Source: Blastocladiella emersonii ATCC 22665
Taxonomy: Eukaryota; Fungi; Blastocladiomycota
NCBI GenBank assembly: GCA_025594325.1
Contig: JANHCV010000003.1
Location: 2,356,001-2,420,000 of the forward strand
DNA length: 64,000 bases
Direction of reading: 5' to 3'
The notes beneath the pieces were generated by a model. The model had not been told where the DNA came from and made no database searches. It saw nothing but the letters and a program-made list of their open reading frames with translations. Below, in pieces: positions 1-64,000 of this stretch. Positions within the stretch are counted from its first letter, which is position 1; each line of letters begins with the position of its first letter. The position numbers and the translations under genes are program-made.

Positions 1-1145
1 CGACACGAGCGCGCGGATCATGAGCTCCTCGATCTCGTTGAACAGCGTGCGCACCGCGTCGTCGCCGTGCTTCGACGCCAGGTACAGCTTCAGGTTCCGG
101 ATCAGCCACTTGCACCCTTTGCTGCCGTCGTAGTTGGGCGCCGTCTTCTGGATCGCCACGTTCGTCGCGTGGATGTCTGTGTTCGGGCGGCGGGTGAGTG
201 ATGCGCGGTTGGCGAGGGTGCGAGCACGTACACATGTTGGATATGTCCTTGGCGTCCATGCTGAAGGGCGTGTTGGAGAAGCGGCAGAAGGCGTGGCGGT
301 GGATGTAGACGGTGAGCGGGTTCCACGACGTGACGAGGGCGTAGGACCGGATGTCAAACTTCTTGCCTACGCGCACGCGATGGCCGTGAGCGACATATCA
401 AGCCAACGAAGCGCGAAAACGTACCGCCGATGAGGTACGGCCGGTCAATGTAGCGCTGGACGATGTACGCCTCGGGCCCCTCGGCAGGCTCGCCGTTCTC
501 GCCGCGGGCCATGAGCCTTGGGTCCTTGCGCCACCCGTTGACCTGGCTGATCTTGTTGATGAGGAAGATGCCGCGGCCCTGGGCCTTGCCGACGGGCTTC
601 ATGATCCACACGGTACCCGCGTTGCGCTTGAACTCTTCCTGGAACAGGGCGTGTTCTTGCGGCAGGACAAACGACTTGGAGATGAGGTCGTAGCGCGCGG
701 CCACGTCTTTCCCGCCGCCGGTGCGCGCGGGCGCTTTCGCCGTCTCCTTCATCATGCGCTTCATGTTCTTGACCAGCAGGTCCTTGCGCGTCAGCTCGTA
801 GTGGTTCTTGAAGTGGTTGATCCGCTGGTCCTCGCGCAGGTACAGCCCGTCGTAGAACTCGTGCAGCCAGTGGATGTCGCACCAGAAAAAGTCCCACTCG
901 GTCTCGCTACACGCGCGGGTGGTGAGCCGTGTGGCCGCGGAGGTTGTGTGTGTGCAAAGGGTACCTCTCGGTCTCCTTCCACCCGCGGTCCCGCATCACG
1001 TCGCACACCGTGTTGCGCAGCGACGTGCGGAACCGGATCTGCCGCTCCTCGCTAGATGAGGCATGGCGAGTGAGCGCCCGAGAGTCATGCGCTGCTCCGG
1101 CTATAGTTACCCTTGCGTGTTGCTGTCATTGCGTCGCTGTAGCAT
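1..1145 (-). CDS. TTLL9: Tubulin-tyrosine-ligase-like polyglutamylase (TTLL9-like), multi-exon, 3' end runs off the window
   Basis: Spliced model MLQRRNDSNTQG|EERQIRFRTSLRNTVCDVM...WDFFWCD...INHFKNHYELTRKDLLVKN...WIMKPVGKAQGRGIFL...YIVQRYIDRPYLIGG|KKFDIR...HLTNVAIQK; these are TTL-family ATP-grasp motifs; GT-AG introns keep the frame. Confidence 0.85.
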
Positions 1146-1372
1146 CGTTTCATCGGCTGCGTAGACTTGAGGAGGGCGCGGAGAAGCAAAAAGTCGAAAC
1201 GCGTCTCCGGGCAGGCGCGAGACGCGTCGCGCCAAGCTGCGAGGTGCACGCGTGCGCCGCGTGACGGATCCGTCGACGCGTTTTCCACTTCTCCTGATCG
1301 ACCACGCGCGCGCGCCGGTTTCCACGCTCCCTCATCCCACCGCAACTGCCACGAATCAACGCAACCACCACG

Positions 1373-2114
1373 ATGACGGACCAGCTGTCCGGGAGCAAGA
1401 CCAACCTGGCGGCGGGCGGGCCGCGTGGGTCGAACCCGAACCTGAGCAACGCGCCGTCGCGGCCAAAAACCGTGTCCGTGAGCGGGCCACCCGGCGGTGG
1501 CGACGGCGGGCCCGGGCTCGCGGGGCTCGCGGGCGGGATGGCCGGTGCGTCGACCAACGTCGAGAAGGCGGCCGAGGCCGGCCAGCGCGTGTACGAGAAC
1601 ACGTACAAGATGGCGCCTGATCGCAAGTACGATTCTGTCCGCGGGAGGGATAGATGGGGAGAGGCTAACAAAGCGAGGAAGGTTCCCGACCGAGGTCGCG
1701 CGCAAGCTCACGTCCGACATCCTCGAGCGGCGGCTGACCAAGGTCACGTACTCGGCCGAGAAGGCGGCCGATCTGTCCAAGGCCATCTCGGGCGATATCA
1801 TCCAGGGGCTCAAGGGTGCGTTCGCTTCCCTCTTACCCTGATCATCGACCCTCGCCAACACGCAAGTGTAGCGCTCGGACTCGACCGGTACAAGTTCGTC
1901 GCGGACGTGACGATCGGCGAGTTCAAGGGCCAGGGGATCCGCAACGCGAGCCGCGCGCTGTGGGACCCGTCGACCGACTCGTTCACGTCGGCCACCTTCA
2001 AGAACGTACGCGGTTTCACTCTTTCTTCGAGGGTGAGGGCCGAGCTGACCCTCGGACTCGTCGTAGGCGTCGCTGTTCTGCGTGGCCGTCGTGTTCGGCG
2101 TGTACTTCGAGTAA
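1373..2114 (+). CDS. Tctex-1 family dynein light chain (TCTEX1D-like), 4 exons
   Basis: YENTYKMAPD...RYKFVADVTIGEFKGQGIRNASRALWDPSTDSFTSATFKN|ASLFCVAVVFGVYFE* is the Tctex-1 domain pattern; three short introns; stop TAA at 2112-2114. Confidence 0.9.
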
Positions 2115-2250
2115 ACAAGCGAGCGCTGCGCCGAGGCGCGTGCGCCAGCTGTATTGACGACGAGGATGTTGTACCTGATACTCTCATGAACCACCACTTG
2201 ATTCCGATTGGATGTATTTTGCAACCAGGTACATGAGGACAAGGAGCAGG

Positions 2251-3245
2251 TCAGCGGTCGCGGCGCGACGACGACCGGCGCGGGTCCTCGTCCATGCGGT
2301 CGGGCGGGGGCGCGTCGCCGAACCCTGCCGGCGGGGCAGCGGCGGGCGCGGGGTCGCGGTCGCTCCTGCGCTCGCCATCGCGTTCGCGGCGGCGGCTCTC
2401 GCGATCGCGGTCGCTGCGCTCGCCACGGTCGCGGTCGCGGTCGCGGTCGCTCCGGTCCCGCCGGCTGCTCTCGAGGTCACGGTCGCCACGGTCACTACGG
2501 TCGCGGTCGCCTGACCGGTCGCGGCGCGAGGAGGAACGGCCGGCGTCGCGGTCACGGTCGCGCGAGGAGCGGCGGCGGGAGGACGAGCGGCCACTGCCCA
2601 GGCCCTCGAGACCGCCGTGCTCGATGATCATAGCCTTCTGAGCCTCGTGGAGCTCGAGGCGGAGGGCGGGGTCCGGGTGCTTGAGGTGCATGAAGTTGCA
2701 GAACCCGCCGCGGTTGCACTCGCCGGCCTCGTGCTGTCGGCAGCAGGCTTCCCGGAAGTCGGTGACGGGGCACAGCTCGGCGTAGAGCGGCCAGCCGGCG
2801 TAGTAGCGGTTGTTGAGCTTGGCGACCATGGCGAGGGCGTCGCTCTCGTTGCGGTACCGCGCGTACACGTTGCCGACGAGGTGCTCGCCGACGTTGTCGC
2901 ACACGTGCATCTCCTCGAGGGCGCCGCCCAGCGCCAGCTCGCGGTACCAGTCCTCGTAGAACTGGTCAAAGTGGTCCTGCAGCTCCTGCGCCGTCATGAT
3001 CGACGTCGGGTCGTGCGCCGGGTTCTTGTACACGTTGCGGATCAGGATGGTGGGGGAGAAGGTCGGCTTCACGTGCTTGCGCGAGCACCGGTCGCCGTGC
3101 CGGCACGCCCCGATCTTGAAGTAGAAGGAGCAGTTGACCCTGTTGTTGAGAACGGGTTAGTGGGCTTCTCGGGCGGAAGCGAACACGCGGCGACCACGCA
3201 CTTGTCCTTCTCGGTGCCATAGATGCTCGCCAGGTAGTCGGCCAT
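2251..3245 (-). CDS. U2AF1: Splicing factor U2AF small subunit (U2AF35), 2 exons
   Basis: MADYLASIYGTEKDK|VNCSFYFKIGACRHGDRCSRKH (CCCH zinc finger), UHM with VCDNVGEHLVGNVY, second finger CRQHEAGECNRGGFCNFMH, RS/RD-rich tail. Confidence 0.97.
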
Positions 3246-3497
3246 GGTGGGTGCGCGGCGTTGCAGCGGGTGCCGTTCAGGGGCGTGCTCGATACGTTGC
3301 GTTGGGCGCGGTGCTGAGGAGGGGGGAGCGCGGAGAGCGCGCGCGGCCGCAAAGTCGTTCGGGCGACCCGAGAGGCGGTCACGACGCGCCGGTGTGACCG
3401 CGCCGCTCTCTTCCTGGCGTGGGCGTCGCCGTTGCGCTTCGCCACAGGCCTCCCCCTCTCTCCGATCCCCTCAGAGAGCACCCCCCACGTAGCAACC

Positions 3498-4164
3498 ATG
3501 GTAGACCTCATGCACACTCAATGAACCTGTCGCGCACGCGCTGACGCCCGCCCTCGGCTAGGCCAACTCGTCGTCCAAACGCATCGCCGCGGCGAACCGC
3601 ACGTTCCTGGCGACGCTGCTGCGCGTCATGGCCGGCGTCAACACGGTGACCATGGCCGTCCTGTTCCTGTGGTTCCGGTACCCGACGTTCGGCTGGGTGT
3701 GGCTGCCCTACTACGCGTCCATGGGCAGCTCGCTGGTCCTGTACCGCACGCTGTACGGCCTCGGCAACCCCTACACCAACTCGGCGGGTGAAGTCACCGT
3801 CAACGCCGACCTCGGCAGCCAGGGGCTCCACCAGTACATGTTCGACACGTTCTGCGTCGTGCTCGCCGCCCAGGTCCTCTCGTTGTTTACTGGCGTCGCG
3901 TGGTACCTGCTGCTCGTGGTGCGTTTCTCTTGCTCTTGAGGTATCCGACCCGTGTGCTGACCTCGATCCTCGTGGCAGATCCCCGGCTACGCCCTGTACC
4001 GCCTCGTCGGCTTCGTCCGCCCCTTCCTGCCCTCCATCTTTGGCAGCCGCAGCCGCGCCGCTCCCTCCATGGAGCAGTTTGCCGCCGCCGCGGCACCAGC
4101 GGCGCCCGCGGCCAAGTCTGCCGCCAAGCAGCAGCGCCAGCGCCCGCGCGTCGTCCGCGGCTAA
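3498..4164 (+). CDS. TMEM208: SND2/TMEM208 (DUF788) ER membrane protein, 3 exons
   Basis: M|ANSSSKRIAAANR...DLGSQGLHQYMFDTFCV...WYLLLV|IPGYALY...KQQRQR; matches the TMEM208/Snd2 pattern; the first exon is only the ATG. Confidence 0.85.
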
Positions 4165-4249
4165 CCCATCCCCTCACGAGTGGTTCATACAACAGCAAAT
4201 TCTACCACCCAATCTATCTCGCCTCCCACCCTCACCGCTCCAGTCGCTA

Positions 4250-5920
4250 CTACTCCCTGGGCCGCGTCACCACGAGCCGGCCGCGCTTGACGTCCTCGCG
4301 GACACTCCACCGGGGCTTGCTGTTACGCACCTTGTCGATCCACGCGCGGACGCCCGGGTCGCCGCTCTCGCACCCGGCCGCGTACACGAGCATCCAGCTC
4401 GTCCACGTCGTGCCGTTCCCCGAGTGCAGCGCCGCCTCGAGCATCTCGCGGATCTTCTCGGCCGGCGCCGTGTACGCGCACACCTTGATCCGCTTGACGC
4501 GCGCCAGGTGCGCCAGCACGCCCCCGCGCGTCATGGCGATCCACGTGTGCCCGGCGACCTCGAGGTCCGTCGCCTTACACGCCGCCGCGACCGAGGTCGG
4601 GACGGGCGGCCCCGTCGTGCTGGACGTCATGGGCGCCGTGTCCTGCGCGCACACGTACAGCTTGGTCACGCCGCGCGGGATCCCGGCAAACGCCTCGGCG
4701 GCCGTGCGCACCTGGACGGGGGATACGATCGCGACGTGCCGCAGCCGCGCCGCGTCGAGCGCGCCCAGGATCGTGGACGCGGGGGTCCCGCCGGCGACGG
4801 GCGGCGCGAGGACCAGCGACTCGGGCTGCGCGCGGCCGAGGACACGCAGCCACGACGTCGACAGCGGGCTGTGCGCGGCGAACAGGAAGTGCCGCAGCAC
4901 GCGCGGCTCGACGCCCGCCGCGTCGCGCGCGAGATCCTGTTTCGCGGCCGAGCTCGACCGCGACCCCGCTGCGTCCGCGTCGACGGGCGATGTCACGAGG
5001 TGCAGACTGGCCAGGTGCGGGAGGCGGAGCAGGCCGAGCAGCTCCCCCGCCGTCATGAACCCGGGCGTTACCAGGAACACGGACTTGAGCGCCGCGAGCG
5101 CGGGCCACGTCCACATCGCCGCGGGGAGCGGCGGGCACGTTTCGCGCGGCGGCGGGGCGTCCGAGTCCTCGCGCACGATGCGCAGGGACGTCGGCACCAG
5201 CGGCGCCGCGCCGTCGACGATCCCCTTGACGAGCGTCGCGAGCCCCGCCGCGTCCTGGACCACGCGGTACTCGACGTCGACCGCGAACGCGACGGGCACG
5301 CCGTCCGTGCGCCCGGCCGTCGCGATGCGGGCCGCTGCCCGCCCAATCGCGGTGCCCAGCGTCGCCCACAGCTGCACCCCCGTCTGCGCCGCGATCTCGA
5401 GCCCGCGCACGCGCACCCGGACGCGCGCGAGGTCGCGGAACTGCGCCTCGATCCCCTCGACGCGCGAGTACGTGTGCTGCGGCGGGTGCGCCGGGTTCGC
5501 GGGCGAGTCCTGGTCGAGCGGCACCTCGAGCACCACGTTGCGCTCGCGGAAATGGCGCTCCGGCGCGTCGCGCAGGCGGATCCGCAGGGACCCCGGCGCG
5601 CTCCCCGACATGGGGACGCCCGTCAGGACGCGGGTCCGCGTGTCGAGCGCGACGGCGTGCGCGAGCGCGTGTAGGCGCCGGCACACGTGGCCGATGCCAG
5701 AGAGCGGGAGGACTTGTGCGCTGTTGGCGTGGCTGATAAAGTCGGGCGAGGTGATGAGGAACCGGCAGATGAGTTTGAGCGCGCGGTCCGGCAGGTCGAG
5801 GAGGGGCACGGGCGACTGCAGCGTCCGGTCGAGCGTCGCCGACTTGAGGTCCGACGCGCTGCCCGTCGCCGACGTGCTCGCCAACGCGATGCCGTGGTCC
5901 GAGGAAGCGACCGGACACAT
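4250..5920 (-). CDS. F-box-like / degenerate LRR protein, array member F1
   Basis: Intronless ORF of about 556 aa with LLDLPDRALKLICRFL (F-box-like). It shares blocks with neighbouring ORFs (e.g. VLKGIVDGAAPLVPTSL-type block vs VLDGIFTHAPSLVPSSF; LRHVAI vs LRHIEL). Confidence 0.6.
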   Translation of the reverse strand: MCPVASSDHGIALASTSATGSASDLKSATLDRTLQSPVPLLDLPDRALKLICRFLITSPDFISHANSAQVLPLSGIGHVCRRLHALAHAVALDTRTRVLTGVPMSGSAPGSLRIRLRDAPERHFRERNVVLEVPLDQDSPANPAHPPQHTYSRVEGIEAQFRDLARVRVRVRGLEIAAQTGVQLWATLGTAIGRAAARIATAGRTDGVPVAFAVDVEYRVVQDAAGLATLVKGIVDGAAPLVPTSLRIVREDSDAPPPRETCPPLPAAMWTWPALAALKSVFLVTPGFMTAGELLGLLRLPHLASLHLVTSPVDADAAGSRSSSAAKQDLARDAAGVEPRVLRHFLFAAHSPLSTSWLRVLGRAQPESLVLAPPVAGGTPASTILGALDAARLRHVAIVSPVQVRTAAEAFAGIPRGVTKLYVCAQDTAPMTSSTTGPPVPTSVAAACKATDLEVAGHTWIAMTRGGVLAHLARVKRIKVCAYTAPAEKIREMLEAALHSGNGTTWTSWMLVYAAGCESGDPGVRAWIDKVRNSKPRWSVREDVKRGRLVVTRPRE

Positions 5921-6280
5921 GGCAGTGGCGGTGACAAGTAGTGATCTGTATCGGTTGGTGCCGTGGAGCTTCGATTCAGTGCTGAATGTTGGATGGTTGC
6001 ATAGTCGCAGCGTGTGCGAGACGGGGAGGGAGAACAAGGCGGCCGCGGGCACGTCGCGAAAAAGGACTGCGCGGTGGAGGAGACGGCGGGTTGGAGACGC
6101 GCTCTGAAATCACCTGATGTCTCGCACCCGATTTCGCGAGTCGCTACTCTTGGCTGCGCAGGGGCGGAAGAGCACACCGAGCACCGATTACTCACCGGTC
6201 GGGAGACACTCAGGACGCACGGCGGTGGAGAAGCAAAGATATCTAGTATTGAAAGAGCACACCGAGAATGGACAAGAGCT

Positions 6281-7012
6281 TTACATGAGGACGACGCGGG
6301 TGTCGGCGCCGTTGTTGAGCGTGTTGTTGCCGCTGACGGCCTTGGCCATGCCCGACTGCTTGGTCGGCTTGGCGTACAGCTTGGCGTGGTCGCCGCCCGC
6401 CTTCTCGGCCTCGGCCTCGGCCGCGTGGAACTTGTCCGTGTCGCGCACGATGATGACGGGGCAGCTCGCGTTCTGCGCCAGGTACGACGAGACCGACCCG
6501 AGCAGCGTGCGCTTGATGGCGCCGAGCCCGCGCGAGCCCATGACGATCACGTCGGCGCCGACCTCGCCCGCCTTGCGCAGCAGCGCCTCGCGCGCGTCGC
6601 CGCGCATCGCAAACGCCTCGACGGCCGCGGGGACCACGCCGCCATCGGCCGCCGGGTGCATGATCACCTTGGCGTACGACCGGACCAGCTCAAACGCGCG
6701 GTCGCGCGCCGCGTCGTCGGCCGAGTGCACCGACGCCTGCATCTCGGCGCCCATGTCGTTGCTGAAATACGACGGCGTCGGGCGCACCGTGACGAGCACC
6801 ACGCGGTCGGTCGCCGTCAAAAAGTTCTTCTTGGCCCACTGCACCGTGTAGTCGGTGTGCTTGGAGTCGTCGAGCGGCAGCAGCACCGTGCGCTGCGGCG
6901 TCGTGGCCGTGGCCGTGCCCGTCGTCTCGGTCGGGACGGGGCGGTCCTCCTCGGCGATCTGGACCGCGGCCAGGACCGACGTGGTGTGCTCGATGGTGTC
7001 GACAGTGTTCAT
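6281..7012 (-). CDS. Universal stress protein (UspA domain), copy 1
   Basis: RTVLLPLDDSKHTDYTVQWA...GDAREALLRKAGEVGADVIVMGSRGLGAIKRTLLGSVSSYLAQNASCPVIIVR; the G-2x-G-9x-GS ATP-binding USP motif is present. Confidence 0.93.
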   Translation of the reverse strand: MNTVDTIEHTTSVLAAVQIAEEDRPVPTETTGTATATTPQRTVLLPLDDSKHTDYTVQWAKKNFLTATDRVVLVTVRPTPSYFSNDMGAEMQASVHSADDAARDRAFELVRSYAKVIMHPAADGGVVPAAVEAFAMRGDAREALLRKAGEVGADVIVMGSRGLGAIKRTLLGSVSSYLAQNASCPVIIVRDTDKFHAAEAEAEKAGGDHAKLYAKPTKQSGMAKAVSGNNTLNNGADTRVVLM

Positions 7013-7465
7013 GGTTGATGGTTGGGTTGGGTGGTGGTTGCGTTGCAAGAGTGTGCAAGTTGATGGGGATCAGCGAGGAGGAAGGGACGGGGCCGTTGCG
7101 GTCTTTATACTCGTCCTCGGGTCGAACGAGGACCCGGTCGCCCAAGGTTACGCTTCGCTTCGAACGCTGAACGTACGCGCGATTTCGCGACGCGTCGGAT
7201 TCGTGTGTGTGTCACGATCGATGCGCGTTGAGCAAGGCTGCAGCAGCACGCGCGTGCGGGGGCGGCCGGTGGCGGTGGCGTTTTCGACCGATCACCGCGT
7301 CATCCTCAGTCACTCTCCGTCACGCACGCGGCCCGCGTGGTCAGAAAACGTGATTTCAAAACGCGTCTCGCGTGTCTCGCGTTTCTCGCGCGTTGCCACC
7401 ACCTTCGCTCGCTCAAGCTCGCGGATGAGCAAGGAGGAGTCTATTCAAGTCACATTCAAACAACA

Positions 7466-9334
7466 TCACGGCATGCGCTTCGACACGGCCAGGATGTTGA
7501 CATGTTCCCCGCGCGCAAACGACTCGCGATCGACCATTCCCCTGGACGTCCAATCGGGATGCGCTGCGTGAAACTGGTTGGTCCATCGGTTCAAGGCGTA
7601 GTTGGCGCGGACGGCATACTCCCAAGCTCCGCACGCATACCGAAGTTCAAAGCGCGTCAAGTGAACGCCGGATGCACCCTGCTCGATAGTACCAAGGATG
7701 CGGGTGATTCGAGTCAGCTCGGACCGCTTCTCCGAGACACGGATTTGCTGAAGACGCGGGAGCAGCACGATCGAACCGGATTCGCAAATTGCGAGCCAGG
7801 AACTGGCGCCAATGTCCAGCCTGGTGAGATTGCACGGAGTGACGAAGGGAGCATAAGCTTGGGCGTGAAGGTTTTCTGGGGACAATAAGACTTCTTTCCC
7901 CCTGCACTTGAGAGAATCGGCCGAAGGTGGGATGACTGCAAGCACGTCAAACACTCTGATCCTGTGGCTGGACCACTTTAGCTCAATATGCCGAAGCTGG
8001 GAATGACCGATGGTCGCGAGCAGAGTAATGAGCTGCAGCGAACCCCACCCAGTCATATCAAGAACAAGCGTTGCCGGCTGAATCTTTGCAAGGATGGTGA
8101 ACCACTCGCTAGAGAACTCGTCAGCGGTGCTGGTAGACGTCAAAGTCTTGAGCTGAAAGCGGGACAACGCGCGAGTCTTTAGAATTCTGGCAGCAGATTC
8201 AAACGTTTTGCTGGTACTTGCACAAGAGGAGCCGATCGCTACTTCAAGGCAAGAAAGCCGCGGAAGCCCGAGGAAAAAGGCGAGCTCGAGCGCGGTCATG
8301 GAATCGGCCGTGAGTGACATTTGGGAAGTGCGGCGGAAGTTTGGCAAGTCAAGCTGGAGCAACCACGCTTTGAGATATTGCTCACTGAACTGTCCCAGCG
8401 TGTGAGTTTCGAGCGCAAAGGAGCTTGGAACAAGCGATGGCGCGTGCGTGAAGATACCATCGAGCACCAGCTTTCTTGCTAGAGGTGAGATGCCGTTGAG
8501 CACGTGAACGGTCAAAGACGGAGGGGAAAGAATGTGGCCCGCTGCGAGCATTCGGTGCAACGCTCGGCCAAGGGCATTACCAAAACCCTTACTCGATAGA
8601 CCCGGCGAGCGGGCGTCGAGGCGCACAATCAAATGGCGGACCCCACAAGCCACAAAGGGGTCCACCTCCACCAAGCAGATTGAGTCAAAGAAGACCGCTG
8701 CGCCGACGTTGAGGACAAGCGTTCGAGCGCGGAGGGAGCGATCGTTGCCGTGAGTCAAAGCGCGGGTTGCGAAATCGTTTGCGCGAGTGCTGAACGCAAT
8801 AGTCAGAGGGGAGCCGGACGCTGCGTCGCTGCGTGGAGAACCGTAGAGCACAAGGGTGCGGCGCGCATCGAAGACATCACGAGCGAGACGGTAAGCCTGG
8901 CGGCAGGTTCTCGAAAACTCGTACAAATCTTGGGGTATGCGAGTCATTGTGATCTGGTCGGAAAGCTGCGGCGGGACCAAGTATCCGAGGACGGCCAAGA
9001 GGACGTCGTCAATGAGCGAGATGAGATGTAACTGGCCGATAGTTGGGTCATGAGCAAAGTTGGAAACAGTTTCATCGAGATCGAGTGGCGAGAATGACGA
9101 GAGATCCTCGAATGCCATTCCCACACGAGTATTGATCACGCTTGCGCTCCGTTTCATTGCGTAGGTAGATCGCTCGACATGACGATCTTCCGTCAAAGTT
9201 ACAGAGCTGCTGAAAGGTATCGGAGTCGTATCGCTGGCAGCAGCTCGGGCCGAGAAGCGCGAGGTCGCGCGGCGCCAGACGGCCTTGATGGCTGAGCCGA
9301 GCGACTTGCGCTCTTTATCTTTCATCCGCTCCAT
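7466..9334 (-). CDS. F-box-like / degenerate LRR protein, array member F2
   Basis: 622-aa intronless ORF; LISLIDDVLLAVLGYLV F-box-like motif followed by EFSRTCRQAY; collinear with F3 and F4. Confidence 0.65.
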   Translation of the reverse strand: MERMKDKERKSLGSAIKAVWRRATSRFSARAAASDTTPIPFSSSVTLTEDRHVERSTYAMKRSASVINTRVGMAFEDLSSFSPLDLDETVSNFAHDPTIGQLHLISLIDDVLLAVLGYLVPPQLSDQITMTRIPQDLYEFSRTCRQAYRLARDVFDARRTLVLYGSPRSDAASGSPLTIAFSTRANDFATRALTHGNDRSLRARTLVLNVGAAVFFDSICLVEVDPFVACGVRHLIVRLDARSPGLSSKGFGNALGRALHRMLAAGHILSPPSLTVHVLNGISPLARKLVLDGIFTHAPSLVPSSFALETHTLGQFSEQYLKAWLLQLDLPNFRRTSQMSLTADSMTALELAFFLGLPRLSCLEVAIGSSCASTSKTFESAARILKTRALSRFQLKTLTSTSTADEFSSEWFTILAKIQPATLVLDMTGWGSLQLITLLATIGHSQLRHIELKWSSHRIRVFDVLAVIPPSADSLKCRGKEVLLSPENLHAQAYAPFVTPCNLTRLDIGASSWLAICESGSIVLLPRLQQIRVSEKRSELTRITRILGTIEQGASGVHLTRFELRYACGAWEYAVRANYALNRWTNQFHAAHPDWTSRGMVDRESFARGEHVNILAVSKRMP

Positions 9335-9733
9335 TGCATGCAGTTCTATGTTCCATGTCGTCGCTCCGAGTGGGTGGCGGGAGTTTCGACCGCGATCAGG
9401 CCCCGGCTCCCGAGCGACCTCTCACGAAACGCGTCGCGCCGGTCACATGATGTCTCGCGATTCCCGACGCGACGCGTTTTTTGTCTCAGGACGTGGCCCA
9501 CCCTTTACCAAGGAGGAAGAATCAATATTTTTAGAGAGATTGAGGAACCTCGCGCAATGAAGGAAGGGGAGGAAGCGAAAGCCACTCCGGCACCCGCTCG
9601 TGGTCAGAAAACGTGATTTCGGAACGCGTCTCGCTTGTCTCGCGCGTTGAGGTCAGGCCGCCTCCCGCCGGTTTTTCAACTGCACTCGCCTCTTTTCGCC
9701 TCGCATTATGAAATCCAGTGGGGTAAAATCTAT

Positions 9734-11829
9734 TCACGGCCGATGTGCCCAATACTGGAGAGCAGCAAAGATCAGGAGCCACAAGGACACCTCCAGGAAG
9801 CTCGTGACAAAAATGATCAGGAGAAGAATCAGGTACGAGCAGTAGACGGTAAACATGCTTGCGTGACTGATGAAAAACTGTTCCACGTCAGACTGAACGG
9901 GTGAGGGGGCCAGCTTTGAAGGGGCCGACTTTGAAGGTGTCAGCGCTGAAGGGGCAGAATCAGCGGGGGAGGGGTACGAGCGAAGCCTCGAGACGACGAC
10001 GCTGCGGTGCGACGACTGCACCTTCCAGGCAGGATGCGCTGCGCGGAACTGATGAACCCACGACGACAAGGTTTCGTCCGACTCCCGGTCCACCCGTACT
10101 GAGTTTCCGCTCTCAACGTCCAGTTCGAAGCGTGTCCAGCACGCACCGCGGGCGCTGGGGACGATCGTCTCGAGCAAGCGGTCGAGTGGGACAAGATCAG
10201 AATCCGAGACTTGGACTCGAACTTGATCCAGATACGGCAGCAAAGCGATTGCTCCAGTCTCAAAGAGAGCGATCCAGGTGTGAGTGTCGACTTCTAGGCT
10301 CGTCAAGTCGCAAGGACTGCGGAACGGGACATGCGAGTAAAGGAAGAAGTAGGGAAGCCCCTCGATTCCAAGTGCGGATTCGCTAGCAGCATACTTGAGC
10401 GACACGGTCCTCGGTGGGATCAGTGCCAGAGCATCGAACACTTTGTGCACATGGTCGTGCGAATCGAGCTCGAGGTGGCGAAGGCGGGACCGATCGATGG
10501 CCGCGAGGAGCGTGGTAAGCTTGAGGTTACTCCCATCCGATTGATCCGAGAATGAGGGTAGTCGGCTGGATCTTTGCGAAGACGGCATTCCATTCGGAGG
10601 AAAGCGCTGAAACGTCCTGGAACATTGCCGTCTTGAAGTGAAAGCGGGACAGCTCACGCTTGTTGAGAGTTTCTGTCGTGAATTCCGGTCCAGAATTGCC
10701 GCGAAGCGCGCTCGTCACGACGGTAAGCGACGAAAGCTGGGGGAGCGAAAGGAGCATAGCAAATTCTGCAGCATCCATCGAGTCCGTCGTGTACGAGAGC
10801 CGCGAAACACGATTAATGTTCCGCATTTCAAGGACGGGCCAGCTTTCGGGCACCGGCTCATCGTTGAATTGCCCGTGAGAGTCGAGCGCGAAAGAGGTTG
10901 GAACAAGCGATGGTACCTCAGCGAAGATTCCGCGGAGTACCTGATCCCTAGCCGATGGCGAGGTCAAGTAGGGCAAGTGCAAGGTCAGAGAGCGAGGTGG
11001 GTTGCAACGAGGTGGTGCTCCAAGAAGTTGCGATAAGGCCTTGCCGAGCGAACGGCCCATCATCAAATGCAATCGCTCGACAAAGCTGGATTGAATGTGC
11101 TTAGCGTGCTGTGGGACATCAGCCATGACATGGATGGCCACGTGGCGAACCCCGTGCACTGAGAAAGATTCGGCCGTCGCCACGTCGACAGAACTGGACG
11201 TGTGAAAAGTGCTTACTTTGAGTACCAGGGTTCCAGCTTGAAGCGACGCATGCTTGTGGTGAGATTGGAAAACAATTGCAGGCACACTCTTGCCAGTCTG
11301 AAGCAACGAGCCGTGCAGAACGAGGGTGCGTCGCGTGAGGCAAAGTTCGCACGCGAGGCCGTAAGCATGCCGGCACGTTCGGGCGAATTCGGACTTGCTG
11401 GGGCATGCGTTCGAGCTCGAATGCAGAAGGTGCAGCGAGCGAACCAACAATAACCATGAGCAGTTCGTTGGCAAGCGCGAAGAGTGTGAACTTGCAAGCC
11501 GGTGCGACGATGGTGTTGTGCACCGAGCTGCAGAGAGTACATTCGCTCGAAACATCGTCAGCAATTTCAAGTTGCGTACGCATTGAGACTTGACCGGTTT
11601 CAACACAAGCAGGGTTGACGCGCACGGCATGACGCGCTGGGCTGCTGGATGCGCTCGAAACATCCGTCGAGGATCTGGCCAACGTCGGAAGACTGCTGGC
11701 CAGGTACGGCGAAGTAGTGCTGAGTGGGAGTGCAGTTGATTCACTTGAGAAATGCAGCTTGGCAGGGCGCTCGACGGTCGTCGCCAACGAATCAAGAGGT
11801 TTGCGCTCAATTTCTTCCATCAGTTTCAT
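9734..11829 (-). pseudogene. F-box-like array member F3, two frameshifts
   Basis: Similarity to F2/F4 is spread over three frames: LFALANELLMVIVGSLA, shift near 11385 to EFARTCRHAY...KIQPTTLILGSIGW, shift near 10535 to SNLKLTTLLAAIDRSRLRHLEL. No intron signals at the shifts. Confidence 0.75.
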
Positions 11830-12088
11830 TGCTTGTAGTCTATCACGTTTTTTGACAGTGAGTGCATGTGGTATAGAAGGAGGGCGAGAGGAGGCGGTCC
11901 TTCAAGGGGCTCGCATCGCTCTGCACTTCCCTGCATGCGTTTGCGCCACTCATGTGATGTCTCATGCCTGTCTCGCGTTTCACGACGCGTCACACCGGGC
12001 CCCGGTTTCGTGCTTTTCAGCAAGTTTACGCTCGATTGAACCTTAAAGGCTCGTTATAGGAGATAAAACATCGATTACATAACCCAAA

Positions 12089-13969
12089 TTAGACATCAGC
12101 TTTCGAAACAATGAGTCGCTTCAACTTGCGCTGGCGAACAGCCGATAGTTCGAGAGCCCACGTTGGGAATTTCTCTCGGCACTGGCGCATCCACGAAGCG
12201 ACCGACTCGTCCACGATTTCGTCGAGCGCTGCCGAGTCGCCATAGGGAAATTGTACCTCGAGGCGTGTCCAGCTTGAGCAGGACGGGTCGTGGAGAAGAG
12301 TCTCGAGTACGCGGTGGAGCGGGGCAAGGTCCGTCCGGAACACCGTGATGCGGATCTGGGCGAGCGCCGGGAGGAATGCGAGAGAACCGGACCTGGCGAG
12401 CGCAATCCACACAAGCCCGCTCACATCAAGCGTCTTCAGGTCGCGCGGACCAGCGATCGCGGAGTGCGACCTGAAGTCAACCGAGGCTAGCGTTCTGGAC
12501 GCGAGAGCAGATTCGACGACTGTGTACTTGAGAATCGTGGCCGTTGGCGGAATGAGACTCAGCACTTCGGAGATGCGGCACTCGCGAGCGCAAGACGTGA
12601 GGTCGACGTGGCGGAGCTGAGAGCGGTTAATGGCTCTGAGAATCGTGGCGGGCTCAACGTTGCCGTCGCCGAACGTGGCAATGACGAGTCGCGTTGGTCG
12701 AACGCAACCGAGGACAGCGAGCCATGCCGCGGGAAAGTCGGGTAGGTACGAAGTGACTTTGGCCGCAAGGTGGAAGTGGTACAGAGAGTGAGCAGGCCGA
12801 CGAGTCGACATAAGCTGCGAATCCGTTGCTGAATGCGTGACGGGATCGGCCGAGATGTGAAGCCACGAGAGTCGCTGCAAGCTCAGCAATTTATCGAGTT
12901 CTGCTGCGGTCATGGAATGCGTCGTGTACGAGACCCGGGTAATGTGCTGGAGGTTCGGTTTGTTGAGCGGTAGTTGGGACAGCTGCAGAGATTCTTCGCA
13001 CACGTAGCTGTGAGCGTTGAGCGTGAGCGAGCGGGGAGCAATCGTGGTCGCCTCCAGTAGAATCCCGGCGATAACGTGCTCCATGACCGACGGCGACAGC
13101 ATTGTAGGCTGGCCGAAGCTCAGAGCGCGCGGCGAGAGTCCACGATCCTGTGCGAGGAACCGTGTCAAGGCTGCACCGATGGTGCGGCCGATCTGCTTGT
13201 ACCAGTGAATTTGATGAAGTGAGGTCGACTTTTGGTACGGGTTCTGGCCAGCTTCGAGATGGACGACCACGCGGCGAACGGCGTGGACCTGAAAGTTTGG
13301 CAAAGTCTCCAATGGAGCGGAGTGAAGGTCTTCACCGATGGTGACGTGAAGCGCGAGCGTCCCCGCAATGAGTGAAAGCTTGCCGAGATTTGTGTGAAAC
13401 CCGATGATCGGGGTTTCGCCGACGACTGGGGCGACCAGTGCACCGCGTAGAACAACAGCTCGGCGGGCGTGGAACGCCCCTTGGGTCAGGCCGTGCGCTC
13501 GGCGGCAGGTCAGAGCAAAGGAGCGCACCGCGCCAGGCATCGCCAGCGTGGATGCGGTGTGCGATACGTGAGGCGCCACCAAATAGTCGAGAACCGTGAG
13601 CAGGAGCTCGTCGACGAGTTCGAGAAGCGGAGAAGGCCCAGAGTACTCGGTAACGGGGTCGGAGCTCGAATCACGTTGAGGAAGTCGAGCGGATTTTGAG
13701 ATGTCGTCCTGGATGACCAGCTCCTTGATTCCAACCTTGGGCATGTCCGCGCTCTTTGAAGGCGAAGTGTCAAGCGGGCATACCGCAGAAATGGAGACGC
13801 TTGGGTTGCACGACTCCTTGCTAGCCGGCATCGGAGCTGGCTCGGGTCCGACGACGCTTGCCGTGGCCGCGCGAGGTGCCATCGAGACGCGCGATGTGGC
13901 TCGACGCCAGACGTCAACGGCGCGAGAACGAAGTGACTTGGTGGCCTTCGGTTGCTCCATTTGCTTCAT
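12089..13969 (-). CDS. F-box-like / degenerate LRR protein, array member F4
   Basis: 626-aa ORF; N-terminus KSLRSRAVDVWRRATSR parallels F2 KSLGSAIKAVWRRATSR; LLELVDELLLTVLDYLV F-box-like motif. Confidence 0.65.
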   Translation of the reverse strand: MKQMEQPKATKSLRSRAVDVWRRATSRVSMAPRAATASVVGPEPAPMPASKESCNPSVSISAVCPLDTSPSKSADMPKVGIKELVIQDDISKSARLPQRDSSSDPVTEYSGPSPLLELVDELLLTVLDYLVAPHVSHTASTLAMPGAVRSFALTCRRAHGLTQGAFHARRAVVLRGALVAPVVGETPIIGFHTNLGKLSLIAGTLALHVTIGEDLHSAPLETLPNFQVHAVRRVVVHLEAGQNPYQKSTSLHQIHWYKQIGRTIGAALTRFLAQDRGLSPRALSFGQPTMLSPSVMEHVIAGILLEATTIAPRSLTLNAHSYVCEESLQLSQLPLNKPNLQHITRVSYTTHSMTAAELDKLLSLQRLSWLHISADPVTHSATDSQLMSTRRPAHSLYHFHLAAKVTSYLPDFPAAWLAVLGCVRPTRLVIATFGDGNVEPATILRAINRSQLRHVDLTSCARECRISEVLSLIPPTATILKYTVVESALASRTLASVDFRSHSAIAGPRDLKTLDVSGLVWIALARSGSLAFLPALAQIRITVFRTDLAPLHRVLETLLHDPSCSSWTRLEVQFPYGDSAALDEIVDESVASWMRQCREKFPTWALELSAVRQRKLKRLIVSKADV

Positions 13970-16293
13970 TGCGTCAAGTTCCTCTATGAGTATATAATTC
14001 TAAGTCTACTCTCATGGTGGAGGAGGGGGATCGGGGCGGGAACGTCCTGAGACAAAAAACGCGACGCGTCGGGAATCGCGAGACATCATGTGACCGGCGC
14101 GACGCGTTTCGTGAGAGGTCGCTCGGGAGCCGGGGCCTGATCGCGGTCGAAACTCCCGCCACCCACTCGGAGCGACGACATGGAACATAGAACTGCATGC
14201 AATGGAGCGGATGAAAGATTATACTTGAGGCACCTAAACGCTTCGCGTTTGGTTTTCAATCGAGGGCTAAAGCCCCCCGCCACGTATGGTGCACGAGTGG
14301 TGGAGGTGCTGTCGCGTGCGTCCCGCACAGGAGATTTAGGTGATCGAGCTATGGAAATCGTGCTATTGATGGACTAGATGATGGAATACACTACGTTAAT
14401 ACTCTACTGTGTTTTCTGTTTCTTGGCGTTCTGTGAGCCGTCCTCGCCTCCAGCACGTTTGTTGGCCAATCGCCGAAACCTTGCGTTGAGAGCATCTGAC
14501 GCGCGCTTGGCGACCTGCTTCTCGGCCGCGTGCTGACGCGAGAAGAGAATCGCGTCGTCGAAGAGCTTGGCGATGCGCGGGTCGCCTGGTGCGATGGCTG
14601 TACCTTGATTGAAAGCGGTCTTGGTCAGCTCGTCAAGCATCTGGAGCCGCTTGTCCTCGGCCAATACGAGTGGATCCGGCTTCATGGACTTGAGCACGGC
14701 TCTTGGGATCGGCTGAAGCACCCACAGGTACTTTGAGCGACGAAGCCGCGATAACGCCACGTACAGGGAAGCGCCGCTGATGAGACGCTCCATGCCCGCG
14801 GAACGCGGATCTGCCAGGGCGATGGCGTTCTTGGTCACGCCTTGAACCCCGTGGACCGTCATGGCGAAGGCTGGCACCATCGGGTACTGCTCGATGTGCG
14901 CGACGACATGATTAGGATACTTGCTCCTGTTGGTCTTGGTGTTGTTGACACAGAGCGGAAGCGAATCCCCCGTTGTGCTGACGACCCGCTCTCGCGACGT
15001 GGAACCGCCCGCTATGTACAGGAAGTCCTTCTTCTCCACGGCAAGCGGGATGACTGTGTCAGGCCACGCGGCCGGCATGCCCGGGAAGCGAGGGCCACGA
15101 GGAGCGTTGGGCAGGTCGATCCACACGTTGAGTGGAGCGCAGGATGGCCGGTACATGTTGGACGCGGTTCGCGTGAACGTGGTCTCGGGCTTCCAGCCGA
15201 TGTGGTGCACGACGCCAACCGCCCCGTTCGCGCACCCCTTTGCTACGCACTGGTTGGTCTTGACGCGCATCTCCATTCCGACGCAGAGCTCGAGGATGGC
15301 CGGCAGTTCAGTCGTGGTTTCTGGCTCTCGTACGAGGCGGAACACGTCCTTGTCGCAGATGGCGACGCGTTCACGCGTGCGGCGCCTATCACGCGGGCGC
15401 GTGATGTTGCCCTTGATCTGGAACACGATGCGGTTCGGGTGTGCTGCTGCGAGCCGCGTGTAGAGCAGGTTGAAGGCGTGGCGCGTGTGGTTGTCGGGCG
15501 CGATAACCGTGAGTCCGGGCTTCTTGAGAATCTCCTTGAGGACGTTGTTGCCGTCTTCGTCGACCTGCTGCTGAAGCTGAGCGGTCGTACGCGAGTTGAT
15601 CAGGTCGCACAGCGTGTCCGACGCCTCGACGAGGCGGAGCGCGTCCCTTTAGTTGCCCCATGGTGGATCGTCGACAAATTGGTTGCTCTTCACGAGACGA
15701 ACAGCGCGTTTAGTGCGCCAGTACGCGACCTGGCCTCGATCCACGTGCTCGGGGACAATCAATTGCTTTGACGTCATGCGCAGGTAGAACGAGTCCGGCG
15801 CGTCGTTGAGCACGGCGGGCACCTTGTACAGGGCAGTTCCGTTGACGGGAGGCAGCTGTAAATGATCGCCAGCGAGCATTACGATGCACCCGCCGAATAG
15901 ATTGTCGCACCGCCGCAGGAGGCGCAGGTTCGCGTCGATACGGCCGAGTAAAGTCGCGTCGCACATGGAGAACTCGTCGATGACGACGCCGAGACGCCCT
16001 TTCCACGCGATGGCAACCGCAGGATCGGTACGCAAACGGGCCACGTCCGGGCTGTTTTCTTTCGGCCTTAGCGAATAAGGGCCCGTTTGGTTCAGATCAG
16101 GTGGATCAGCTGAAAAAGTTGCCACGTTTCACCTCACCCCCCTTCATCTCAGCGGCCGTGCGGACCAAACGCCCCGCTGGATGAACGCCCCCCCCCCCGC
16201 GCAATAAAATCTTTCCCACCTCTTTGCAGCCGCACTTATTGCAACGAATCAACACCTAACCTCACGCATCGTGTTCTCGAGCCCTCAAACAAC

Positions 16294-17611
16294 ATGGGCA
16301 AGGGATACAACCGCAAGCTGCGCGGCCTCATGCTCACGGCCGCCCTCGCTCTCCTGCGACGTCTCGCTGCTCGCAACGAGCGCCGCTCGCGGGAGCCTAT
16401 CCGCACGTCCACGCTTTCCGGCGAGTCGTGGGTTCAAGAGCTGCTGACGTGTAACAGCGAAACGCGTTTCTCGGAAATCGCCCGTATGCCCCGCGAGACC
16501 TTCAAGGCCATCTGCCGCCTGTTCCGCGACCGTGGACTTCTCGCCGACGGCCGCAAGCTGTCCGTCGAGGCGCGCTTCATGGTTTTTCTTGTCATGGCCG
16601 GCGAGGGCAGCACCAACCGCAACCTCAGGGAGCGGTTCCAAATCTCTGGCGAGACCGCGTCCAGCGTTCTGAAGAAAGTGATCGACGCTCTGTACCGCCT
16701 GATGCCCGAGTTCACTGTCCAGCCGTCCGATTCTACGCCCGTGCATGAGCGCATCGCCCACGACCCGAAATACGCTCCGTTCCAGAACGCGGTCGGCGCG
16801 CTTGACGGAACGCACATCCCGTTTGTTGTGCCCACTAAGCTTCACGACTCGTTCCGAAACCGCAAGGGGACCATATACTCAAATGTCCTCGCTGCCTGCG
16901 ACTTTGACTTGAACTTCACCTACGTTCTCGCAGGGTGGGAGGGCAAGGCGCACGACTCGCGCGTGCTCTCAGACGCCTTCGCCCGTGGGTTCAAGATCCC
17001 CGCCGGCCGCTTCTACCTCGCCGACGGCGGCTACGCAAACCGCACGTCCATCATCGTGCCCTTCCGCGGTACCCGCTATCATCTTCGCGAGTTTGCCCGC
17101 GGCAAGGATGGGTACGTTCTCACTGCCATGACCATCACGTTGGCGCTGTCTCATCTGCTTCACCAACGTACGTAGAGTTAAAAACCGCGAGGAGCTTTTC
17201 AATCTGCGTCACGCGTCGCTCCGCAACTCCATTGAGCATATCTTTGGCGTGCTCAAGAAGCGGTTCCGCGTCCTCTCGATTGGCGCGGCCTGCCCAATCA
17301 AGACTCAAGTCAAGCTTGTGTACGCGCTCTGCACGCTGCACAACATGATCAACAGGTGGAACCAAGGCGGCGACGCCTTCTTTCGCGACGCCGAGACGGA
17401 GCTCCGGCGCGCGCGGGACGCGGCGCGTGAGGCGCCAGTGCGTGGGCGCGAGCCCCTGGACGACGAGAACGAGGAGGACGACGAGGCCGCTGTCCTCGAG
17501 GCCTCGCTGGACGGAGCTCGTCAGCGCGGTATCTCGCTTCGGAACCGCGTCGCAAATGTTCTTTGGACCGAGTACAGGCGCGTCATGGCCGCTCGTGGGA
17601 CCCGTCTTTGA
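16294..17611 (+). CDS. PIF/Harbinger (DDE_Tnp_4-type) transposase, 2 exons, apparently intact
   Basis: GALDGTHI, YLADGGY, LRNSIEHIFGVLKKRF give the D-D-E triad; removing intron 17112-17175 leaves one 417-aa frame. Confidence 0.92.
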
Positions 17612-17924
17612 AGGCGCGAAATAATTGTTGTACCCGCATGCATGCTGTAATATACTGATTTGTCAAGTACTATAACGTTAGATAAGCGATTCCAGATGAT
17701 TTGACGCGTCGCTGAGGTCAGAACGCATCGGTGGAGACGCGTCGATCAATCACGTGACGTGTGAGACACTTTGCGAACCACGCGTTTCTCAACGAGTCGC
17801 GTCATTTTCGAGCCAAGGGTAACGATTGAAGATACGATGGACACAAAGCCAGATGTATTGGACACAAATGGGCGAGAACAAGGCCAGGAAGCAACGCGAG
17901 GGGAGGGGGACATGTGCGAGAGAG

Positions 17925-18389
17925 CTACTGAATGAAAAACTCGAGGACGCGCTTGCGCTTCGATTCGGACACGGCCATGACGCGAAGCGCTTGATCCTCG
18001 GTCAGGCGGGTGGCGACGTCGATCTGGTACTCTTCATTGTCATTGTACGCGTCCTGGACCCATTCAAGTGCGGCGGTCAGAACGGGCTTGGAGTCGGCGG
18101 TCGCGACGCTCTGGAACACCTCCTTGATGCCCATGAGGAATTCCGAGTCCGAGAGGCGACGCGAGCTGCTGTCCGAAGTGCGGCTGCGCTTGCTGGCGGG
18201 GGCCGCGTCGTCTTGACCATCAACACCTTCCACGGCACCAGACTCCTTGCCGTCCTGCTCGAGGTGCGAGTACTCGCCGGTGGTGGTCGAGCTGCCCCAC
18301 GAAGGAAAACAGCGTTTATATAGGCCGGGAAGCACAGCCTGAAGGTTTCGGGGGCGAGCAGACGGGCGATTCCGCGACGAGGGTTCCAT
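17925..18389 (-). pseudogene. Probable C-terminal remnant of the PIF accessory (Myb/SANT-type) ORF
   Basis: Convergent with the transposase inside the TIRs; S/T-rich linker and a short helical C-terminus ending KRKRVLEFFIQ; no Myb/SANT domain is visible. Confidence 0.5.
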
Positions 18390-20268
18390 TCAGTTCATCC
18401 GGGGGTCAAACCAAACGCCGCGATGAACGCGACGGGGTGAAAATGCCACGTTTCAGCTGGGTGAACACCGGACCGTGTAAAATCGATTGATCCACCTGAT
18501 TCACCCCGGAACCAAACGGGCCCTAAAAGAGAACGCGGCGTGGATGGTCGTACCGCCAATGTTGGCGGCCGCGATCCCGGTCATGGCCATGACCATGAGG
18601 CACTTTTCCCGGTTCCAGGACGCGAGAAAGTATCGGATTGCATCGACGACGCGCGACTTGCCCGTGCCGCCCGAGCCGGTGAGGATGATCGGCGTCCGGT
18701 CCTTGCTCATGGGCGGGAGGGCCGCGGTGCCGACGACATGTTGGACGTCGTCGCGGCCCAACAGGATCACGTTCTGCTCGGCTGAGGCCAAAGCGTCTGC
18801 GATACCCGCGTTGCCGCCGATGAAGGTGTCGATGAGCGGCATGAGGAAGAGCACGAACGCGCGGTGCTGCTCTTCATTGAGGTTGAACTTGAGCGAGACC
18901 TGCGCGAGGCTCGCGTACGCGGGCGTGTGCACAGTGCGCTGCTTCTTGTCGCTCCACTCGTCGCCGCGTGTGTTGTAGGCAAAGTTGCTGATCGAGTCCG
19001 CGGCCTTGGTGACGAGGAACCGCGCACGCGCGTCAGGATCCGTTGGCGTGGTCGTGAAGGCGCTGCGCCAAACGTCGACGGCTGGTCCGAGTTCTGGTTC
19101 GGGCACGTCGACGGCCATTTCCGGGTCGATACCATGCTGAGATGTGTTTGTCGAGGCTCCAGATGGCACTGCGGGAACAATACCGATCATGGGCGGCTGC
19201 CCGGGCCCGGGAACGACAGGTACGGCGCCGACATCCGCGGTCGGATGACCTTGAGCCGCGGCAGCGCATAGTTGAGCCATGATTTTCTTGACGTCACTCA
19301 GCGAGATGGGCGTCTCGAGGTACGGCGGCGGCGGCGCGGCGTTGACATCGAACGGCTGCACGTCGGGGAAGAGCAGGGTGTCCATCATGCCGTGGCTCAT
19401 TCCAGGGATCAGCTTAGAGATCACGCTCTCGATGCGCTCGAGGTTCGCCTCGGTTTCGCCGTCGTCGGCCAGGATGCCCTCCACGTCCGAGTTGACGATA
19501 GTCGGGTCGAGAACAATGTCGTTCTCCGACTGACCGACGACGCCAAGCACGGGTCCGGCTCGCGCGACGCTGACGGCACCGCCGCGGCCGCGGTTCCTCT
19601 GCGACGTGAACGCGTCGGACTCGTCAGAATCCGACGACGACCCGGGCTTCCCCGGCGACGAGGCCTTCACCTCGGCAGGCGTGCCGCGCACGATGAAGGG
19701 CATGCGGGCCGAGCTCAACGAGGCCACGGAGGTGTACCACGAGTGCATGCGCGACGGCCGCGAGAACTTTGTCAACAACCTCGCTGCGCACCAGGCCGCC
19801 CGCGCCGCGGCAAACGGCGTCGCATCGGGCGCCGCTGGTCACGGTGTGCAGCAGGTCGCCGCCTCGATTGCCGCGGAACCCGCGGCGCAGCAGCTCACGA
19901 TCCAGCAGCCCGTCAACATCTCGGCCGCCGTCGTCTCGCTCGCCGCGGCGCCCGTGACGCAGGAGCACGCGATCCAGCCGCCCGCTGTCGTGTCGCCCGC
20001 CATCAACTCGCCCGCCAACACCAAGAACGCCGGCGGCAAGAACACCGGCACCAAGAAGTACGGCGGCTTCCCGAGCTGCGCGGACCCCATTTGGACGCAC
20101 TCGTTCATCGCGATCGGCAGCATCGACAAGATCGTCGTGGGGGTGCCGGACTCAAACTCCGTGTCGGTCGGGTGCGACATGGACGACGCGGCCGCAGCTG
20201 TGGCTCCGACAACCGCGGCGCTCACGGCGTGCACGCCCGCCGCCATCGGTGACGACCAAGCCGGTGTC

Positions 20269-20417
20269 CCCGCCACCGCATCGCGCTTTTGCAGATCGCA
20301 CTTCGCGTCCGTGCGCCACACCACCACGTGATAAATGAACGCGTCTCCGCTGTCTCGCGCGGTCACATGAGCTCGGCTGACGCTCGTCGATCAACGTCGG
20401 CGTCGGCGGCGACGAAA
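20269..20417. repeat. 149-bp inverted repeat, left copy
   Basis: Reverse complement of 22471-22619 (coordinate sum 42888). Confidence 0.93.
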
Positions 20418-20599
20418 TATGGAACGGTTGCTGCAACCAGCTGGCGAGAGCTCTGCTTAGCCCGACCTCATCCTGCTTTCGAGGCCCAACTGCGACGCAG
20501 ACGTCGTTCACCATGACGACTGTTCAACTCTATACCGACTTTGACGGTGACAATGACGACGCGGCGGTCAAGAGCACGGTCTGTAGTCGCTGTGGTACG

Positions 20600-21379
20600 T
20601 TTTTTCCCTTCACGGCTGGCATGGGATCGTTCGCCGACGCTCACGGGCAATAATCTAGCCCACCCGGCGTGTGAGACCCTGTACGTTCACGCGTGCGGTT
20701 TGTGCTCGCTCGCCGTGTGCGTCCGCTGCGCCGAGGAGATCATAGACTCGATGGCTCTCGATCGACCCATCCTCTGGTGCGGCCGCTGCGAGGTCGACAA
20801 CAACTGGGCCTCGTTGCCCGACGCGACGTTTCTCACCCCGTGGACGCTTGTTTCTCGCAGGTCAAGCATGTCGGTGCGCGTCTTGCCTCTGATCCGCGGA
20901 CCCCGCCCGCTCGTGAACTTATGCACCAAGTCGCACTTGCTATAGCTCGCGCCGCTGACCAAACTCGCGGAAGCGGATGGTACCTTTGTTGCTGCGCTGA
21001 TTGTTCACCTACGGCGGCAGCTCAACAAGTTCCTCGAGTACGTGGTCATGGTACGCTGCGTGCGTTCAACGAGCTCGCGTACATCGCGGAGCATGTCGCC
21101 TCGTACCCCGCAGCCGTCAACAAGTTCAACGCCAAGCTCTCCAGCGTTCGCGCCGAGCACCGCGGGTGCTGCGACTCCGTCAAGATGCACGGCGGCACTG
21201 GGGCCCAGTGCGTCGTCACGCAGATCATGGCCCGCGAGCGTCCCGTCGACCCGGTTCTGCCAGCCGAGGCCAAGGCGCCGGTTCCTGGCAGAAGTGCGGT
21301 GTGCGACGGTCCCGCTGGCGTCAAGCTTCATGCGATCGACTCCGCTCGCTGGGTTCAACATAGTCTGCGGTCGATCTAG
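20600..21379 (+). other. Cys-rich (PHD/zinc-finger-like) coding remnant
   Basis: CETLYVHACGLCSLAVCVRC...WCGRC followed by coding-like sequence in other frames; exon structure unresolved. Confidence 0.3.
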
Positions 21380-21429
21380 TTGCAAATCGACCCCTGCATC
21401 TCGTTTTCTCATGTTCTCGTATTCTCGCT

Positions 21430-22400
21430 CTTAGTTTCGTTTCCACGTCAAAAAAATGTATCCCTTTTCGTTTCTACTTCGCTTTTTGGCGTCCTTTGAG
21501 CGGGATCGGAACGGATCACGATGGCCATGACCATGGCCATCGTGCCAACCATGGCCGAATTGTTCATTCCTCGCGACCCAGCGATTTGTGGGTCGAAACG
21601 CACAATGGAGTTCTCCCAAGTTCTTCTCAAGATGGCCAAGGTTGTGCACAAGTATATTTCAATCGATTCAGAGAGCTGCTTCGTGATCTCGATGAAGGTG
21701 AGGATGTCGGAGCATAATTCGACGCAGAAACCAGGCAGTTGGGCGACTGATCTCGCGCACGCGTGAACTTGTCCACGGGGTCCGAGAGGTGGAAATGGCC
21801 GGCGATATCCATGCGGTCGAGGGTCCCAAGCCGCAGCTCGGATACGCTGCGGTTTGGGTACCGCCACGGGTACTCGACGCAGATGTTGGCCGTGGACGCG
21901 ACGCGCTGGACCGCGGGACCCATGCCGCGGGTCGGCGGAAGGTGGTTGTGAAGCTGGACCTCCACGAACTCGAGCCGGTTGCTCTCGCTCCCGCTGTCGA
22001 CGAGAACCTGGTCGAACATGCTTACGCCGTGATCGCGGCGCTACGAACACGTTGGGCGCGTCAGCGCGAGCGCGGGCGAGCGGGCGTCCAAGAAGAGGTC
22101 GTACCGGAAGCAGCTGTACGCGACCATGGACGTCTTGCGCGTGACGGCGTGTATGCAGAGGATCATGCGCGAGTACGAGTCGACGCCAGCGAACAAGTAC
22201 ACGCCGAAACTACGCGAGGGAGCGGACGTGGTCGTCAAAACAAGCTCGAGGCTCACGGCCGCGTGGTGTCTCCGCACTTCTCCGTGGAGGGTGGTGAGAC
22301 ACGTACTCAGATAGCGAATCGTTTGAGCTCCTCGGACGTCGCCTTGTCGTCGCAGCCATGGATAAACCATAGGTGCACGAACTCGTCCAAGGAAACGGGT
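21430..22400 (-). pseudogene. DDE integrase-core-like transposase remnant (IS3EU/Ginger2-like)
   Basis: FAGVDSYSRMIL (first Asp), VLVDSGSE (second Asp), VASTANICVEYPW (S-x-x-N-x-x-x-E-x-x-W), later LRRTWENSIVR; spread over shifted frames. Confidence 0.55.
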
Positions 22401-22470
22401 AGTGCATTCAGCTTCATGGCCGTGGTTTGCGGGGCTAGAAACGGGCGGCCGCGGTGACCGTCCCCTGATT

Positions 22471-22619
22471 TTTCGTCGCCGCCGACGCCGACGTTGATCG
22501 ACGAGCGTCAGCCGAGCTCATGTGACCGCGCGAGACAGCGGAGACGCGTTCATTTATCACGTGGTGGTGTGGCGCACGGACGCGAAGTGCGATCTGCAAA
22601 AGCGCGATGCGGTGGCGGG
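22471..22619. repeat. 149-bp inverted repeat, right copy
   Basis: Reverse complement of 20269-20417. Confidence 0.93.
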
Positions 22620-22896
22620 TGGTGGCGGGGCTTGAGCCGCCATATGGTGGCGGGGCTTGAGCCGCCATATGCAACGCGCTCCGCTCGCCCTTGAGTGGTT
22701 GGCGCCGCGCGCCGCTTCCGCGGGTTAGGCCGAGGCCGATCACGTGCAAGGCCAGGACGCGTTGCGCCACAGCGGTCAGATGACAAACGACGCGTCTGTC
22801 ACGCGTTATCGGGTCGCTCACGTGGATCACGCTCACGTGAGCGTCGGCACCCTATCCGGCGGCGACCCGGTCTAGAAAGAGGGCTTTAGCCCTCGA

Positions 22897-24748
22897 TAAA
22901 GAGCGCAAGTCGCTCGGCTCAGCCATCAAGGCCGTCTGGCGCCGCGCGACCTCGCGCTTCTCGGCCCGAGCTGCTGCCAGCGATACGACTCCGATACCTT
23001 TCAGCAGCTCTGTAACTTTGACGGAAGATCGTCATGTCGAGCGATCTACCTACGCAATGAAACGGAGCGCAAGCGTGATCAATACTCGTGTGGGAATGGC
23101 ATTCGAGGATCTCTCGTCATTCTCGCCACTCGATCTCGATGAAACTGTTTCCAACTTTGCTCATGACCCAACTATCGGCCAGTTACATCTCATCTCGCTC
23201 ATTGACGACGTCCTCTTGGCCGTCCTCGGATACTTGGTCCCGCCGCAGCTTTCCGACCAGATCACAATGACTCGCATACCCCAAGATTTGTACGAGTTTT
23301 CGAGAACCTGCCGCCAGGCTTACCGTCTCGCTCGTGATGTCTTCGATGCGCGCCGCACCCTTGTGCTCTACGGTTCTCCACGCAGCGACGCAGCGTCCGG
23401 CTCCCCTCTGACTATTGCGTTCAGCACTCGCGCAAACGATTTCGCAACCCGCGCTTTGACTCACGGCAACGATCGCTCCCTCCGCGCTCGAACGCTTGTC
23501 CTCAACGTCGGCGCAGCGGTCTTCTTTGACTCAATCTGCTTGGTGGAGGTGGACCCCTTTGTGGCTTGTGGGGTCCGCCATTTGATTGTGCGCCTCGACG
23601 CCCGCTCGCCGGGTCTATCGAGTAAGGGTTTTGGTAATGCCCTTGGCCGAGCGTTGCACCGAATGCTCGCAGCGGGCCACATTCTTTCCCCTCCGTCTTT
23701 GACCGTTCACGTGCTCAACGGCATCTCACCTCTAGCAAGAAAGCTGGTGCTCGATGGTATCTTCACGCACGCGCCATCGCTTGTTCCAAGCTCCTTTGCG
23801 CTCGAAACTCACACGCTGGGACAGTTCAGTGAGCAATATCTCAAAGCGTGGTTGCTCCAGCTTGACTTGCCAAACTTCCGCCGCACTTCCCAAATGTCAC
23901 TCACGGCCGATTCCATGACCGCGCTCGAGCTCGCCTTTTTCCTCGGGCTTCCGCGGCTTTCTTGCCTTGAAGTAGCGATCGGCTCCTCTTGTGCAAGTAC
24001 CAGCAAAACGTTTGAATCTGCTGCCAGAATTCTAAAGACTCGCGCGTTGTCCCGCTTTCAGCTCAAGACTTTGACGTCTACCAGCACCGCTGACGAGTTC
24101 TCTAGCGAGTGGTTCACCATCCTTGCAAAGATTCAGCCGGCAACGCTTGTTCTTGATATGACTGGGTGGGGTTCGCTGCAGCTCATTACTCTGCTCGCGA
24201 CCATCGGTCATTCCCAGCTTCGGCATATTGAGCTAAAGTGGTCCAGCCACAGGATCAGAGTGTTTGACGTGCTTGCAGTCATCCCACCTTCGGCCGATTC
24301 TCTCAAGTGCAGGGGGAAAGAAGTCTTATTGTCCCCAGAAAACCTTCACGCCCAAGCTTATGCTCCCTTCGTCACTCCGTGCAATCTCACCAGGCTGGAC
24401 ATTGGCGCCAGTTCCTGGCTCGCAATTTGCGAATCCGGTTCGATCGTGCTGCTCCCGCGTCTTCAGCAAATCCGTGTCTCGGAGAAGCGGTCCGAGCTGA
24501 CTCGAATCACCCGCATCCTTGGTACTATCGAGCAGGGTGCATCCGGCGTTCACTTGACGCGCTTTGAACTTCGGTATGCGTGCGGAGCTTGGGAGTATGC
24601 CGTCCGCGCCAACTACGCCTTGAACCGATGGACCAACCAGTTTCACGCAGCGCATCCCGATTGGACGTCCAGGGGAATGGTCGATCGCGAGTCGTTTGCG
24701 CGCGGGGAACATGTCAACATCCTGGCCGTGTCGAAGCGCATGCCGTGA
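22897..24748 (+). pseudogene. Duplicate of F2 (F2'), separated from its first six codons (14202-14218) by the Helitron-like insertion
   Basis: Translation identical to F2 from KERKSL onward; first downstream in-frame ATG is at 23057. Confidence 0.85.
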
Positions 24749-25104
24749 TGTTGTTTGAATGTGACTTGAATAGACTCCTCCTTGCTCATCCGCGAGCTTG
24801 AGCGAGCGAAGGTGGTGGCAACGCGCGAGAAACGCGAGACACGCGAGACGCGTTTTGAAATCACGTTTTCTGACCACGCGGGCCGCGTGCGTGACGGAGA
24901 GTGACTGAGGATGACGCGGTGATCGGTCGAAAACGCCACCGCCACCGGCCGCCCCCGCACGCGCGTGCTGCTGCAGCCTTGCTCAACGCGCATCGATCGT
25001 GACACACACACGAATCCGACGCGTCGCGAAATCGCGCGTACGTTCAGCGTTCGAAGCGAAGCGTAACCTTGGGCGACCGGGTCCTCGTTCGACCCGAGGA
25101 CGAG

Positions 25105-25110
25105 TATAAA
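25105..25110 (+). promoter_or_regulatory. Candidate TATA box of USP copy 2 (mirror at 7104-7109 for copy 1)
   Basis: TATAAA about 95 bp upstream of the ATG in an otherwise GC-rich context. Confidence 0.45.
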
Positions 25111-25201
25111 GACCGCAACGGCCCCGTCCCTTCCTCCTCGCTGATCCCCATCAACTTGCACACTCTTGCAACGCAACCACCACCCAACCCAACCATCAAC
25201 C

Positions 25202-25933
25202 ATGAACACTGTCGACACCATCGAGCACACCACGTCGGTCCTGGCCGCGGTCCAGATCGCCGAGGAGGACCGCCCCGTCCCGACCGAGACGACGGGCACG
25301 GCCACGGCCACGACGCCGCAGCGCACGGTGCTGCTGCCGCTCGACGACTCCAAGCACACCGACTACACGGTGCAGTGGGCCAAGAAGAACTTTTTGACGG
25401 CGACCGACCGCGTGGTGCTCGTCACGGTGCGCCCGACGCCGTCGTATTTCAGCAACGACATGGGCGCCGAGATGCAGGCGTCGGTGCACTCGGCCGACGA
25501 CGCGGCGCGCGACCGCGCGTTTGAGCTGGTCCGGTCGTACGCCAAGGTGATCATGCACCCGGCGGCCGATGGCGGCGTGGTCCCCGCGGCCGTCGAGGCG
25601 TTTGCGATGCGCGGCGACGCGCGCGAGGCGCTGCTGCGCAAGGCGGGCGAGGTCGGCGCCGACGTGATCGTCATGGGCTCGCGCGGGCTCGGCGCCATCA
25701 AGCGCACGCTGCTCGGGTCGGTCTCGTCGTACCTGGCGCAGAACGCGAGCTGCCCCGTCATCATCGTGCGCGACACGGACAAGTTCCACGCGGCCGAGGC
25801 CGAGGCCGAGAAGGCGGGCGGCGACCACGCCAAGCTGTACGCCAAGCCGACCAAGCAGTCGGGCATGGCCAAGGCCGTCAGCGGCAACAACACGCTCAAC
25901 AACGGCGCCGACACCCGCGTCGTCCTCATGTAA
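25202..25933 (+). CDS. Universal stress protein (UspA domain), copy 2
   Basis: Translation identical to 6281-7012. Confidence 0.93.
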   Translation: MNTVDTIEHTTSVLAAVQIAEEDRPVPTETTGTATATTPQRTVLLPLDDSKHTDYTVQWAKKNFLTATDRVVLVTVRPTPSYFSNDMGAEMQASVHSADDAARDRAFELVRSYAKVIMHPAADGGVVPAAVEAFAMRGDAREALLRKAGEVGADVIVMGSRGLGAIKRTLLGSVSSYLAQNASCPVIIVRDTDKFHAAEAEAEKAGGDHAKLYAKPTKQSGMAKAVSGNNTLNNGADTRVVLM

Positions 25934-26169
25934 CCTTCCTCTTCCCTCTTCTCTCTGGTGTGTCTTTTCCCCTCAAGGTGATCCTATAAATCCCCCAATT
26001 TTGTGTGTCCTCGTCGCTGTCCTGCTCGCGTTGTTGATCGGCACGTGTGCTGCCGACTTGAGATAGCGCGACCAGGGGTGCTGGCGCGACCTGCATCACC
26101 TCGCTCGCACCGTCAACAACTTTCCCTCTCCTCCACACAACGCAGCACCCCTTGCAACGTATCAATACC

Positions 26170-27039
26170 ATGCTCAACACTCTCGGCAAATCGCTCGCGG
26201 GGCTGACCGCCGCCGGCGCGCTGTCGCTCGGCTATATTTCGCAGCGGACGCCGCAGATCGGCGTCCCGACCCCCTCCCTCCTCGCCTCGGAGCCGACCGC
26301 CAAGGCGCACGCCGACGCCTTTGCCCTTTCAACGTCCCTCCCGCACGGCGTGTCGATTGACGCCTTCGCCTCGGCGTTCGAGCGCTCGCCCATCTTCCGC
26401 CTCGAGCAGCGCATCCTGCAGTCGGCGGGCCGCGCGCCGCACGGCGTCCCTACCCCGGCCTCCGCAGGCGCCGCGCGGTTCCGGTCGGGCCAGCGCATGG
26501 GCGCGCTGTGGACGGTCGCGGGCAAGGACGAGCCCGCGCGCGAGATCCTGTTCGCCTGGCACGACGCCAAGACGGGCGTGCGCGGGAGTACCTGGCTGCG
26601 GATCGCGGCGGGTGAGCCGAAGCCGGCAACCACACCCACCCCCGCTGTGTCGACGAACGCACACCTGAACAACGTCAAGGACGTGGCGCGGGCGGCCACT
26701 GCGGCGCTCGCGCCGGACTCGGTGGTGCTGCAGTTCGGGTCATCGATCGACGTCTCGCCCGTGCTCCCCGGCGCGCAGATGCCGTCGTACGCGGTCGTCG
26801 CACACGCGCTGTACTCGCGCGTCCTGCTGATGAACGCGGCGCTGCAGCTGTGGTGGGACCTGCGCAAGACGGTCCAGCCGGGCCCTGCCGTCGCCAAGGC
26901 CGCCGTGTCGTCGATCGCGGGCGCCGCTGGGATCCCGCTCCCGCCGCAGATCACGGGCGGCGCGCCAGCGGGCCCGACGCCCACGGCCAACGCACCCAGC
27001 TCGTCCCCGTCCCCGTCCCCGTCACCGTCGTCGCACTAG
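26170..27039 (+). CDS. Hypothetical protein
   Basis: About 290-aa intronless ORF with GC3-rich codons and a globular-looking core (FERSPIFRLEQRIL...EILFAW...LQFGSSI...HALYSRVLL); no family recognised. Confidence 0.65.
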   Translation: MLNTLGKSLAGLTAAGALSLGYISQRTPQIGVPTPSLLASEPTAKAHADAFALSTSLPHGVSIDAFASAFERSPIFRLEQRILQSAGRAPHGVPTPASAGAARFRSGQRMGALWTVAGKDEPAREILFAWHDAKTGVRGSTWLRIAAGEPKPATTPTPAVSTNAHLNNVKDVARAATAALAPDSVVLQFGSSIDVSPVLPGAQMPSYAVVAHALYSRVLLMNAALQLWWDLRKTVQPGPAVAKAAVSSIAGAAGIPLPPQITGGAPAGPTPTANAPSSSPSPSPSPSSH

Positions 27040-27100
27040 GTTGGAGTGGGAGAAAGGAATGTAATCATAGTGCAAAAAAGTGGGTCTGTCTCGTTTGTCC

Positions 27101-28811
27101 TCAACCGTGCGTCCGCCGCTGCGCAACGAGGTCGCGGCACTCGCGGTCCATGGTGTCGAGCGACGCGTCCGACAGCGCGGCCTGGCCCGCGGCGGCGGCG
27201 CGCATGCGCTTGTACCGCACGCACTGTTCGGCGCGGTACGCGTTGTAGAGGTGGTGGTTGAACTTGCGCTACACACAGCCGCAGTCAGTCATCGTCCCCG
27301 CCGCGCGAGCGCCGCCTCACATACCTCGTTGGCGCGCGTCGTGGCCGGGTAGTCGTGGTCCTGGTGGATCAGCCAGTCGTCGGGGAGGACCGCGAACTCG
27401 ACGCCCGACAGGTACACCTCGTAGAGGCACGCGGCCTTGTTGGCGCCGTACCCGACGAACCGCTCGTCGCACCACGCCGCGAGGTCGCGCCGCATCACCA
27501 CGTACGGCTCGTAGTGCACGCTGTACTTGTCGTCGGGCACCGGGTACACGGCGGCCGCGCGGTCCGCGTCCGTCGCGACCGAAATGTTGAGCCACGAAGG
27601 GTACAGCGTCGGCCCGTGGCCCGGCCACCAGCTCGCGTGGAACATGGCCAACTCGCCGCGGCGCACCGCGCGGACCAGGTCGGGCTTCGTTGTCGGGAAC
27701 TCGGACGCGGGTACGATCCTCGTCTCGTTCATCTCGGCGTTGTGGTCGAACACGTACTCGAACGCCGGCACCACGTACACCTTGCGTCCCGCGAGCACGG
27801 GCTCGAGGAGCGCGGGGTTCCCGCGGACGTGCGCGCGCAGGTCCGTGCACAGGGCGAAATCGACGTCAACCTGCATGACGAGCTCGCTGCGCGCGAATAC
27901 GCGGGCCACGTTGCGCCAGTAGTTGAGCTGCCGCGGGTGCGGGTCGACGACGAGGTGCAGGTCGACGCGCTCGGCGATGTTGCGGTCCGCGGCGCGCAGC
28001 TCGAGGAGCGACGTCAGCACCGAGCCCGTGGTCGCGCGGTCCGTCGAGTCTAGGTACAGCGTCACCGAGACCGGGCCCGGGTACGTGGCGGCCAGCGCTT
28101 GTAGCCGCGGGATCCGCTCGGGCGTGATCATGGTCGCGATTGTGATGTCGTCGTGCGCCACGGGAGAGGATGCGCGGAGCAGGTACGGGCGCAGGTCCGA
28201 GGGTTTCAGGATGCCCTGGAACATCTTGCCCAGGACGAGCGACGGCGGGAGCTCGGCGAGGTAGCCGCCTACACGGAGGGCCGGGTGTGAGCGGACAGGT
28301 ATTGAGAGGTGAGGTGCGGAGCCGTACCGATCAGGCCCGCGTGCTGGCCGAGGTGCTTCTGGACCGCATCCGGCATCTCGCTCAACGGCACCTTGGCCGC
28401 CGCGTCGTGCTCGACGACGGGACCTGCCGTGTCGTTGGACGCCAGCGACGGGTCCTGGCCGAACAGCGGCGAGCGCGGGGGCGGCAGCGATCCGAACCGC
28501 GACATCGCCTCGGCCGCCGCGAGTCCCGTGTCGGCGACCGCGTCACCGGTCCGGCCGATGATCCGTGACGCAGTGCCCGAGGGTAGCGACGCCGGCGGTG
28601 CGATCTCGTCGCCCGCGGGTCCGCGCAGGGCGGGGAGGACCATCCACACGAGGATGACAAAGAACTGGACGGCGCAGAGCCAGCGCAGCGTGCGCACGTC
28701 GCGGAACATGGAGCGCGCCGGCAGGATGAGCGGCGCGGACTTGAGCGGCGGCGGCACGGACCCGCCGTGCCAGCTGCTGGTCCGCATGCGGAGGTGCCCG
28801 GCGCCGTGCAT
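27101..28811 (-). CDS. Glycosyltransferase family 49 (LARGE/B4GAT1-like), type II membrane protein, 3 exons
   Basis: N-terminal TM (WLCAVQFFVILVWMVL); DITIATMIT, GPVSVTLY, NYWRNVAR, DVDF (DxD), VVPAFE, HYEPYVV, ERFVGYGANKAAC, VLPDDWLIHQDH. Confidence 0.85.
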
Positions 28812-29083
28812 TGCAGAGTTGAGTGCGTGGGTGGGGTATCAAATGGCTTCTCGGTGGGTGGAGAGCGCTAGCAGGGCGGGCTTCTCGAACGCGCGCGGAA
28901 AACAAGCAGCAGCAACGCTCGACGCGTCGTGCGGCGCGGTCAGCCCGCCTCACCTGACGCTGGCGGCGAGCGGGGAACCTTGAGCGCTGTGCCACACGCG
29001 GATGCTCGCTTCTCCTCCACGCAAACCACTCTACGCAACGCAACGCAATAAACCACGCATCGACACTTGACGCAAACACCATC

Positions 29084-29696
29084 ATGAGCAGTAACACGGT
29101 CTCGCGGATGGGCGCCGCCGAGTCGAGCGCGGTCCACGGCTCGCGCACCCTGGTCCTCGACCCGACGGCGACGGGCGAGGTCCCGCCCACGGGCGACGAG
29201 GGCCATGTTGAGGAAGAGGATGACGGCGTCGTCGGCGTCATCCCGCTCACGGGCGCGCGGCTCGCCGGCGGGCCCGGCCGCATCCAGTGGGACGAGTCGG
29301 TCGTCGATAACGAGGGCATGGGCAAGAAGAGCAGCAAGAGTGCGTTGCTCCCCTCGCTTCCCGCGGGATGTGACTGCGTGCTGACGCCATCCGCGCGTAG
29401 TCTGCTGCATCTTCCGCAAGCAGCGGAGCTGGGACGAGTCGGACTCGGACTCGTCCGAGTTCTCGTCCGACGACGACGATAGCAGCGACGAGGACGGCGA
29501 CAAGGACAGCGGCCACGGCCACGAGCACGGCCATGGGTGCAACCACGGCCACGGCGGGCACCGTCATCGCCACCACAAGTCCCCCGGCCCAAACGCGTAC
29601 GAGCGCCAGCCAAAGTACAAGAAGCGGCCCGGACCACCCGCGCCCGCCGGCCCATCGGGACCGAGCGGTGGCGGCGGGAGCGGCGCCCCGGCCTAG
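29084..29696 (+). CDS. YPI1: Protein phosphatase 1 inhibitor-3 (Ypi1/PPP1R11), 2 exons
   Basis: RIQWDESVVDNEGMGKKSSK|ICCIFRK (RVxW plus the family signature), acidic tract, NAYERQPK. Confidence 0.93.
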
Positions 29697-29787
29697 TCGT
29701 CGAGCGGCGGGTTCGCGCACGCGCGCGCGCCCTGTACAGATTTACCAACTATATATATATTATTCGCACCGCCGCATACGGGTTTGG

Positions 29788-31356
29788 TCACGCGAGTTGA
29801 GTCTACCAGGTGCGAGGTTAGCTGGAAGTCGCACGACCATGCGGCGAGAGAAGAACGGACCATCTCGAGGTTCAGCTTGATCACAATCTTGTTGATGGTG
29901 GCCAGCAGCACGCGCACCTGCTTGGTATCCGTCGCGCACGTGTTGTGCACGTACAGCTTGCGCTCGCGCTTGCGGTTCAGGTAGTAGAACTTCTTGGCCC
30001 TGCACGTCCGCACTCGTGGTGAGCCTCGAGCTTCACCGAACCCAGCCCCGCGAACACGTACAGGAATTTGAGCACATGCTCGATCCTGTCCTCTTTGGGC
30101 GGCGCCGGCGCAAAGTCGGGGAAGTGCGCCGCAAACGCGGCCGGATCGAACTTCGTCTTGAGCAGGTCGATCTTGTTGAGGAACAGGATGATGGCCACCT
30201 TCTCGAGCAACGTGTTGTTCACCACCGAGTCGAATACCATCATGCTTTCGAGCAACCGGTTCGTCGTCGGGTCCTCGGCCAGCACCTGGTCGTACGACGA
30301 CGTCGACACCACAAACAGGATCCTACACGTCGCGTCGAGGGTGAGACCGCATTCCGGATGGCCGACCTCGGTGCACGTACGCGTTGGCGTCGTCAAAAAA
30401 CGGGATCTACACAAACACTACAAGTCAGTTCGCATCCCCCAAAGACCCATGGTTGCGCCGTCGCGTACCCACGCGTGCCGCTCGCTCCGCGACCCGGGCA
30501 CGTCGTACACCTTGTAGTTGAGCCCGTGCATCTGCAGCCGCGTCTCGCTGCACGCCAGCGTCTCCTGGCGCGCGTGGATGATGTCGTCGTTGGTGATCTC
30601 GCACGCCGGCGACATGAGGCGCGTGATGTGCTCGAACAGGCTACATGTGGCGAGGTTAGTCGCGTGCTTTGGGGAGGGCGGATGGCGAACGCACTAGTCG
30701 ATGGCATCGAGCACGCCGCCAAACTCGTGCCGCCGGTCGAACGCGACCTGCAGCGCCGGATCCTTGGCGAGCGCGACCACGGCCGCGACCCACTCGTCGG
30801 GCAGCGTCGGTGGCGGCTTGCGGTACGTCGACTCGGGCAGGGCGAGCAGCAGGTCGGCGTGGGGCTACACGGGAGCACGGTGGGCGAGTCAGTCGACGCG
30901 GGGATCATCGGTAGCAGAAGCGAACGTACACTGCTCTCGGCCGGATTCTCGAGCGCGAGCCCAATCGACTTCATCCCGTGGAGCAGCTCGCACACGCAGC
31001 GCACGATGTTGCCCTGCAGCACGCGACGCCACTCGCTCGTCTCGTAGTCGTTGAGGTGCCCGTTCGAGATGAGCTTCATCTGCTTCCTACAGGGTCGTCG
31101 CGCGCGCGCGTTAGTTGCCGGTCATCGTGGAACCGAGTCGGAGTGGAACGTACAACACGGTCGACTTGCCGCTCTCGGACGTCCCTAGAAACCGTCCGAG
31201 TGGTCAGCACCGGTCAAGAGTCCCGCGGCGCGCGCCGCGCAACGTACCGAGCAGCAAGATGCGGCGCGTGTCGCCCGTTGACTTGGCCTCATCGCGGAGC
31301 TGCTTGTCGATCTCGGCCGACCGCTTGCGCTCCTCGGCGGAGCCCCGGCTGAACAT
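29788..31356 (-). CDS. Heterotrimeric G-protein alpha subunit, divergent, multi-exon
   Basis: RSAEIDKQL, ILLLGTSESGKSTVLKQMKLI, DDIIHARQET, YDVPGSRSERHAW, IILFLNKIDLL, TCATDT; the start codon is uncertain. Confidence 0.9.
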
Positions 31357-31654
31357 GGCGACGAGCCGGCGCACGGGGGTCCCCGGGCGGCTGCGGTTCT
31401 CGGCGTTGGTCGGGGTGGAGGAGCCGGGCGAGTAGGGCGCGAGGGCCTCGGTCGAGACCAGCAAGGAGGCGCGCGAGCCTTCGGCTTCGGGGGCAACGAC
31501 AGCCAGGTCGGCTTCGCTGCTGTGCTGCGACGACGACAGCTTGGGCGACGGGGGTGGGGGCGCGAGGGGACGTTGTAGCGGGTGAGCCGACGCGGATCAG
31601 CTCAGCTCGAGTGCAAGTGATGATTCATGAGCGCCGAGCAGGAGGAGCAGCGTG

Positions 31655-31729
31655 GAGCGCGAGCGGAAAAGTTGAGGAGGAGGGAGGGAGCGCGAGCGGA
31701 AAAGTTGAGGAGGAGGGAGGGAGCGCGAG
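31655..31729. repeat. 33-bp tandem repeat, about 2.3 copies
   Basis: GAGCGCGAGCGGAAAAGTTGAGGAGGAGGGAGG at 31655 and 31688, partial third copy at 31721. Confidence 0.85.
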
Positions 31730-31887
31730 ATGAGGCCGGTTCCGGCCAGCCGGCACGTCGCGCGTGGCCAGCACAGAGCACGCGGGAGACATGGCCGGGC
31801 CGCGTCCGTCTCCCAGCTGCCCGCACCCGGTTGCGGAACTGGAGACAAAGGGAGCGGATCTCGGATGTAGACGTATATATATTTGGA

Positions 31888-33753
31888 TCATATCGACGAC
31901 GTGTCGTACATGCCTTCGCGCATCAGCCGTGGCCATAGGGTCACGCGGCTCGCCGGCCCATACTCCTCGCGCGCGGCCTGGATCCGCTTCGCCTCCGCAG
32001 ACTCGCTCGACTCGGCGTCGGTGTCGAACCAGCGGTAGACGGCGCCCTTGACGAGACTGCCGGAAGCGGAGCTCGACGCCGTTTCGCCGCTGAGCTTGGC
32101 CAGGTGCAGGAGCAGCGCGGGCCGCTTGGCCTTGACGACGTCGAGGTGCTCGTTCAGCCGCTGCGTCGTGCACTCGAGCTCGGTCTGCAGCTGCGCGATG
32201 CTCTCGGCGAGGTGGGCCTTGGTCAGGTCGTCGCCGACCTCGGTCAGATGAAACGAGAGGAACGCGCATGTGCGGTACTTGGAGTGCTCGGTGATGGTGA
32301 GCCGGAGCCCGCGGCGCGGGCAGTGCGCGGACCCGAACCCGGTGCCCGTCGCATCCTCGCTGGTCGCCTGCGCCTGGATCGAGTACCGGCCCTTGGAGTG
32401 CGACTCGCGGATGCATGCCGAGATCACGCCCACGAACCCGCCGAGGCCTTCGTCTGGGAGGAACCCGAACGCGGGGAGCCCGCCGTGGTCGCGGACCAAC
32501 ACCCGCCACCGCTCCCGGTCAATGTCCTCGGTCGCCATGAGGAACAGCGGGTCGCCTTGCGCGGCGATGGCGAGCCGGAAGCGCGGCTCGACGGCGGAAG
32601 TCTTGGGCTCGCTCGCGGACCGAGTTGGGGTGAAGGCGAGGATGCGGAACTCGAGCCGCGGAGGCAGCTGATCAGGGACGGGATCGGCGAGCAGCAGCGG
32701 CATGGCGAAGATGACCTCTACAAATCGCGACAAGAGCGTGAGTACTGGCCCGCTCGGATTCGTGGTTAGGAAACGTTCGTACGCTTGTTATGCCAGTCGG
32801 TCTTGTCAAAGAGTCGAGCAGCGGCAGGGATAGACGGCGAAGGCGGCTCGCTTCGGTCACACACCACGTTGAGAGCCACGCGCGTCGACTCGAACCACCG
32901 TTGCGCCTTGGTCGATTGCTTTTGCGTCGAAGAGATGGACAGGAGCAAGGTAGGCGCGTGCACCTGGATCACGTTGAGTAGTCGAGCGAGTCGAGCGCGC
33001 GCCTGGTCCACGCGTTCCTACGAGGCACTCGAGGGTGAGTGGGTGGGTTCATCGCAGGGGGATTGGCGGCACCTACCCGGAGTACTGCATGTGACGCGAT
33101 GAGCGAGCCCTTCATCTCTTCCCACCGCGACGGTCGAAAATCGAGCGAGATAAGCGGGACTGTTCGGACGCGCGAGAAGGTCTCCGTGAAGACGAGCGAG
33201 CAGATGCCCTCGCGCTCGTACATGAGGAGCTTGGCTTGGTAGCTAGATCGCACAAGCGTCAGTGGAAGTCCGACATTGCCCAGCAACAGATGACGTGCCA
33301 GTCCGGGTCGCTCCGACACTGCTCAACGAGCTCACATAGCAGCTTTCCGAAGTTGCGGAACCCCTCCTCACCCTTTAGATTGAGCGACTGGGACTCGCAG
33401 AGCGTGCGGAAGCTGAAGGGAGTGCAGAGGAAAGTGTAGTTCCAGAAAAAGTCGTCGGCGCGAGCGAGCTGCACCGGGTAGTACTGCGGGAACTCGCAGT
33501 TGGTCTAGAATCGTGTACGCGAGAGTTAGCCTCGAGCGTGTGAAGCCACCCAAGCGAGGCGTACCAGATAGCCAACGTCAATGGTGAACGCCTCGCGGCG
33601 CCGTTTGGACTTGCTCTCCGCCGAGCCCATGAACGGGAACTCGTGGACGTCGACGTCGATACGATACAGTCGCCTTGGAGGCACTATGTGGACAAGAGCA
33701 CTCACTGTTGAGCGTGTGCCTCGCAGCAATCAAAGATGACCATTACGGCGTAC
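31888..33753 (-). CDS. SAS6L: SAS-6-like (SAS6L) protein with two tandem SAS-6 N-terminal head modules, multi-exon
   Basis: Module 1: ADDFFWNY...LCESQSL...LVEQC...VFTETFSRVRTVPLISL...VIQVHAPTLLL. Module 2: QGDPLFL...ACIRE...ITEHSKYRTCAFLSF...HLAESIAQL...VVKAKRPALLLHL. Both resemble the SAS-6 head (TDDTDPFFLY...VVETNPFKHLTHLSL) with only short coils. Confidence 0.65.
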
Positions 33754-34165
33754 CAAACGCACGGCCGCGGTTCGCCTGATGCACCGTCAGCGTGTGCTTG
33801 GCTTCTGAGAGAGTTTTGAAGAATGCGACATCCCGCCTGGCAAAAGTCGAGACGCCTGCCCCGCGATCCCGCCTCACAGGGCCTGCGTGGGCTGAACCGG
33901 ACTTGATACCCGCCGCCGGCCGAGTCGCGACCTTCATTGTGTATGCATGTGGTGACTTTGACATTTTCAGCATAGCGGAGGGACAGGGTGGCGCAGCTGT
34001 TCGCGGCGCGCGGGTCGAGGGTCGCGACTTTTCGACGCGTCGCGCAATCATGTGAGCCCTCGTGATGTCTCGCAGCGGATCTTGTCTCCGCTTTTCGCGG
34101 TTCGCGCCCACCCCCTCTGCAACCACCCACTTCATGTAACTTTGTGGGCGCCGCGACTTGGCGCA

Positions 34166-35162
34166 ATGGACATCCCGGCTCGCGTTGACGAAGATCTCTA
34201 CCTCGGCTCGTTGACTTCGCTCGAATGGGATGGGCTCGAGCGCGAGTACGACATTCGAGCCCTTCTGAGCATGGTTCCTGTGCCAGACGCGTGTTCGATC
34301 TCGGAAAAGAAAGTCATTGCCATCGACGATGTACCTGAGCAGGACCTCCTCTCGCACCTCAACGAAGCGCTCGAGTTCCTGCGCGAAGCCAAGGCGCAGT
34401 CGACGCCTCTACTTGTCATCTGTGCAGCCGGCGTGTCTCGATCTGCGTCTGTCGTTGCTGCCTCCCTTATGGCTTCTCATGGACTCTCGCTCGACGAGGC
34501 CCTCATGAAGATCCGGTCAGTTCGGCCGGAAGTTGGGTAGGTACGTCAGCGCCGTCCAATCACCCGAACCGAGCACTTTCTCACACCGATACACGCTGCT
34601 CAGACCTAACCCGGGATTCCTCTACCAGCTCCACGTGTTCCAGCAGCTTCTCGCTTCCACACCGGGATCACCGATCGTGTCGCCGCGCCATCCGCTGGTC
34701 CAGCACACCAAGGCGCTACTCGCGGCCCAATCGCTTCACCCGAGCTCACTCGTCTTCCCGTCGGACTTGACTCCGTCGCCGCACTTGCTCGAACTGCAAC
34801 AGTCGACTTGCATGTTCACTTGCGCCTCATGCCGCAGCCCGGTCTTCACTTCCGCTCACGTCATGCCGCACGAGCACGCGAAGGGGTGCCGGTTCGAGGC
34901 CGCGTCGACCCTTTCCATCTTCCCGCCGACCTGGATGACGCAGCGGCTGGCTCGCGGCGATCCCTCAACGTGGACGGGAAAGCTTTCGTGCCCATGGCCG
35001 GCGCGATCCAGCAGTAAGACCAAGCCGGCGTCGTGCCTTGCCCAGCTGGGTCACTTTTGGTGGACGCGGTCACCGTGTCCTGGCGGTTGCGATTCGAGCA
35101 GCGTTCCCCGCGTGATCGTTCGCCGTGCGGCTGTGCTCGAGCCTATCGGTGCGAACATCTAA
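34166..35162 (+). CDS. YVH1: Dual-specificity phosphatase with C-terminal zinc-binding domain (Yvh1/DUSP12-like), 2 exons
   Basis: LYLGS, IDDVPEQDLLSH, VICAAGVSRSASVV, PNPGFLYQL, then CASCR...GKLSCP...C...LGHF.W...C. Confidence 0.8.
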
Positions 35163-35345
35163 TAGACGGACACAAACGTCTCCCTTCTAAGAGAGAACGC
35201 CCATCGAGGGACTCGCTTTGCAAGAACACGCGAGACGCGACGCGACGCGTCCTGTTGGGAGACATGTCACTGCCTGTGATCCGCCAACCAGCTTCAACCC
35301 CGTACCTTTCTCAACCCGAACAATAAACATCTCAATGAATAGCCA

Positions 35346-38300
35346 ATGAAGGGCCTTTGCTATCCGACTCGCTGCAATGTGCGAGGCGGCCTCCTGTACT
35401 TCTCGCTGTGGGTCGTGGCCATGGCCATCGCCGCGCGGCCTGCCGGTGCCGAGCTGGTCTTCGCAACTTCGGCCGACCTGTCTGCCTCGTCGGCGCGCAC
35501 CGTCACCTCCTACCACAATGGGATCCGCCTCGCGTTCGCCGAGATCAACGCGGCAGGCGGCTACCGCGGCGAGAACCTGACGTACATCGACCTCGACGAC
35601 GCGTACAACGTGACGCGCGCCGTGGCCAACGTCAAACGTTTGCTCACCAGCTACAACTTGACTGCGATTCTCGGACCCTCCGTGCGTGCGTGGTTCTGCA
35701 ACCTCATCGAAAGTTGTCGTTGACAACCGCTGACCTCGAACCGTGTAGGGATCGTACGTTTACGCGTGCTCGTCACGATGGGCGCCGACTTAACCGTGCC
35801 CTGTGTAGCGACTCGGTAACCGCGTGCCTGCCCTACGCGCGAAACGCGTCGGTCCCGATGCTCTCGCCCATCACGGGCGCGATCGCGTTCCGCTCGCCGT
35901 ACGAGAAGTTTGTCGTCAACATCATGGCCGCGTACCGCGACGAGATGTTCGTCATGGTCCGGTATGCGGTCACGGCGCTCATGCACAAGCGCATCAGTAT
36001 CATCTACGAGAACTCGGGGTTCGGTAGGCCGCCGGCGCAGGCGGCCATGGCCATGCTCGCACAGCTCGGCGTCACGGCGCACACGGTCGGCGTCTACACG
36101 CAGAACTCGTACGACGTGACCGCGGCCGTCGAGTCGCTCTTCGCCAAGCCGTTTCTCCCGCAGTCCGTGATCTACGTCGGGCAGAGCGGGCAGCTCGGAT
36201 GTACGTGGCCGCCGCACAAGCTCGAAATGGGCGGGACTGACGATGTTCCGCGCTCGTAGTGATCGTCAAGGCGTACCAGGACCGGACCGCATACCCGACC
36301 AAGTTCATCGGCGTGTCTGTCGCGTACATTCCCGAGATCCGCGACCGAGCTGGGCCCAACGTCAACTACTCGAACGTGCTCCTCACTCGCTTCACGCCCG
36401 ATCCGCTTGACAACTCGTTCACGCTGAGGTGCGTCGCTCGACTTGGACATGGCCGCCCGCCACTGACATCTCGCTGCCTCGTGTAGCGTTCGATACAACG
36501 CAGCGAGGGCACGTTTCGCGCCATCATTGGATCCCGACTTCAGCCACATTCTCGGCTACCTCACGGGCTACTTTGTCCGCCAGGTCCTGACGCGCCACGA
36601 CTCGAGCCAGCCGGTGACGCCCGCCTCGTTCCTCGACATCGTGTACTCGACGTCGGTCTTCAACGTCATGGGCCTGATCGTCGGCCCGTTCGTCGACGAA
36701 CCGAGCTCCGCGGCCGCGTCGTGCAACCAGGGCCTGCGGCAGGTGTGGCTCGTCCAGCTGACGAACACGAGCTGGGTCACACCCAAGGACGCGGGCACCG
36801 TGGCCGCGACCGCGCCGTGGGCGTCGTGTATGGCCAGCGTCACCAACCTCAAGCCGAGCATTCTGTGGGGCCTCGGGATTCCGCCGAGCGAAACGAGCCC
36901 TGAAGCGCTCGACTTTGTCGCTGGTGTCCGCCTCGCACTTGACTACTCGAACCAGGCGCTTGGCGGCGTGCATGGTATGTCGACGTTCCTCGCGTCGCCG
37001 GACTGGAGCGGCCGGCTACTGCGCGGTGTCAACCCGTACTACGCCTCCAACTCGTCGGCCGCGACCCTTGACCCCGTGTCCAAGTTCTTCGAGGAGTTCT
37101 CGGCGACCGGCATCCTCGGACTCTCGCTCGCATCCATCGGCAACACGGCCAACGGTCTCGCCCCGCTGCTCGCGAGCCTCGACGGCCGGCCCGTCGTTGG
37201 CGTGCTCGGCGGCGATCCGGCCCTGTACGCGCAGCCGGCCCAGACCCAGCTCGTCCCGCACCGGTCGTCGTACCGCCTCGACTACTTCGCGCTCCTCGAC
37301 GCTCTCAAACTGCACTACAACTCCACGCGCGTTGGCCTGCTGTGCGTCGTCGGCACCTCGTGGCGACTCAACGCGGCGTGCGACGAGGCCCGCGCCGCGT
37401 TCGCGCTGCTGGACCAGGTCCCCGCGTTCGTGAGCCGCATCTCGCTTCCGCCGACTGCGAGCCAGCTTCTCTCCATCCTCAACAACCCGGACCTGCAGGA
37501 CGACGAGGCTCTTAACACGCCGGTCGCTGCTGTGTTGTACGTCGGCCAAGACCCGACCAGCCTCGAGACGAGTATGCGACAGGCCGCACGGTTCGGGCAC
37601 GCCGACCTCGTGTGGGCCGTCGGGTCGTACATGAACACGACCGTCTCGCTCGCTGACTTTTCCACGCACCCGCTCCTCTCGACCTCGGTCACGCCGCCGC
37701 GAGCGGTGGCCAGCGACTACCCCGAGCTGTTCGGCGCGTTCGACGCGGCGGCAGCCCAGTTCCTCGGCGGCGCGACCAACTCGTCCGGGATCCTGCAGGG
37801 CTTCATCGCGGGCAGTTTGGCGGTGCAGGGCCTCGGGCGCATGTCGATGCCGTACGCCGGGCCCGAGTTCGTCCGGCAAACCGTCTTCTCGCAGCAGCTC
37901 CAGGTCTACTCGCTGCAGCTCGGCCCGTACCTCGCCGCCGACGGGTGCACGGCCGACGCTACGGGCGCTTGCGCATGGTGCCGCCAGGGCACGTCGAGCG
38001 TGTTCGTCGTTCCGAGCACGGGTCTCCCGTTCGCCTCGGTCTCTTCGCACTCGTACTCGAACTGCGGCGCGCCAGCGACTCGGCTCAGCCGCGCGACGCG
38101 GTCCGAGTGCGCTGTGCGGATGCGGTACGGGCTCAGCGTGTGGGCGGACCTCGACCGCGCGATCCGGTTCGACTCGGGCGGCGCGTGGTTCTACACGGTC
38201 GCCGTGCTGCTCGTGTGTGCCTCGGCGACGTTGTCCTCGCTCGCCGCGCTGTGGCACGAGTACCGCCATCTGTGGAGCCGACGCGCCGTCAAGAAGCCGT

Positions 38301-40076
38301 CCAAGCTCAAGGCGGCGCTGCTGCGGCCTAACCTCGCCAACCGACTCGCGCTGTTTATGATTCTCTCGGACGCGGTCGAGTTCTCGTTTCTCTTCACGGT
38401 TCGCCTTCATCTCCTTGATGTTCCAGACCGCGGCGCTGATGCGCATTTGCTCGCTTGTAGTTTAGCGAGATCCCGTGGGTCAGCGCCCTACTCGACGTTG
38501 CGTTCCCGAGCTGGCGCCGCGTGAGCGTCATGTCGCTCAACTGGCTCGGCATGGCCGCAGCGCTCCTCTGGCTGCTCCTATCCGTCGCCTTCCTGCACGC
38601 GCCGACCATGTCGGTGCTGCAGCGGCGGTCGCCGTGGCTCATTTCCGCGGGCAGCCTGCTGCTGCCACTAATCGGCAACGTGGGCCTCGTCCTTGTCGTC
38701 CAGTACCTCATGGGCGCGTTCCGCATCGTGTGCACGGCCAACAAGTGCTTCCTCTTCATGGACTGCGTCGGGCTCGCGTGGACGCCGAGCCACTGGGCCG
38801 CGGCCATCGTGTCCATCATCCTGCTCCTCGCGTACGTGCCCATGGTCACCATGTGCAGCCAGGTCTGGCAGCGGCTCCAGGACGGGCTCGACCTCCAGGT
38901 CAAGGCGTGGATGAACGTGCTGTCCAACTTTGTCCGCGTCGTTTTCGCGCTCGTTCCCGTCATCTTCACCCGGCTCACGCTCGCGGCCGCTGTCGCAAAC
39001 CTCGCGCTCAACGCGGCGCTCGTCGTCATCGTGCTGCTCGCGAACCCGACGCGGTACTCGTGGTACCCGATCCTCAAGGGTATGTACGCATTCCATGCTC
39101 CACGACCTTGACTATCAACTAACACGGCCGTGTAGTCACCGGCCTCCTCATCTCCTGCTCGACCGCGGCCGTGATGCTCAGCACGTTCGTCCTGCGCACG
39201 GCGGACCCGCTCCCACCCGTGCTCGCGCTCATCGTCTCGTGGTTCGCATGTACCGCGCTCGGCCTCGCCATCTTCCGCCGCCGCCACGCGCGCATCTTCC
39301 AGCCAGCCCCGCAGGCGCCGTACAGCCGCGCGGCGCGCTTCGCCAAAGTCTTCCGCGCGCGGTTCCAGACGTCCAAGTCCAACAGCCTCGGGTCGCAGGG
39401 CTCGGACGAGATCGGGAACGCGACGGCCGTGGCCACGGCGAAACGCATGCACGTGCGCTGGATCGTCGAGCTCGAGCAGGCGGGCAAGCTGTCGCGGCCC
39501 GAGGCGACGTGGCTCCTGCTCGACGCCGAGCGCGGCGGGCTCGGGCTCCTGTCGCACCTCGGCGTCGGCGAGGGCGCGACGCGCGATGCGTTCGAGACCG
39601 CCGTGTTCACGGAACCCGTCCTCGCCGTCGTCCGCCGCCAGCTCGCGGCCGTGGACGCGAAACCGGCGATCGCCGTGGCGCCCGATGGCGGCGGCAGCAG
39701 CAGCGAGCCCGCTCCGTCAACAACCCTGAGCGACTCGCCAGCATCCTCGTCGCGGCACGTCGGCGCGATCCTGGCCACGGGCAACGGCACGAGCAGCCGG
39801 CGCGGCAGCGCGGCGTCGATGGGCGGCGAACTGCTCCCGCCGCCAACAACGAGCCGGCGCGGCAGCGCAGCGACGATGGGCGGCGGCGGTGGAGGACTGC
39901 TCCCGCCAACGACGAGCCGGCGCGGGTCGCTGCTGGTCCCGAGCGAGCTCGTGGCCATCACGGAGCTCGCGGCCGCGGCGCAGATCACCGCGTCGCTGAG
40001 CCGGTCGCTACGGAGTATCCCGCTCGTGTCGACGCCCATCGACGAGGCGCCCGAGCAGGCCGCGGGAGTGGGTTGA
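35346..40076 (+). CDS. Receptor-like membrane protein: signal peptide, two type-1 periplasmic-binding (Venus flytrap) domains, about 9 TM helices, cytoplasmic tail
   Basis: NGIRLAFAEINAAGGYRG...DLDDAYNVTRAVANVKRL...SPITGA; second lobe FVAGVRLALDYSNQALGGVHG; hydrophobic helices between 38180 and 39270; GT-AG introns link the ORF pieces. Confidence 0.7.
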
Positions 40077-40173
40077 TTGGACATGCGTGCGAGTGCGTGC
40101 GTCCGCCCAGAAATGGATATACATTTACACAGACAGATCGCCTATCAATCAACCGCTCAGCGTCGTGCGCTCG

Positions 40174-43100
40174 TCACGACCCAGCATCACCGCCATCTTC
40201 CCTCGCCTCTTCGATTCCCGCGTTCGGGTGCGCCGCGGGCGACGGGGACGGCGGCGCGGTTCCCGAGTCGTCATTCGCCGTGGCAGCAGCGATGAACGCC
40301 GCGACAGGTGCTGCGGGGGATGGGGACGGCGTGCCTGGCGCACTCGGTGGCGCCGTCGCATCGGGCGTTGCCACCGCGGCGGACGCAGCAGCAACGGAGG
40401 AAGCCGAAGCGGCGGCACCGACTACGTCCTCGAGCAGCGTCACGTTGATCCGCTTGGACCGCAGCGGCGAGATGTGGCCGTGCTGGACGGCCTCCTGGAC
40501 GAGGTTGGACTCGGGCCGGCGCTTGAACACAAGCCGCTTCTTGGACGTGAGCAGCGGGGCGCCGGGCGGGACGACCGAAGTCGACGAGGATGCGGAGCTG
40601 TCGCTGCCCGAAGCTGACGAAGAGACGGACGTGGCGCCGCCCGTCCTTGCGACCTTGGTCGGCCGCCCGTTATCCGCCTTGAGCTTCTTCTTGCCGCCGA
40701 ACACGGGCGCGACGCCGTCATCCTCGTCGGCGCTGTCGCCGTCCGCGTACCGCACGAGCGCCATGCGCTTGACCTGGTGCGGCGTCGGCGTCGCCGTGTG
40801 CACGAGCTTGGCGAGGTCCGCGACTATTGGCGGCTGCTGGCCCACCGCACCCACGGCGTCCGTCGAGGAGGAGGCGCCGGGCGTGTGCACGGCATCGGGC
40901 ATCTCGACGTCGCCCGCGGCTCGCTGCGGCGTCGTGGGACCCGCGGCCGCGGCGTCGTCGACGGCGGGAGAGCCGACGGTCTCGTCGCTCGCTAGGGACA
41001 GGGAGAGGGTCCGGTTGCTCGTAGGCGTCACGGACGCGGACGAGGGTGCGGACGTGGGCGGGTCGACCGACGTCGTCTCAGCGGCCACGGGCGCCGCGTT
41101 CTCGTCAGCGCCGCCGATCCCCGACGAGGACGACGCGGCCTCGGGCTCGCCGTCCGTCTCATCGTCAAGATCGAGGTCGTCGTCATCATCGTCGCCGTCG
41201 ATCCCGGGCAGCTGCACGCGGCCGCCGGCACGGGGCCCGCCCGCCGACCGGGCGCCGCCGCGGCCCTTGGTGACGCGTTTGACGAGCGAGGGTGCGTACG
41301 GGATATGCGGCGCGATGGGGCGGACGGCGGACGCGACGAGGTTCGACAGGATGCGGGCGTTGGCGGCGGCGGTGAGCGCGGACCCGGGCCCGGCGCGCGC
41401 GGCGACGGCGGCGCTGGCGGTGAGCGCAGACTCGAGGAACTCGAGCGCGGCCGAGTTGACGAGGTTGTACCGGCCCTGCGTCAGCAGCACCGCGTCGACG
41501 ATGGCGGGCACGAGCCGGTGCGACGCGATCAGCGACGTGTAGCAGTCGTCGCCGAGCTGCGCCACCGTGCGCACGAACCGCACCACGGCCAGCTGGATGT
41601 GCTTGTGCGTCGACGTGAGCAGCGCGCGGAGCCACGCGACGGGCGATTTTTCAGACGCGGTCGCGGCCGCGGCGATGGCGGCGGCGCCCGTCAGCACGGG
41701 CGGCGAGCCGAGCACCGTCTCCCAGAACCGCTGCGGGTGCGTCTTGAGGAGCAGGTGCCACAGCTCGACGATCTGGTACACGCGCTCGACCTCGCCCGCG
41801 GGCAGCGTGAGGACGGGGCACGTGCCGGCGATCCCGGCGACGGCCGTCATCTGGACGGTGCCCGCGGCGACGGCGGCTCGCGCGACGCGCGAGATCTCAG
41901 CCGCGACCGCGCCGTAGAACATGGTCTGGAACGCGTCGTACGCGGGCGTAATGTGCGGGACCATACCGATCCCGGACGCGCCCGACTCGCTGGCGCTGAG
42001 GCCGAGCAGGCCCGCGCTCGGGCCCGGGATCGTCTCGGGCTCGAGCAGCGCCATGAGCGTATCGACGGCGGACTGGACCATGCCGGGCTCGCGCTCGGCG
42101 GCGACGCGCGTGACGAGGGCGTGGACGGGCGAGTTGCCCGTGGACCGGAACTGCGCGAGGCACGCGTCCTGGAGCGGGCGCCGCTGCACGTCGAGGGCGC
42201 CGGCAATGAACTCGCCGGCGGCCTGGCGCGCGTCGTCGTCGTTGGCGCCAAGCGCGCCCGTCAGCCCGCGCACCAGCGTGCCGCCGGCGAGCAGCGCGCT
42301 GTACACCTCGTTGGGCCGGATCTCGGGACACTGCTTGGTCATGATGGCGAGTTCCTTGAGGAACAGCGCGGCGTGGCGGCGGCGCACGCGCGCGGCGGCG
42401 CGCTCGGTCGGGTCCGTGATCGAGTTGGGCGCGTCGAGCACCACGGCGAGCTCGGTCGGCAGGCCCGGCGTCATGATGAGGCGGCGCAGGATCGCCGAGT
42501 AGTGGCCGCGGATCGAGTCGGACAGGCAGTTGAAGACGGGGTCGTCGAGGTACCGCGCCACGACCACGTCCTTGAGGTACGCGAGCCGGTACGCGCGGCC
42601 GGCGAGCGTCGCGAACGACGGCGCGGTGCTGTTCATGCCGGGCGGCAGCGTGGCGAGGCACTCGAGCACGGGCACGAACTGGGCCTGGCTGCGCATGAAG
42701 GCGCGGAAGGTGCCGGGCAGGCCCGACACGGACGGGTCGTACTCGAGCATGCCAAGCAGGTCGAAGAAGAGCGTGTCCGAGACCAGCGTGTTGAACAGGC
42801 TCGCGTCGCCGGCCAGGACAATGTGCTTGACGATCCCGAACAGCACGGCGAGGTCGTCGGTGGCCTCGAGGTCCTCGAGGCGGTGGAACACGTCAGCGAG
42901 CTTGGCAACGTAGTCGGTGTCGAGGACAAACGAGTTGAGCCGCTCGGGCCCGGTGCGCAGGCGCATGATCTGGTTGACCGTGTTGAGCACGGACTGCAGG
43001 TTGCCGCACGTCGGGTCGGGCAGAAGCGGCATGCCCGTGCCGTTGGCGGCGAGCGCGCCGGCCGCGGACCCGAGGCTCATGACCGTGTCGTCGAGCATGT

Positions 43101-43628
43101 CGTCGGACGCGCCGCCCGACTCGAAGCCCGACAGGAACCCGTTGGCGCCGGCAGCGCCGGGCGCCGCGGCACCCCCACCGGCGTGCAAAATGGCCTTGTG
43201 CAGGACCTCCCACACGAGGTCGCACCCCTCGGCCTCCTGGAACGACACGGCCCAGTCCTCGTTGTTGGGCTCGGTCCACACGATCAGGGTGCCCTCCTGG
43301 CGCTGGTAGTGGATCTCGGGGCGCACCTGGGTGTCGAGCAGCGTCTCGTGCGGCTCGAGCTCGGACGCGACGTGCATGCTCATGGCGCTGGTGCTCTGTG
43401 TGGGGGGCGGGCGCGAGGTTAGTGGGAGGGCGTCGATTGTGGAGCGCAAGGGTAGAGCCGTACGGGGAGGACGGGCAGCGTGATGTGGCCGGTGCCCTTG
43501 TCGACCCACTTGTCCTCTTCCTCGAGAAGGTAGACCTTGACGCGGCGGCGGCTCGGCTCGGCGGCAATGACCGAGGCCGCGGCCGCGGTGATTTCGGCGT
43601 GGCCGTCGTCGGCGGCGGTGGCAGTCAT
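40174..43628 (-). CDS. PSY2: Protein phosphatase 4 regulatory subunit 3 (Psy2/SMEK/PP4R3), 2 exons
   Basis: RRRVKVYLL..DKWVDKGTGH, YQRQEGTLIVWTEP..WAVSFQEAEGC (EVH1-like); GMLEYDP, YRLAYLKDVVVARYLDD (SMK-1 domain). Confidence 0.92.
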
Positions 43629-44781
43629 GGTTTCGGCCTCGCGATCGTCCAGGCAGAAGGACGCGGAACGTTGCACGTTGAAGATCGGGACGGCGGACGG
43701 CGCGGGCGGCGGGGGCGGGAGGACCACGGCGGGCAGCAGCAGGTCGTCGTCGTCGTCAGAGGAGGAGGTGGGCGGGAACACCGACGAAGAGGACGAAGGC
43801 GCAGAGGAGGAAGGAGGGGAGGACCAGCTGGGGACGAGCGGTCCGAATACCGACCGGATGTAGGGCAGAATGGTTGCGGCCGACTGGGGGGATCAGGTGG
43901 GCGGGGGCGCGAGTGCGAGGAGGGGAGGAAGGGTCGGACGTCCGGCGCGGGAAGCCGAGTAGCGCAAAGAGTAGGATAATGTGTAGGGGGGAGAGTCGAG
44001 GCGCGGGGAGAGGCCGGATGTCGAGCGAGCTCAGCACAGCAGATCCGGGCACTTGCGAGCGAGCGGTGCGCGGGCCAGCGGGTATAGCGGACGGCAGCAG
44101 GTCGAGGGACGAGCTGGGCGAGTGCTGGGCCCGGGGAGGAGCGACAGCGGGCGGAGACGGTTCGCGGCGGGCGGGCGTCGGCGAGCAGCGCGAGCGAGCG
44201 TGATCCGTTGCAGCGAGGGCGGTGTGCGGCGTTGCGTGCGTCCGCGGGGAGAGTGCACCAAGTGGCGGTCGTCGCCGGCAGCGGGGAGCGTGGGGCGGCG
44301 GGGCGGGGGGTGGTCGGCGGAGACGACGGCCGAGTCGCTCGGTCGCGGTCGGCCGCCCCGCCGAAACGATCGCCCCAGGCGAGGGCGACCTTCGAATCAG
44401 CGCTCCTCCTCCACTAAAAGGTCGATGATAACGAAATTCTGTCAGCAGGTTAAAGGTTAGAGTCGCCACTACTGGGTGTATTCCTGGGCTATTCGGGGTC
44501 AGGATGCGTACTTGGGGTCTATCCGAAGTTATCCGGCCAACTGCGTAGCTCAACTCTAGGGCTCGACCGCGAAGAATACCGTTTGGTTACCCACAAAGGT
44601 CGGGATGAATAAAGCGTCCAAATGGGATATATTCAGCGCTGTCGGCCTCCAAGCTCCCACCAGGCGAAGCTGGGGGCGCTGACTCACAGCCGCCGACCCC
44701 GCGTTCGGTGAGAAACTCCACGTGACGCGAATTTTGCGGGTTTCCGGGCTGATCGTCGACATGATCCGCCTCGAGGGACGC

Positions 44782-45435
44782 TCACTCGTACTCGTCAAAC
44801 TCACACGCCGCGCCCAGCGGACACACGTCACGGTGCGCCACGAGGTGGCGGGTTCCGCCCGGCGACACGACGTACTCGGCCACCGGCGCCTGCTTCATCG
44901 CCGCCATGACGACGACGGCCTTGGGAGACCCACGGCGCACCGAACGCAGACCGAGCGCACGGCGCAACCACGCCGGTGCCGCCTCGTCGTCGAACAGCCA
45001 CGCGCCCGACACCCAGAATGTGTCCGGGTCGGCCAGCTTGGCCGGGCGGCGCTGGCGTTTCTTGTGGTGGTGGAGGCTCGGCCACACGGGCTTGGTCTCG
45101 AGGGTGGGACGCTGGCCGCCGGCCTGGTTCAGCGCCTCGGTGGACGCCGCGAGCCGTGCCTGCACCGCGTGCTGGTGCCGCCAGTGCGCGAGCTGTTTCT
45201 CGGCCAGGTACATGTGCACCGGCGTCTCGTACGGCGAGAGTGATGGTGGAGGCGGGGAGATGAGGTGCTCGACCAGGTCGGCCGTCAGCAGGGATGTCAG
45301 GTCGGTGGCCGTGCCATGGTCAGGGCGGGGGCTCGTGGCGGCCTCGTTGAACCGCTCGTGGAGCGAGCGGCGGTTGGTGAAGGCGAACGAGCTGGAGGAG
45401 GGGACGGACTGGGTGAGGATGGGCTTCAGATGCAT
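44782..45435 (-). CDS. Small orphan protein, triad member 1
   Basis: MHLKPILT...RRSLHERFNEAATSPRP...QLAHWRHQHAVQAR; motifs shared with the two upstream ORFs. Confidence 0.55.
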   Translation of the reverse strand: MHLKPILTQSVPSSSSFAFTNRRSLHERFNEAATSPRPDHGTATDLTSLLTADLVEHLISPPPPSLSPYETPVHMYLAEKQLAHWRHQHAVQARLAASTEALNQAGGQRPTLETKPVWPSLHHHKKRQRRPAKLADPDTFWVSGAWLFDDEAAPAWLRRALGLRSVRRGSPKAVVVMAAMKQAPVAEYVVSPGGTRHLVAHRDVCPLGAACEFDEYE

Positions 45436-45652
45436 GGAACGTATGGTGGGAGGTAGCAGAGAGCAGGAACCTGGGCCGAGCGGACTTGAGCTGAAGAGCG
45501 GCCGCGGCCATCGGCACCAGAGCGTCACGAGCGAGTTCATAAGGGCTGAGCAAGCCAAGTCGCGTCGCGTTTCACTCACCGTGCATACACGCCGTCACAA
45601 AGAGGAGAAGGTAAATGCATTAAGGTATCAAGAAAATACTCCCGCCGGCAAC

Positions 45653-46237
45653 TCAGCTGCTCGCCAGCACCCACCAGTGCTGCGACATGCTCTGCTCGAG
45701 TCGCGTGCGGGCATCGCGAATCTCGCTCGCGTTCGCAAGCGTGGCCTGCGAGCTAACCACCACCGGAAGCTGCTGCGGATAGCTGATAGCAGTCAAGGTG
45801 GGACTCGTAGGGCTCACGGGCTCGACGTGCGGGTGCGAGTTGGCGGCCGTCTGCGCGCGGAGCGCATGGTGATGGCGGTACTGAGTGAACTCCCGGCTCG
45901 CCTCTGTCATGAACTTGGACGTCGGTGACGACGTGGCACGCTTGGGTGGCGGCGACGGGATGAGGTGGGCGACGAGGCTGTCGACCGGGTCGAACGCCGA
46001 CGTGAGCGAGGTCAGGTCGAGGTCCGACGAGTTGCTGCTGCGAAGCGACGACGTTGACGGCGACGCCGTTCCGAACCGCAACCCCCAAATGTCCGCCGTG
46101 GACGACGGCGTCGGGGTCATGTCGAACACGGGCGACCGCGGGCTCGTAGCAATGGCGTGAAACCGCTCGTGCAGCGAACCGCGGCGGGCCGAGTACGGGG
46201 TGTTGCTGAGGACGGTGTCGATGACAAGGGGCTGCAT
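45653..46237 (-). CDS. Small orphan protein, triad member 2 (ORF is open upstream to 46384)
   Basis: MQPLVIDT...RRGSLHERFHAIATSPRSPVFDM...FMTEASREFTQYRHHHALRAQ. Confidence 0.6.
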   Translation of the reverse strand: MQPLVIDTVLSNTPYSARRGSLHERFHAIATSPRSPVFDMTPTPSSTADIWGLRFGTASPSTSSLRSSNSSDLDLTSLTSAFDPVDSLVAHLIPSPPPKRATSSPTSKFMTEASREFTQYRHHHALRAQTAANSHPHVEPVSPTSPTLTAISYPQQLPVVVSSQATLANASEIRDARTRLEQSMSQHWWVLASS

Positions 46238-46887
46238 TCTTGGGAATGGTGGCGCTTGTCGATTACAATTCTTGGGGACGGGTGCTTGTTCCGTGAGGGA
46301 GCGAGAGAGGACTGGCGGTGAGCTGCTCTTTGAAGGGCCGGCGAGGTCGATGAATGCACGCGTGATGGGCTGCGAGGCAGTCATGCGTCTCTCACGTGCT
46401 GCACGCGAGACAGTCAAGCCTCGAAGCAAGTGGCTTTGAGAGACGCGCTGCGCCACATTTAGTGCACGGTGCAATTTAGTGGTTGCCTTGGTTCAAATTG
46501 GCCGAAAACAGCGCCTTGACGATTGTTAATGGACGGCCAGAAATCTGGTGGACACGATGCTGGGCCGTACAACTAGCAAGTGACGGCGGGCACAACGCGG
46601 TGCCGTTAAGCGTGTGAGCGACGGCAGGTGCATCCTGGACAACTCCTTTTATCGTGGTTCTGAGTGAGCATCGAGAGTGATATGGGGTTCCTCTTTCCTT
46701 AACGTTCAGGGTAGTCGGAAATTGTGTTCCGCAGGCCATGCGAACCGCGACAACACGAGTTACAACAAACCTCTCAACAACTTGAGCCTTTCGCTCAACG
46801 AAGCGCGGAACAAGAAGAACTTTGAGTATATCCAGGTATCAACTTCAAACAGTGCAAAAAGCGAAGGTCGACATCGACTCGGTCGAC

Positions 46888-47190
46888 TTAGACCGTCGCG
46901 GACTTGGCGCGCAGAGCCTTCTGCTCGCGGCGGAACTGGTTGAACTCGCGACTTGCCTCGTCCGTGTACGTCGAAGCAGGCGAAGCAGGACTCTTCGGCA
47001 TCGGCGCGAAGAGCTGAGTAGCGAGCTTGTCCGAATTCGCCAACGTGTCGTAGGTCGGCTTGTACGGATTCGCCATGAACACGGGCGAGCGCGGAGTCGT
47101 CGGGGCGGCACGGAAACGGTCGTGGAGAGACGCGATACGGGACGCGCCGATGGCCGTCATGATGACAAGGGGCTCCTGCATGGCCGGCAT
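46888..47190 (-). CDS. Small orphan protein, triad member 3
   Basis: MQEPLVIMT...RIASLHDRFRAAPTTPRSPVFM...YTDEASREFNQFRREQKALRAK. Confidence 0.6.
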   Translation of the reverse strand: MPAMQEPLVIMTAIGASRIASLHDRFRAAPTTPRSPVFMANPYKPTYDTLANSDKLATQLFAPMPKSPASPASTYTDEASREFNQFRREQKALRAKSATV

Positions 47191-47663
47191 ATTTCTCACA
47201 GTGACTCGGTCGTATGTATGTTGATGGGATTTGGTACTGGTAACTGGAGAGAGCCTTTTCGGAGAGAGACAGTTTTGAAGGGAAGCAACTCCCGGTTCAA
47301 GGGCTGGGCATGCATATGCGACTGACAGGTGCGCGAAAAGGGTTGAAGCCACTCACGTGCAAATTACTGGTTGTTCGAGCGCCACGCGCTTGCGTTGCGC
47401 CACACCGACCGCGGCCATCGACTGGTGCGTACCGAAAGCCCCTTCGCAACTTCATGCGTTTTCTTGGCGGCTTGTACGTTCCTAATTCGGCTCTGACATA
47501 TCTCATATGCACGCGCTGTCCAACGGCAGACGGCAATAATCGTTGCGATCGAACCGCGCCGCTGCGCTCCGCACTTTCTGCCTGGGCGCTCAATTCAGCT
47601 CGATTCAAACAAAACTTAACATTCTTTGGTAGCCGGCTGAACAAAATATTCACACGTGATTCA

Positions 47664-49592
47664 TCAAGGGGCACACATGCGCTCCAGAACAACTCTTGAG
47701 CCACGCGCGTCAAAGGCAACAGTGGTTGAGGTGCCGCGGGACATGATGAGCTGGGTGAGTCCGCTGGGATAGTTTTTGGCGAGGACGAGAGCCCCGGTTC
47801 TTGTGATTGCGTTTCTGCACAGATTCAAATATTGCAAGCGGTCGGGAAGCACTGGTGCGAGGGCTGAAATGGCTGCATTGTCGAGATTGGTCGCGCGCAC
47901 GTCCAGGTGTTTAAGATGCGGAGGCATGTTGGCCGCGAGTAACTTGGCCCCATCGGATCTGATGTCGCAAGTACCAATATCAAGCCAAGTGATCGAAGGC
48001 AGAATCGACGGAATAAGCGCCAGCATGCCAGCGTGTGAGATTTTGCAGTTGTGAACACCCAGAGTCTCGAGCCCACAAGGAAGCAGTTGGGCAAGTTCAA
48101 CGACCGCTGCGTCGCTGGCAACTTCGAGGTAGAGTTTAAGACTGGTGAGCGATAACGAATGCGCGCGCAGCACACTCACAAGTTGAGGAGTCCACACACT
48201 CCCCGAGTATTGAAGTGATGAGAGCCGCACCCGAAGAGTGCTGAGATCTGGAGCTGCCGGTACAATGTGCGATGATCCGTGTCGCGAACGAACTGCGCCG
48301 TCGGATATACGGCCGATCGACAAATGCTGGAGAGAAGCAGGAAGAATGTTGACGACTGAAGCAAACCCCAAACTTGTCAAGCGATTACCCGGCATTTCGA
48401 GGCGCTCGAGAGATGTAGGAAGTGCTCGAACAAGCTCGTGTGCAGCGCAATCATCAAGCGAGCAGTCGTATGCGATTAGGGTTCGTAGGGTGGCGGGCAG
48501 AGCTTGAAAGAGATACGGAATTGCGCCGACAAGCTTGGTAGCTGAGAAGCGAAGAGACTCGAGACCATCGTGTCACGGTTCAGTGATCCGACGGCTCGGG
48601 CTGGTGGCGCGGGCTGGTGGCGCAGTCCCTCATAAGCCAAGCGTTGCCCTCGCTCTCCCTCTCTCTTGTCATTCGTGATACAAGGTGTAAGGTGCCGAGG
48701 GGGAGGGTCTTGTGCCACGAGGAATGACTAGCCGGATAATGAAGGATTGTATCACGAATGATAAGAGAGAGGGAGAGCGAGGGCAACGCTCGGCTTATGA
48801 GGGACTGCGCCACCAGCCCGCGCCACCAGCCCGAGCCGTCGGATCACTGAACCGTGACACATCGGGCCAACTCATTGGAGTGAGACGGGTGCCCGGTGCA
48901 ATCGTGCTACCAAGCCAGTACCCTTCAACGGCTACCTTGCGTACAGTGTCGGGAAAGCGCATGGCAAGCAGTCGAGGAAGGTCCACCGTGCACGTGTAGA
49001 GGTAAACCTCCTGCAGATCTTGGGAAGGGCTAGCCATGGCTTCGTTCAGGGCGCCGACGTCGGTTTTCGAAATCGGCTTAGCCTCGAGTGAAAGTTCCGT
49101 AATTTCACCGTCTGCTATATCATTGCAGCTTTCTTCAAGGCTCTGGCCGTCGTCGGCATTCTTCTTCGGCCAAGTTCCAAGAGCGACGTGGGCTTCGAAG
49201 CCATTATCGCGCTCGTTTACCCAAGGCTCGAGCACTTCGTGGTTAAGCATGCCTGTGTCGCGCCACCACTCGAGCGTTTCGAGATGTCGCTCGTCAAGTG
49301 CGGTTCCCAAGGCGTCCATAGGACAAGCGAGCGGGATGCCAAGCGACGCCCACTTGTCAAGCGCACGGAGGTTGCCGCGCGCAGTCGCTCCCGCGAGAGT
49401 GAGGTGTGACGCGTGCTCCAAGAGCGAACGATCGATGCGCGGAGCCATGGCGCGTGGCAAGACTCGAGCATATTGCAAGATACCGTCGGCGTCGTCCGGG
49501 TCGCCGTGCTGGGCAATCGCGTGGACCAAGATGCGCTCGAGGATCTCGGGGACGTGCATAGCCCCGAGCATCATTTTGCATGTAGTATTCAT
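47664..49592 (-). pseudogene. RNI-like LRR protein with F-box-like N-terminus, interrupted by a MITE
   Basis: VPEILERILVHAI at the N-terminus; LP.xL.xL.L LRR units. Removing 48571-48859 plus one TSD copy gives a continuous frame ...SWPD|GLESLRFSA...LERLEMPGNRL. Confidence 0.85.
48571..48859. mobile_element. Fold-back MITE, 289 bp, TGT...ACA ends, 113-bp TIRs, 5-bp TSD
   Basis: Arms 48571-48683 and 48747-48859 (2 mismatches); CATCG duplicated at 48566-48570 and 48860-48864. Confidence 0.92.
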
Positions 49593-49774
49593 TGCTCCCG
49601 GTTAAGGGGGTGATGGTGGTGCGTCGTCGTCGTCGAGGAGCAAGCGTTGGCTCCAGCGGCGCATCGCGTTGAGACGAGACCGCGCGCGTCGCTCATCACC
49701 TGATAGATCGACGCGTTCCCTTCCTGTCTCAAGTCTTTCGAATGCTCATGTACGCGAAATGCTATCTATATCAA

Positions 49775-52700
49775 CTACTCGTCATGCTCCGCGACGAGCC
49801 CCGACTGCTTGGCGAGGCTGTAGAACCGCGACTCGGGCTGGCGGATCAGCTCACTTGGCGAGCCGCGCTCGACGATGCGGCCGTGATCGAGGTACAGCAC
49901 GGTGTCGTAGTCGAGCACGGTCCCGATCCGATGGGCGATGCAAATCACGGTGCAGTCGCGGAACTGCTCGCGGATCGTCGCCTGCACCAGTGCGTCGGTC
50001 GTGTGGTCCGTGTTCGCCGTGCTCTCGTCGAGGATCTGCAGGAAACACGAGTCAGTCATTAGAGGTCATGAGAATAAGACGAGAGAGTGACGCACCAGAA
50101 TGCGCGACTTGCGGATCACGGCGCGGGCGAGGCACAGCAGCTGCGCCTGGCCGACGCTGAGCGCGCCCTTGGCTGGCTCGTCGAGGCCGCGGGGCAGCGA
50201 GCGGATGTGGTCGGCGAGGTGCACCGCCTCCAGCGCACGCCAGATCTCGGCGTCGGACATGGCGCCGTACGGGTCGACGTTGGCGCGGACCGACCCAACC
50301 GACTCCTCCTCGCCCGCGTTCCCCTCGTCCTCGTCGCTGCTTCCGCCGAAAATGAACGCGTCCTGCGGCAGGATCGTGACGCGCGAGCGGAGCACGTCGA
50401 GCGGGACCGCGGCAATGTTGACGCCGTCGATGCGGATGGAGCCCGCCGCCGCCTCGAACCCGCGCAGCAGGGCCAAAACCGTCGACGACTTGCCCGAGCC
50501 CGTCCGGCCCACGAGGCACACCTTCTCGCCGGGCGCGACGCTGAGGTCGAGGTCCGACAGGACGAGCGGCAGCTCGGGGCGGTACCGCGCGGCGTACCCC
50601 GCGAACTCGACGCGGCCGTCAGCGGGCCACAACGCGTCGGACTCGATCGTCGCGCAGGTTTCCTCGGGCGGCAGATCGAGGTACTCCTGGATGCGCTCGA
50701 CGGACACGGCCTCCTGCTCGAGCTGGCACGACTCGTCGACGAGCTCGTCGAGGACCCACGCCATCTCCTGGGCCTGCGTGAGACTGAGCCCGATGAGGAC
50801 CGCGCCCTGGCCGGGGAACAGGACGGCGAGCAGCGCGGCCGCGAAGATGACGACGGCCGCGATCATCTTGAGCCCGCGCTTGAGCCACTGGTGGACCGCG
50901 AGGTGCGCCGTCTTGGCGCGGAGGTGCGTGTTGGTGCGCTCGTGAGCGAGGGCGAGGTACCGCGCCGACTGGCCGTGCGCGCGGATCGTGGAGAGGCCGT
51001 CGAGCGTCTCGGAAAAGACCTGGTACATGGGCGACGTGGTCACGGCCTCGATGCGCTGCAGCTCGCGCCCGACACGGATGAAGCGCGACGCGTAGTAGTG
51101 GAAGCCGAACGCGAGCGGGACCAGGACGAGCGCAAAGTGCGGGGTCGCGACGAGGATCGTGGTGATCACGATCGTCGCGGTGATGGCGTTGTGCGCAACG
51201 CGGTACGCGATGTTGGGCAGCGTCGCGTCGATGGTTGAGATGTCCTTGGCGAAGCGGTTCATGACGCGGCCTAACACCGAATGAAATGAGCTCAATCGCG
51301 ACCTAGAGTCAGAAGGAAGCGTACCAGATGGAGTCGTGTCAAAGAACGAGAGCGGCAACCTCAGAACGCGCCCCGCAAGCTGCGTCGAGATGGCGAGCGC
51401 GGCCTTGACCGCGAGACACGCGAACACCCAGTTGGCCGCGAACGTGAACAGGCCGATCGACCCGTTGAGCGTGCCGAGCACGCCGAGGTAGAAGCCCGCG
51501 TCGCCGGCGCCGCCCGACTCACCCCAGTGCCCCGCCCAGTAGTTGGCGACCGTCTCGCTCGCAATGGATCCGACAATTAGCACGAAATGGCCGAGCGCCG
51601 CGGGAACGCCAATGTATCGCGCGTACTGCAGGTACACGGCCCAATCGACAGACCCTCGCCGCATCCCTTCCTCGTCGTCGTCGTCGCAGCAGTCCTCGGC
51701 GGGGATCAGGGCCTCGGCGGACGACGGTGTGGAAGGCGACGGGGAAGGCGAAGTGGGATCGTAGAGCTGCGCGTCGAGGGCCTTGCTCGCGCGGTGCGTG
51801 CTGCGGGCGGACCGACAGCGAGCGACGCGCGACTCGGCCGTCTCGGGGTCGACGAGCGTGGGAGGTGGTGCGTCGACGCGCTTGGCCTGGTACTCGCGCA
51901 CCATGGCTGCGAACACGCCGCCCTCGATCGCCATGAGCTCGGCGGGCGGGCCCTGCTCGATGATGGTGCCGCGGCTGCACACCACGACGTGGTCGGCGCG
52001 GTGGACGTGGTGCAGGGCGTGTGTCACCAGGACGCGCGTCGTGTTCTTGAGCACCCCCTCGATCAGGTGCTCGAACAGGTGGTGGTCGACGCGCACGTCG
52101 ACCGATCCCAAAACATCGTCGAGCAAGGCACACGGGTTCGCGCCACTCGCGTCGCCCGAGTTGGTGGCGGTGGCCGAGACGACGCACGCGTACGCGGCGC
52201 GCGCACACGTGAGGCGCACCTGCTGGCCCTTGGACAGCGTGAGCCCGCGCTCGCCGATGAGCGTGCGGTCGCCGAGGGGCATGGCGGCGAGGTCGCGGTC
52301 GAGCGCGCACGCGTGGACCGCGCGCGCGTACTGGTCGGCGTCGAACGCGAGACCAAACGTCACGTTGTTGCGGATCGTGTCGTTGAGGATCCACGGGCGC
52401 TGCGACACGTACGACGCGCGGCCGCCGACGCCGACGGTGCCCGAGACGAGCGGGATGTCGCCGAGGAGCGCCGACAGCAGCGACGACTTGGAGCTGCCGA
52501 CCGAGCCGACGACCATGACGAGCGAGCCCGGCGCGATGTCGAGGTTGATGTCACGCGGCGTCGGCTCGGTAGACGCGGCGGTCGACTCGTCGACGCCGTC
52601 GTCGCGCGACGCCCACTTGAAGGTCCCGCCGCGGACACGGATCGCGCCGCGCTCGGACAGCTGCTCGACGTACTCGTCGCGGTCGGGCGCCGACAGAAAC

Positions 52701-54338
52701 GCGGCGAGTCGCTTGTACGCCGTGACGCCCGAGATGAGCGGCTGCAGCGACCAGATGAACCCGTAAAGCGGGCCCTTGATGAACCCAATGGCGGAGAGCG
52801 TGACAAAGACGAGCTCAACCGTGATCTCGCCACGCCCGCTCGCCGCGTACGCCGCGAACATGGCGAACGCCGAGAGCGGCGGGATGAGGAAGAAGAGCGT
52901 GTACAGGACGGCCTCGACGTTATACACGCGCCGCTGGAACGCGAGCTCGCGCGCGCGGTGGCCCGCGATGCGGCCGAGGAACGTGTCCGTCCACCCGCTG
53001 AGCTTGACGGTCTTGATGCCGAGCACCGCCTCGCGCGCCGCTGACACGCGGCGGTCCATGTTGGCCATCTTAGCGTCGTTGAGCCGCAGCAGGACCTTGC
53101 CGACGACCGTGTTGATCGGGATGAAGGCGACGAGGACGGCAATTCCGATGAGTGCGAACGAGCCCATGGTGTTCCACAGCCACGCGAAGCTGACGAGCAG
53201 CGTCGCGACGCGGAGCGGGTACGGCAGCGCGGCCTCGATGCCCTGGCCGAGCGCGCCCGCGTCGATCTGCATGTGGTTGAGGACCGCCGAGTGCGCGTCG
53301 TCGCTCGTAATGGGCGCGCGGAGCGCCTTGGCGTACACGAGCGCGCTCAGCGTGGCCGTGATCCGGGCGGCCGCGTACCGGCCGAGCGCGTTCGCGTGGT
53401 CGCCCGACAGCTCCGAGACGACGAACACGACGAGGTACGCGGCGGCGATCAGGATCCCGCGGCTGATCGAGTCGGCAGCGTCCGCGACGTTGCGCAAGAG
53501 AAGTTGGAGGAGGTACGGGAAGACGAGCGAGCTGAGCACACTGCCCATGTAGAGCGACGCGATGCCGAGCCACGACCACCCGAACGCGGCGACGAGGACG
53601 CGCGCGAGCGAGGCGTTGGGGTTGGCGGTGCGGGCAGCGAGGAACCGGGTGACGCCGCGCTCGACGCGGTCGCGCGGGTGTAGCTGCCACAGGTCGGCGA
53701 GCTCGAGGTACTTGCGGTTGCCGAGGCGCACGAGCGGCGCGGCCCAGAAGAACATGATGCGGCTGATCAGCGTCGAGGCGAACTCGGGCGGGTGCTACGG
53801 ACAGTGGGTCAGCAACGGCGCGCACGACGACGCGGGTACGTCGAACGCACGTTCTGCTCGGCGACGTGGCGCGAGCCACGGACCGAGACCGACTCGAGGA
53901 CGAGGAGCGACCCAGCAACAGCGAGCCGAGCGACCGTCCAGGTAAGATCGGCCTGGTCGAGAATGAGCGAGCGGAGCATGATCCCGTTGACGACGACGTC
54001 GAGAAGGTATGTCCACGTCAGGGCCGTGGACGGCTGCGTCGACTTGAGGCACTCGGCCTCGTGCAGGTGGCTGGCGGCGACGTAGGCGATGATGCGGGCG
54101 ACATCGGCGATGTTGGACGCGGTCGAGTCGGACTCGACGACGAGGTGCGCGGCCGCGATTGCGGCGGCGGCAAAGGCGAGCCCACGCTTGACGCGGAGAA
54201 CGACGTGAGAGGCCCTCGAGTTGCTGAGGGCGGCGACATGCGGATCGAGATGTGGGCGCGAGCGGAGGTAGGCGTATCGGCCAGCGATACCGAGCAGGGC
54301 CGCGGCGAGGACGGCGGGTTGAAGCACTCTGCAAGCAT
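49775..54338 (-). CDS. ABCC/MRP-type full ABC transporter, multi-exon, possible 5' frameshift
   Basis: FFWAAPLVRLGNRKYLELADLW (lasso/L0), TMD1, NBD1 GSVGSSKS/LSKGQ/LLDD, TMD2 (FFDTTPSGRVMNRF), NBD2 GRTGSGKS/LSVGQ/LILDEST. Confidence 0.9.
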
Positions 54339-55073
54339 CGACACGACGCGTCAGTTCTCTCTGTCAATGTTCATTGACGCGAGGAGATCGCACCCGAGCT
54401 GGAAGCAGTACGACAGGTCGATCGGACGGTCGGGAGAGCCCAGGAGCTAGACGTCGTCGCGGTCAAATCTTCACCTTCCGGCCCAGATCATCGCGAAACC
54501 ACCCCGTACGAGCTCATCCTCGCCGGGTGGACAGAATGCAGCAGCCATCTACTGCACAATTCGCTCGAGGAACAAAGGTCGGTTTCGATAGAGTTGCGCA
54601 GGGAGCGGCATCGCGGGGCAGGGGACATCGCTGGTTTTGAGGTCCCCCGATCCGCCGACCGTTCTCACGCTCGCTCGCTGCCTGACTCGATCCGCCCCAT
54701 TCCCCGGGGTCCACATCGACTGACCCGTCGCCGGCGATGGGCCTAGTGACTTGGCCGTGACGAGAGCGAGCTCGTCGGAGCGCGCCGGCAGATTCCGCGC
54801 AGAGACAATGCATCGAGTTGACGAGGGTAAAATCATGTATTATCGCGTCACATAGCTTCATTCCGCGCCCGATGGAAGAGCCGCAGTGGGTGCCGACGCG
54901 TTTGCGAAACGTCCATCGCCAGCCTAGCGACGCGTCACTCGGCATCAGCTGACTCGAAACACACCCTCGCGCTCGAGCCGGCCGCGCTCCACGCACCGCC
55001 GCCATCGCGTCGGGCAGGACGGCGTCTGGCACCGTCAGTCAAACCACAACCACCTGCAACGTAATCGAACACC

Positions 55074-55366
55074 ATGGCATCCAACGTCCGCTACTTTGCG
55101 CCCATTGAGGACATCCAGGTCCTGAGCACCAAGTCCGTGTCCGAGGAGAAGGCCACGGCGATCCTGCGCAAGTTTGTCGAGGGCGACGCGACCGCGCACA
55201 ACGTATGTGTTCTGTGGTTCTCCCCAACTGAGGCCTGGACTGATCCTCGCCCTCATAGGTGCCCAACGAGACCGTGTACCAGCTCAAGCAGGTGCTGGGC
55301 GGCATCACGGGCGAGAACGTGGCGGCCGCGCCCGAGGATGGCGATGCCGACATGGACGGCCAGTAA
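55074..55366 (+). CDS. Small protein, possibly RNA polymerase I subunit A14-like, 2 exons
   Basis: About 79 aa; VSEEKATAILRKFV...YQLKQVLGGITG resembles the two-helix Rpa14 pattern; one GT-AG intron. Confidence 0.45.
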
Positions 55367-55421
55367 CCGTTTCAAACGTGTGTAAATAGAGTCTCTCATC
55401 ATGCCCAAAACACACACACCT

Positions 55422-58400
55422 CTACTCGGACGCGGGCAGCACGTTGCCCTCGGGCACCACGAACACGCGCGCGTACGGCGACACGATCTCCGCTTCCTCG
55501 CCACTGCTCTCGCTCCCGCGCAGCACCGTGACGCGGCACCGCGCCAGGTCCACGGCGCCCGTGACGAGCGGCACCGCCATGATGGGCATGCGGTACTCTT
55601 GCCCCGGCATGAGCGTCAGCTGCACCGTCTTGTCGCCGGCAAACTGCGCCGCGAGCTGCTGCGTCGACGCGGCTTGCCCGCCCTCAGCCGAGCCGTCGTC
55701 AGACGCCGCCGGGTTGCTCGGCACGACGGCCGGCTCGATGGTCATCTGGACGCGGTGCACGGCGGCCGTCAGGTTGAACACGGCGAACTCGACGTGGTGC
55801 GGCGCGAAGTGGGTCGCGTCCGTGAGGCACTCTACACTCGTCGCACACGTCAGTGATATGCCCCTCGCATCCATGAGCTTCGTGCGACGTACCTGTCTCG
55901 AGCACCAGCGCAACCGGCTTCCGTTGAATCACGGGCAGCCCGACCTTGGTCTCGACCACCTCTTCTTGTCCACGGCGGCGCCACCGCACGACCGCGGTCC
56001 CGAGCGCGAGCCGGACCTCCTGCGCGACCGTCGACGGGAACCGGGACGTGACGTGGGCCGCAGCGCGCCAGACGGCCTCTGCCGCCGCACCCTCCCCACC
56101 TCCCGCCGTCGCCGCCGTGGCGGAACACGTCGCGAGCACCATCCCCGAAACCACGCCGCCTCCCCCAACGACGCGCGCGGGCACCTCGATCCCGACAACC
56201 TCGACGTCGCCCGCATCCGCGCCAGGCGTGACATCAATGAGCAGCGCGCGTTCCTCAACAAACCCGCGCTCGGTCCCCGCGACCGCGGGCCCGCGCGGTA
56301 CACGCTCGCCGGTCGCGAGGTCGACGGGCGCGGGCGCGGGCGGTGGCGGGAGGACGTGGGCGCGCGCCGGGGACACGGAGAAGCTGACGGTGAAGGGCGC
56401 GGCGACGTGGAGCGGGTGCACGGCCGTCGGGCGCGCGGAGCGCGGGATGCCGGTCGCGACGGACCACCGGCGGCCGACGGCGGTGCTGGGGACGGTGGCG
56501 GTAGGGGAGGCGGGCTCGGCGGAGGAGGGGTTGGAAGGGGTGGGGTCCGCGTCGTCGATCTCGACGACCAGGCTCGCAGGCGCAGCGGGCGTCGAGGTGC
56601 TCGCGCGGAGGTACACGGTGAGCGTCGCGGGGACCGACGTGAGCGGGAGGTCGAGCGAGGCAGCTGCTTCACCACCGCCTTGGCCCGCGGCAGCCTGGGC
56701 GGCGTCGCGCGTCGCGTACAGCATCGGTGCGGCGCCGTCAACGCGGACACGCGCAACGAGCCGGTCGGCCAAAACAAACTTATCGCTACCCGCGGGCGGC
56801 GCGACGTGGACCGTGACCTCGGCCACCTCGTCGACGAGGAGCACGCGCGGCGCGGTGATCGTGTGCTGCAGCTGCCAGTACGCGGGGAGGACGCGAAGGT
56901 GCGCGCGGGGTGCGCCAGGGGCGGGCGCCGCGGGGGCGGTCGTCGAGGGGAGTGACGGCGAGGCCGTGATGATAGACGACTGCGGCGGCGGCGGGACCGC
57001 GTGGCGCAGGGCGACCGTCAGGCCCGCGGTCCACGTCACGTCGACGTTGATCAGGTGCAGGTCCGCGACCTCGTTGGGCGTCAGCGCGACGCGCAGGGTC
57101 AGGTCACCCGTGGACGCGGAGCGCAGATTGGCGCGGATCTGCTTGGCCCACGGGACCGCGGTTTTGGGGAGAGCGGGCGCGTCGGCGTCGTGGACCACGT
57201 CAAAGTTATACGCCGGGTCGTCGAACGCGACCGACACGCCGGTCCACCGCTGCGCGAGCCCGGCGGCGCCCGCGCGCGACGCGAGGCGGACCGTCACGTC
57301 CACGGGCTGGTGCACGGCGGCGTTCGGTGCGGCGAACGCGGGGCGGACGTCGACGAGCCCGGCGGCATCGACCGTGACCGCCTCGCCTCCCGCGGCGGTC
57401 GCCATAAGCGCATCCATCGCATCCCAATCCGCCTTCCCACCAACCGCGACGCGCTCGAGCCGCACCGCGACCCGCGCGGGCTCGGTCCCGGTTACCTTCT
57501 CGAGACACGCGAGCCAGTCATCGAGGGCGCGGGCGCGGAGCGCAGTCCAGCCGGCCTTGCGGAACGTCTTGGCGATGCGCTCGAGGACGGGCGCAGCCGC
57601 CGCGTGGTCGCCCGCGGCCGCGTACGCGTCGGCGAGCGGGCGCGCGAGCAGGACGTACTGGTTCGGGTGCCGCGTGCGCGCGCACCACTCGGCGCCGCGC
57701 ATGAGCCAGAACCGGCGAGTGGCGCCTTCGGCAACCGCCGAGCTGCGGGCCTGGACGCGCGCGGCGAGTGGCGGAGGGAGGAGAGGGAGCAGGGTCACGG
57801 TCGGCAGGCTCTCTTTCGCCGCCAAATCGGCAGCATGGGCGGCGTCCGCCGCGCGGTGGTACCAGTGTCCCGCATTCGGGACGGCGTCGGTCCACGCGCG
57901 GTACGGCGCGGTGGTCGACGCGTCGTGCGCGGTAGCGTCCGCGAGCGCAGCGGTCGCGTCGGCGACGTGGCCGAGGAACGCGGCGCGCCAGTCGTCGTAG
58001 ACCCACGCGAGTCGCGGCGCCGCGGCGGGTCCGTCGGGCAGACTCGCGACCTGGTCCATGTGTCGCGCGAGCGCCGTGGCGGCGACGGCGGCGTTGCCGA
58101 GGAACACGTTGAGCTTGACGAGTTTCAGGGCGACCACGTCGAGCAGCGTGCGCGCCTCGTACCAGCGTTTCCCGAACACGTCAATCTGCGGCTGCGCATG
58201 CCCGCCGGGGAACTCGGACGTGGGCGAGGCGGGCGGGGACGCGGTGACGAGCCCGTGCACGGCGTCGGGGACGCGGCCGGCGGCGAGGTAGGAAGTGACG
58301 AGGGCCTGGTAGACGGCCGAGTAGGCGCGCAGGGCGGCGAGCCAGTCGCCGCGCAGCTCGGCGAGGAAGGCCAGCTTGTAGTCGTAGCGCAGGGTCCAGC

Positions 58401-59729
58401 CGAGGTGCGTGAGACGTGTCGGGGCGGTGCTGGTGGAGGCGCGCGTGGGCGAGGGCGGGACGAGCTTGCCGCGCTTGCGCTTGAGGTTGGCGGCCTTGGT
58501 CTGGTAGAAGCGCTGGGCGGGCTCGAGGAGGGCGGGCTGGAAGCTGTGCGGGAGAGGGTCAGTGTTCGGGTTCAGGAGAGCATTTTGAGGCGACGACGTA
58601 CTGGGAGGCGATGGTGTCGGGATCCGCGTCCGAGGCGAGGACGAAGATGGACTTGCGCTCGAGGTTGAGCGTCTTGCGGAGGGCGGCGACACGTTCCTCG
58701 ACCCACTCGGCGTCTAAAAAAGCCGTCGTCAGCGAGAGTCGATACGGATTAAAGAAAGAACGTACCGAGCGACTTGGAATCGGCGACGACGAGACACAGG
58801 AGGATGCGCGACTTGATGGGGTCCGTGTAGGATCGCAGTGTGAGGACGGCGTCGGCAATGGCAGCATCCTGGTCGCGCTCCCACGCGGTAAAGCGGTCGA
58901 GGGGCGAGCTCGGCGGGCGCGGCAGTGGTACCGCGGCCGAGTCGACCGACGTGCGGGCAGGGCTCGGCGAGCGCGAGAGCCGCAGCGGCGCGACCACGGC
59001 GGGCGAGCGGTCGAGCGACTGGTCACGTCCACGCGTCGCGGGAGAAGCCGAGGCGGGGTCCTGGACCAGCGGCTGGAACAGCAGGGTGAGGGCGGGCAAG
59101 TGGGCGTGGTACTTTGTGTGCCAGCGGTGGTCGATGAGGCCGTCGGGGGCGAGCGGCGCGTCGGGCGCCGTGGACAGGGGCGACAGCGGCGAGTGGGTTT
59201 CCGGCGACGCGCGCGCGGTGGGCAGCTGCTCCATGAAGGCCTGGTCGGCGAACACGAGGCGCAGACGGTCCTGCTCGAAGCGGTCGCCGGGCGACGGGGC
59301 CGACATGCTCGAGGCGCTCCCCGTGCGTGCCGGGAGCGCCGGCGGCGTGCGACCCGTCGTGGGCGGGCGGCTCGGTGCGAGCGGCAGCCACGCGTTGGCG
59401 GCGGGCGGCAGTGGCGGCGGAAGCCCGCCCGTGCTCACGCTCGAGGGCCGCGCAGTCGGCGGCGCGTCGGAGCGGGCGAGGGTGGCGTGCAGGGCGTGGC
59501 GGAGCTGGATGGCGAAGGGCGTCTGGTGCAGCGGCGTGCCCTCGGATCCCGGTGCCGCAGTCGCGTCGAGCGGCGGGGCGAGCGTGCCGAGGACAGTCGA
59601 GGAGCCCGACAGGGCGTCGTCGGCGGCGGAGGGCGGGGTCCACGGCGTCAGGCCGACGGCGGCCACGAGCGGGGTCGGGTGCAGCAGGTACGCGGCGTGC
59701 AGCAGCGGGTCGGGGGCCGGATCGGACAT
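55422..59729 (-). CDS. TRAPPC11: TRAPP complex subunit 11 (Foie gras/Gryzun family), multi-exon
   Basis: P.PLVAAVGL, DGLIDHRWHTKYH...P.LTLLF, EERVAALRKTLNL, RYDYKLAFLAELR.D...AL..Y, RWYEARTLLDVVALK; Ig-like C-terminal region. Confidence 0.85.
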
Positions 59730-60263
59730 GGTTGCGGCGAGTGCATGCAGTTTCGTGCGCGCTCAGGGATCCATGGCATCTATGGTCGGTCGGCGTGAAG
59801 GAGGGGAGGGCGGTTGCGACGAGATGAGAGCGACGCGCCGCCACCGCTGATCTCGCTGACACCGCCCAGCGTCACGCGCCGTCCACGCGCACATAACCAC
59901 CCCCTCGGGCGCCGCCACGTATAGAGCATGATACAGTACAGCCCGGCACTTCGGGGGGGACCGAGGTCCGCGGGTGAGTGGTGCGAAGCGGTCCGCAGCG
60001 CGGCCAATTGCCGCGGCCAGAGTTTGAACTCTGTCGCTGCCGCGTCGCCACCGTCCGCGCCCAGCGTTGCTCGAGCCCACACCTTCCCGCTCGGGTCGGT
60101 GAGCTGACGGCTGGCCGAAGAAGGCTCTGGCCCTCGTCCGCCACCGAGGAGGCTCGGTGGCGGGGAGGGAGGGAGGGAGAGCGCCTCCTCTCTCGCGCGC
60201 GGTCCCCTCTCCCCTCCCATCAACCATCGCATCCTCCAACACTCCTTGCAACGCATCACCAGC

Positions 60264-63200
60264 ATGACATCGACTGCGCCGGGCGCCTCGCCGCCCGAGC
60301 CCGCGTCCTTCACGGACCTCGCGGCGGCCCTGCGCGCCACGCTCGACGCCTCGCACGCCTGGGTCGCCGCCATGACGCTGGCCGCTCCCGCCGACGGCGC
60401 CGACCGCGCGCCCGCCGTCGCCCGCGCCCTGCTCAACGCTTCGCGCACGCTCACCGCCATGGATCTCATGGCCGAGACCCTCGCCGACCTCGCCGTCACG
60501 CTTGACGCCGGCGTGCTCGTTGAGCAGGCCTACGCCGCCGTGCCGTCCCCGCCCGTGGCGGGTGCGTCGCCCGTGGTTTCTACGGTGGCATCGCCGGCGC
60601 CTCCTGCACCTCCTGCTGCGGTGGAACCGGAGCCGCAGCGTGAGGTGGCGCTCGAGTCCATTGACGACGCGTTCCCCGTTGCGGCCGAGGAACCGCCTGC
60701 TGCTGCTGATTCCGCCGACCCTTTGCCTTCTCTCGATACTGCTGCTGCTCCCATCGACGAGCCTGTCCAGCCCGAGGATCCCGCGCCAGAGTCGCCCGCC
60801 GACGCCGAGCCCGAGCGCGGCCGCTCGCTCAACCGCGCACCGACCATCGACACGGTCCCGGCCTCGCTCCTCTCCGTCCCCGTCTCGGCCAACCAGATCA
60901 TTGCCGCCTACGACCTGCCCTCCGACTCGCTCCCGCGCACCATCCACGAGGAGGCCGGCGACGATGACGAGGATGCAGTCTCGCTCATCGCCAGCCCCGA
61001 CGAGTCGCCGCTGTCGCGCTCGCCCGTCAACGACAACGCAGACGCCGTGTCCATGGAGTCCATCGACTCGGACATTTGCTTTGCCGCCACGCCCGCCGAC
61101 CCTGTCTCCACCGATGATGAGCACCACCGCGCGGGCCCCATCCTGCTGCACCCGGTCCCCAAGACCGCCACCGTCCCGATCCCGCTCGCCCTCGACGACC
61201 TGATGCTCGAGCTGCGCGACCTCGACTCGGAGCTCGACCGCGCCGTCGACCGCGCCCTGCAGCACCCGGGCGCCGCGCCGGGCCTGCCCGAACCCGAGGA
61301 CCCCGTCACCGCCGCCTTCTTCGATGCGCCCGCCGACCAGCTCGCGCCCGAGGTCGAGGAGCTCGCCGAACGCTTCTTCACCGCCCAGCGGCCCAGCCGC
61401 GACTCGGCCATGTCGTCGTCCGCGTTCGGCGCCGATATCTTCCTCACGGCCGAGCGCGACCCGCTGCCTGCTGCCTCTGAGACGGATGATGACGATGAGA
61501 ATGACGATTTCCAGTCTGGTACGATCTCTGCTCATCCAGGGTGATCCGCCACCGGGCTCACCATCACGCGAACCGTCTAGTTTCGGGCAGTCTCCCGCGC
61601 GTCTCGCCCAACCACCCGAGCGAGGAACATGGAGATGAATTCGAGCCGCCGCTCGTGTCTCCAACCTCGACCGTGATTGCCCCAGCGCACCCTGCCGTCC
61701 CCACTCCCGCCGAACCCGTCTTCACCGCGTCGCCGACCAACTCGCTAGCGCGCCGCCTCAACACGGCCGCGCCGCTGCCCGCCGCCCTCGACACGTCCAT
61801 GGACCGCTTCTCGGCCGCGGACCCGCACTCGCCGCCATCGCCGCCCAACCTGCACCACCCGCCGCTCCACCACCACCACCACCCGTCCGCGGCATCCGAT
61901 ACCCCACACCCCGACGGTTCCCTCCCGCGCGCGACCGCGTCGCAGACCTCGCTCCTCGTCGACGTGACGGTCCCCGCCGACGCGTTGGGGTCCGGCTCGC
62001 GCCGCGCGACCGCCGAGGCCATGGACGAGGCGCGCGCCGTCGTCGCCGCGTACGCCGCGCCTGTGGCCCGCGAGGCCCTTCGCCGCGTCACGGCCGACGC
62101 CACGATGCTCGCGTCCGCGGCTGTCGGCGGCGGGGCTGGCGCCAAGTCTCCGCCCATCTCCTCCCCACCGCTGCAGGTCCAGCAACCGCGCCCGCACCGC
62201 GCGAGCCTCGGCGAGTCCGTGTTCGCCGACCAGCCGCACCGCATGTCGGACCCGGCGCTCGATGCCGCGTGGCAGGCGCACCAGCACCCGCACGCGCAGC
62301 ACGCGGCCCTGCCGCCGCGCGCCGCGAGCGCGGGACCCGACACGGGCGCGGGCGTGTTCCCGCCGCCGCCGTCCGAGTGGCAGGTGCACGCGGGCGGCCC
62401 GCGGTCCGGGTCGCCGGTATCGGGCACCGCGTCGACCAGCTCGGCCCGCAACGCCGCCAGCGCGGCAGCGTACGCGGCGCGCCGCAGCGTCGGGTTCGTC
62501 GAGGCCGTGGAAGTCGTCCGCCCGCCGTCGTCGGGGAAGCGCCGGCTCGGCCCGCTGAGCGCCCTGCGCAAGATCTTCCAAGGTAGTAGCGGGAACTCGT
62601 CCGCGGCGCACCAGCGCAGCCGGAGCGCGAGTCCCGGCACCTCGTCGAGCCCGCCGCCGCCCGCGGCACCCACGACAGGCCGCGACCCAGCGCCGCCCGC
62701 GCTGCGGACCAACCCGGCGGTCGCGCGCACCATCGCGTCGACGACGGACCTCGCTCGGTCCGAGTCGCAGATCTCGCGCCACATCCACCTCGCCGAGGCT
62801 AACATGGAGCATAACGTGCGCCTGATCGCGCAGATCGGCGCGCAGGCCGCCGCGGCCGCGCAGGCAGGACCGTCGGGCCGTGGACCCGCGCCCGTCATGA
62901 TGCCGCCGCCGCGCGCCATGACCGCGCCGCCGGCGCCCGTGCCAATGGCCGAGGCGGGGATGATGAGCAGCAAGCCGGCGACGCCGCGCCCGCGCGTCGC
63001 GATCCTCGACACCCCGCAGATCCACGAGATGACGCCCGAGTCGAGTCTCGCGCGCAGCAGCGAGATGCTCGCCGCGCTACCGCTGCCCGTCGCGCCGCAC
63101 CCTGCTGTCGCCGCTGCAGTGGAGACCATGCCGGTGGCGGCCGCGGCGGCGATCGAGGAGCCCGGCGCGCTCGACCGGTTCCTCCCGCCGTCGGCCGAGG

Positions 63201-64000
63201 AGGCCGAGGAACAGCAGCAGCAGCAGCAGCAGCGGGTCCGGTCGCAGTCGTTTGCGAGCGGCACGAGCGCGGGCGTGCCCGACAACGACGCCGCCGACGC
63301 CGTCGTCGTCGTCGCCTCCCCCATCATCGAGCCGCTCCCCGCCGCCAAATCCACCGCGAGCCCGCGCGCGACGGCGCTCAGCATGCTGGTGGGCGACGAC
63401 GCGAGCGGCGACGACGACGAGGACGCGGGCGACGGCGCCGAGCTGTGGCCGCTCGTCGAGCTGTCGTCGGACCGCCAGGCCGCGCTGCAGGTGCGCGCCG
63501 GGACTCTGGTGCGACAGATTGCGCGCGACGCGATCGGGTACTACGCGGCGAACGAGCCCGACGAGCGGCGCGCGCACTCGCGGCGCTGTCACGCCGCGTT
63601 CCTCGCGTACCGCGCGGCGCCCGCGATCCAGGGCCTGCACCAGGCGTGCATGCGGGTCACTCTCGCGACGCTCGTTCATGCGCTCGACTCGGTCAAGTCC
63701 GCGGCGGCCGGCGGCGGGAAGAAGCGGCCGGGCGCCGTCGGCCCGGCGCCGCACCTCCCCGAAATCCCGGACCCCGAGGAGCTCGCGCGCGTCCAGCGCA
63801 CGCTGCTCGGGTTCGTCGCTGCTTACACGGACAGCGGGCCGCCCTCATCCACCTCAACCCCCGCCGCTGGCGGAGCACCGGCCGTCGCTGGCCTCGCGCA
63901 GTACCTGTACCCGGCGCGCGTGGTCGCGGCCGCGTACGGCAAGTTCAAGCCGCCGCACCCGGTCGTGTACCGGCTGCTCGACCGGATCGCCGCGCTGCTC
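60264..64000 (+). CDS. Large low-complexity protein of unknown function, runs off the window
   Basis: GC3-rich frame continues across intron 61519-61580 (TCT G|TT TCG); Pro/Ala/Ser-rich, with a helical region starting near 63430. Confidence 0.7.

What the first reader, a model, noticed from the sequence alone, without database searches (positions are those of the whole stretch)
31888..33753. One gene appears to encode two tandem SAS-6-like head modules
Seen: two divergent SAS-6-type heads, each followed by a short coil ending V-x-x-x-x-P-x-LLL. A 65-nt GT-AG intron (32718-32782, phase 1, AAG C|AG GTC) joins them in frame, and module 1 has no separate stop if spliced. Module 2 has Tyr (EHSKYR) at the position of the head-to-head Phe of SAS-6 (ETNPFK), while module 1 has ETFSRVR. 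Known: SAS-6 builds the 9-fold cartwheel by alternating head-head and coil-coil contacts; SAS6L proteins have one head and a short coil and localise to the flagellar transition zone or conoid region. Inference: a covalently linked pseudo-heterodimer could polymerise with different geometry, perhaps in a zoospore kinetosome-associated structure. I know of no described double-head SAS-6 protein.
Basis: partly seen in the sequence, partly recalled or inferred. Interest (0 to 1): 0.75.

Follow-up and report, generated by a model that had tools for sequence, protein, structure and literature searches.

The report
Two-headed SAS6-like gene in Blastocladiella
This water fungus has one six-exon gene whose protein carries two copies, in a row, of the head-plus-short-stalk unit of SAS6-like flagellar scaffold proteins; this layout is conserved across swimming fungi and I found no description of it in the literature.

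Summary
On the minus strand of this Blastocladiella emersonii window lies one gene of six exons (ATG 33937, or 33973/33964, to stop 31888; 579-591 aa).

- **Module 1:** it matches Pfam SAS-6_N.
- **Module 2:** it has no Pfam hit, but it is homologous to module 1 by hhalign (98% and 96% probability). Its profile hits Toxoplasma SAS6L and Leishmania SAS-6 in the PDB. In an AlphaFold model of the Coelomomyces ortholog it folds as an XRCC4/SAS-6-superfamily head.
a 5' exon (33754-33937) was missed. Module 1 carries Val, not nothing, at the head-to-head position.

That this is one gene rests on comparison, not transcripts. Both modules lie in the same order in eight zoosporic fungi. In Catenaria a single stop-free frame of about 626 codons spans both modules. 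In three chytrids one exon bridges them. A tree puts the duplication before the chytrid-blastoclad split.

The public model KAI9184610.1 is a chimera with the neighbouring G-alpha gene.

The gene is a new variant (an internal tandem duplication) of the known SAS6L family. How it polymerises, and where it sits in the cell, are inferred only. The scan had not found this on other DNA.

The parts
33754..33937 (-). Exon 1. Start ATG at 33935-33937; further in-frame ATGs at 33962-33964 and 33971-33973. Contains the LSEAK motif at 33797-33811.
   Evidence: The frame is open upstream of the donor at 33753. The intron position and the LSEAK motif are shared with Allomyces P0002 and Coelomomyces P0003.
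33684..33753 (-). Intron 1: 70 nt, GTACGC...TAG, phase 1.
   Evidence: Allomyces and Coelomomyces have an intron at the same position (..TF|APPRR..AL|EPPPK).
33565..33683 (-). Exon 2: first strands of head 1.
   Evidence: Aligns to the orthologs. The matching residues of P0003 are strands E42-52 and E65-73 in the AlphaFold model.
33505..33564 (-). Intron 2: 60 nt, GTACGC...CTAAC...TAG, phase 0.
   Evidence: The position is conserved in the orthologs (..GYL|T).
33299..33504 (-). Exon 3: core of head 1, with the PISA-like stretch at about 33325-33456.
   Evidence: This exon alone matches Pfam SAS-6_N positions 43-100, E 1.8e-4, 22.1 bits.
33243..33298 (-). Intron 3: 56 nt, GC-AG (GCACGT...CTGAC...TAG), phase 2.
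   Evidence: The position is conserved in the orthologs (..P..Y|). The public model P0001 uses the same splice.
33077..33242 (-). Exon 4: last strands and hairpin of head 1 (hairpin-tip Val codon 33167-33169), and the start of stalk 1.
   Evidence: Aligns to the orthologs and to Toxoplasma SAS6L. P0001 wrongly skips the last 31 codons of this exon.
33018..33076 (-). Intron 4: 59 nt, GTAGGT...CTCAC...TAG, phase 0.
   Evidence: A. macrogynus P0013 has a junction at the aligned position (..FLT|KTLAQ).
32783..33017 (-). Exon 5: rest of stalk 1 with P-T-L-L-L at 32940-32954, then the inter-module linker with a conserved Trp.
   Evidence: The distance from the hairpin Glu to the motif Pro is 57 residues in all six species measured.
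32718..32782 (-).
   Evidence: It has the same donor, branch and acceptor style as the other four introns. Unspliced, the frame stops after five codons. P0001 uses the same splice.
31888..32717 (-). Exon 6, holding module 2:
- End of the linker.
- Head 2, about 32245-32664, with hairpin-tip Tyr codon 32275-32277.
- Stalk 2, 32107-32244, with P-A-L-L-L at 32107-32121.
- Tail with the LWP..REG.Y motif at 31906-31938.
- Stop codon at 31888-31890.
   Evidence: - Single ORF.
- hhalign against module 1: 98.1% and 95.7% probability.
- PDB profile hits: 9y9z_20 at E 1.3e-6 and 4ckp_A at E 0.003.
- The C-terminal motif is shared with Catenaria P0004 and Allomyces P0013 and P0016.

Best explanation
This is one six-exon gene of Blastocladiella emersonii. 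It encodes a protein of 579-591 residues, an internally duplicated member of the SAS6-like (SAS6L) family.

Layout: a short N-terminal leader, then twice the same unit. Each unit is a SAS-6_N/XRCC4-type head followed by a helical stalk of about 45 residues ending in P-x-LLL. A linker of about 65 residues joins the two units, and the tail ends in a conserved LWP..REG.Y motif.

The duplication is old. It predates the split of Chytridiomycota and Blastocladiomycota, and both copies are under purifying selection.

Inferred mechanism:
- Toxoplasma SAS6L has one head. Its stalk-mediated homodimers line up through head-to-head contacts into linear arrays on tubulin fibres.
- By analogy, the two stalks of the fungal protein, which are equal in length and in register, pair within one chain. 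This would make a covalent pseudo-heterodimer.
- Both heads keep a hydrophobic residue at the hairpin tip (Val in head 1, Tyr in head 2). Head-to-head contacts between chains would then string these units into a filament on microtubules of the zoospore flagellar apparatus.

Shown here: gene structure, homology of both modules, conservation. Inferred: pairing of the stalks within one chain, filament formation, location in the cell.
For: Gene model:
- The joined coding sequence is 1740 nt with a single terminal stop.
- The five introns are 56-70 nt. Donors are GTACG (three), GTAGG and GCACG. All acceptors are TAG, with CTNAC-like branch sites 17-24 nt upstream.

One gene:
- Orthologs with both modules in the same order occur in Allomyces javanicus, A. 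macrogynus, Coelomomyces, Catenaria, Dinochytrium, Phlyctochytrium and Polychytrium.
- In Catenaria locus L009 one frame runs without a stop from about 2603 to 4481, through head 1, stalk 1, the linker, head 2 and stalk 2.
- In the three chytrids one exon encodes stalk 1, the linker and the first strand of head 2.
- In the other blastoclad orthologs (Allomyces, Coelomomyces), module 2 has no Met near its start.
- The own genome holds no other copy of either module.

Module 1 is a SAS-6_N head:
- Pfam scores are 22.1 bits for exon 3 alone, 31.9 bits for P0001 and 37 bits for P0003, against a cut-off of 25.
- The best PDB profile hit is Toxoplasma SAS6L at E 5e-8.
- VIA-align gives Z 17 (rmsd 2.0-3.3 A) to SAS-6 and SAS6L heads.

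Module 2 is homologous:
- hhalign against module 1 gives 98.1% probability, E 6.5e-14, and 95.7%, E 9.6e-9.
- PDB profile hits are 9y9z_20 at E 1.3e-6, Leishmania SAS-6 at E 0.003 and further SAS-6 chains.
- In the AlphaFold model of P0003, head 2 has pLDDT 70-86 and the same order of strands and helices as head 1.
- VIA-align gives Z 12.0 to the CCDC61 head and Z 9-10 to XRCC4.
- The top ESM Atlas look-alikes are SAS-6_N clusters.

Age and selection:
- The tree splits module 1 from module 2 with 100/99 support, and both phyla appear on each side.
- dN/dS between the two Allomyces species is 0.07-0.24 in both modules.

Mechanism:
- The distance from the hairpin Glu to the motif Pro is 57 residues in module 1 in six of six species. 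It is 56 residues in module 2 in four of six. The hydrophobic positions are in register.
- The module 2 stalk aligns without gaps to the Toxoplasma SAS6L stalk and its PSLLLHL motif.
- The model's pTM of 0.57, with 27% of residues disordered, suggests a defined arrangement of the two modules (my inference).
- Toxoplasma SAS6L homodimers form linear arrays with SAS-6-like interfaces (PMC12819142).
Against: - No transcript, EST or protein evidence could be reached. The public annotation was made ab initio (PMC9730499). Word searches found no transcript-derived protein.
- Module 2 has no Pfam hit of its own.
- The structural evidence comes from an ortholog that is 25-35% identical, modelled from only 11 sequences at mean pLDDT 65.5. 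The B. emersonii spliced protein itself was not folded.
- In VIA-align, SAS-6 chains were all assigned to head 1. Head 2 is therefore matched directly only to CCDC61, XRCC4 and PAXX.
- Model coordinates and PAE were not available, so stalk pairing within one chain was not seen.
- B. emersonii module 2 has an in-frame ATG (32701-32703) just after the junction intron.
Confidence: 0.85

Rival explanations
1. There are two separate, adjacent paralogous SAS6L genes. The junction intron is not spliced. Module 1 ends at the TAA five codons into it, and module 2 starts at the ATG at 32701-32703.
For: Left unspliced, there is a stop after ..HNK plus five codons, and an in-frame ATG 60 nt further on. 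All public models that join the modules are gene predictions. The B. emersonii annotation used no RNA data.
Against: - Only about 60 nt would separate the two genes.
- In Catenaria both modules lie in one stop-free frame of about 626 codons.
- In three chytrids one exon runs from stalk 1 into the first strand of head 2.
- Allomyces and Coelomomyces have no Met at the start of module 2.
- The intron has the same length, donor, branch site and TAG acceptor as the other four, and it keeps the frame.
- The order and orientation are conserved across two phyla.
Confidence: 0.05
2. It is one gene, but the two stalks do not pair with each other. Each stalk pairs with the same stalk of another chain. 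The protein then acts as a bivalent cross-linker and builds branched or sheet-like lattices, not a single file of pseudo-dimers.
For: Each module keeps the full dimerising unit of head, stalk and P-x-LLL, under purifying selection. The linker of about 45-65 residues is long and poorly predicted (pLDDT 29-42), so it would allow the modules to act independently.
Against: The two stalks have stayed the same length to within one residue, with hydrophobic positions in register, since the duplication. A pTM of 0.57 for a chain with 131 of 486 residues disordered suggests that AlphaFold places the two modules relative to each other (indirect).
Confidence: 0.3
3. It is one gene, but head 2 has lost the ability to polymerise. 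It now serves as an adaptor that binds another partner (for example tubulin, as CCDC61 does), and only head 1 makes SAS6L-type contacts.
For: Module 2 is the more divergent copy. It has no Pfam hit and long branches in the tree, and its closest separate structural matches are CCDC61 and XRCC4. It also has a module-specific conserved GF.P.EG.GG loop that module 1 lacks.
Against: An aromatic residue is kept at the hairpin tip in every species: Tyr or Phe, aligned to Leishmania SAS-6 Phe257. The stalk and P-x-LLL motif match Toxoplasma SAS6L without gaps.
Confidence: 0.15

Closest known systems
SAS6L (SAS6-like) of Toxoplasma gondii (TGME49_301420, 263 aa; PDB 9Y9Z) and Trypanosoma brucei
   Same: - It has a SAS-6_N head followed by a short stalk, not a long coiled-coil tail.
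- The stalk ends in the same P-x-LLL(H)L motif at the same distance from the hairpin.
- It is the best PDB hit for both module profiles (E 5e-8 and 1.3e-6) and the best Foldseek and VIA-align match.
- Like SAS6L elsewhere, the gene sits in a flagellated organism that also has canonical SAS-6 (PMC3697468).
   Different: [quoted passage not shown] The fungal protein carries two diverged head-and-stalk units in one chain, plus an N-terminal leader and a conserved C-terminal motif. Its location and polymer form are unknown.
Canonical SAS-6 (cartwheel protein; e.g. PDB 2Y3V, 3Q0X, 4CKP)
   Same: The head fold is the same (Z about 17, rmsd about 2 A, for head 1). A hydrophobic residue sits at the hairpin tip used for head-to-head contacts. 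The stalk begins right after the head.
   Different: The fungal protein has no coiled-coil spoke of about 300 residues. Sequence similarity is weaker than to SAS6L. B. emersonii has a separate canonical SAS-6 on contig 17. SAS-6 has one head per chain.
CCDC61/VFL3 and the XRCC4, XLF and PAXX heads (XRCC4 superfamily)
   Same: They share the head-plus-stalk fold. Head 2 of the model aligns to the CCDC61 head at Z 12.0 (rmsd 3.3 A, 113 residues) and to XRCC4 at Z 9-10. CCDC61_N clusters appear among the ESM Atlas look-alikes.
   Different: No sequence-level match to these families was found. The resemblance is at fold level only. None of them is known to me as a tandem two-head chain.

Membership tests
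SAS6L (SAS6-like) | Conserved head domain shared with SAS-6 (Pfam SAS-6_N, includes the PISA motif) | tested here: met
   - Module 1: Pfam gives 31.9 bits for P0001 and 37 bits for P0003 against a cut-off of 25; exon 3 alone gives 22.1 bits.
- Module 2: no direct Pfam hit, but it is homologous to module 1 by hhalign.
- Module 2 also hits SAS6L and SAS-6 chains in the PDB.
SAS6L (SAS6-like) | No long coiled-coil tail; only a short stalk after the head | tested here: met
   Each stalk is about 45 residues, with 56-57 residues from the hairpin Glu to the motif Pro. In the model the helices are 185-220 and 414-445. The stalk aligns without gaps to the Toxoplasma SAS6L stalk and its PSLLLHL motif.
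SAS6L (SAS6-like) | Groups with SAS6L and not with SAS-6 in phylogeny | tested here: inconclusive
   Toxoplasma SAS6L is the best PDB hit for both module profiles, and canonical SAS-6 is far weaker or absent. No tree including a broad set of SAS-6 and SAS6L sequences could be built, because those sequences were not retrievable here.
SAS6L (SAS6-like) | Architecture as described: one head per chain, little else | tested here: not met
   The protein has two head-and-stalk units per chain. This is conserved in eight zoosporic fungi.
SAS6L (SAS6-like) | Forms filaments or linear arrays; sits at the flagellar basal plate or conoid fibres | not testable with these tools
   This is known for Toxoplasma and Trypanosoma (PMC3697468, PMC12819142). 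There are no data for fungi.
Canonical SAS-6 | Head followed by about 300 residues of coiled coil that forms the cartwheel spoke | tested here: not met
   The stalks are short and end at a Pro motif. A separate canonical SAS-6 lies at G000:C17:1734831-1735124, with a Pfam score of 63.8 bits.
Canonical SAS-6 | Hydrophobic residue at the hairpin tip that plugs into the neighbouring head (Phe131 in zebrafish, Ile154 in C. elegans, Phe257 in Leishmania) | tested here: met
   In module 2, Tyr aligns with Leishmania Phe257; the orthologs have Tyr or Phe. In module 1, Val aligns with the Tyr of Toxoplasma SAS6L; the orthologs have Ile or Tyr. The receiving pocket was not examined.
XRCC4 superfamily (fold level) | Beta-sandwich head with a helix-turn-helix insert, followed by a long helix | tested here: met
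   In the AlphaFold model of ortholog P0003, both heads show four strands, two helices, three strands and a long helix. Head 1 matches SAS-6 at Z 17. Head 2 matches CCDC61 at Z 12 and XRCC4 and PAXX at Z 9-10.

The most novel reading that the evidence does not exclude
The fungal SAS6L is a natural covalent pseudo-heterodimer. Its two stalks pair within one chain, and its two non-identical heads make only head 1 to head 2 contacts between chains. This would give a polar filament with a two-head repeat, which no known SAS-6-family polymer has. The filament would pattern a microtubule structure specific to fungal zoospores, such as the basal plate or the kinetosome-anchored microtubule cone. It would show how duplication and fusion can re-set the geometry of a SAS-6-type self-assembling scaffold.
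Probability: 0.3. Interest if true: 0.7.

Novelty: new variant of a known kind. Interest (0 to 1): 0.55.

Why it matters
- **Geometry of the assembly.** SAS-6-family proteins are the textbook case of a protein whose self-assembly geometry sets the shape of an organelle. Homodimers linked head to head give the nine-fold cartwheel in SAS-6. In Toxoplasma SAS6L, as shown in late 2025, they give straight arrays on tubulin fibres. A chain that carries two diverged heads and two matched stalks fixes the partners 1:1 and breaks the symmetry of the repeating unit. It is a natural experiment on how head and stalk contacts dictate polymer form.
- **Age of the duplication.** The fusion has been kept since before chytrids and blastoclads diverged, so it is functional.
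- **Which structure it marks.** It gives a specific protein to localise in zoospores, where the role of SAS6L is unknown.
- **Annotation.** The public B. emersonii model is a chimera with a G-alpha gene. The Catenaria and Allomyces models are truncated or mis-spliced. This is probably why the architecture went unnoticed.

Tried and rejected
- **Pfam on module 2 alone:** no meaningful hit.
- **Word-index protein search with module 2 (155-490 aa):** nothing.
- **Word-index search with the SAS6L part of P0001 (482-1535 aa):** only P0001 itself. So no transcript-derived protein of this gene could be found.
- **AlphaFold of module 2 without an alignment:** uninformative, pLDDT 40.
- **Start at ATG 33743:** rejected. 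It opens 13 codons, and the only GT..AG that could join it to exon 2 is 22 nt.
- **Start at the Met used by P0001 (MGSAESK):** rejected as the true start. It lies inside head 1 and leaves out conserved exon 1 and the first strand.
- **P0001's 3' splice into the G-alpha gene:** rejected. The ORF's own end carries the LWP..REG.Y motif conserved in Catenaria and Allomyces.
- **Two-gene reading:** rejected on comparative grounds.
- **Search for more copies:** I searched the own genome for a second, single-head SAS6L and found none.
- **Joined protein not searched:** the joined spliced protein of B. emersonii was not sent to any search or fold. Exons were searched by reference. The joined coding sequence was only checked locally for length, frame and stops.
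Full report
**What is at the locus**

The finding lies on the minus strand. The genome is Blastocladiella emersonii ATCC 22665. A 99%-identical public protein, P0001 (KAI9184610.1), carries that name.

Reading the three minus-strand frames with donor and acceptor lists gives a six-exon model:

| Exon | Coordinates |
|---|---|
| 1 | 33937-33754 |
| 2 | 33683-33565 |
| 3 | 33504-33299 |
| 4 | 33242-33077 |
| 5 | 33017-32783 |
| 6 | 32717-31888 |

- Joined, these are 1740 nt with one terminal stop, giving 579 aa.
- There are in-frame ATGs at 33964 and 33973, which would give 588 or 591 aa.
- The five introns are 56-70 nt. Donors are GTACG (three), GTAGG and GCACG, so intron 3 is GC-AG. Each has a CTNAC-like branch site 17-24 nt before the acceptor, and each ends in TAG.
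- The joined protein was not sent to any search or fold. Exons were searched by reference, and the joined coding sequence was only checked locally for frame and stops.

One more exon lies upstream.
- That exon's LSEAK motif, and the intron position after it, are shared with Allomyces and Coelomomyces.
- The public model P0001 has the same junction splice, but it is wrong in three ways. It starts inside head 1, skips the last 31 codons of exon 4, and splices its 3' end into the neighbouring G-alpha gene.
- The true C-terminus is the ORF's own end. Its LWP..REG.Y motif recurs in Catenaria and Allomyces.

**Are both halves SAS-6-type heads?**

Module 1: yes.
- Exon 3 alone scores 22.1 bits on Pfam SAS-6_N (E 1.8e-4). 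P0001 scores 31.9 bits and the Coelomomyces ortholog 37 bits, against a cut-off of 25.

Module 2 has no Pfam hit, but four lines agree.
- **Profile against profile.** Module 2 against module 1 gives 98.1% probability, E 6.5e-14, over 146-192 columns covering head and stalk in my own alignments. With the tool's alignments it gives 95.7%, E 9.6e-9.
- **PDB profile search.** The module 2 profile finds Toxoplasma SAS6L (9y9z_20, E 1.3e-6), Leishmania SAS-6 (4ckp, E 0.003) and two further SAS-6 entries. Everything below them is coiled-coil noise.
- **Structure.**
  - An AlphaFold model of the Coelomomyces ortholog, built from 11 sequences, has mean pLDDT 65.5 and both heads at 70-89. Both heads show the same order of elements: four strands, two helices, three strands and a long helix.
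  - Foldseek's top hits are the SAS6L chains of 9Y9Z (E 1.5e-9), followed by SAS-6 heads.
  - VIA-align places SAS-6 and SAS6L chains on head 1 (Z about 17).
  - CCDC61, XRCC4 and PAXX chains fall on head 2 (Z 12.0 to 9).
- **ESM Atlas.** The nearest look-alikes of module 2 are SAS-6_N clusters. This is a lead only.

The module 1 profile also has Toxoplasma SAS6L as its only significant PDB hit (E 5e-8). The protein is therefore SAS6L-like and not SAS-6 proper. A separate canonical SAS-6 lies on contig 17.

**One gene or two?**

No transcript evidence could be reached. The public annotation was ab initio, and no transcript-derived protein turned up. The case is comparative, and I think it is strong.

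- A full HMMER scan with module 2 found proteins of 486-682 aa that match in their C-terminal half. They come from Allomyces javanicus, Coelomomyces lativittatus, Dinochytrium and Phlyctochytrium, plus a Catenaria fragment.
- A profile search added A. macrogynus and Polychytrium. All of these carry module 1 upstream.
- Most of their gene models also place an intron near the junction. Two observations do not depend on such an intron:
  - In Catenaria locus L009, one frame is free of stops from about 2603 to 4481. It runs through head 1, stalk 1, the linker, head 2, stalk 2 and the conserved C-terminus.
  - In all three chytrids, a single exon encodes stalk 1, its P-x-LL motif, the linker and the first strand of head 2.
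- In the Allomyces and Coelomomyces orthologs, module 2 has no Met near its start.
- The B. emersonii genome has no other copy of either module.

**Age and selection**

- In a maximum-likelihood tree, the module 1 and module 2 sequences separate with 100/99 support. Chytrid and blastoclad sequences appear on both sides. The duplication therefore predates the split of the two phyla.
- Between the two Allomyces species, dN/dS is 0.07-0.24 in exons of both modules.

**How it probably works**

- SAS6L was described as a single-head SAS-6 paralog that forms filaments when overexpressed. It sits at the trypanosome basal plate and at the Toxoplasma conoid (PMC3697468).
- The 2025 cryo-EM structure shows Toxoplasma SAS6L (263 aa) as homodimers in linear arrays along conoid fibres, with SAS-6-like interfaces (PMC12819142).
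- The fungal protein keeps the parts needed for both contacts, twice over:
  - The hairpin-tip residue is Tyr in head 2, aligned to Leishmania Phe257, and Val in head 1, aligned to the Toxoplasma Tyr.
  - The distance from the hairpin Glu to the motif Pro is 57 residues in module 1 in six of six species. It is 56 residues in module 2 in four of six. The hydrophobic positions are in register.
  - The linker of 45-65 residues is long enough to fold back along a stalk of about 50 A.
- A pTM of 0.57 for a model in which 27% of residues are disordered suggests that the two modules are placed relative to each other. I could not inspect coordinates or PAE.

My best reading is a pseudo-heterodimer paired within one chain, which polymerises head to head on a microtubule structure of the zoospore. 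The alternatives are stalk pairing between chains, making a cross-linked lattice, or a head 2 that has become an adaptor. None of these was tested.

**Novelty**

- The family is known, and its presence in a chytrid was noted in 2013. It was then described as having little outside the one conserved domain (PMC3697468).
- Full-text searches found no paper that mentions SAS6L together with chytrids or blastoclads, beyond that 2013 note, and none that describes a two-headed architecture.
- I rate this a new variant of a known kind. It is of moderate interest to people who work on centriole and flagellar scaffolds.

Noticed in passing
window 29788-33937 (minus strand): The public gene model KAI9184610.1 (P0001, 877 aa, named 'guanine nucleotide-binding protein subunit alpha') is a chimera. 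It holds a truncated two-module SAS6L, lacking exon 1 and the last 31 codons of exon 4, spliced onto the downstream G-alpha gene.
   Followed up: partly
window 31654-31729: A perfect 33-bp tandem repeat of 2.3 copies lies in the spacer between the SAS6L stop codon and the G-alpha gene. Its function is unknown.
   Followed up: no
window 33243-33298: A GC-AG intron (donor GCACGT) lies at a position conserved in all orthologs. In addition, all five introns of this gene end in TAG.
   Followed up: partly
window 33938-34168: A plus-strand gene starts at about 34168 and runs in the opposite direction. It encodes a dual-specificity-phosphatase-like protein; a C-x-x-G-x-x-R-S motif is visible in the ORF at 34052-34540. 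Only about 195-230 bp separate the two start codons, so the genes probably share a bidirectional promoter.
   Followed up: no
L009:2402-4481 (Catenaria anguillulae, MCFL01000013.1): The annotated protein ORZ37337.1 (P0004, 160 aa, 'partial') covers only the end of the gene. The locus holds a stop-free frame of about 626 codons that contains both SAS6L modules.
   Followed up: yes
L002 and other Allomyces javanicus contigs (P0002, P0014, P0016): Allomyces javanicus has at least three models of this family. Two lie on the same 56.8-kb contig (GGF32_002597, module 1 only, and GGF32_002599). One lies on another contig (GGF32_005005, module 2 only). They may be duplicated copies with fragmented models. 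P0002 itself has a 7-codon micro-exon at the junction and a truncated C-terminus.
   Followed up: no
L005:5916-6737 and L008:5144-6975: In both Dinochytrium and Phlyctochytrium the gene directly downstream of the two-module SAS6L, on the opposite strand, encodes an Arf/Ras-type small GTPase. In B. emersonii the downstream neighbour is a G-alpha. This is probably coincidence but was not examined.
   Followed up: no
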